44,063 bases of DNA from Convolutriloba macropyga. Lineage: Eukaryota. The position numbers and the translations under genes are program-made. Positions 1-44,063 of this stretch are shown one piece after another. Within the stretch, counting starts at the first letter, position 1; each line of letters starts with the position of its first letter. The stretch spans positions 72,373,938-72,418,000 of the forward strand of contig NC_134469.1 of NCBI RefSeq assembly GCF_964194025.1. Direction: 5' to 3'. Under the pieces are notes generated by a model. The model did no database searches and had not been told where the DNA came from. It worked only from the letters and a program-made list of their open reading frames with translations.

Positions 1-1564
1 AACAAAAGATATTTGGTGACCTCAAAGTTGAGCTCATTAACTGAAATCGTAGCTGTTCGGGTTATAGACAAATTTTTCTGACTGTTAGATGTTATTGAAA
101 CATATGTTTAAATTTGGACAAGCTTCTATACTTCTAAAACTCAAAATTTTTTGGTTGTTTCGGTGCGCTGACTTTTTTATTGGGATTTGTTATTATATTT
201 TCCTTATTTTGGTTACGCCTGAGCAAAAAGAGGATTAAAAAGCAGTTTTGTTTAGCAGCGAGATATGTTTTCACTTTAATTTTATATTAGAGCGGGAAAA
301 CGGTGTTTGAACTAAAATTCGCTTTCTTGCTAATGGTTTTTGTTCACATGCAGTAATTTGACTTCAAGTCTTAATTGTCTCACGGTCTTTTCATCGGATT
401 TTTTTCCTTAATGTTTTTTCCATTCCATTCGTAGTATATTATAGGTCTTGTCGTTTTTTAGTCAAAAACTTGTCAAGCTATGTTTTATTGGATCTTTCCC
501 GTTTGCGCTACCCAGTTTAGTGGATGCATATTATTTGCATCCCCAGACGCAAGCGCCATATTTTAACATAGTGGTTTAATATGTAATGACACGTGCTCAG
601 TAAAAAAGGGTGTGCAAAACGTACTGGGAGGCACAAACCGAAAAGATTAGTTTTTTTAAAATAAACCTCCTCTTGACTAAGGGATCTTGGATGCGGAATA
701 AAATAATTGTGTCTGGAGTAAAAATAATTGACTGCGAAAATAACTGATTGACTTATCATCTTTATAGGCCAGTTTGGGGCTAACTAAATCAGAATGAATT
801 GGGTCCAATTTTATTGATTTGTTAATATTTGTTGCAGTGATAGCTCTCCATCACTTGATTTAGATTTTACACATAATACACCTAAACCAATCTTTACTTT
901 CATTTTTCTGTTGAATAAATTCAGAAAATCAGTTGCCTTACGCTCTGTTTATTGATTCTGTTGGCGAGATAAACACTAAACCCTGGAACACTGATTGTGT
1001 TGTTTCTAAATTTCAAACTCACAGATAAAACTGGCAAGCTTCACTGTTCTATTTTAATTAAAACACATTTTGTTTAAATGAAGAATGTTTTGATATTATC
1101 AGATACGATGCTCATAATGCCACAGAAGAACAAAGACACAAGAAAATGCAAACTTTAACATTTTTTTTTTGCTCACAGTTGTCTTAATTCACTGTTAATT
1201 TTGCTCACATTTTTTTTTAATATTTATTTTTCCATTTGTTCAATTGACGCGTCAGCAATCATTTGGCGATACGATGAAAAGCAGCAAAATCGTTTTAGTT
1301 ACCAATTGTTGTGTTCTCCGGCAGTTCAACCTTGAGCGAGCTGTCGGTTTTTGCAGCATTTTGAACTTCTAAAGAAAATTTGCAAGTTCTGCTACAGTAC
1401 AAAAAATTTGTCTGAGTATTTTTTTTGCGCTGGAATCAAACGATTTGGCGAATACACCCTGCCAGATATTTACAAATGCGAGTTGAGCTCGATTAATGGG
1501 ACTCCAATAACCCTGATGATTGTTTAATATGGGAGGTAAAAAGTATCTTATCCTGGGGACAGTA

Positions 1565-4300
1565 TTTTTTTGTTCCGACCCTCTTGAGGGGGGAGGAACT
1601 ATATACTCAAATGGGTTTTTTTTTGTTCCGTGAATTTTCGCCGCTCGATATACTCATCGTACAGAGTTGAGACTGGTATCATTAGAAAGCTCGTCCAGCG
1701 TAGAATATGGAATTAAAAAGATTTTTTTAATTTTCGTTTTCTACAGGGAGTTATCGAGGTTTAAACTTCTGAGAAAAGAAGAGTGAATTCACGTTGTTTT
1801 CATTTACATTTTCCGGAATTTTTGCCTTAATTTTTGTCAATTTTGCCAAAATTTGTAAAAAAAAATTTAAGAATAGTGTCCTTGATTTTTTACAGACAAA
1901 CAATCACTGTTGGTTACTCAATTTTGCTAAAATTTGTTATAATTTTTGAGAATAGTGTCGTTGAATTTATTTTTGAAGACGAACAAGCATTGTTGATTGT
2001 TTTGATTTAATTTTTTTGGTCGAAAAATCTGGATAAACATTTCGAAATTTAGTCTTTTTCATCAAAAACAGCACGAAATAAGCTATTTTAGTCCACTTTG
2101 ATTAAATTTGCCGATAGTACACCCCCAAACAACACTCCTTCAATCTTTGTAGACTCAGAGGGGGGCCACTTATACTTCGGAGTCCGCTGAGAGTGCACTG
2201 TAGTTAAAACTTTGCCGTTTTTTGCTAACTTTACTAGTTGATTATCAAAAATGCAGAATTTATTTTGGGTTTTCAACTAACAAATTATCTATATCTACAA
2301 CATTCAAAAAATCAATTGTTCCTAACGGACAATAGCTATTAGCAGGGCTAGTTTTGGGCCATTCTTGGACTGTTACAATCCAAAAAAAATCGGGTTGTAA
2401 TCAGTCGGACTTTTTCTTTTAATAATAAAGAACAGAACATATCAAATCAAAGCTCAGAAGTGATAGGTCCAACCAATTCGCTTGCTAAGCAGCTTCAAGC
2501 TAATGCATTTAGTTTTTTAATTGAAACTTTATGGTCGTTTCTTTTTATAAAAATAATTGACTTTTCAATAAATAATGGCTTAATTAACTTTTCCTCTATC
2601 TTTTCCTTATTTGTTCAACTTCCATCTTACTGTCAGCAAAGAAAAACTGCTTCTTCTTTCTACTCATTTAACATTTATTCTCGGTTGCAGTTTTAAGCCT
2701 GAAGTTCTTGTTTTCTGGCTTTGATACTACAAGATTTCAGATTTTTGTTTGTTTTGATTTTTGCCAGTTTTTCACGTTATCTAATTTTGTCATATTATCA
2801 CATTATTGACAGTTCTCATGTCACCTTATTAGCATTCAAAATAACGCTCAATTGATTATATTAAAATCCTGAAAGATATACATCATCGTTTTAACGGCCT
2901 CGACGCCTCTTTCTTGAAGAAATCAATTGAATTTTTTAATTTTGTCTCTAACTGTCATTTATACTTTGTCGTTTTTGTCGTATGAAATTTCCTGTATAGT
3001 GATAGCTTTCATTGAATTTTCATGGAAGAATAGAAAAACCGATATTCTGATAGTAGTAGATAGCTGATGACTTTCATGACTTTGAAAACAATCGTTTTCC
3101 AAAATTAAAAAAAAAAAACTTTTAACTTCGCAATTTTGTGCTTTTTATGTTTCTTTTTGTTACCTAATCTCGTTAGTTAATTACAGTTCAAATATGACAT
3201 TATGGGTGTCAAGGGAATAAAAGGCATTGGTGTCCCAAAATCTTTTTTTTAAAGAATTTGTTATGACCTTACTGGCTTCGACACCGGTTTTTCACAAAAA
3301 AAAGTAAATTAATTTGATTTTTGTCAGATTTGACGTTCTTTTTGTAGATGCAAGAAATATTCTGGATAATTACAGTTCTCGAGGGCTTCCTTTTCATGAA
3401 TAAACGACCCTATTTAAATAGCTTTTTTTGTAATTAATGCCTTTCATGACATTGAATGTAATTTTGTTTCGAAAAAAAAAAAATAAAAGTATTACATACT
3501 TTAGCACTTCGCTTTTTTGTCTACTTGTTACCTAGTCTTACTAATGAATGGCCACGTACTACATTATAGCTGTTTGAAGAAGGCGCAATCAAATATAATT
3601 TGAGTGCCAAAATTTGGCTTAACGGTTTTGACAGCGTTTTCTGGCAAGTTTCAATTGAAATTTTGTTTGTTCTTTGTTGTTCTTTTTAGCCGCTTTAAAA
3701 AATGAATAAGGACAGGTCCTAATGCCCCTCTATAGAAGCAGTGGTAATCATAAATTTGTGGTAATATTAATTGATTCCGAATGGTATTTATTACTTTGAA
3801 ATTCATTGTTTCAAAAAAATAAGTTAATTTTTTTACGACACTGTTTTTGTTCTTTTTTGTATAATTGTTACCAAACCTTTTTATGGACTGGTCGCATATG
3901 TTTTCTGGTGATTTATAAGTTATTTTTGGGTTTAGTTTTAGGTTTATCTGACGGTATGTTGACTTTGTTATTAAATGTAGTTTTTAATTGTTTTGATGTA
4001 ATTAATGTTTGTTGTTGTTGTTGTTTGATTTTGCTGTTCGTCTTGACTCGCTTTCTTAATATTGACATATTACAGCAATCTAACGCATCAATTTTTACTC
4101 CACTGAGTTATTTGCTTTGGAGGCTACCTTATCGTTCATACAGACTTTTTTGAAAAAGACTTGGGCTTTTTTGGGATTCGCAAAAAATAATTTTTGGGTT
4201 TTTCTATCTGTTCCTCATTTGGTAGACAATTATGCCAAAATTGTGGATGGGCGGGGTCGGAACCTTATGTGCCATCGCACATTACCGAGCCGCCTCGTTT
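1565..4300 (+). mobile_element. Non-autonomous Helentron/DINE-1(HINE)-like element, copy 1 (~2.7 kb)
   Basis: 5' end is a T-run followed by GTTCCGACCCTCTTGAGGGGGGAGGAAC (subterminal repeat with nested hairpin and inverted GGAAC). 3' end has the inverted subterminal repeat GGGTCGGAAC (4254-4263), hairpin ATGTGC-CATC-GCACAT (4267-4282), then CTCGTTT. The same two ends recur inverted at 18073-20324. The architecture matches DINE-1/HINE elements; the class assignment is inference. Confidence 0.7.
1838..2000 (+). repeat. Degenerate tandem duplication, ~81 bp x2
   Basis: CAATTTTGCYAAAATTTGT...GAATAGTGTCSTTGA...AGACRAACAA starts at 1838 and again at 1919. Confidence 0.7.
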
Positions 4301-7300
4301 AATTTAAATACATCACAATTCGTTCTCTATAAGCCTAATTTTTCATCAATAAAAAGGGAGGAAACTTAGATGTTCTAAATGAGATTTAATTTTTTTGTGC
4401 CGCTAACCGAAGAAAGACGGTTCAACTGCTTTGTGTTTTTTACTGTCGGTGAAGCTGTTACAATTCAAAATGTCTGATGTTGAAAGACAAAATACGAGAA
4501 CAAGTCAACTTAAAATCGAGATCTAGTACAAACCATTCATGCATAATTTTTGAAAAAGACAACAAACTCAAATCGTCCCCAGGGTTGAATTGTTAATGAT
4601 TATCTAAGAATTGGAACAAGATTTCATGACAAAAACACAAAATTGCAAATCGGAAAGCGGAGGTTCCAAAAACATATGGTTTTGAAGCCGGGAGTCCAAA
4701 AACATATTTTTTGGGAATATTTAGAGAAATAAGTCGGGAATTTGGTACAAAGATGTCATTGGTACGTTGTATGAAAAAGTACACACCGTATACTTGGTAT
4801 TAAAAATCCCAAACCGTACTGACTCGTTGCTAGAAAACTAGTTTGAACTCAAAATGTTTTATGATGTTGTAGGCGCTTTTTTGAAAATCTTCAGTTGAAC
4901 GTTTTGGTATCATGGTGTAATTCCTAGGACTTAATTTTTCAATACAAAAGGTTTTATAAATCTGAGAAAGATATTAACAAATAAAAGAAATATATCAAAA
5001 AAATAGAGAGATTTTTAAGGATCTCATATGGTAATTTGAAACCGACATTTCTGCTCATGTTGCCTAATCTGCTCTAAAAATCCATCAAATGTGATGAAAT
5101 TGCCAGTATCACTGCTCATTTCAAAATAAGTGAACCAAAAATATCAATGGAAATGGCTCTTTCCAGCTAAAAGTAGTGTTGACCAATATTTTGAGAAAAT
5201 TAAGCTGAAAAAGAAAGCATATAAAGAAAACGCAAAAAAATCAAAACAAATTTTTATACGTACAAAAACCCATGAATACAAGATGAGTGGTTTGAATTCA
5301 ATGATTTGACTTTACAATAAAACAATTTTAGGTTAAATGAAAAGATAAAGGAAAAGCAACTTGTCTGTTTTGTGTCAATAAGTTATCTTAAAGATCTTAG
5401 TTTGCATGTCTCGTTTACATAGTTTTGGAAACCGCAAAATTTTTGCTAATTTCTAACTTTGTTTTACTGTTTAAAGCCTGACCTTCAAAGCTCAAGAGTT
5501 TTATTAACAGGTGTTGTCTCAAAAAAGTAAACAATTGCAGCAGTTGTCATCTGTATTAGTTTCCTTTTTCTTCAATTGCTTTGTTTGAACATAATATCGA
5601 GAACTAGATAAAGTCTTCCACGGAACAAACTTGTTACGTGAACAAAAAAATTGATAGCTGCAAAAATAGATACCAATCAAAATAAAAATAACGACTGTGT
5701 GCACAAATTTGGAAACGATCAAGTGTTGACACGAGTATCTCTCTAATTATTTTCTTTCAGTCGACGAATAACAAATTACAACACTTTCTTTGGCTGTGGT
5801 TTTCATTTTATGCAAAAAAATTTGAGTTATTTTAAGGTCCTTCTGTAAAAATAACAACTAAATGTTGCAAATTAAATGTTACCAAAGTTTAATAGCATTA
5901 ATAAATTGAAAACCAGCGCTAGAATTTCTTATTTAAAAACGACTTATTACAAAAAAATTATTCAAGTTTTTTGTGGATTTTTACTATTACCGTACTTAAT
6001 GTAAATTCCAGTCTGAGTTTTATTAGATTGAGCTTCTAGGCCGTATTCTTCCAAAAAACGCAACAAGTGTCAATTGGCTATTTAAAAAATGAAAAAAATT
6101 TTAAAAAACATCTCAATTGGCTGCAATTATGCCATTTTTCAAGAACTACTATTGCGTATGCTTCCCTTTAACGTTAAATTTTTTTCGCAAATTTTCTTTC
6201 GCTTGTTTTTAGCATCTAAATTTTCGGTGCGTAAACACAATTAAGATTTTTTGTGAAATCATTTGTGTTCCCATACGGTTTATGTTAAAAAATGATCAAT
6301 GTGTGCAAGTTTCTTGTTTCATTTATTGCCTCAGATGGCGCAATTTTCTGGTTTGAGGCAAAAATTGTCTTCAAAAAATGTCCGGCAACGGTTTTATTGC
6401 AACGATTTTGCAACATTGATACAGAGTTTTGCTCCAACAAAAGAAAACAAACATTGCGTTTTATATTAGATTAATTTAATATTAAAGCGGTTTCCTAGCC
6501 AAACTTTGAATTAATTAACAATTAATTGATATACAAGTTTACTTTAAGAAAAAAAAACAATCACTAAACATCGAGCTAATAACACTTAACTACTGGCGAT
6601 TGGTTAGTTTCGTTAGTAGCTCTCTGCGGCTTATGGAAGTTTGCTTAAGCTTAATTGAGGCAAGATGCGCGTGGTTGAGTTGCAGGGGGACAAGTGTGCG
6701 AAATCACTGGTGGAATCAGATGGTGGGGAGGGTTGACGAGGAAGGAGTAAAGGGGTGGCCATTAACCGCATGAACTGATGTCTCCCTATCCATTTTTAGA
6801 CCTCAATTTTGCTGATAGAGAAAATCAACATTAAAGTTAGACTCGATCACTAATTTTGAAAGTTGATCAAGCATGAAGTCATTATTTCATACTTTTTCAA
6901 GCGTCCCACTTTTTTTCAAGATTTCACGTTTCATATCACACTAGAATTTGAATTTAATCATTTTTCTCTCACTTCTCACACCTGTCTCGACGATTTCAAC
7001 CTTCCAAAATGGTATAAAATGAGCAATCAACTGAGCAAACCTCTCGGGAAAATTTCTTGGAAAAATTCTTGAAAAATTCTTGGAAGCCATGATTCCTGGA
7101 AAATTATATTGGAAGCCTACTTTTTTTCTCATGAGACAAAGCATACACTTTCAAAGATAATTAAAAAGGAATAATTGAAAACAGGAAACAGTCACAAAAT
7201 ATAACAACTTCGGCAAAAAAGACTTTTTTTAGGGTCTATAATTGAGTCAACATAAAGAAATTTTATTAAAAATTGCTCATTTTTCAAACAAAAACATAAC

Positions 7301-7507
7301 GAGAGACAATGAGAGTGACACAACAGCCGTCTGACGACCTCTGCGATTCATTTGCTCCTACAATAATATCAAGGAATTTAGAAAAAAATTATTTGGCTGA
7401 ACGATTATTCAATTGTTGGATTGATTCGCTGCACGAGAATTGCAATGTTACTATAAATTTTACTTTAGTTCTCTTTTTGAGTTTTGAACAGCAAAATTGG
7501 GGTCTAA

Positions 7508-7624
7508 ATAAGTTAGCGCATAGTTCTGTAAAACCTTCGGCACTTCAAGCTCAGCCTCGGCGCAAGCGCCCTCAGCTTTGAGCTCTAATTGCCTTAGGCT
7601 TCCCAGAACTATACTCTAACATAT
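7508..7624. repeat. Imperfect ~115-bp palindrome (hairpin MITE-like)
   Basis: Left arm GTTAGCGCATAGTTCTGTAAAACCTTCGGCACTTCAAGCTCA aligns with the reverse complement of the right arm GTTAGAGTATAGTTCTGGGAAGCCTAAGGCAATTAGAGCTCA; centre is GGCGC-AA-GCGCC. Confidence 0.75.
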
Positions 7625-8078
7625 GGTTTTTGCTTACTGTGAGTTATATGCAAAACATAAAGACTATTATGTCGTAAGTCTCTAAGACAACTTCACAGCT
7701 ATTTATTGCCCTCTGCGTTCAATATACTTATCCCATATTTGAAGACAAAAAGCAAAATGGTCTGTTGAAAAAAGCTACCAGAGAAAATGTCGGTAGTTCA
7801 AAAAGTGCATATAAAAGGCCAGCAGTACTATTACAATTGCTACAAACTGCGTTTGAGAGTAATTAATAAACTTCTGGGGATAGAAATAAAATAAACTGTT
7901 TTTGTAGCAATGGCGCTCTCACTCCGTTCGCGTTCAATCAATACTAAAGTATTTATTATAGCGCCTGCGTAATTACAGAAAAGATACTCATTGTAACAGC
8001 AGAAATTCATAAAACGCAGATATTTTTCTTAGCTGCTTTTCATTGAAGTTATTTTTTCACAGTCAATATTATATTAAT

Positions 8079-8084
8079 TTTATT
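8079..8084 (-). promoter_or_regulatory. Candidate polyadenylation signal of the NHL gene
   Basis: AATAAA on the minus strand ~120 nt after the stop codon; the hexamer is common in AT-rich DNA. Confidence 0.35.
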
Positions 8085-8205
8085 GAAACAAAAATATTTC
8101 TTTTTTATGCGTAACAAGCGTGCAATGTGGAAATGTTCATATGTTTGCCAATTTTTGTGCAACAATATTAAGAATAGGGCTGATATGAGAATTGGAGTTT
8201 TTTGC

Positions 8206-8361
8206 CTAAAATATTAGGCACTGATTGCTGAGGTGGTCAATCACGGTTAGCATTCCGTCCGCTGTCAATGCAATGGCTGTCACTTCGTCTCCCTCCTCCC
8301 CCATGGGGTGAACAGAAGTGATCAACATCATGTCCCGCGTGAACAACTGCACGCGGCCGTT
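8206..8361 (-). CDS. NHL gene exon 7 (last): NGRVQLFT...TAIALTADGMLTVIDHLSNQCLIF*
   Basis: Acceptor tttcattacag|AAC, phase 0; NHL-like blade; stop TAG. Confidence 0.9.
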   Translation of the reverse strand, partial: NGRVQLFTRDMMLITSVHPMGEEGDEVTAIALTADGMLTVIDHLSNQCLIF

Positions 8362-11300
8362 CTGTAATGAAACTATTCGATGGCAAAAATGACAATAGAT
8401 TTGTAGGCGTAATTTTTTCAAAATAAAAGCAATAAACTAAATTGATTTTTTTTCTATTTATTTCAACCGATCCGTGCACTTGAGCCTATTTTTGCGTTCA
8501 ATTTCTGCCACGGACAGGATGCCTTTAACTTCCGCTACAAAAGCCAGAATATTCAGAAAAATAGTTGGTTAGACGGACTCTGGTTTAAAATTTTTCTAAA
8601 TGAAATATTTATCGAGAAAATAACGAAAATGGTCGCGATTATGAATAATATGTATTAATTGATTCTAAATATTTCATATTACAATTCGCACTAATTTCGA
8701 AAAATAAAAATGTTGCCTTGCTCCAAAAACTTTTCCTTTTAATTCAAAGAAGTTGCGGGGTTGCGTGAACGAGGTTGCCTGATTTCCACACACAAATTAC
8801 ATAGCATCGTCAGTCGTTTTCGAAAGAAGCGGATAAAGGGATCTCAAGTTAAAAATCGAAACTATTAAAACAGAAGAAATTCTTGAAGGCCGCCATGTCA
8901 GACAGTGACCAGTTGATCGGAAACTCACGAGAGGGCATACTTCTATTATAATTTTTAATTTTAATTAAAATTATATCGAAAACGATGGTGGAATAAAGAT
9001 GTGGGGATCTAGGGTTCAGATGAACTAACACATGCCGACCATTGAGAAGAACCACAGTCGTATCAATCCATGTTGGTTATTATCGTGAAACCTGGGCTAA
9101 TAAGCCTACTCTTGAAAACTATTCATCTTAAAGTTAGATTGTTAAAGTTAGATTGTACGTACTTCAAAACTGATCTATTTCATTAGCCGCAAATTTCAGT
9201 CTTTAAAATTGTGCCTATCCTTTTTGTCTTACTTTGGCGTCGGCTATTGCAATGTTTCCGTCTCCGTCAGAACATATTGCTACAGGTCCGTTGAATTTGT
9301 TCAACCCCCTTCCACTGCCCCCAAATCTGCCCAGTCTCTTGCCTCTCTTGTCCACGATGTAGACAAAGTCATACCTAATATCCCCTATTAGCAATGTCTC
9401 ATCCATAGTCCAGTGTATGGCCCAGGGACAGCCGTTATCTTCGGAATCGAGGGTAGTTGATGACGATGTGGCTGTCAGTGCAACTGATGTCTGAGAACTG
9501 CCCAAGTTGGTGGAGTTTTGTCTATCTGAGTAATTGGGACCCACTTTGAATTTGAAGAGGAAGTCTCCGTTTGACCGATCAAATGCTTTCACTGTTTCGT
9601 CTCCTGAAAATGAAAACCAATTCATAGGGCCGAAAAAAATTGATGAAAAAATTGAGAACAACTGCAAAATTTTAACTTTGTTATTCTTAAATCAATTCTT
9701 AAAAACCGAAGAAAAAGCTGGAGTTTACTGAATTATACTCTTCAATTAGCCGATTACAGTTCCCTGCTGATCTCTAAACTGTTTTGCAAAAATTGCTAAA
9801 CATCACCTGAGAGATCATTGAAAAAGATTTTAAGATTTTAAGCGCCGTTTCGATGGGTCGTTCCTAGAATAGTAGCATGACGCTAATATTTTTTCCACGA
9901 GCTTTCGTTATAGCACTTTAAGCTAATCCGGATCTCTCGTGTCGTTGCCTCCAGTATGTTATGCACTGCAGATACTAAATACACGGCATTCATAATAAAA
10001 ATTATGTTAAACGTCAGCACGCGTGCTTCAGGATAGCAAATAATGATATGCACCTAATGAGCTGCAAGGTGGGAAACTGAAATGATTACAAGATATCATC
10101 AGTTGGATGTTTTGAGAAATACTATTTCTCAGTTTTCAAATCCCCAAACAATTGTGAAAAACAGTTATTTTGTGAATAGAAAGCAAAAGTTTTGTTTTGA
10201 AAAACATGGGATTTTTTTTGTTGTAGCCCCACTCTTTTGAATTATGGAAAAGGTGCCGTGGAAGCATCATGGAACACGCGGAACACATCAATCATGGAAC
10301 TGTTGTCATTACATAGTAAATCATTTTGATATACTGCAACAAGCTCGCTGGGCGGCGGAAAAAATATGCACCCACTAAGCTGGCGGCTCAAAATTATTTC
10401 AATAAATGATTCGCATTCGGAAGGTTTTAGGCTTACCAGGCCTTTGTAAATCATTTTGATATACTGCAACAAGCTCGCTGGGCGGCGGAAAAAATATGCA
10501 CCCACTAAGCTGGCGGCTCAAAATTATTTCAATAAATGATTCGCATTCGGAAGGTTTTAGGCTTACCAGGCCTTTGTAAATCATTTTGATATACTGCAAC
10601 AAGCTCGCTGGGCGGCGGAAAAAATATGCACCCACTAAGCTGGCGGCTCAAAATTATTTCAATAAATGATTCGCATTCGGAAGGTTTTAGGCTTACCAGG
10701 CCTTTGTCACATCGATTTGCGTTTGGTACATCGATTTAGAATTGCTAAATCTTGCCCAAGACCTGAACAAGACTGACAGGTTAAAGCGTGACACGATCAT
10801 AGGTCGGAAACAGAGCTGATATTCAGACTTGCGATAATATTGCCTTGGCATTATATCAGCGATTACTTCACCTGCATCTGAGACATACACCCTATCTGGG
10901 CTGATGGCAACTTTGCCCGGCCGCATCAGTTTATGTCCCCTTTCTAAAGTGTGGTTGGTCCAGAGCTGTAGAGTCTGACCAGAGAGGAGGTCAACTTCCC
11001 TCACAGTCTGGTTGAAACTGTCCACTATCCACAGATGGGAGTCCCCATTGGATAATTGGATATCTGTGACGTAAGGAGCACATCTGTGTTAACACAAAAC
11101 ATCTTTCGGTACAAATTAAGGAACTGAAATTAGAGAGCAAGGTGTTGTTGCACAGCTAATAGCTCACAAAGTGGGCCGGTTGCGGAAAAAAACCCACGGA
11201 AAAAACCCACTTCATTTTATACAGGAAATAAACCCCCAGGGAAATAAACTCCCACATAAATAAAACGCCACGGAAATAAATCCCCACTTTACTATTAAAC

Positions 11301-14300
11301 AGCTGCGCATTTAGCGCGTTTGGCCATGCCTCGCGGGCTATGGCCATACCTCAGCGGCCCGTGGGACTTGATATGAAACTATCACAACCGAGCAAATTGT
11401 CACGACCAAAATTCAATTTTAAAGTGGGGGTTTATTTCCGTGGGGGTTTATTACCTATCTAAAGTTAAGTGGGCAACTAATTTCAGGCAAGTTAACTACC
11501 AGTTTAAATTTTATTTGACAACACTTTTCACACAAAATTGAGGGCTTTTCGACTCTTCATAAGGCAAAAATCTTTGCCAAAAACATTGGCGGTATGAAGC
11601 GTAAAAAGCTCCTCATAAATTACAAATTGGTTACTATTTTAGGTACTACTCATTTAATCAGTAATTTTGAGTTTGTCTGGTTAAGTTTTATCAAAAACAT
11701 ATGCATATCAACATGACGTGAGATTTACTGTTAATTTAAAAAAATATATGAACTTAAAAGAATCAACAACAATTTTGACTTATCTTCATATCAAATGAAG
11801 CTTTATTTCAAAGGCAAAATACTACGAAGGAATTTTTTTTCAGATTGTAAAACATTGTCAAGATAGGGCGAAAATATTGAACGCTGTTTGGACTCAAAAT
11901 CTCAAAAACTGTAAATACGAAATTAAAAGTAAGACATCAAAAAACAAATAGAAAAATTCTGAAGATATACAACTATTTCAAAAATACAAAACAGAAAACC
12001 ACAAACATTTCAACGAGTCACCAAAGATTGCTCTCTCAAATAAAATTGTTGAAAAGGTCACTTAGAATTTGCGAAATCAGAATCATCTTTTCTGCTCGCG
12101 AACAAATTGTCCAAACAAATTGAAAAAATTGCCTTCTCATCCTAAATAAATTAAGTATGAAAAAATTACATAGGTAAATTCTTCTTGCTTTGGCGTGACA
12201 AAAACATCTGAAAGAAAGTATTTTCAGCGAATATTACTTCCTAAACGTCTGAAAACATCTAATGAATTTCAAAAATGAATTATAATAGAATATTTAAATT
12301 AAGTTGGAAATTAAGCTCAAGTAGAGTTCCACTACTACAATAATTGTTACAAAATGTCACGTTAGAAACAGCAAAGTCTGAAACAACTGCAGACAAAAAA
12401 AAATCTGCCAAAATTCTGAGAACTGAATTGTGATTCTAAAATTTAGCAAAAATATAAGGAGTGAGAAAAACAAATTCTCTTTTTGCAGCATTTATTTAAA
12501 GCAAATGATACGCAAAAATGAAAGTTATTGAAAAAATTTTTGTTGCCAAACACAGAAAGATATTATTTTGCTATTAATCCCGTTTGGAATCTTTTATATT
12601 AACTTGCTTAGAATGGCACCTTTAAGCGACAAAAATGGATTTTTTCGCAATAACAACTGGAAAAAAATTTAGTGTTCAAAAACTGTTTGCAAAACAATTT
12701 TTCCAGATGAATTATAATCATAACACACTTTACGTACTCATTTGTCTAAAATATGGAATAGGGCATCTGATCAGAAGCTAAAAATTGGTACATTTCAAAG
12801 CAGATAAAAAGCAATTATTCGTGCTTCAAAAAGTGATCAAGTGATTTTAAATCAATTTAGTATTTACAAAATTTTTTAATCTAAAAAGTTTACGGAAATT
12901 GGAATCAGAGAATCTCCGGAAATAACTCAGACTCTTGCAAAAAAAAACAAAAGAACACTGTCTTTTTAAAATATTGATCGAACAATTCTACGAGAAGAAA
13001 TAAAAACTGTACAGAATAAGCGTTCCCAATTTAATTAAAGATTGAGTATAGTCAAACTGATGTATGGATAGGGGCCAAACCGAAAGAAAACAAAATTGAT
13101 CAGACTGAACGGCCCAACTCAACTATGGGCCAGAAGAAGCCGCGTGACGGAAATTTTGTCTAGGCTATGAGCTCGGCCGGAGAGGACACACTTGTGGCGA
13201 CCCAAGTCGAGGGCCACATGTTGGGTAGCGCAACTTTAAAAAAAATGTCATCTGCTGTATACAATAACGCGCATCTTTTTGTGAACACTCTTGGTAGATA
13301 TTCTAAAATCGTTTATGCTTTCATATAAGATATATCTTAGTTTGGTCTTGTAATATTAGTACAAAACCGCATGAGTTTTTGGATCAATATGACCTATGAC
13401 CGATCTTTGATTGATTGCTAAGGATTTTTGACCCCCTAACCATTCCTTTCTGTAGCTTAATTTCAGAATCAGTGCTTCCCACGCATCACCAATGGAAGAC
13501 TTAGTGGCTCTCCCACAGAGGAATCTTCTTCAGATTTAGCATGCTAGAAAAGTGTCATCATTCGAAGCGAGTAAATTTCCATATGAACATTTTGGCAAAT
13601 TCTGAGACGGGTATCGATTAAAAAAAGAACTAAAGAACAGAAGCGGACGTATTTAAGTGCTCAAAAGATCTAATATTGACAGCATCGCAACAAAATTCCT
13701 TGATATTTTTTAAGAATCTTGTTTGATCTGTTGTGGCATGCTAGGTTACAAGTAGAACACTTTTATATATGAATTATAAAGACAACTAAGACAACAGATT
13801 ATTTTGTTTCAGAGGCTAAATAAGGGGTTTGGACAATTTTCATGGTCCGCTATTTTATTCATAATCATTCTATGTTAACTACATAAGTATGTTAAAAGGA
13901 TTCCATAAAACAGTTTATGACTCAGGATGATTACTATGAATCATATATGAACTTGAGAATAAAAGTTGAATTAATACAAATCTTTCCAATACAAGTTGAA
14001 TTAATTCGGAATCAAAAGTTTTTGCTCATTAAAAGTTCAAATAAGGGAGTGTTTGTTTTGTAGAAGAATTCTTCATTTTTCTCAATCGCTCTCTATAACA
14101 TCAGTCCTGTTCTTAAATTTCAGAATTCTTCTCTCTTCAATCTTCATTGAGCTCTTGAAAATTATTTATGTTCTCCCCGCTCGTTGGGTGAGACAATATG
14201 TTGCTCATTCCTATGGACATAACTGCCCATGGCATCGCTATTGCTTCTTGGCTACTAATTAACAAATTATTTACTCACAGAGAGTTGTGATTGTTGTGAT

Positions 14301-17209
14301 TCTCGTCCACTAGAGGCAGACTCCTCTGGTATCTCTGGTTGCAGTCGAAGAACTTGAGTCGGCTGATGTCACTGTGGTTGTCAGCTACAATGACCTCACC
14401 ATTGCTCAAAGCAGCCACACAATCTGGCAACTCTGTCACCCTCAGTCGGTAGTGGAACCTGTTGCAATTGCCCAATACTTTAGCCTGAACTCCGGTTAAA
14501 TTCAGATTTTCATCTTGAGAAATTAATAACAAAACGAGAAACCTCCTCATGACAATAAAAATAGTCGAAGGCTACATTCAATTGATTTGGCTATCTATTT
14601 TGTTCGCCTTCACCCACAGTCCTAGAAAACCAGTCTTTTACAAGAACTAATTGGTCATTAGAGATCATTTATATTAAAGATGCTAATTTGCTGGTATTAG
14701 CGGAAGAATAAACGGAATTTTGCTTTCGATTCTCGAAGATTCGGTAAAATCCATTGAATGAAAAAAGTTTGAATGAATCCATTTAAATGAGAAAAGGTTA
14801 AAGCACGCATAATTCATTGTGTGCTTACATATTAATAAGCAAAGTTTCAAAATATGGGGGCTCAATTAACAAGATGACAAATCGAATGGACAGATTTTGT
14901 TTCAACTGGACAAAAATTGGATGCACCTTCATTGTAAATAATTGCTTAAACATTTCTACTTCTTTAATACGTACCTCAGCCAGGAGCTGAGCTTTAAAAG
15001 TTACGGACAAGCATTCTTTTTGACGAATTGAATTGCTCCTTTTGAAAGAGGATTGGGATGTGTTTGGGGTGGAAAGTTTTTTTTTCACATCATTACACAA
15101 GAGAAGAAATACGATTGGATCTTTCCAAATTCATCCCCTTTCCCAACCAATAATTCCAAGTTCTAGACACTCGAGGAATTGGTCTGCAGACGCCCATTAC
15201 ATTATCTCTTAGGTACCCTGTATTCAAAGCAGCATCCAACTAAAGCATTAACTTTTTCGTCACTCATTCAATTGGATAGAAATGGACAGTTTATAGAAGA
15301 GCCGCACGATTACTTGAACTGGAAAAATTATTTTCTGTGGCCAAATGCATCTTACGAATAAGCAACAGAGGAGGTAAAACGCATAAGAGAAACAACGACC
15401 AGAAAAAATTAGATAGAATAGATTGTTTAAATTGCGGAGATTTTGATGGTTTATGACTAGAGGCCTCATCCATGAAACAAGCTAAGCATTCAAGACAAAC
15501 TGAGCTGGATGAAACTGTTAGGAGGGCCAATAATTTGTTTTCAAGTTCAGAAGTTCTTGGTGACGTACTCCAGCGTCAAGTTTTTGTTAGTTTTGCACAT
15601 GATATTACTGAGCCTGATTGAGATCAAATACAGAGGACAGTCTGATCAGAGGCTATTGTTGTCTGAGACTTTTTTAATTTGACGTCACCTGGTGAGACGT
15701 TGATTACGAGTCACCTTACGGTCTCAGACGCTCTGATCTGGGGTTATTTTGGTCTGATCTGAGTGAGAGTGTTCCATCTGGTTTACTCCTATTTTAAACC
15801 ATCGCTATCAATGATTTCACACTGCGATCTACCTGTTGTTCTAATACACACGTACCTACTGAGTACTCCTAGACTGTTGATAGCAAGGTAGTGGCTTGTG
15901 AGGATGCTTCTCTGCTCGGAGTGTCCAGAAAGCTTGCCATTGATGAAGACACCCACTGTTGTGTGACTGGTCGAACTTCTTCTGAACAGACATTAAACAC
16001 CCCCCACTGACATAACAGTAATGCTATGGTTAAATAGGAAGATCATTAGTTAGAAGTCATTTAAAATGAGCACCCCTAAGAAATAAAAATTGGCCCGTTA
16101 TGCGTTTGAGATTGCTTTTTTTATGCAACCCAAGCCCACACTTGGGTCACCAGATTTCACAAAATGACCTTTTCCCGTACCAAACCCCCACAGCCTATCA
16201 GGCCTGAATCAGAGATTTTAGAGAGGCCAATTCTTGGCAGAGAGATGTCAAGATTTTGGTAGGGGAACCAAGACTTGAGACCCCTCTGGGCAGAGAGACC
16301 CAAGACTTGGGATTTCTCTGTCAATAGAAACCTCAGAGATCGACTCTGGAGTGTTCTTTTAGCAGCCTTGTATTTGACCTGATCAGACTCTGAATCAGGC
16401 CTGAGACCTTCCCTGATTTTTTTCTGAATCAGTCGTGATTGTCTCTGTAAGTATGGTACGGGTTGGCATTTTTAATTAGTGAAAACTGGCGACAATGCTT
16501 GTGCCTTCCATTCCACGATATAAATAGCTTGGTTCCACACAGATGGAAGCAAGCTCGTTAGTCAAACAAATACTAAGCAAAGCAGTATCAGGATTCCTAT
16601 TATGACCGGTTGACTCAGCGCTCAGCTCAACCACTTTTCTATTACCATCTATCGAGATTTGATACGTGCTCTGGTTCGAAATCTAAGAGCAGTTAACTGA
16701 ATCATGAAGTGTTGGAAATAATTAAATGGGTTCCACATACCTAAAACTCATTTAAGTTCACCGAAATTATCGCCCCGGACAGCAACTTGAATACGATACG
16801 CGTTACAAGCGGTAAAGATAAAATCTATATTCCAAGACCTCAAAATTATGTTGATATCCAATAACAGACTATCAATATAAACAACAATCAAGAAAACAGG
16901 CGGTAAGCTTTTCAGGATAAAAAATAGTTTTCGCTAAATCTTTTTTCTAATCAAAAGATTTGTGTAAATATACGTTAATTGTGCTGGTATCTATTGCCAT
17001 GAAAGTAAGAAAAGAAAAAAGAATGACGAAAAGAAAAAGAGCATGAATAATTAAATTTAGCCCAACAAAAAGAGAAAAAGAATAGAGAAGTCGGCCAAGC
17101 AGCGAGACCTTAAACTGTTCATAATTGAGGACGTCAGTCCACAGCTTCAGAGAAAGATGGCAACTATGTTGTTATTGCAGCAGCTCTGATGCAGTACACT
17201 TGTACACGA

Positions 17210-17297
<88 letters not shown>

Positions 17298-20200
17298 AAG
17301 TAAAAAAAACCGCAAAAACGAATTTGGATCTAGCAAATTCGGCAACTGCAGATAAATTAGTTCAACACTAACATTTGAAATTTGTTTTATTTCAGTGTTG
17401 CTGGTATATAAATTGATAAAAGTAATTTTGCAAAGATGGCTATCTTTCAAAGGAGCTCAAAAACAAAATTACTAAAATTATGAAGGAGGCAGTCGACAAT
17501 TCAAGAATTGGATTCCAACAAACAAATATTAGTTTTAATTGGTTTTGGACCTCTTTGGTTAGAATTTATTATGCCATAAATTTGCTAAAATATTATTTCT
17601 TCAAGAATTGTACTTGGACCTCTATTGTTTTTCATCTATATCAACAATATGACTTCTGTGCTGAACAACACAACAATTAATTTCTTTGCTGACAACGCAG
17701 CATGTTTAAATACATGTTCGTCAGCCGACGATAGAACCAAAATTTATCTCAGATCTAAAATTGGAAAAGAATTTTTCACTTCCCATAAAGTTGAGGTGAA
17801 TGGTGGGAAAACACAAACAAAGTCAAATCACATTAGTCATTTTGCGATCTCAAAGACAAAAGAACAAGTCTAACCAGAACTCAACTTGAAAACGGGTTTT
17901 CACTACAAAGGAAGACAATAATATATTTTTTTAATTCTTGAAAGACTGTGTTTACACGGTGGATTTTATACTATCCAATAAAATTCCATTAAAAACTTTG
18001 GACTGTATTTGCATAATTTTTGCGATAACTACATTAAAAAAATATACAACAAACTATAATGTTTTATACTATAAAACAAGGAGGCTCGTTAATGTGCGTT
18101 AGCACATGATGTTCCGACCCGAGCTCATCTACATTTTTGACCTAATTGTCAACCAAATGAAGAGATAATCAAAAACATATGTTTGAGTTAAAAAAATCTT
18201 TTTAAACCCAAACTACTAATTGAATTACATAATGTCATGCTTCATGAAGGCACTCACAAGATCTGCCATTAAGAAGAATACGAGAAAAAAAACAACAAAA
18301 TCAGCAACAACAAAAAGAAACTCAATATCTAAACTTAAAAGCAACGTGTAATAACGTCAAAATGCAATCGGATAAAACCTTAGCTACACAAATTTACTCT
18401 TTTTTAACTACACAGCAGATGGGATTTTTCCTTGATGGTACTAGGTAACAAGTCGACACAAAGAAATAAAGAGGCAAACTTCAAAAATCGATCAACATTT
18501 TAAAAAACAATTCATAACCTCATACGTCTAAAAAACCCTAAGCCTTTAATGAATTCATTCTTGATAAAGTTACAAAAAAGTCTTTAAGAAACCGATACGA
18601 CCTGTATTTGTGTAGAATAAGCCATAGAAATTGTAGAAAATCAAATTGCAAAAACAAATTACAGAAGCCATCAAAATCATAAGATTTATCTGAAAATTGT
18701 TTCTCTTATTTCAATTATTATCTATACTATATCCACTGAAATTTTACTGAACGATAAAATAAATTCACTTGGTCTATATTTGAAAATCATATGGATCTGT
18801 TATTACGCGAAAAAAGATAATTCTAGAAAAGAACAACAAAAACAGAAAAAATTAAAGAACTTTGAAAACGAAAAATATCCTAAACTTTCACGGTTTTCGC
18901 TGTACACTGACTGCATTGAGTGAAATCATTAATTCGATCCTCAACAGGCTGCTTATTAGACCTCTCAGCGTTTTAGAGCTACAAAAAGAATAAAGAACAG
19001 TCAAAAACAGCAAAGTAAAAAAAGAGAGAGAAAAGTGTCGAAGCCATTAAAAAGTGAACTTTTCAGTAAAGGCTTTCCCGCTTTATTTCTTTTATAACAG
19101 CAACAAGATGCTTCCTCGTTCCAAAAGCTGACTTCGAAAAATCAACAAAAGCGAACAAGCATATCAAAACCACGAAATTTTTACGAAAAACACGTAAAAT
19201 CAACGCCAATGAAATCAATAACTTTCAAAGGAAATCAATAAACACGCTAAGTTATGCGTCGATGGGAAGACTATGATGTTTGTCATTAATAATTCATCAA
19301 TAGGACATCAGAATAAGTCCTATGGTTATGAAAACAACAACAACAAATACAGGCAAAAACCAAAAATTCTTTAGAAAAGTGCGAGAAATTGCGAAAACTC
19401 ATGGCATCGAACTCATAAAACCAATAGTTGGACGTCAAAAGGGGTAATCAGATAAATTAAGGTTGCAGTAGAAAAGAAAGAGGTCTTGTCATTAGCGAAA
19501 ATGATATAGAATTCAAAAAATAGGTTTAAGATTGGTTAATGTTCAAAAAACAATTCGAAAAATTATTTTCAATATCTTAACAACCATTAGCTGTCCACTC
19601 AAAGCATTAGATAGGTTCACTTAATGCTCTTTAGGGTCCTATTACAAATTTAGTCAACGCGTCTAAGTTATACGATTATAAAAATGTAGGAAAAATCTCA
19701 AAAAGAGAATCAAAGGTTCAGTAAACATTACGAAAAAGTCATAGAAGCCAGAAGAAAACAAAAGCGATCCCTCGAAAACGATTTTTTTTTCATTGGGCTT
19801 CATTTGTCTGTAAGTGAAGTTCGTCATTAACGGAATCTTGATATGGAAAATGACTAGGCTATAAGTAACTTTAAGAAACAAAAAAATGCAAAAAAATTTC
19901 TAAAAAACAGCTCTCAAAGAGATTTCGAATTTTTTTTGTAAAATTACCCATGAGACCAAAACTATCACTTTGTCGTCTTTCGTTTATTAGGAATGGCAAA
20001 ATGTTTCATTTAGTAGCGCGAAAAGTGGTCTTGATTTGATATTTTAATAGAAACAATCTTAATTTGAACGAAAATTAAGCTACAAGTGAACAAAATCATG
20101 CCAAATGTCCTGTGTTCACACAAAAGTTTAAACATCGATAACTCCTCGGAAAAAAGAAGTTCAAAAAAACTTTTTAATTCCTAACCTTACGTTGCACGAG

Positions 20201-23200
20201 CTTTTTAATGATACCACTCACATTTCTCTACGATGAATATATCGATCGGCCAAAATTCTCTAAACAAAAAAAAATCCATTTGAGTATATAGTTCCTCCCC
20301 CCACAAGTGGGGTCGGAGCAAAAATGACAGCAAACCTTGCACTGCCTTCCTTGACGTGTTTCTTGCAAAACCTCCCATAAATAATTTTTAAAGTTCTACG
20401 GCTCTCCTTTGAAAAGCATTGCGTTTTTTAAGAGTCTGTTCCGAAAGAAAAGAAACTTTGTAAAAAATTCTTTATTTAAATTCAATTTTTATTATTATCG
20501 AGACTCAGCATTTTCAAAGCCATTCTTTATTACATCGAATATCTAGAAAAATGTGTATAAAACTAGCGTTTACTATGCAAAACCATTTGATTAGTTACAA
20601 AATCCAGGTCGAAAGAATTAACAAAATGTTTCCAAAATCTCCAAAATCTTAAAGCAGGACAAGTATTATTGCTAATGACAATGCTACAACGAGAAATAAG
20701 ATTTGGTTAAAACCATCAATTCAAAACTCAGAAGTTCGATTCTTTTTTTTGCACAGAAATGAAGTCAAAATGTGCTTTTGCAACAAAAAGTAATAAATTA
20801 ATAGTCCTTATCTAGAATAATGTTTTAATACATATCCACATTCTTTCAACGAAACTTTAAAACGCAGACAACGACCCATATTTAAGATTACAAATTTATT
20901 TTTCATAAATGGAATAAATAGTTCACTCGGACACTTACCTATCGTCCAACTTGTCAACTATTGTGGGGGTTGAAATTAGAGGACTTTTTGCCGGAGATTT
21001 GCTGGTACTGTGACGTCTTTGCAACAGATTGGCAATGTTGGGTGAGCGATTCCTAAGATCAGCTGGAATGTCCGGCAGATTGGGAACGTCAGACAATGAA
21101 TGTTCTTCATCCTCTTCCGCGTCATCCTTTTCATCGCCAATTGTGACGTCATTGTCGATAACTGATGAATCCTCGGAGTGATTGCGAGGACTGTTAGACA
21201 CTCTTGAATCCGGATCGTCAGTTGCGGACCAGTGATCCTGGGCTAGTTCTGAGTGATAGACACCGGCATCTTCGCTTTGCGTTGTCTGGTACTGCTCATT
21301 CGCGTCAACATCGTCAGTAGTGAATTGATAGTTGATGTTTTCTGTCCCATTCAGTCCGGCTGGTTCTTGATAGCTGTCTCTGTCTGATGTCACAATGGAC
21401 TCAATGTCAAGTTGACTAACCCTCGATGGACTTGGAGCAGATACTTCAAGCGAGTTTTGGCTACGCTAAACAGTGAAACTCTTTCGTTTTCAGATTTATC
21501 ATTCAATCAGCACTGCAATCTGCGTTTCCAATTAAAATGAATTATTTTTATTTGTTTTCGAAAACTGCGCTAGCCATTTAAATCGATCACATTTGTGAGT
21601 CAGAAATAATTTTTTTTCACTGCGTACAAAATATACGGAGTTGTATTTAATGTTCCAACATTTTTCAAAATCGGGGAATATATATATGCAAGGCCGGCAT
21701 TTTTCATCGCATGCAGAGATAGAGAAGCGATAGGGAAGCTTGAAAAGAAAAACAGGAAAAGGAAGAGAATGGGTGTGGGGGTAATAAATTATATATATAA
21801 TTTTATTGTGATAAATTGTTAATACGTTATAATAATGCATAGGTTGTAATAAAAATCAAATGTTCCGATGACGTCTTAAATTTTTAAAAAATAATTGGAA
21901 TTTTCTATTATTTTAGATGTTCTTCAGCTATTTACGAGCTATTTAGCAATTTGACAGAGTATTTTTCTACAAAAAGTAATCAGAAGCTTGCACATCAAAC
22001 GTCAATAAAATGAAAACTAGCCAAGAGTTACATAATATCAGTTTCATTTCACGGATCAAAATTTTTGGATCAAGCAAATGAAAAAACTTCAGAGAAAAAG
22101 GTTTTAATTCACACGTTCAAGCAGTCATTTTACTGATTAAGAATACAATGATTATCTCAGATCGGCAAATATACTCCCAATCTCATAACATATCTTCATG
22201 GATCTTGTGATGTTAAACAAATTTGTGGCAGGTAAACTTCCACTTCCGGCAGTGCAATTTTGGGAAATGAAAAATGGACATCTCAAAACACAATCTAACG
22301 AGAAGAAATTTTAATACTTTTCCAATCAAAGTCCATATTCAAGTCCTTTCAAATTCAAAAGAGAAGTCAGAGAATACCTATTTGATTTAGATAAGCAAAA
22401 TTTTAAGTGTAAATCATACCCATACGGATACACAGTGTGTGAAATAAATCAAATTAAAAACCCGTTAGCCACTCATTAATCTTGGTGAAAACAAGTACAG
22501 GGAATTTTATTATTATTATTGTTATTATTATTATTATTATCCTTAATGTTTTTGTTTTTATTATTAGCCATTTCGTTGTTTTTTTTTGCATTCATTGGGA
22601 TTTGAGAGGACGCTTTTTCTCAAAACACTTCTGGTTTTTAGAATATTGCCGTTTTTGTATTGTAAAACAGTGTTTTTTTATTGGAGAGAAAAGACTAAAA
22701 ATCACAATTTTCTATTTTTCGCCTGTTTCAGGAATTTTTCAAAATTTTCTTCATTAAAGGAAAATTCGAGGAGCGTTGAATGGTTGAAGGACTTTTGATG
22801 CTTTAAATTGCACAGAAGAGAAAACAATTTTCTTAAGATGTTCTAGTATCTTAAAAAATCAAAGGAATTTTTGATTTTTTAAATTAGTCGTGTTTATAAA
22901 AAAAATAATTTTTCTTTTTGTTGGGTGAATTTTAAAAATTTTGTAAATCAGTTTATTAAGTACTAGTTTATCGAAAAACTGTGTTTTTGTCATAGAGCAC
23001 TCTTCGGGTAAGTTCCCGAATTCATCCAACTATGTTTTTTTCATTGAACCATTCAATGACGTTTTTTGTTTTCACGTCCAATTTCCGACTCAGCCAACTT
23101 CTTTTTTCTACTGAGAAAAAATTTAGAATATTTGCACATTGCTGTACGAAAAGTAATGTACACAAGCCTATCCAAAGCAACGAAATCAAAAATAAAAAAT

Positions 23201-25011
23201 TAAACTGATAAAGCTTGCTCATTAGGTCACAGCGCATTAAATGATCAAAGATCATTTGAGCAAATTGTAGAGTCAATTATAAAAGCTAAAAAAAATCCAT
23301 AAGTCAAAAATTGATTATTCAAATGTCTTTTTGAAACATGGCATCAAAAATCATGTCTTTAAAAAACAAAAGCAAAAAAATTAACACATTTTTAATAATT
23401 TTTTTGACGGGCTCCTTCGAAACAAGTACGCTGAAAATGAAGAAATCGAAAAAGAAAGTAAAGTTTAAATTCTTCGTTTTTATTAATTGGATTCTAAAAA
23501 TATTGTTTGAAAAAAATGTTTTTTAAAACTATTGTTTCTCCGTTAATTTTGTGCCTGAATCTGGATCCAGTTGAACAACTGCGATACTCCTGATGTACAA
23601 CAAAAATATTTTAAAAAAACTAATTTTTCAAAGAATTAATAGACGTCTAAACAAAATTGAAATACTGCATTCATATTTTTGCTAAATTCTTTGGCTTGCT
23701 GACCACGATATTTTTGTACAAATTCTGTGCTGTATTTTGTAGATTTCTCGAATCAACCAAGGCAGTACTCCAAAATTAATAAAAATTTTCCGTTAAATGG
23801 ATTTATCAAACAAAACCAGTTTCTGCGAATATTTATGCTAAGCACACAGCCAACAGGTCCTTTGAAAAGTGATATATTTAAAATTTTACGAAGTTTTTAA
23901 ATTTTACATTTTTTTTTAATTTGGGATACTTGTGAGCGGAACAACAGAAAATCTATCTTTCTGAGAAGAGAGGAGAACAGTTTTTTTTCTAGTTTCTGTT
24001 GATTGCTCTTTATGTTTCAAAAGAATTCCTAAATTAAGCTCCCAACTGTGTTACAATTGAGAAAAAACTTCACTTAATTAAAAATACCAGAGTCACATGT
24101 ATGTTTTTGATTTCTTGTATATTTTTGCTTTTAAAAGGAAAACAATTTTGCTTTTAAAAAAGAATTTTTTTTTGCTTTTTTTGCTTTGAAAGGTTCCATT
24201 TTCAGCACAATTTTTAATTCAAAAAGTCTTGCAGGATTCTAACTAAAAAGCATAGGTTTTATTTAAATACATAGGCTATAACAAAACGGATGGAAATTTT
24301 TCAGAAAAGCTTAACAAAGCTTCAAAATTGATGCTCAAAAGAAAAAAAAATGTAAGAAAAGTGATGAAAGTGTAGCAGTTACGCAATAAATGGACTGAAA
24401 GTGAGATTCTCAGCTCAATTTTTACATAATTTTCACCAAAAAGTTCGTCCTGTGATCGTGACGCAGACAATAATCTTTTGTCACAATTATACCCGTACTT
24501 AACAATGAATTCGATTACAATTTTGATTCGAAGGCAATGTCAAGTGATTCATAGGAACTGTGAGGTGCCCGTCAAGTTTTACACCATTAGTTTTATACAA
24601 GACTACACCACATTTGAATATATAGAGAAAAATATAATTAAATTCTTTGTTTTTTTTTGAAAAAAAAAATACCGGTTGTGACTGTAACTGAGCACTGGTT
24701 GCGACATTTTGTTCTCTGTATTTCGAATCACCATTCACGTCAACTGTAAACTGATTTTGATCTGGTGTCCTCGTAACAATTCCGTCTGAATGTGTTTCTA
24801 CCTGGGGTGCTAATACGTCACGACTTGAACCCGAGGCATTCTCCCAATCATGTTGCAGTCGCTCGTCACTGCCTCGAATCCTCTCCCCCGATTCCCACAT
24901 TTTGTTCACTTCACTCTTACATGATTGGCTGACATCCTCTGTTTGATTTGGAACTTGTTCTCGTTCTGTCATGCCTTCATATTGTTGTTCAGAAAACATA
25001 TCGCTCAGCAT
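8206..25011 (-). CDS. Spliced gene: NHL-repeat (six-blade beta-propeller) protein with acidic disordered N-terminus, 636 aa, 7 coding exons
   Basis: join(complement(24673-25011, 20939-21465, 15856-15981, 14279-14458, 10872-11083, 9233-9603, 8206-8361)) = 1911 nt. All introns are GT-AG with matching phases 0,2,2,2,1,0. Splicing rebuilds NHL repeats across junctions (RVYVSDAG|DETVKAFD; NIAIADAK|NGRVQLFT). Linkage of exons 1-3 rests on phase compatibility, not homology. Confidence 0.82.
9233..9603 (-). CDS. NHL gene exon 6: DETVKAFDRSNGDFLFKF...FGGSGRGLNKFNGPVAICSDGDGNIAIADAK
   Basis: Acceptor ttttcag|GA (phase 1), donor AAA|gtaaga (phase 0); canonical NHL motif FGxxGxGxxxFxxPxxI...IAD. Confidence 0.93.
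10316..10707. repeat. Perfect tandem repeat, 130 bp x3, in NHL intron 5
   Basis: Unit GTAAATCATTTTGATATACTGCAAC...GGCTTACCAGGCCTTT starts at 10316, 10446 and 10576; no differences seen between copies. Confidence 0.95.
10872..11083 (-). CDS. NHL gene exon 5: CAPYVTDIQLSNGDSHLWIVDSFNQTVREVD...LMRPGKVAISPDRVYVSDA
   Basis: Acceptor gttaacacag|A (phase 2), donor GCAG|gtgaag (phase 1); two NHL-like blades. Confidence 0.9.
11177..11473. mobile_element. Foldback/MITE-like element with inverted arrays of a 16-bp unit (GGAAATAAACCCCCAC)
   Basis: About six direct variants at 11183-11288 and inverted copies GTGGGGGTTTATTTCC at 11424-11455, around a GC-rich core. The right arm appears truncated; no TSD identified. 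Confidence 0.65.
14279..14458 (-). CDS. NHL gene exon 4: FHYRLRVTELPDCVAALSNGEVIVADNHSDISRLKFFD...
   Basis: Acceptor ttgcaacag|G (phase 2), donor CT|gtgagt (phase 2); NHL-like PxxVAxxxNGEVIVAD. Confidence 0.88.
15856..15981 (-). CDS. NHL gene exon 3 (not in ORF track): RSSTSHTTVGVFINGKLSGHSEQRSILTSHYLAINSLGVLS
   Basis: Acceptor gtctgttcag|A, donor AG|gtacgt; 126 nt, open in the phase-2/phase-2 frame required by its neighbours; GC content above flanks. Confidence 0.7.
   Translation of the reverse strand, partial: KKFDQSHNSGCLHQWQAFWTLRAEKHPHKPLPCYQQSRSTQ
16174..16462. mobile_element. MITE-like element (~290 bp) with ~40-bp imperfect TIRs beginning CCCGTACCA
   Basis: Left CCCGTACCAAAC...ATCAGGCCTGAATCAGA versus reverse complement of right CCCGTACCATAC...ATCACGACTGATTCAGA; TT on both flanks; internal GGCAGAGAGA..CAAGACTTG repeats. 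Confidence 0.7.
17214..17294. repeat. (TG)n microsatellite, ~40 units, one interruption
   Basis: Directly visible. Confidence 0.98.
17500..17830 (+). pseudogene. Decayed non-LTR retrotransposon (CR1/L2-like) reverse-transcriptase fragment
   Basis: From 17607 it reads IVLGPLLFFIYINNMTSVLNNTTINFFADN, matching LINE RT (PQG)SVLGPLLFxIYINDL...LFADD; the catalytic DD is mutated and the flanks are frameshifted. Confidence 0.75.
18073..20324 (-). mobile_element. Non-autonomous Helentron/DINE-1(HINE)-like element, copy 2 (~2.25 kb), in NHL intron 2
   Basis: Minus strand begins TTTTTGCTCCGACCCCACTTGTGGGGGGAGGAACTATATACTCAAATGG, with ~210 bp homologous to 1565-1775. It ends GGGTCGGAAC-ATC-ATGTGC-TAAC-GCACAT-TAACGAGCCTCCTTGTTTT, homologous to 4254-4300. 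Confidence 0.7.
20939..21465 (-). CDS. NHL gene exon 2: acidic, Ser/Asp/Glu-rich low-complexity region
   Basis: Acceptor ttcactgtttag|CGT (phase 0), donor AG|gtaagt (phase 2); 527 nt open, GC content above flanks. Confidence 0.8.
22508..22540. repeat. (ATT)n microsatellite, imperfect
   Basis: Directly visible. Confidence 0.85.
24673..25011 (-). CDS. NHL gene exon 1 (putative first coding exon, 113 aa)
   Basis: ATG immediately preceded by an in-frame TAA; donor CCG|gtattt (phase 0) matches the exon 2 acceptor; polar/acidic composition like exon 2. Confidence 0.72.
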
Positions 25012-26291
25012 TTAATTTGTAGTCACTGCTTTCATTGCTTACGTCATTGTTTACGGCAGAGGCATTTATTTATTATTTGTTTGTTTTCTTCCAAATTAAA
25101 AAATTAGTAAATATCTAATTTTATATTTGAGTGGTTCGTTTACATTATAATCAATTTATTCTGGGGAGAGGGCAGCTATATTGGGAACAGACCAAAATTT
25201 TATGCAATTGATATTAAGATACAGGACTGACTACATTTAAATTTTGAAAAAATAAATATTTTGAAAAACTCAGAATTCATTGCATAAAACAATGACGTCT
25301 TCATACTTCTTTGCAGCTGTATAATTAAAACATAATAATATGGTTGTATTTGATTCAAAGTAAAGAGAGCAGTACACATGGTTAAGAATCAATACAAGAT
25401 TTTAAGTTTTGTAATAACGTGGCGAACGTAAGTTCTCAAGAAAGCGACTTCAATTACTGTTTGTGCACCACCAATTAATTTGTCGGTCCAGCTGGTAACA
25501 ATGGCACTTTCAGAAAAAAAACTTAAATAAAGAATTTAAGAACTTGCCACAAAAAACTGCAATCAACAAATGCTGGTTTAGACCTCGAGTTATAAAAAGA
25601 CGACGCCAGAGCCAAGATGCCTAAAAGACTATGCACGACCCAAAATATTTATGAAAAGATCTTTGTTCGATTCAGAAAAGACTTTGGAGGGCAAGACTTG
25701 AAAAGTCGAGCCCTAAACCTGGAAAACTTTCATCGCAAAGTCTCGCCCGGCGCAACGACTTGCAGAGGTCAAAAGTTAGTTCACAGAATTTCTCAAAAAC
25801 TCTGATAGGAGTCTCTTCTGAACTGACGAAAAACACATCGGAGCACATTTTGGTCTGAAAAGGTTTGATTAAACCAAGCTGAAAAACAGGACCAAAATGA
25901 CCTCTCGTTTTTTGCACACACAATCCCTTCGATACAGGCTCCAATCTTAAACCCACTTCAGATCAGAACTCCGTGCGCTCATACCCAACTGATCAGATTA
26001 TTCGATAGAAAACGCCTCCATGCTGACTACAGTTAGCTCGAAAGTTTCATTGATCAGACCTTTAAACACTATTGAACAGACGTTTCTGTACTCGAAACTC
26101 CAGTTTAATGCACTTCAATCGAAGATTTTACGAGATTTCGTATTTCATTTAAATCCGCTCCTGATCGAAGTGAGGTGCGCACAAATTGCTCTCCAAGTTA
26201 TCTTCATTAAAAAAACTATTCCCTAAAATACTTCTGAACAAACTATTGCGCGCCTTTTGATCAATTCTTAGCGCTGTTGAACCCTTTTGTG

Positions 26292-26461
26292 TGTTCCCAA
26301 TGATATTGGGAATTCAAGACAGGAAATAATGGTGATGATTAAGCAACCCGCCAAAACTATAAAATTCACTCTTTCTCAAAACAGTTGCCGAGAATTCGCA
26401 ACTACACAACTATAGCTACCAAAAGAGGAAATCAAACAGACTAGAATATATGTTTATAACA
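26292..26461 (+). repeat. BEL 5' LTR (170 bp)
   Basis: About 22 substitutions and 2 indels versus the 3' LTR (~87% identity, manual count). Followed by TGGAGACC...CGTGATT, a possible decayed PBS. Confidence 0.9.
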
Positions 26462-26539
26462 TAAATTTGGAGACCTACCTCCGTGATTAAAAAACATTGT
26501 CTACCTTCTGAAACGGAACTTTTTTAAACAAAGAGTTTG

Positions 26540-27545
26540 ACATCACACCACAGACAAAAAGGGTACGCAAAAAATGTTCTGTAAATCGGTAAATTCAAAA
26601 AATCGTTTTTTGAATTATCGGAAAAAAATTCAGACAGATACAAATCCAACTACTGAATTGAGGTCCCCCACTTGTAGCCAATAGAGTGTAACGTTATTGC
26701 TGTCCATATGTTACAATTGGTTTTCAAATTGCAAAAAACGCAGACAAACCGTTTTTTAGATCGTTAAAATCGAAAAGTGTTTTTTAAATTTCAAGATAAA
26801 AAATTCAGGCAATTACGAGTAAACCTTTTGAATTAAGTTTTGCCACTTGAAATAAATAAAGTGCAAAACTTTTGCTACTCTTGTGTTATAAATGGTTCTC
26901 GAAGCGCAAAATAACGCAAAAAGATGATTTTAGATAGTTAAGTTCGAAATGCGTTTTCTGAAATTTTAGACATAAAGTTCAGGCATCTACAGAAACAAAT
27001 AATGATTTGAGTCTACTCACTTATACAAAATTTAGAGCAAAACTATTGATAGCCTTATATTACAATTGGTTCCGAATTGCAAAAATAACGCAGACAACGT
27101 ATTTTTTTAAATTAGAAAATTAAGAAAAAATTTTCTGATCTTCAACACAGAAAGCTTAGGCACTTACAAGTTCAACTATTGAATTCAATTTTGGAAGCTG
27201 CAAAAAAAAGAACTCGAAATTTTTGCTTCTTTAAAAAACAGATTTTCAAAAACTGCATTAAAGATCAGAAAATACGAAAATCACTTTCTGACATTTAAGA
27301 CAAAGATCTCAACACTCAATGAAACAAAACTACTTAATTCAACATCTGTACATGGTTCTAAACATCCCTATAATTCTATAAAAAAAATTGCAATTGGTTT
27401 TTTGAAATGTAGAAATTTGCAAAAAAAAAACGTTTTTTTATCAGAGAGTTCAAACAAAGTTTTTCTGAATTTAACAAAAAAGTTAGTTAAATACTGAACA
27501 AATCCAAATGTTGAATTAAAGATCTCCACTTTAAAGTAAATCTTT
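26540..27545 (+). repeat. Degenerate tandem array, ~175-bp unit x ~6
   Basis: Anchor TTCAGRC and variants at 26629, 26804, 26978, 27155, 27308, 27486; TTACAATTGGTT variants at 26711, 26887, 27060, 27388. Confidence 0.8.
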
Positions 27546-28679
27546 ATATGCGTTTCACAACGAACAAAATGCTGTAAGTTTCATCGAATCAAAAGAAAAA
27601 TCTTGAAAAGACCGCTTTTTCTTTGAAAAAAAATAAAATGTTGCATACTACTACCCTCTAGCCTAGTCAATTGGGTAGTATGTGTACTTTGGAGTGAAGT
27701 TAAGTTGAATCTGAACATATCATCAGATTCTTCACATTTCTTTAGCCGCTCGTTTAGTAAATGGGGTTGTATGAACTGAACAAAAGCACAAACAAAAAGC
27801 AAAACTTTTGAGTTTTACGTAAGCAAACAGAAGGCAAAAATTTCACAATTTTTCCTTCAGATTTTGTAACCTTTGAGCGCTCCTGTAAGACTAACACCCC
27901 TAATTTTCTTCAATTAAGTTCCTGGTCTCAGAAGCTGCCAAAAGAAGTCACTTTCCTCCCCCTGATCTCAGTAGTGGTCAATCGAAGAGAAGAGTAATTT
28001 TTTGGTCTCATTAGTCAGCAATTGAAGAGAAAAGTTATTTTGTGGTCTCTATAGTCACAGAAAAGATGAGCAATTAACACATGTCAGAGGTTAACAAAAA
28101 GCAAACGGAAGCAGTTCGATGGTAGCAATCGTCCCTAATTGGAAAGATTTACAAATAAACAGAATTCTTTGGAGAAAAGTTCCGGAATACTGTCATTTAA
28201 ACAACCACTCATCACTTCATGTCAGCAGCTCACGATACCTTGTCTAATTGCAGTGCCTTGGAAAAATGTTAAATTATGAGCTATTTCTACGTTACAGTTA
28301 ATTTGTTTGGGTCATCAGGTTTGAGTATATCAAAAGTCTTGAGGAAAAAACGGAGCCTACTTTAGTTTAATTGTCCCGGCACATTGATTGCGACACAAGC
28401 TAAATCATTCACACGAACATTGAAGAGGCGAATTGGTAAACCCGGAAAATTAAAACCAAAGCCATTTTTGGGTCTTGTTCAATATGTCAGCCATACACAC
28501 GCGCAAACTATTAACTTTTTAAATTTTTAGCTAGACAACTTAGCTAGGCTTTGCACAAAAATCGTGGCTGAATAGACACACATAGCTGGCGTCATTTTTT
28601 TCAAGTTTTCTAAAAACCTTAATTGCTCCGCTCTTTATCTTTTGCCTTTTAATCCGTTCTTGACCTTTTAGTTCGAAGA

Positions 28680-30014
28680 ATACTTTTGGACAAAACACTT
28701 TCTTCAGTTGCGGAACGATTTTCTAACCTTCTGTCGAGCTTCAAACACGAAGTTGGCAGTATGGATGACGATGTACTGCACAGCCAATCCTCAACGAGAA
28801 TACGCGATGACTTGATTGTCACACAAAAACTTCAGCTCTCAAGAATTTTAGCTTTTCAATACAACAGACAATTAAGAATCAGATGCGTACGCCAACAAAA
28901 ACACATCAGTGGCAGCAATCAACAAAACGCTGCCAAACAAGAAATGGTTACCACCACATAAGGCTTCAAAATCTCAGTAAAAGCATCAAACGTCCAACAG
29001 CTGCAGTTGCTACCAGCAACCCGGCTCGTTTAAATAACATTCGTCCAGAAAACCACTCAGTCAAACAGCAATCTTAACGAGGAAATACCAACAACACAGG
29101 CATCTCATCGAAATCACAAAAGAGTCCCTACGGACAGTCCTTTACAGCAAGAAGAGGGAATCAATTTCGACACACACATTTGAACAATATTTCTAGTTAA
29201 AATTTTAGTGTGAATTACTTACATTCTACACCCAAAGAATGGCTTGAACAACTTCAGCTAATTCCAGTCTCCTTATTAAACGGAAATGAAAAGCATTCAA
29301 TACGTACACCTTGATTGACTCAGGAAGCCAATTGAGTTTCATTCCTGAAAATATTACAGAGTTTCTTACTCTTCCCTGTGAAGCTCGAGAACCTACATCT
29401 CATTATCTTAACATCGAACACGAGATGCAAACTTCAACAATTGCACAACCATTGACTGAGATATCATTTGAAAATTTGGACAAAAAGTTTCAAATAAGAA
29501 CCAAGTACAGCACGCGCTTTCTAAACGCAACACCCACCATTAGATTTTTACTCCACCAGATATGCGATGCATTCAAAAAATTTCGTCGTATTAACTTCCC
29601 AGAAATCGCGGAATGCAAAATTGGTGCGCTTTTGGGAATCAACAATTTTTTCTTCACGCACCCATTTCAAATCAACCCTGCAACAAAAAACCAGCAATTT
29701 GCTGTAAAGACGAAGCTTGGATGGACACTCCCTGGAATATGTGAACAAGTCCTGAACTGCAATGAAATTAAACAACGATCACAATTACAGAAGCCTTACG
29801 TATTCCATTTGCCAGGGCAACGCTTACACAAGTTACTGGAACAGTTTTGGAAAATCGCATCCAAATTTACCCAGCCCCAAAACAAAATTCTGGATGCTAA
29901 CAACAGAGAAACTCTTGACACATTGGAGAAGACAAAGAGCCACATTGGCGAAAGGTACGAAATTTGATTACAATGGAAAAACGCAGGGAGATCCAAAAGC
30001 AACTTTCTTGTATC
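28680..30014 (+). pseudogene. BEL gag C-terminus / aspartic protease region (decayed)
   Basis: Decayed knuckle CQTRNGYHH; protease LIDSGSQLSFI (29311); IGALLG; AVKTKLGWTL; LEQFWK; RYEI*LQWK (BEL RYxVxLPWK). Confidence 0.85.
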
Positions 30015-30422
30015 TTTTGTGCGATACCTGTGTAATACTTGTTAAATGTTATCTTAATTTACCGCAGTAAACCTCATACGATGCTATAACTTAGTTCCTA
30101 AAGTTCTTAATTATTAGCCATTCACACTTCAGTTTTAATCAGACAATATTTCATGTTTCCCGCTTGCAACTTACTACTTGTTCAGGGTTATTTCATTTCC
30201 CGCTACGTCATTAGACATGTCTGTTCACTCCATTTTATTTTGTTGATAACCACTTCAGTTCATAATCTTGTCTTGTTCAATTTCAGTTGTCACAATATCT
30301 TTCAATTTCACTCCGCAAATCATGCTCAGAATTAGGTAAGAATTTCCCCTGGCGAGATCCATCATTAATTCAAAAGCCTGTATTCGCGTAGTGAATTCGA
30401 CAGTAAACTAATAAAGTACGAC

Positions 30423-31446
30423 ATGGCGCACTCAGCAAACGAACGAACTCAATTGGGAATTGTTGCCGTTTGGCAACCTCTTTGATGAAGAAAGTGGAGG
30501 GTACAATACAAATTAAACTCACTCGCCGAGGAGAACATCATATTGGCTACACTTCTTGGCCCTAAACCAGAAATGATAGAATTGCCCCTGGAGTTAATAT
30601 ACGAAGAAGTGGTCATCCGTTCTTCGGCGCAATCGGAACGTGAACGTAATGCCTGAAACGCACAACAAGAGATAAATCAGCAAAAAAAATGATAAAGACA
30701 CGTCGAAGCTGGAATAGTATGTGGAAATGAAAGATGGCCACTCGCTGATCAAAAAACGTCTCTTTACCCCATCTTAGTATTGATATGGAGCGGCGTCGGA
30801 TTCTCAACAGCAGAAACGCAAACATAATGACAGACACTCTCTCTACAGCAGAATTTTGGAAGATTGTGGAGGACGCATTCATCAGACCCCGGAACATAAA
30901 ATTTGACAGGTACCTTTTCCTTATCAAAAAACAACTCCGGGTTGAAACAATTGAGCATTTTATGAAAAACTTAAAGAACTAACAGAAAACTTACTTTGGA
31001 AACGAAGAAGAAACACTAATCAGAGACGTTTCAATCACCAACCTACTCAATCCTGAAATACAAAAAGAGCTTTTGAAACAAACAGTGGAACCGATGGAAG
31101 CTCTTGAACCGGCTATCAACAAAGAACACTGGATGCGAAATCAGCAACAAGTAAAAACTCACAATAAAACCCTCATTCCGGCCAGCGTCAATGCATTTCA
31201 ATACCCGCCCAGCAGTCGCTTTTCAAACTGGTCCCTCAAAAACAATTTCCACAGACAAGTAACTCGACCACCATTTCTACACTGCTCTAATTTTGACGCA
31301 CCATGGCTTCCTGGACATCGAGACAAGTGAATTGCTAAAGGTAAAACTTGTAACAACTGTGGCTTATAAAACATTATGCCAAAGTATGCAGAAAACAAAA
31401 AAGAAAGAAAGCACTGAATCCAAAGAAAGAATCGGACAGAAGGTGA
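30423..31446 (+). pseudogene. Gypsy/Mag-like gag with zinc knuckles (frameshifted)
   Basis: FWKIVEDAFIRPRNIKFDRYLF.IKKQ...ETIEHF; LIRDV; EIQKELLK; tandem knuckles ...H..K(C)IAKGKTCNNCGL..HYAKVCRK typical of Mag-clade gag. Confidence 0.85.
30424..30437 (+). promoter_or_regulatory. Primer-binding site, tRNA-Ser-like
   Basis: TGGCGCACTCAGCA directly after LTR-terminal CA; resembles the Gypsy tRNA-Ser PBS TGGCGCAGTCGGYA (from memory, not checked against this species' tRNAs). Confidence 0.55.
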
Positions 31447-31546
31447 TTGAAGAACAAGTAGTTAAGAACTAAACTATAGCATCGTATAAGATTTACTGAA
31501 CTAAATCATGAAAACAATTAACGACTATTTCACAGGTATCACAACT

Positions 31547-34500
31547 TTGTCAACTGAAAATCCTTCACAGGCGTCTCAGGAACAACAACCGCTTGAAAGA
31601 GATGTATGAAGAAACACATGAATCAAATCTTTAGAACTGCTACGTCATATAAGTTGAAATGCTACCGTCTCAACCCAAGAAAACTTCGTAACTGCCTCAT
31701 TATCCAGTAGTTAATACAAAAAAACCAGGAAACTACGCAGAATAGCAAATGCTAATTTCGAGGCCAGTCCCTGAACTCAAATTATTTACCGAAACAGATT
31801 CACTTAGCAATTTAGACGGAATGCTTCAGAGATTTTGTGAAAACCCAATTGCCACACTTTGTGATATCAAGGACATGTTCATGCATTTAGCAAAAAAGCA
31901 TGAGGACCAACCTGCGCTACGGTTTCTTTGGCCCAAAGAAAACTTGTTCAGCCATTATCAATTCCCCAATCTAACATTTGGAGCAGCTTGCTCTCGTTTT
32001 TAAGAATTTTTAAACTGGAACCGTCGCGAAGACAATAAATTTTAATCACATAAAGCAGTCTACGCAATAAAGAAGAACATTTTTTTAATGGAAAACTATA
32101 TTCAGTTCTTTCTATCTATAGAAGAAGCAATCGAAACTGTTCAACAGACAAAAACAGCCTTGAGGAAGTTGGGTTTCACCTGACTCAATTGTGTCAAATG
32201 AAATTGAAGTTCTAACATTTAACCAAAAGAGCAAAAAAGACTAATCGAAAGAGATATTGAGAGTTCCAGCTCTGAAATAGAATATCAAAAATGGCCGTTT
32301 TCTAATTAAGACTTTATTGACGCCTATACGCAAGGGCCTATACGCAAAGAGAATTATAAACAATTTTTGACCAACTACAAAAACTGTCTCCACTCGCAAT
32401 CTGAACATAAATGGTTTAACAGCAAATATTTATAGAAAGCAAGCTGAAAAATGAGATAAACCTCATCTTTGTAATCTACACTTCACTTTGCAAAAAGTAC
32501 CAGTTACTTTGCAATGCCAGATATCGAAAACCCCAGATGGTTAAACACCTCAGCGAATAGGAACGTAACAACGAGCTTTTTGTCGTTATTTCAACTGTTG
32601 CATTTTCAGCGGTTGCCTACATTCGCATTGAGGAACAAGAGCATGATTTACAGCGTCGCATCTTCTTGTGAAAAGCAAAGCTGAAACAACTAGGCAAATT
32701 AGTGGGCCGAAATTAGATCTTGAAGCTGTCGCGTTATGTTATTGCCTCCGTATATTAGTACAAAACGAAAAGAAACTGGATTTTGGAAAAGCTTCCTTCT
32801 GTACGGAAAGCCTTATTGTCTTTGATTGGAAAAGCTTGACTAAAATAATAAAATGTTTTTGTTTCAAATAGACTACAAGAAGAAAAGACAAGTAAAAATG
32901 AAGAATGGAACAGCATCCGAACTAATAATAACTCAGCAGACAATAGAACGCGTAGCTTTGAGTCATGAAAAACTCAACAGAGATGGCTAACGTCACCAAA
33001 AATTTTACAGGACAGAGTGAATTCTTGAAAAGATATACGAAAATTTTCAACCGTTGGCGTCATAACTAGAAAACAAAACAAAACATTTCAACCTGTTATT
33101 GACCCCCAATCTTTTTATCTAGAAATAGACCACTTTTAATCCTCGCAACAGTCTTTATTTTGATGTTCAGAGCCAAAAAGCATCGTTTAGACAAAAATAA
33201 ATGCACTAGAGATGATGTTTGTTCGTCATGAAAATATGAGTTCAAACTATTACAGAATAAGGCTTGCTCTCCAATAATCAGTGTCTTCAAACGGAAAAAA
33301 AACTGAAGCAAAAAACAAATTCACAGATTGAGCCCAATCCTTTACCAGGATAGACTTTTTAAATCAAGTGGCGACCCTATTTTTGCTCCAACAGAATTGC
33401 AGATCAAAAAGTTTCCAATAATTCTAGATGCAAATGTCAAAGTCACAAGACTATATGTTGAACAAACAAACAACATTTAGGCTTCTCAAGCAAAGCAACC
33501 CGTCAAGGCTTTTGTGCAACCGTTAATTCCTCATCGGACTAGTAGAGACGCTGCTTACAAAGAAGCACTGTTTTCTGTGCCACTTTTTTTCAACACTCGG
33601 AACCTACAAGCAATTATGGCCCTACTTCTGCAATTTACTTTCCAACAGAACAGACTAAACTCCCATTCGCTAACACGGGACTGGATGTTTTCGAACCGTT
33701 TTATATTGAAATCAAACAGAGTCAAATCGAGAGACACTATGGACTCATTTTCACATGCCTCGTTACGCGGAAACATGTCCAGGCTTGAGTACTGAAACCG
33801 TTTTTCAATACTTTTCGGAGATTCACTTGCCGCAGTTGTTAGCAGAACTTCCTTCACAGCGATTACGGAAAAATGTTTGATGGCGCATCGGAAGAGTTAC
33901 AGAAGTGAATAAAGACTTTAGGCAAAAACAAAGTTATCAAAAAAATTGGTTGCAGTCAAACAGCATAGAATTTCAACCCGCCTAACGGTCCTAATTTTGG
34001 TAGGCTGTGGGAGCGTTTGGTTCGCAGCGCCAAAAAGACGCTGTTGATCATTGATCATTATAGGATCTAAACGGCTCTCCCTCGACATCTTCCAGAAAAC
34101 AATGGCTGAGGTTGAAGCAATCCTCAATTCAAGGCCATTGAAGAACAATGAAGATCAGCCCCACAACGAAGAGCTACTAACTCCGAACCAGTTCCTCATT
34201 CAACGACCGTTTAGTTCACTGGCACCTGAAAGCTTTGGAGATCAACGACAAAGCTATTTTCAAGAACTGCAAGCACGTTCAGCAGTTGATGAATCACTTT
34301 TGGCGAGGCTTGCTAAAGGATTACCAGCCGACTCTAATCAGGAGACGGAAAAAAACAGACAGCAATCAGCTTCCCTTGAAAATTGGAGATATCGTCTGGG
34401 TGCTGCGGGATCTGACTTCGAGAGGTATTTGGCCAACTGGAAGAGTCGTGGACACAACCCCTGGAAAATATGGCAAAGTACGAGTTGTCAAGGTGAAAAT

Positions 34501-34560
34501 GGCTTAGGGCTCGTTCGTGCATCAGGTCTCCGACCTCGCACGGGTTTTGTTCGTAGCGTT
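31547..34560 (+). pseudogene. BEL pol: RT, RNase H, integrase and C-terminal domain (decayed)
   Basis: LPHYPVVNTKKPG; LQRFCENPIATLCDIKDMFM; ALRFLW; LTFGAACS; AVAY; ISGPKLDLEA; PFANTGLDVF; YGLIFTCLVTR; FNPPNGPNFGRLWERLVRSAK; AEVEAILNSRPL; LTPNQFL; GDIVWV...RGIWPTGRV...PG..GKVRVV. Confidence 0.92.
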
Positions 34561-34718
34561 TGAATGCATTTTTGCTCCGGCTTCAGGCAACATACGCTAC
34601 CTCCATTTTCAATTGATGTTACCAGACCAACAAAATTTCGATTTTTGAAAACTTTTCAAGTCTGATGACAATCAGGATCACATCCAACTTTTAAGGCCGT
34701 GCCCTTTTTCTAAGGGCA

Positions 34719-34895
34719 TGTTCCCAATGACATTGTGAATTCAAGACATGAAATTGTGATGATGATGATGGTCATTGAGCAGCCCACCAAAACTATAAAA
34801 TTCACACTTGCGCAAAACAATTGCCAAAAAGTCGCAACTACACATCTATAGCAACCAAAAGAGGAAACCAAACAGACTAGATTAAATGTAGAACA
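34719..34895 (+). repeat. BEL 3' LTR (177 bp)
   Basis: Direct repeat of 26292-26461, followed by TSD TTGTG. Confidence 0.9.
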
Positions 34896-35399
34896 TTGTG
34901 ATAAAGCACAAATGGCGGAAAAAAGATCTTGGCACCAGACCCATAGAAAAGATGATAAAATTTTTAACTGAACAGATTATTGTAATTGAACACATATGGA
35001 GAATTATTATAGTTTTCACAATCAGTTATCAGAATTATTGTACAGCAATCACGCCCATTTAGGTGCGGCCAGAGTGAATGAAATTGTGCTGCCTGCTCGC
35101 CCGGAAGAACCATTTTGATTATATGCCAAATAGATTCAATTTTCGTAGATCTATAAATTTACATGCCGTCTGATAATGTTCTTAGCAATATTTCATTGCG
35201 GCCGAAGAACTTAAAACCAATAAATACCTTCGATTAGAAAAAGTTGAAACGTAAACTTAAAATTTTCTCATCTGCTTTACCTGCATTTTTGCTCCGTAAA
35301 TTTGCTTTTGAGATCACTTCTGATCACAACAAATTGCACTCAAAACTGCAGCCAAACTACTCAGCCAAACACATCACCACTGACTGAAGTCCCCCCATC

Positions 35400-37647
35400 T
35401 TTATTTAAAAAACGTCTGGTGGAACAAATTAATACCCCAAGTGATGAGGTTAACTTACGAAGAACCGTTTTGTAGGTTTCATTCAAACTACATTCAAAAA
35501 GAAATTTATCCCAAAAAAACGCATACGCATCAAAAGAAAAAATGGCGCAAAAGACGGTATTTTCTGAAGATATTACCAAACTGCACAAAGACCAAGTTGA
35601 ACCGACAAAAGGAACAAAACAATGTTATGCAGGGCGAGAAATAATTCTCAACCGCTACAAACAAGTGTAAAGTAAAATTTTTTACTAATGTTTACTTGCT
35701 TTTTAGGGGCCTCTGATGTTCGCAAAATTGAGCCGTCAGATGCATACAACCATATTGAACCAGATAAAGATAAAAACGAAATCTTTACAATCAAAACATC
35801 CATGTGCAGGCTACCATTTTTACTTTTTCAATTTTCAAAGGAATCAAGGGTGGTCTTCTTCGAAAACAATCTTCTATATATGGAAAAAGAAACGAGCAAA
35901 AACAGAAAAGAATGCCTGTGGTCAGAAACCAACTCCGTCAAAAGTTTTTTTTAACTCAAAGGGAAAGACATTCATCTCAGACGTTAGATTTAATGATTTA
36001 TCTGATTCTAAAAAACGAATATACCGCCCAATTCTTTCTATACATGATGAAAAAATTCAAAGAAGAAGAAGAACCACTGTTAAATTGATCCTTCTAGATT
36101 CTGTTGTCGGATCAATAAAAACAATTAGGAAAAGGTGCAAAAATCTTTTGATAAAATTAAAAACGAGTTAAGACAAAACTCACTAGTGCAGCCTAATGGC
36201 ACGACAAGCAGACCTGACAACAAACGCATCAAAAAATCAATAAGAAGGCTTCTCCTACATTCAGCGTCTCCTACGGAGACATTCTGTGATTACGGTTCTA
36301 GAAAGACGTTAAAAAATGATCCAATAAAGAGGGAGAGGCACACGTGGTTCCAATTGTGAAATTAGGTCTAGACTGCATACTGACCACAAACCTCAAAATC
36401 ATCTGCTTGCAAGAAGACGTAGTAAGCTCTGATGGAATTTGACTTCCAATTCATAAAAATCTATCAAGAGGTAAAATCCCGGCTTGTGATTCAATCAAAA
36501 CTGAGCTGGAAATGAATCGAAAATTCAAAGATATAAATAAAAATAACAGGTGGGGACAGTAATCATAAAAAGAACATAAAAAGAATTGTGCTCTGCCACC
36601 TCTCAGCGAAATCAACTTTCATTGCGTTGTAGCTTCACAGCCTGAGGTGCCAGACCGAAAGTCGATATGTCCAGACTGTCCCAGACGGATAGTGCCTATG
36701 TCCAGACTAATCCAGACGGAAAGTGTCTATGTCCAGACCGTCCCAGACGGAAAGTTCCTATGTCCAGACTATCGTGCGTTCATAACTTTTAGTTCTTCGG
36801 TCTGGACATATCGGCATTCGGTCTGGCATCTCAGCCTGGGTTTAATTTCATTCAGACAACCAACTGTCTAAATGGAAGAAATTCGGGAGACCATCCTGGG
36901 GAACTGTAAAGAAACATTGTTGCAAATGGTAACCCGACATCAGTCAACATCTGTTAATAACTGTAGGGAATGTCAAGAACACAGACCTCGCTTCGGCAAA
37001 ATAGTTTTAACGACAAAAGAAAGTTTAGGAAAGGCTCCATGTCGACTAAGTTCAATTCAAGGATAGAGGTCAATTTTTTGTGATCGTCGCGGCGGAGTCA
37101 GAAGGGATAGAAGTGAAAAAATGTGAAAAATGGAACCTCACAGGAAAACTTTGAGAGAATTGGGATATCGAAAATGCAATGCGGAGCTCTTCTACTGCGA
37201 GTTTTCATGACACATCGAAAGACTTCAGACTTCCAAAACAATGAACAGAGATCTTTTCCAACTAAAGTTGCGCCGCAACGGCCACTGATCTTTATTTAAA
37301 AGCAATAGCCATGCTCAAAACGACAACCAGTTCAACACTTCCAGGCAGCGTCTCTATCTGCAAAGTAATTAATAGTTCGTTCATCTTTTTGGATAATTCA
37401 AACAGTACAGAGTTGTAAGTGAGAAATATATTGCACGGCTGTTAATTGATGACATCAAAACGGAGTCAACCGAACTAACAGCTGGGACCAGTAGGGCCAT
37501 TATAGAAGTAGCATCGCCTAACACCATTGAAGCACCTTCATCAACTTAATTCAATTTTTTCAGGGGCACGCGACTCTCAACCAAATATGAGAAATATTTT
37601 CAAAGATTTGGCAAAGCTATCCTTACAAAGTTTTAAAAAGAGGGAGG
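35400..37647 (+). pseudogene. Heavily decayed Gypsy-type pol (RT-RNaseH-integrase) ending in a polypurine tract
   Basis: LGASDVRKIEPSDAYNHI...FTIKT (cf. L.GA..FSKIDL.DAY.QI...TINT); TDHKP at 36379; HPG at 36892 and VNNCRECQ (integrase Zn finger); FFVIV...IEV; purine run AAAAAGAGGGAGG just before (TA)n and the gap. Confidence 0.65.
36638..36838. mobile_element. MITE (201 bp) with 39-bp TIRs and internal 31-bp minisatellite
   Basis: TIR CAGSCTGAGRTGCCAGACCGAAWGYCGATATGTCCAGAC at both ends; TATGTCCAGAC recurs at 36666, 36697, 36728, 36759; no clear TSD. Confidence 0.85.
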
Positions 37648-37666
37648 TATATATATATATATATAT

Positions 37667-37866
37667 NNNNNNNNNNNNNNNNNNNNNNNNNNNNNNNNNN
37701 NNNNNNNNNNNNNNNNNNNNNNNNNNNNNNNNNNNNNNNNNNNNNNNNNNNNNNNNNNNNNNNNNNNNNNNNNNNNNNNNNNNNNNNNNNNNNNNNNNNN
37801 NNNNNNNNNNNNNNNNNNNNNNNNNNNNNNNNNNNNNNNNNNNNNNNNNNNNNNNNNNNNNNNNNN
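37667..37866. other. Assembly gap (200 N) preceded by (TA)n
   Basis: Directly visible; contiguity across it is unproven. Confidence 0.99.
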
Positions 37867-38410
37867 AAAAAACAAAAATACAAAAGTTATTTTGAACACT
37901 TAAAAAAATTAACATTAGAATATGATTATGCTTCAAAGTAGTCAATCAGCGCGTTTGTAGTGTTAGAACAAAACAATATCGGTTAGGTAGTACTTTCGAA
38001 ACAAATGACGGGTTGGTAAATTAGTAGAATTATTTTTTCCCATCCTTTTGTTTATTTTTCCCAATGCACAGTTCAGAAAATGGCGTTGGAAGCCGGTTAT
38101 AGAAATATTCTTTCCCATATCCTTAAGTAGTTTATTTCTCAAGCTAATATTACATGCATGTTATTTACGGGATATTTCTGATAGGCAAAGGTAAGACAAA
38201 TGGTGTAATAATCACCTGCATACTCCCGGATACCTCCCGTAATTTAGATTTGATTTTTCTTGAGAAAACGTTGAGACGAAATTGCTTCTTAAACCCAATT
38301 AAAATAAGCAGGTGGAAGCTATTTGCCATTAGTTTTCTCCGCTTGATCCTTAAATTTAGAACTATAGTGCTTTTAATCTATGCCGGTTTCAAAAATGAGA
38401 GGGTTTTCAG

Positions 38411-38884
38411 CTGGGTTTGTTGAATTACTAATACACCATACAAATGTTTGGTCCTTGCACGGGTTCAAAAAGTTTTTCATCGTCCAATCACAGGTGATGA
38501 AACGATTATGGGTCGGGGCCATTTTGTTTTCTTTGTCAATTTGTTCATACTACCTGGTAGAAACTGCCCGAGAGCATTTAATAGAGAAACCCATTGTCAC
38601 AAGCTTGGAATACGTGCACCTGGACCAGTTCGACTTCCCGGCATTCCGACTGTGCCCGAGTTTGTTCAGCCATGAAGTGTATTTCAACAGAATATTCAAT
38701 CAAACACGACACCGAGACCTGATTTTCATAATCCTTATGATATCGTTCAACCCGATGTTCAAGGATCTGCGGTATCACTTGGATAAGGATTTCAACACGA
38801 CATTTAAAAAGTATAATACTCTGGAGACTCTATGGCAGAATTATGTGAGGTCTGCGGGCCTGTTTGGCTATATGCATTACTTTG
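38411..38884 (+). CDS. DEG/ENaC (amiloride-sensitive sodium channel family) subunit: exon with HG motif, TM1 and start of ectodomain
   Basis: WSLHGF (HG gating motif), RLWVGAILFSLSICSYYL (TM1), PIVTSLEY...FDFPAFRLC (FPAVTxC motif); acceptor ttttcag|CT, donor TTTG|gtaagc (phase 1). Start unresolved: ATG 38080 or 38154 via phase-1 donors at 38096 or 38191, or unspliced ATG 38380/38395. Confidence 0.85.
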
Positions 38885-40360
38885 GTAAGCCAGAAGGGGG
38901 AAAATGTTAGGGAGAATGTATGTTATCCCATTTGTTTTGCTTTATTTAATGCCAAAATTTGGTCTTGGAACCCAACCTGGGTAAGACTCAAATCTTCAAT
39001 TTGTTCTGATAAATGCTTGGCTAAATTTGTGGTACAATTTATTTATCATAAAATGAATTGGAATTTTGTTTATTTTTCATTTTTTTCAAAGAATTATTGT
39101 CCTCTACGTCTTGCAAAAATGTTCGCAAATTTTTCAGCACTCTAAGATGGAGTGTTTTCATTTACGGTTACGCTTCACCTCAGACGACGCCGCAAAACTT
39201 ACATTTGGACTTTCTCGGCCAATTTGAACAAATCGTGGCCAATTGTGACAATACCTCGTCACATTCGTCTACTGTTTATGTCACTATCTTTCACAGTCTA
39301 CAGCTAGAGCTCTCAGTTTTATGAACCAAGATCTAAAGCACATTTCAGAAACAAAATTTTGTTTTTACCATGATAATATGAGTATGTTCAGATCAGCAAT
39401 TGGCTTTTTTGTAATCCGCAATTAGCAAGTTCATTTTTTATTTTCGAATTCTATGTTACTGAACTTTGATTCATAGAAGCATTTCTTGAAGACTCAGTTA
39501 TATAAATTTAGTGACTTGAATAAATTTGATCTTGTCTGATTGAACTGGTAAGTTAAATTTTCTAATGTTTCTAACTAAGTTTAAGACCCGTAGTTTGGAT
39601 CTAATTTTAACATTTTTGGACCAGTTGTATAATTTTGTAACTAAATTAACGATAAAACTTCCTCGAGGGAAGTGGAATTTTGACTTCTTGAAGTGTACCA
39701 AGTTGAAAAAAGGTCCTGAAAAGTCTAAAAGGTTTTTGATGTAAGATTTAGAGAATTATTTGCTCCTCTAATAGATCCGAGAATTTTAAAGATTTAAAAA
39801 CAGAAAAAGTTGTTCATTCTTGAATTATATATTTAGGAAGTGTTTAAGGTAATGAAAAATTGGGCAAGAACACAAAAACAAAAGATTAGAGGACATCCTA
39901 ACAAAAGAGCAATTTAAGCATTTATGCTCGAAAATTCAAATAATGGGACAAAAACTTAATCTTAATTCTCAAATAGAACGATTACAGCGCAATTGTTGAT
40001 GTCTTATGACAACTTCACCATATATCACTTATTTCACTTTTTCCCTTACTGTCTTTTTCTGTTCGGTTTTTTTAAGAAATATATATATTTTCTTGTTTTT
40101 TTTGTACATCGGATTTTGATAAGAATCATAACTTTCTACAATGAGGATAACGATAATAAAAAAAACAAAAGAAAAGTGATGACCATTTTTTGAGAGACAC
40201 GACTTTGAAAAGTGTGTTGAACTATTTTGATTTCTTCCTCAATTACATAATTGCAAATGACTCATTTAAAACCTTCAAGTTCACTGATAGATATGTGTTA
40301 GAAAAATTGCGTGATTGTTGTTCTAATCACCAAGTTTGGGTCTGAGCTATTTTATTTAAG

Positions 40361-40501
40361 ATCCCTATACCCTCACACTGGAGGAGACTCTGAGGCCATT
40401 TGTGGATGCACCCGTGACAGGTGTGAACAACTCGGGCCTGGGTCTCGATATTTTATTTCGCTCATCACTCAAGGAGTATCTCATCTCTTGCACTTGGAAA
40501 G
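40361..40501 (+). CDS. DEG/ENaC next exon: DPYTLTLEETLRPF...LFRSSLKEYLISCTWKG
   Basis: Acceptor ttatttaag|AT matches phase 1; ends with the family motif L.e.llsC.(F/W).G; donor G|gttata. This frame is not in the ORF track. No further exon was found, so the gene probably continues beyond the window. Confidence 0.78.
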
Positions 40502-40754
40502 GTTATATTTCAATTAAAGACAACTCCACCCAAGAATAGAGCGAATGGTTTACTTCAAAATTTTTGAGCCAATCAACTAAACAACCAATAGAAAACCCAT
40601 TGGACGAAACTGCAATTATCTTGAAAACCCTCTTCAAAATAGAACCCTTGAGTCAAATTCATTTATTAGAAGGAAGTTCTATTTATAATGAGAACATATG
40701 AATTGCTTACATTTTTTTGAAAAGGAAAGTTAGGTTCATAAAAAACGTTTCTGA

Positions 40755-40953
40755 TTTTTGTTGCAACCCCATTTTTAGTAGATGGAGGAAATATCAGCTC
40801 AGCTGCGTTTTCTCAGTCAAATTTGGCAGACCGACATATTGAGAGTGATGAGTGGTAATACTAGAAAACCCGTCCTGTGTAGAGTATAGAATTGAATCGT
40901 TTTTAAAAAATCATCCTTCTCGAGGTGTTATCGAGTTTTAATGTTTTGTGAAC
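40755..40953 (+). mobile_element. Older, degenerate 5' end of the same HINE-like family
   Basis: TTTTTGTTGCAACCCC...GGAGGAAATAT...TGGTAATACTAGAAAACCCGTCC...GTTATCGAGTTTTAA aligns with 1565-1770; no 3' end found. Confidence 0.55.
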
Positions 40954-43900
40954 ATTTCATTTCTCAATCTGATACTTTCCCATTTTTGGCCACATTCAGG
41001 CAATCTTTTTATTTTTTTTTTCAATTATTTTTTGTAAGTTCAACAAAAACGTATTTTTGTAGAAACGAATAGATAACCAGGCTATAATTGGTTTCATCGT
41101 GAAGCCTTTTTATCACGTGCTGCATTTGACTTTTGTTTTGGAATTTGTTCTCGTGACTCTTCGACCAGTTGTACTAAAGGCGATTAATATCAATCTGCTC
41201 TAATTGTGCATAGATATTGCTGTCTAAGGTGACTTGCAGGCAACTAATAATTTTTTGGCTCAGTTTTCCTTAAAATTTTTTGAATTTTGCCATTTTCTGT
41301 TATTTTTGTTTTTTAATGACTCCAAAAGCTGACAAAGTCCCGTTAAAGTTCTGAAATGATCTAAATAAATATTTACAGTATTATCAGTTATTAGGTTATT
41401 GACCTGCTTGAAATTACTTTTCTTAAAAATGCGCCTGCCTTTTATATCACAAGCTGAGTTTTTCCATTGATTGCTATTTCTCAAAAAATGATACTATTAG
41501 TTGTCTGAGTTCATCGCCAAAGGTTTTTTTACTCTGATAACAATGGTTTATAATAAGAAGAAGCGAAGGTTGAGTTCAGATTGTTTCTGTTTTTTTGTTT
41601 CTTTGAATCTCATTATTGAGGTCTTCAAAAAACTGAACGACGGACAATAGTTTCAGCTAAATTTGGTTTTTAGTTGATGGCCAATGTTAGACATGTAATT
41701 GAAGCTAAATCACTTTACAAATATTTGGAAAATTTTTAGGTTTTGACTACATTTAGTTGTTCACTTTGTTCTCACTGAGCCCACTATTTGAAACTCCGAT
41801 TCGCATTCTAAGAAATCTTAAGTTCAATTTTTAATGCACTCATGGTTTTATTTTTCTGTCAGCTAATGGGTTTTGTTTTTTGTTTTCAAAACATGGCTAG
41901 TATATTTGCCAATTTTTGCCATTTTCTAAAAAAAATTCTTTGTCGAGTTGTGAAATTTACTCATTATTAAGAACTGCAAGTTATTTTTTTCAAAATTACG
42001 GTTACATATATCAAATGTAGTAAGTTTTTTGATTTTTTGATACAATGTTCCGTTTAAATTGATGTTCTGTTTATTTGCGAGCTGTCAATATTTACGATTG
42101 GTGGGTGCCAACATTCACGCCTTTTTTGACGAATGGTCTCCATGTCTCAATTGAAACAGCTTTCATCAAGCATCGGACGAGACCAATTCCCAATTAGACG
42201 TTGATTCTAATTTTCAACTGTTTTTACTGAGCAAAATACTATTTGATGTTAAATAAAATTTGTGGAATAAATAAGTTTTCAAACAGTATCATTAGTTGGT
42301 TAACGTCTTTGGCCTATGTTTTCACTTTAACGCCAAAAAAGATATGGTTCAAATATCCATTAATTGTCCGCATTTAAATTTTCTCGCTTTAAAAAACATA
42401 TGAGAAGTTAGAGTTTTATATGGATGATTTTTTACAGGAAGGTGGCACCAAGTATTGGCCATTCTTTGCAATTTTTTTTCGTTTTTCAACGTTTTTTTTC
42501 GTATACGTTGGTCTATGTTTTCTGTTAGCAATATGTAATATTGTTTAAAGATAAGCGCAGTTAGGCAATTAGGAAAAAATGATTTGTTCACACTCTACCT
42601 ACATAAAATTAATTGAGCTTGGAAAAGTTTCAACAAAAATTGTGATCAAATTTCGCTTTCTGATTTTGTACTGATATATTAGTGCAGCGGTTAACTTATT
42701 CAGTTCTCTTATACTTACAAATCTCAATTGAACTTTTAATTTCTAAGCAGCATTGAATGAAAGTTATCCTGAAAATGGTGAAGTTGTCACCTATACGTCC
42801 TTAGTGATTGCAATTTTGTTTGCGAATGTGATATAACTTGATTTCTTGGTCTCTTTTTTCCTGATAAGTAAAAACAAATTGTTATTTTGATAATTTATTT
42901 TTTATTCTGCATGAAAAATTGCGTTCGGATTGCAGTTCTATCGTTTTGTTTCTTTCAATGTTCAACCTAGTGCTAAAGGGGAGTTTGATCTCACTGATAA
43001 TCTTCATTTATTTATTTGCACGTCTGTGTTTTTTACAACCTATCAAATTTTAAATAACAATTGGTTAACTACTCATTTTTGATTTGAGCGTAGTTTATCT
43101 CTGGTTCGAATGATAGACAGTTATACCAAAAGTTTGAAGCTAGGTCAAACACTTCGCGCCATGAAACATTAGCGAGCCTCCAGGTTTCATATACAGTACA
43201 AGTTTTCGAAAAATGTGACCTTATTAATTTACTCCTAGAGTTGAACTTTTGCTGACAACCTATGCTTTTTGAAGAGATCAAAAGTAAGTTGGCTTTTCAA
43301 AGCTACATCTCAAGCTGTTTATGATACCTTTTAATCAAACTGTGAGCAAAAATTTGAATATTTTGTTTTTTCGATAAAAAAATTAATTTTAGTAGATTGC
43401 TTAAACGAATATAACAGTCGGAAAAAAGGAAATCTCTCGAATTCACGATACTTAATGAAACACATACTTAGAGAATTGAAACATTTGTGAACGCTGATCT
43501 AACATTCGAAAATTATTTTTGAAGGAAAATCAAAACGAGTGTTGATTAACTTTACAAAAATTATTTTCATTGAAAAGTTGAAATATCAGAAGAGAGACGA
43601 ATAAATTCGGATTCAATTCAAATGAAGTTGTATGAAATTGAAAAAACAAGAACTCGAATTCGAAAATTTTCAACTGTATTTTTTTAGTGTGTTGTAGTAG
43701 CATTCGGACTAATTAAATGTCCCACAAAATGAACTGATCTCCAGGATACACTAGGAGGAAATTTCAACAAACAATGGTTTTGCTGTTGTACAATATTGGA
43801 TTTCGATAATTTAATAAGAACCAGACCCTAGTGCCATAATAAGTTAATACTGAAACGTTGCGTTCCAATTGTATATTGTCGCCCAGTACTGCATCAGTCT

Positions 43901-44063
43901 ATCTTAAGAGTATATTGCTACCTCATCATATGCAGTCTATTCATCTTATATACTTAGATACTTTTCTTCTGAAAATAGACTGAGCATTTTTTGTTTTGAT
44001 TCTCATTTTGTTCATAAGAAAATCATGAAAAAATTGTGAAAATTTTGAAAATAAATTGAAATT

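Follow-up and report, generated by a model that had tools for sequence, protein, structure and literature searches.

A truncated Ty3/gypsy-like retrotransposon copy with an LTR start at each end, nested in a BEL/Pao element of Convolutriloba macropyga: possibly one insertion of a two-U3-ended cDNA

The DNA analysed here, which we call the window, is a stretch of 44,063 nucleotides from the genome of Convolutriloba macropyga. Judging from homology, it contains a BEL/Pao element, in the pol region of which a second retroelement is nested. Host pol lies on the plus strand on both sides of this insert: the left part (29290-30017) matches 40 or more genomic copies at 73-77% DNA identity, and the right part (31544-32160) is in register with it. 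Two relatives within that range of identity (L033 and L037) carry the Pfam domains DUF1759, RVT_1 and Peptidase_A17. The host's own ORFs gave no Pfam match, and it is on these relatives that the BEL/Pao identity rests. The host also has a pair of LTR-like direct repeats, both on the plus strand, at 26292-26453 and 34719-34889, which are 82.5% identical over 171 columns with 21 mismatches.

The insert occupies 30018-31543 and consists, in order, of a 406-bp LTR, a primer binding site (PBS), a degenerate gag with two zinc knuckles and an inverted LTR start. The 5' LTR (30018-30423, plus strand) is Ty3/gypsy-like; its extent follows from genomic LTR matches that span query positions 1 or 3 to 406, and from family alignments of the start and the end. 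It begins with TGTGCGATACC, where the family norm is TGTGATACC, and ends with GTACGACA. Its termini are thus of the TG..CA type (TGTG...GACA), and a tRNA-type PBS follows immediately. In the family alignment of LTR starts, the 11-nt start form TGCGCGATACC is met in one other copy, L011. The PBS (TGGCGCACTCAGCAAAC; 30424-30440, plus strand), directly 3' of the LTR, is kept in nine other family copies, and the family form TGGCGCA(g/c)TCAGCAAAC is conserved across ten copies including the insert. The gag (30450-31438, plus strand), recognised by homology to other family copies, contains several stops. Remnants of its two CCHC-type knuckles are found at about 31283-31330 and about 31349-31387, both broken by stops or substitutions. 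A Pfam search with the window's own gag pieces returned no matches, and the identity of gag, too, is taken from relatives.

Homology to every other family copy stops at query position 1421, which is 31438 in the window, inside the nucleocapsid-protease linker. From there the sequence turns into an inverted start of the family LTR. According to the family LTR alignment, this right arm (31440-31543, minus strand) corresponds to LTR nt 1 to about 104. It terminates exactly at the canonical LTR tip (the reverse complement of TGTGATACC), and its nearest relative is the LTR of L004 (83-84%). The corresponding left arm is LTR nt 1 to about 108 (30018-30125, plus strand) and contains a 9-bp insertion at about 30090-30098. 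This insertion is private to the left LTR: neither the right arm nor any of the 16 other family copies has it. It measures 9 bp in the window and 8 bp in the other haplotype described below. Where gag and right arm meet, at 31436-31456, lies a zone (GT..GAAGAAC) that is alignable to both parents. The stretch in question, of about 15 nt, can be aligned to the family gag continuation (GTAGAAGAAGAAC) as well as to the reverse complement of LTR nt 90-104. It would represent an imperfect microhomology at the inner junction, as judged from relatives that are 75-85% identical rather than from the parents themselves.

Pol and a direct 3' LTR are absent from the insert; its sole LTR is the 5' one, and the opposite end is the inverted LTR start of 104 nt. 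The repeat search found no further inverted match inside the insert beyond the arms, its contents being LTR, PBS and gag only, and neither a transposase, nor a tyrosine recombinase, nor an internal complementary region is present in it. The inverted arms described in the original prediction are therefore real, and what they bound is a truncated LTR-PBS-gag copy capped by the inverted U3 start of an LTR.

The parent family is an ordinary, old family of Ty3/gypsy-like LTR retrotransposons. Full copies are about 6.4 kb long, as seen from LTR pairs that lie in the same orientation about 6.4 kb apart, for example on C13 (11.660/11.666 Mb), C5 (6.152/6.159 Mb) and C4 (50.117/50.123 Mb). In the relatives gag runs on into protease (LLVDSG) and then into reverse transcriptase (RT), and one of them, L012, has both the two knuckles and LLVDSG. 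RVT_1 was found in L006, L015 and L019; the loci examined end inside RT, and the Atlas neighbours of the family RT carry RVT_1 together with RT_RNaseH_2. All copies examined are degenerate, with pairwise differences of 20-30% in a star-like pattern. Wherever elements of the family stand in tandem, a polypurine tract (PPT), ..CAAGGGGG, is found two bases upstream of the LTR. In such tandem contexts the LTR is preceded by ..CAAGGGGG T[T/A] TGTGATACC, and short-read unitigs also contain a loose end, AAGGGGTATGT. In two loci (L004:1100-1510 and L012:1100-1510) about 400 bp of homologous internal 3' sequence with the PPT (..CAAGGGGG T[T/A] TGTG) stands directly before LTR, PBS and gag. These stretches are tandem elements with one common LTR, and they show the two bases between PPT and LTR.

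The family also builds tandem arrays at several loci. At C5:62.908-62.918 Mb (L013, L024-L026) LTR nt 171-406, PBS and gag to nt 1148 form a unit of about 1 kb that recurs about nine times. LTR pieces recur every 0.4-1 kb at C4:45.231-45.240 Mb, four LTRs stand at a spacing of 4270 bp at C1:81.089-81.103 Mb, and LTRs are spaced by about 3.8 kb at C10:24.179-24.187 Mb. Two units with a spacing of 2422 bp are seen at C10:416-420 kb (L016, L017).

The structure of the insert is found in two separately assembled haplotypes of the region. The window shares its order with contig C4055 for 24 kb or more, the two being 94-97% identical, and insert and junctions are the same in both. This contig is the second haplotype of the region, the two assembled haplotypes being about 4% apart, and both alleles are present in the reads of one sample. 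We further searched the short-read unitigs of four runs from three samples. Two unitigs, one of 315 bp (29916-30230) and one of 279 bp (31387-31665), together span all three junctions. Each matches the window with 0 differences in one run. In the remaining three runs the 279-bp unitig departs from it by 7-9 differences, and the 315-bp unitig does so by 3 in one other run; this is the second allele. Unitig depth at the junctions is like that of the flanks and single-copy. The structure is thus genuine, single-copy and polymorphic at the nucleotide level only. Elsewhere along the two haplotypes, compared as L061-L064 of C4055 against window positions 11511-35305, 20-40 kb of C4055 and 11.5-25.3 kb of the window differ in length by about 6 kb.

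A search of the genome for the junction between gag and inverted LTR, which had been proposed together with the original prediction, leads to a single locus in the form of two alleles: the junction was found only in the window (C2) and in its allele C4055. The other genomic matches to the junction piece each cover the gag side or the arm side alone.

The insertion site itself can be judged from host relatives. In all 28 related BEL/Pao copies examined the site is empty, and the flanks of the window map to adjacent positions, abutting to within 3-5 bp. The host is therefore contiguous across the insert, as had been claimed, and the possibility that host sequence is missing at the site, which would have pointed to two insertions and a deletion, is contradicted by comparison with the same 28 relatives, against which the host sequence at the site is complete. 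With the boundaries 30018 and 31543 the window has 21 bases where the 28 relatives have 18, so that the flanks overlap by 3 bp. At both host junctions the exact LTR tips (5' TG / CA 3') are present, the left end in the L011-like form TGTGCGATACC.

The few bases at these junctions can be read in three ways. The left flank TCTTT (30013-30017) and the right flank ACTTT (31544-31548) may be two copies of a target site duplication (TSD), identical at four of five positions; alternatively, the last TT of the left flank may be a dinucleotide that belongs to cDNA only and precedes the LTR, and the first A of the right flank may be the complement of a cDNA-only T. The TSD given in the original prediction is hence present as written, but other parsings are possible. 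In the first, (a), TCTTT/ACTTT is the candidate 5-bp TSD, which leaves the host out of frame, with 2 bp fewer than its relatives. In the second, (b), the LTR is placed in the canonical register TGCGATACC, TG belongs to the host, the TSD becomes TTTTG/ACTTT (two of five identical) and the host length is right. In the third, (c), there is no TSD; TT is kept on the left and A, the complement of T, on the right, and the host reads GTATCT followed by CTTTGTC, with 18 bases and in frame. The occurrence of the same 11-nt start form in L011 favours the left boundary of the original prediction and speaks against (b). The match of the host to its relatives is best in (c), with 12/18 as against 11/18, a difference that is not significant. 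Parsing (c) matters because T[T/A] are the two bases between PPT and LTR, as carried by unprocessed linear cDNA. TT directly before the LTR occurs in none of nine ordinarily integrated copies; in the insert, the left LTR is preceded by TT and the right arm by T. As for (a), a match of four in five in T-rich sequence is expected by chance in roughly 3-10% of cases.

Whether the two arms were copied from one template or from two is a separate matter. In the best-aligned part (30020-30101 against 31462-31543) the arms are 80% complementary over 82 nt, with 16/82 differences, or 19.5% (BLAST E 1e-15). If the 9-bp insertion of the left arm is allowed for, 104 positions can be aligned, of which 26-28 differ (25-27%). 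This is more than the divergence of about 18% in the original prediction; the arms to which it referred are real. Each arm differs from other genomic copies by 17-20%, i.e. it is closer to these than to the other arm. A comparison with the family copies by per-column counts revealed no exclusive derived site common to both arms; 12-13 changes are private to the left arm and 15-16 to the right arm. Moreover, the host's own direct repeats differ at 21/162 sites, less than the arms (26-28/104), although the insert must be younger than its host. Since the arms are more diverged than the host repeats and have no exclusive derived site in common, different templates may have given rise to the two U3 ends. 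The caution expressed earlier about arm divergence is thus well founded. On the other side, the terminal branch of the insert is about 10% over 1.4 kb, from which about 20% would be expected between arms that were identical at insertion, to be compared with the 19.5% observed over 82 nt and the 25-27% over 104 nt. With a star-like family tree, arm distances of this kind are expected even for arms identical at insertion. Given the small samples and the star-like tree, arm dating is compatible with one template or two.

In our opinion, a contiguous host and an exact LTR tip at either outer end are most economically explained if a compound linear cDNA, ending on both sides in a natural U3 terminus, was inserted once. 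A single integration using two U3 ends had been suggested from the letters of the window, and it is still the simplest reading, with the reservation that the part played by integrase has to be weighed against end joining (see below). According to this account, linear cDNA of the Ty3/gypsy-like family would have contributed its natural left (U3) terminus to both ends of one compound molecule. The first part would begin at the U3 tip, comprise LTR, PBS and gag and stop at about nt 1430, and the second would consist of only the first 104 or so nt of the LTR, in reverse. Their two inner ends, broken or unfinished, would have been joined where gag and the reverse-complemented LTR look alike (GT..GAAGAAC), either through a template switch while the plus strand was being made or because two broken cDNAs underwent microhomology-mediated end joining. 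In the former case the growing plus strand would switch onto another plus strand, whose 5' end is U3 nt 1, and this would explain the exact tip of the right arm.

As to how such a molecule entered the chromosome, we tentatively favour integrase, with somewhat less than even confidence. Using a U3 tip for each of its att ends, the enzyme would have inserted the compound cDNA, joined inside by microhomology, into the BEL/Pao pol, duplicating 5 bp (TCTTT/ACTTT); the host before insertion would then have read ..GTATCTTTGTC.., with the pentamer present once. The right arm ends at the canonical terminus, the candidate TSD agrees at four of five positions, the junction zone is compatible with both parents and the host flanks abut, all of which is consistent with this reading. 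Besides, the U3 and U5 tips are alike: the U3 tips end in ..CACA-3' on the transferred strand and match the normal U5 tip at six of the last eight nucleotides. Against it stands the fact that, with a 5-bp TSD, the host before insertion would lack 2 bp that all its relatives have and would be out of frame; it also has to be said that this is one event only, and a very old one. Lacking pol, a PPT and a U5 end, such a copy could never have moved again. After insertion it would have decayed by about 10% per lineage, and it would now be represented by the two alleles about 4% apart.

The nearest competitor, which we regard as possible but rather doubtful, dispenses with integrase and TSD. Here the same compound cDNA, or two fragments, would have been taken up in the repair of a chromosomal double-strand break, through non-homologous or microhomology-mediated end joining, and the host before insertion would have read ..GTATCTCTTTGTC... 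The outer ends would then be unprocessed cDNA ends that still have the T or TT found between PPT and LTR, and indeed the insert shows TT on the left and T on the right; the nine ordinary copies never have TT before the LTR. Removing TT and A restores a host of 18 nt, in frame like all relatives and with the best match to them, and the microhomology at the inner junction suits this route as well. However, the same T's can be read equally well as a TSD, and the advantage of 12/18 over 11/18 is not significant. Captured cDNA pieces are also usually short. Finally, exact natural termini facing outward and broken ends facing inward are one of four orientations for random capture, whereas for integrase this arrangement is automatic.

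Other explanations survive less well. A complete element may have inserted normally, and a later fold-back or template switch at GAAGAAC/GTTCTTC may have copied the start of the 5' LTR backwards and deleted the rest up to the 3' end. The microhomology at the inner junction and the proneness of this family to rearrangement, with its many tandem arrays, would agree with such an event. Yet such a copy would need to break off precisely at LTR nt 1, and the deletion to finish precisely with the final base of the 3' LTR; both coincidences are required because the host is contiguous to within 3-5 bp and no U5 remnant is left. We consider this improbable. Very improbable, in our view, are two independent insertions of the family in opposite orientation a few bp apart, followed by a deletion that began in the first copy's gag and ended inside the second copy's 5' LTR. 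It would account for arms that are not each other's closest relatives (25-27% from each other as against 17-20% from other copies) and that have no exclusive derived sites in common. But the flanks abut within 3-5 bp in 28 relatives, and essentially the same phosphodiester bonds would have been hit twice in a genome of 1.18 Gb; moreover, the star-like family tree accounts for the distances without two events.

The original prediction also considered a non-autonomous gag-only family with terminal inverted repeats, and one may add to this a DIRS-like element or a DNA transposon that captured gag. The inverted termini and the possible TSD are what such a mobile family would show, but the junction exists at one locus, as two alleles; all other copies run from gag through protease to RT with direct LTRs, and the inverted arm is simply the start of the family LTR. 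At the sensitivity of the junction searches in this genome we find this extremely unlikely, and kinship with DIRS elements or DNA transposons as such was rejected on account of the single locus and the direct LTRs of the family. An assembly artefact is conceivable in a region so rich in repeats, but with two separately assembled haplotypes carrying the structure and unitigs from three samples crossing every junction at flank-like depth its probability is negligible.

How does the insert compare with known systems? Retroviral integrases carry out concerted integration in vitro even when the two ends of the donor are the same LTR end. The U3/U3 reactions of ASV/RSV and HIV assays are like the present case in that two U3 tips serve as att ends and a short target duplication is expected; they differ from it in being test-tube reactions with engineered donors, whereas the insert is a natural germ-line sequence of an invertebrate gypsy-like element, upon which integrase may have acted. 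PMC7240061 gives about 20 nt of U3 or U5 end as sufficient for retroviral integrase donors. Compared with such needs, the LTR end of about 100 nt in the insert is ample.

The parallel for end joining comes from yeast, where Ty1 cDNA is captured at double-strand breaks, including inserts with cDNA-only nucleotides (PMC11372161), and from mouse zygotes, for which capture of LTR-retrotransposon cDNA at breaks is described in PMC4516963. As far as these two sources go, break capture resembles the insert in several respects: cDNA fragments, sometimes replication intermediates, are used, cDNA-only nucleotides are kept, microhomology is found at junctions, and there is no TSD. It differs in that the captured pieces are typically shorter and have random ends, whereas the insert is 1.5 kb long and both its outer ends are exact LTR tips.

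Three more kinds of element invite comparison. DIRS elements are retroelements with inverted terminal repeats, like the insert, but they have a tyrosine recombinase and an internal complementary region, lack a TSD and form families, whereas the parent family here has direct LTRs, a PBS and a PPT. Gag-only elements of the TR-GAG type consist of LTR, PBS and gag without pol, and they have two direct LTRs and many copies; the insert, in contrast, is unique, truncated in the gag-protease linker and devoid of PPT and 3' LTR. Defective proviruses with internal inversions or deletions, which arise by template switching of RT, still have U3 on the left and U5 on the right. They have in common with the insert a cDNA that, in our reading, was rearranged before integration, and a short-homology junction; the difference is that the right end of the insert is a U3 tip. 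A literature search for inverted LTRs, inverted dimers or two U3 ends found no description of a genomic LTR element with U3 at both ends.

It may be, then, and we put this forward with the same hesitation as the role of integrase, that the locus is a natural germ-line record of the integrase of an LTR element inserting a two-U3-ended DNA and creating a derivative bounded by inverted repeats in one step. If true, the U3/U5 asymmetry of retroelement integration would not be obligatory in vivo, and one route would be at hand by which retroelement derivatives with inverted-repeat ends arise. An integrase-mediated event would provide rare evidence from within a genome that att ends are interchangeable in vivo and that rearranged cDNAs are still integrable. 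Were end joining responsible, the locus would instead show, for an animal, how a chromosome break was patched with retrotransposon cDNA that kept its cDNA-only nucleotides. The locus as such holds an element of a known kind in a structurally rare variant: a single, dead and ancient copy with no sign of function or spread. Its value lies in being a worked example and in supplying a pattern for genome-wide searches, namely an inverted LTR start flush against contiguous host sequence.

Several other repeats are present in the window. A run of 200 N at 37667-37866 is an assembly gap or masked sequence. At 10316-10707 a unit of 130 bp occurs in three exact head-to-tail copies, and 36650-36771 is made up of 31-bp tandem units (CCAGACGGAAAGT..TATGTCCAGAC.) that are 80-88% alike. 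An inverted repeat of 176 nt (1566-1741 against 20149-20324), with 81% complementarity and 18.4 kb between its halves, probably represents two oppositely oriented copies of another repeat.
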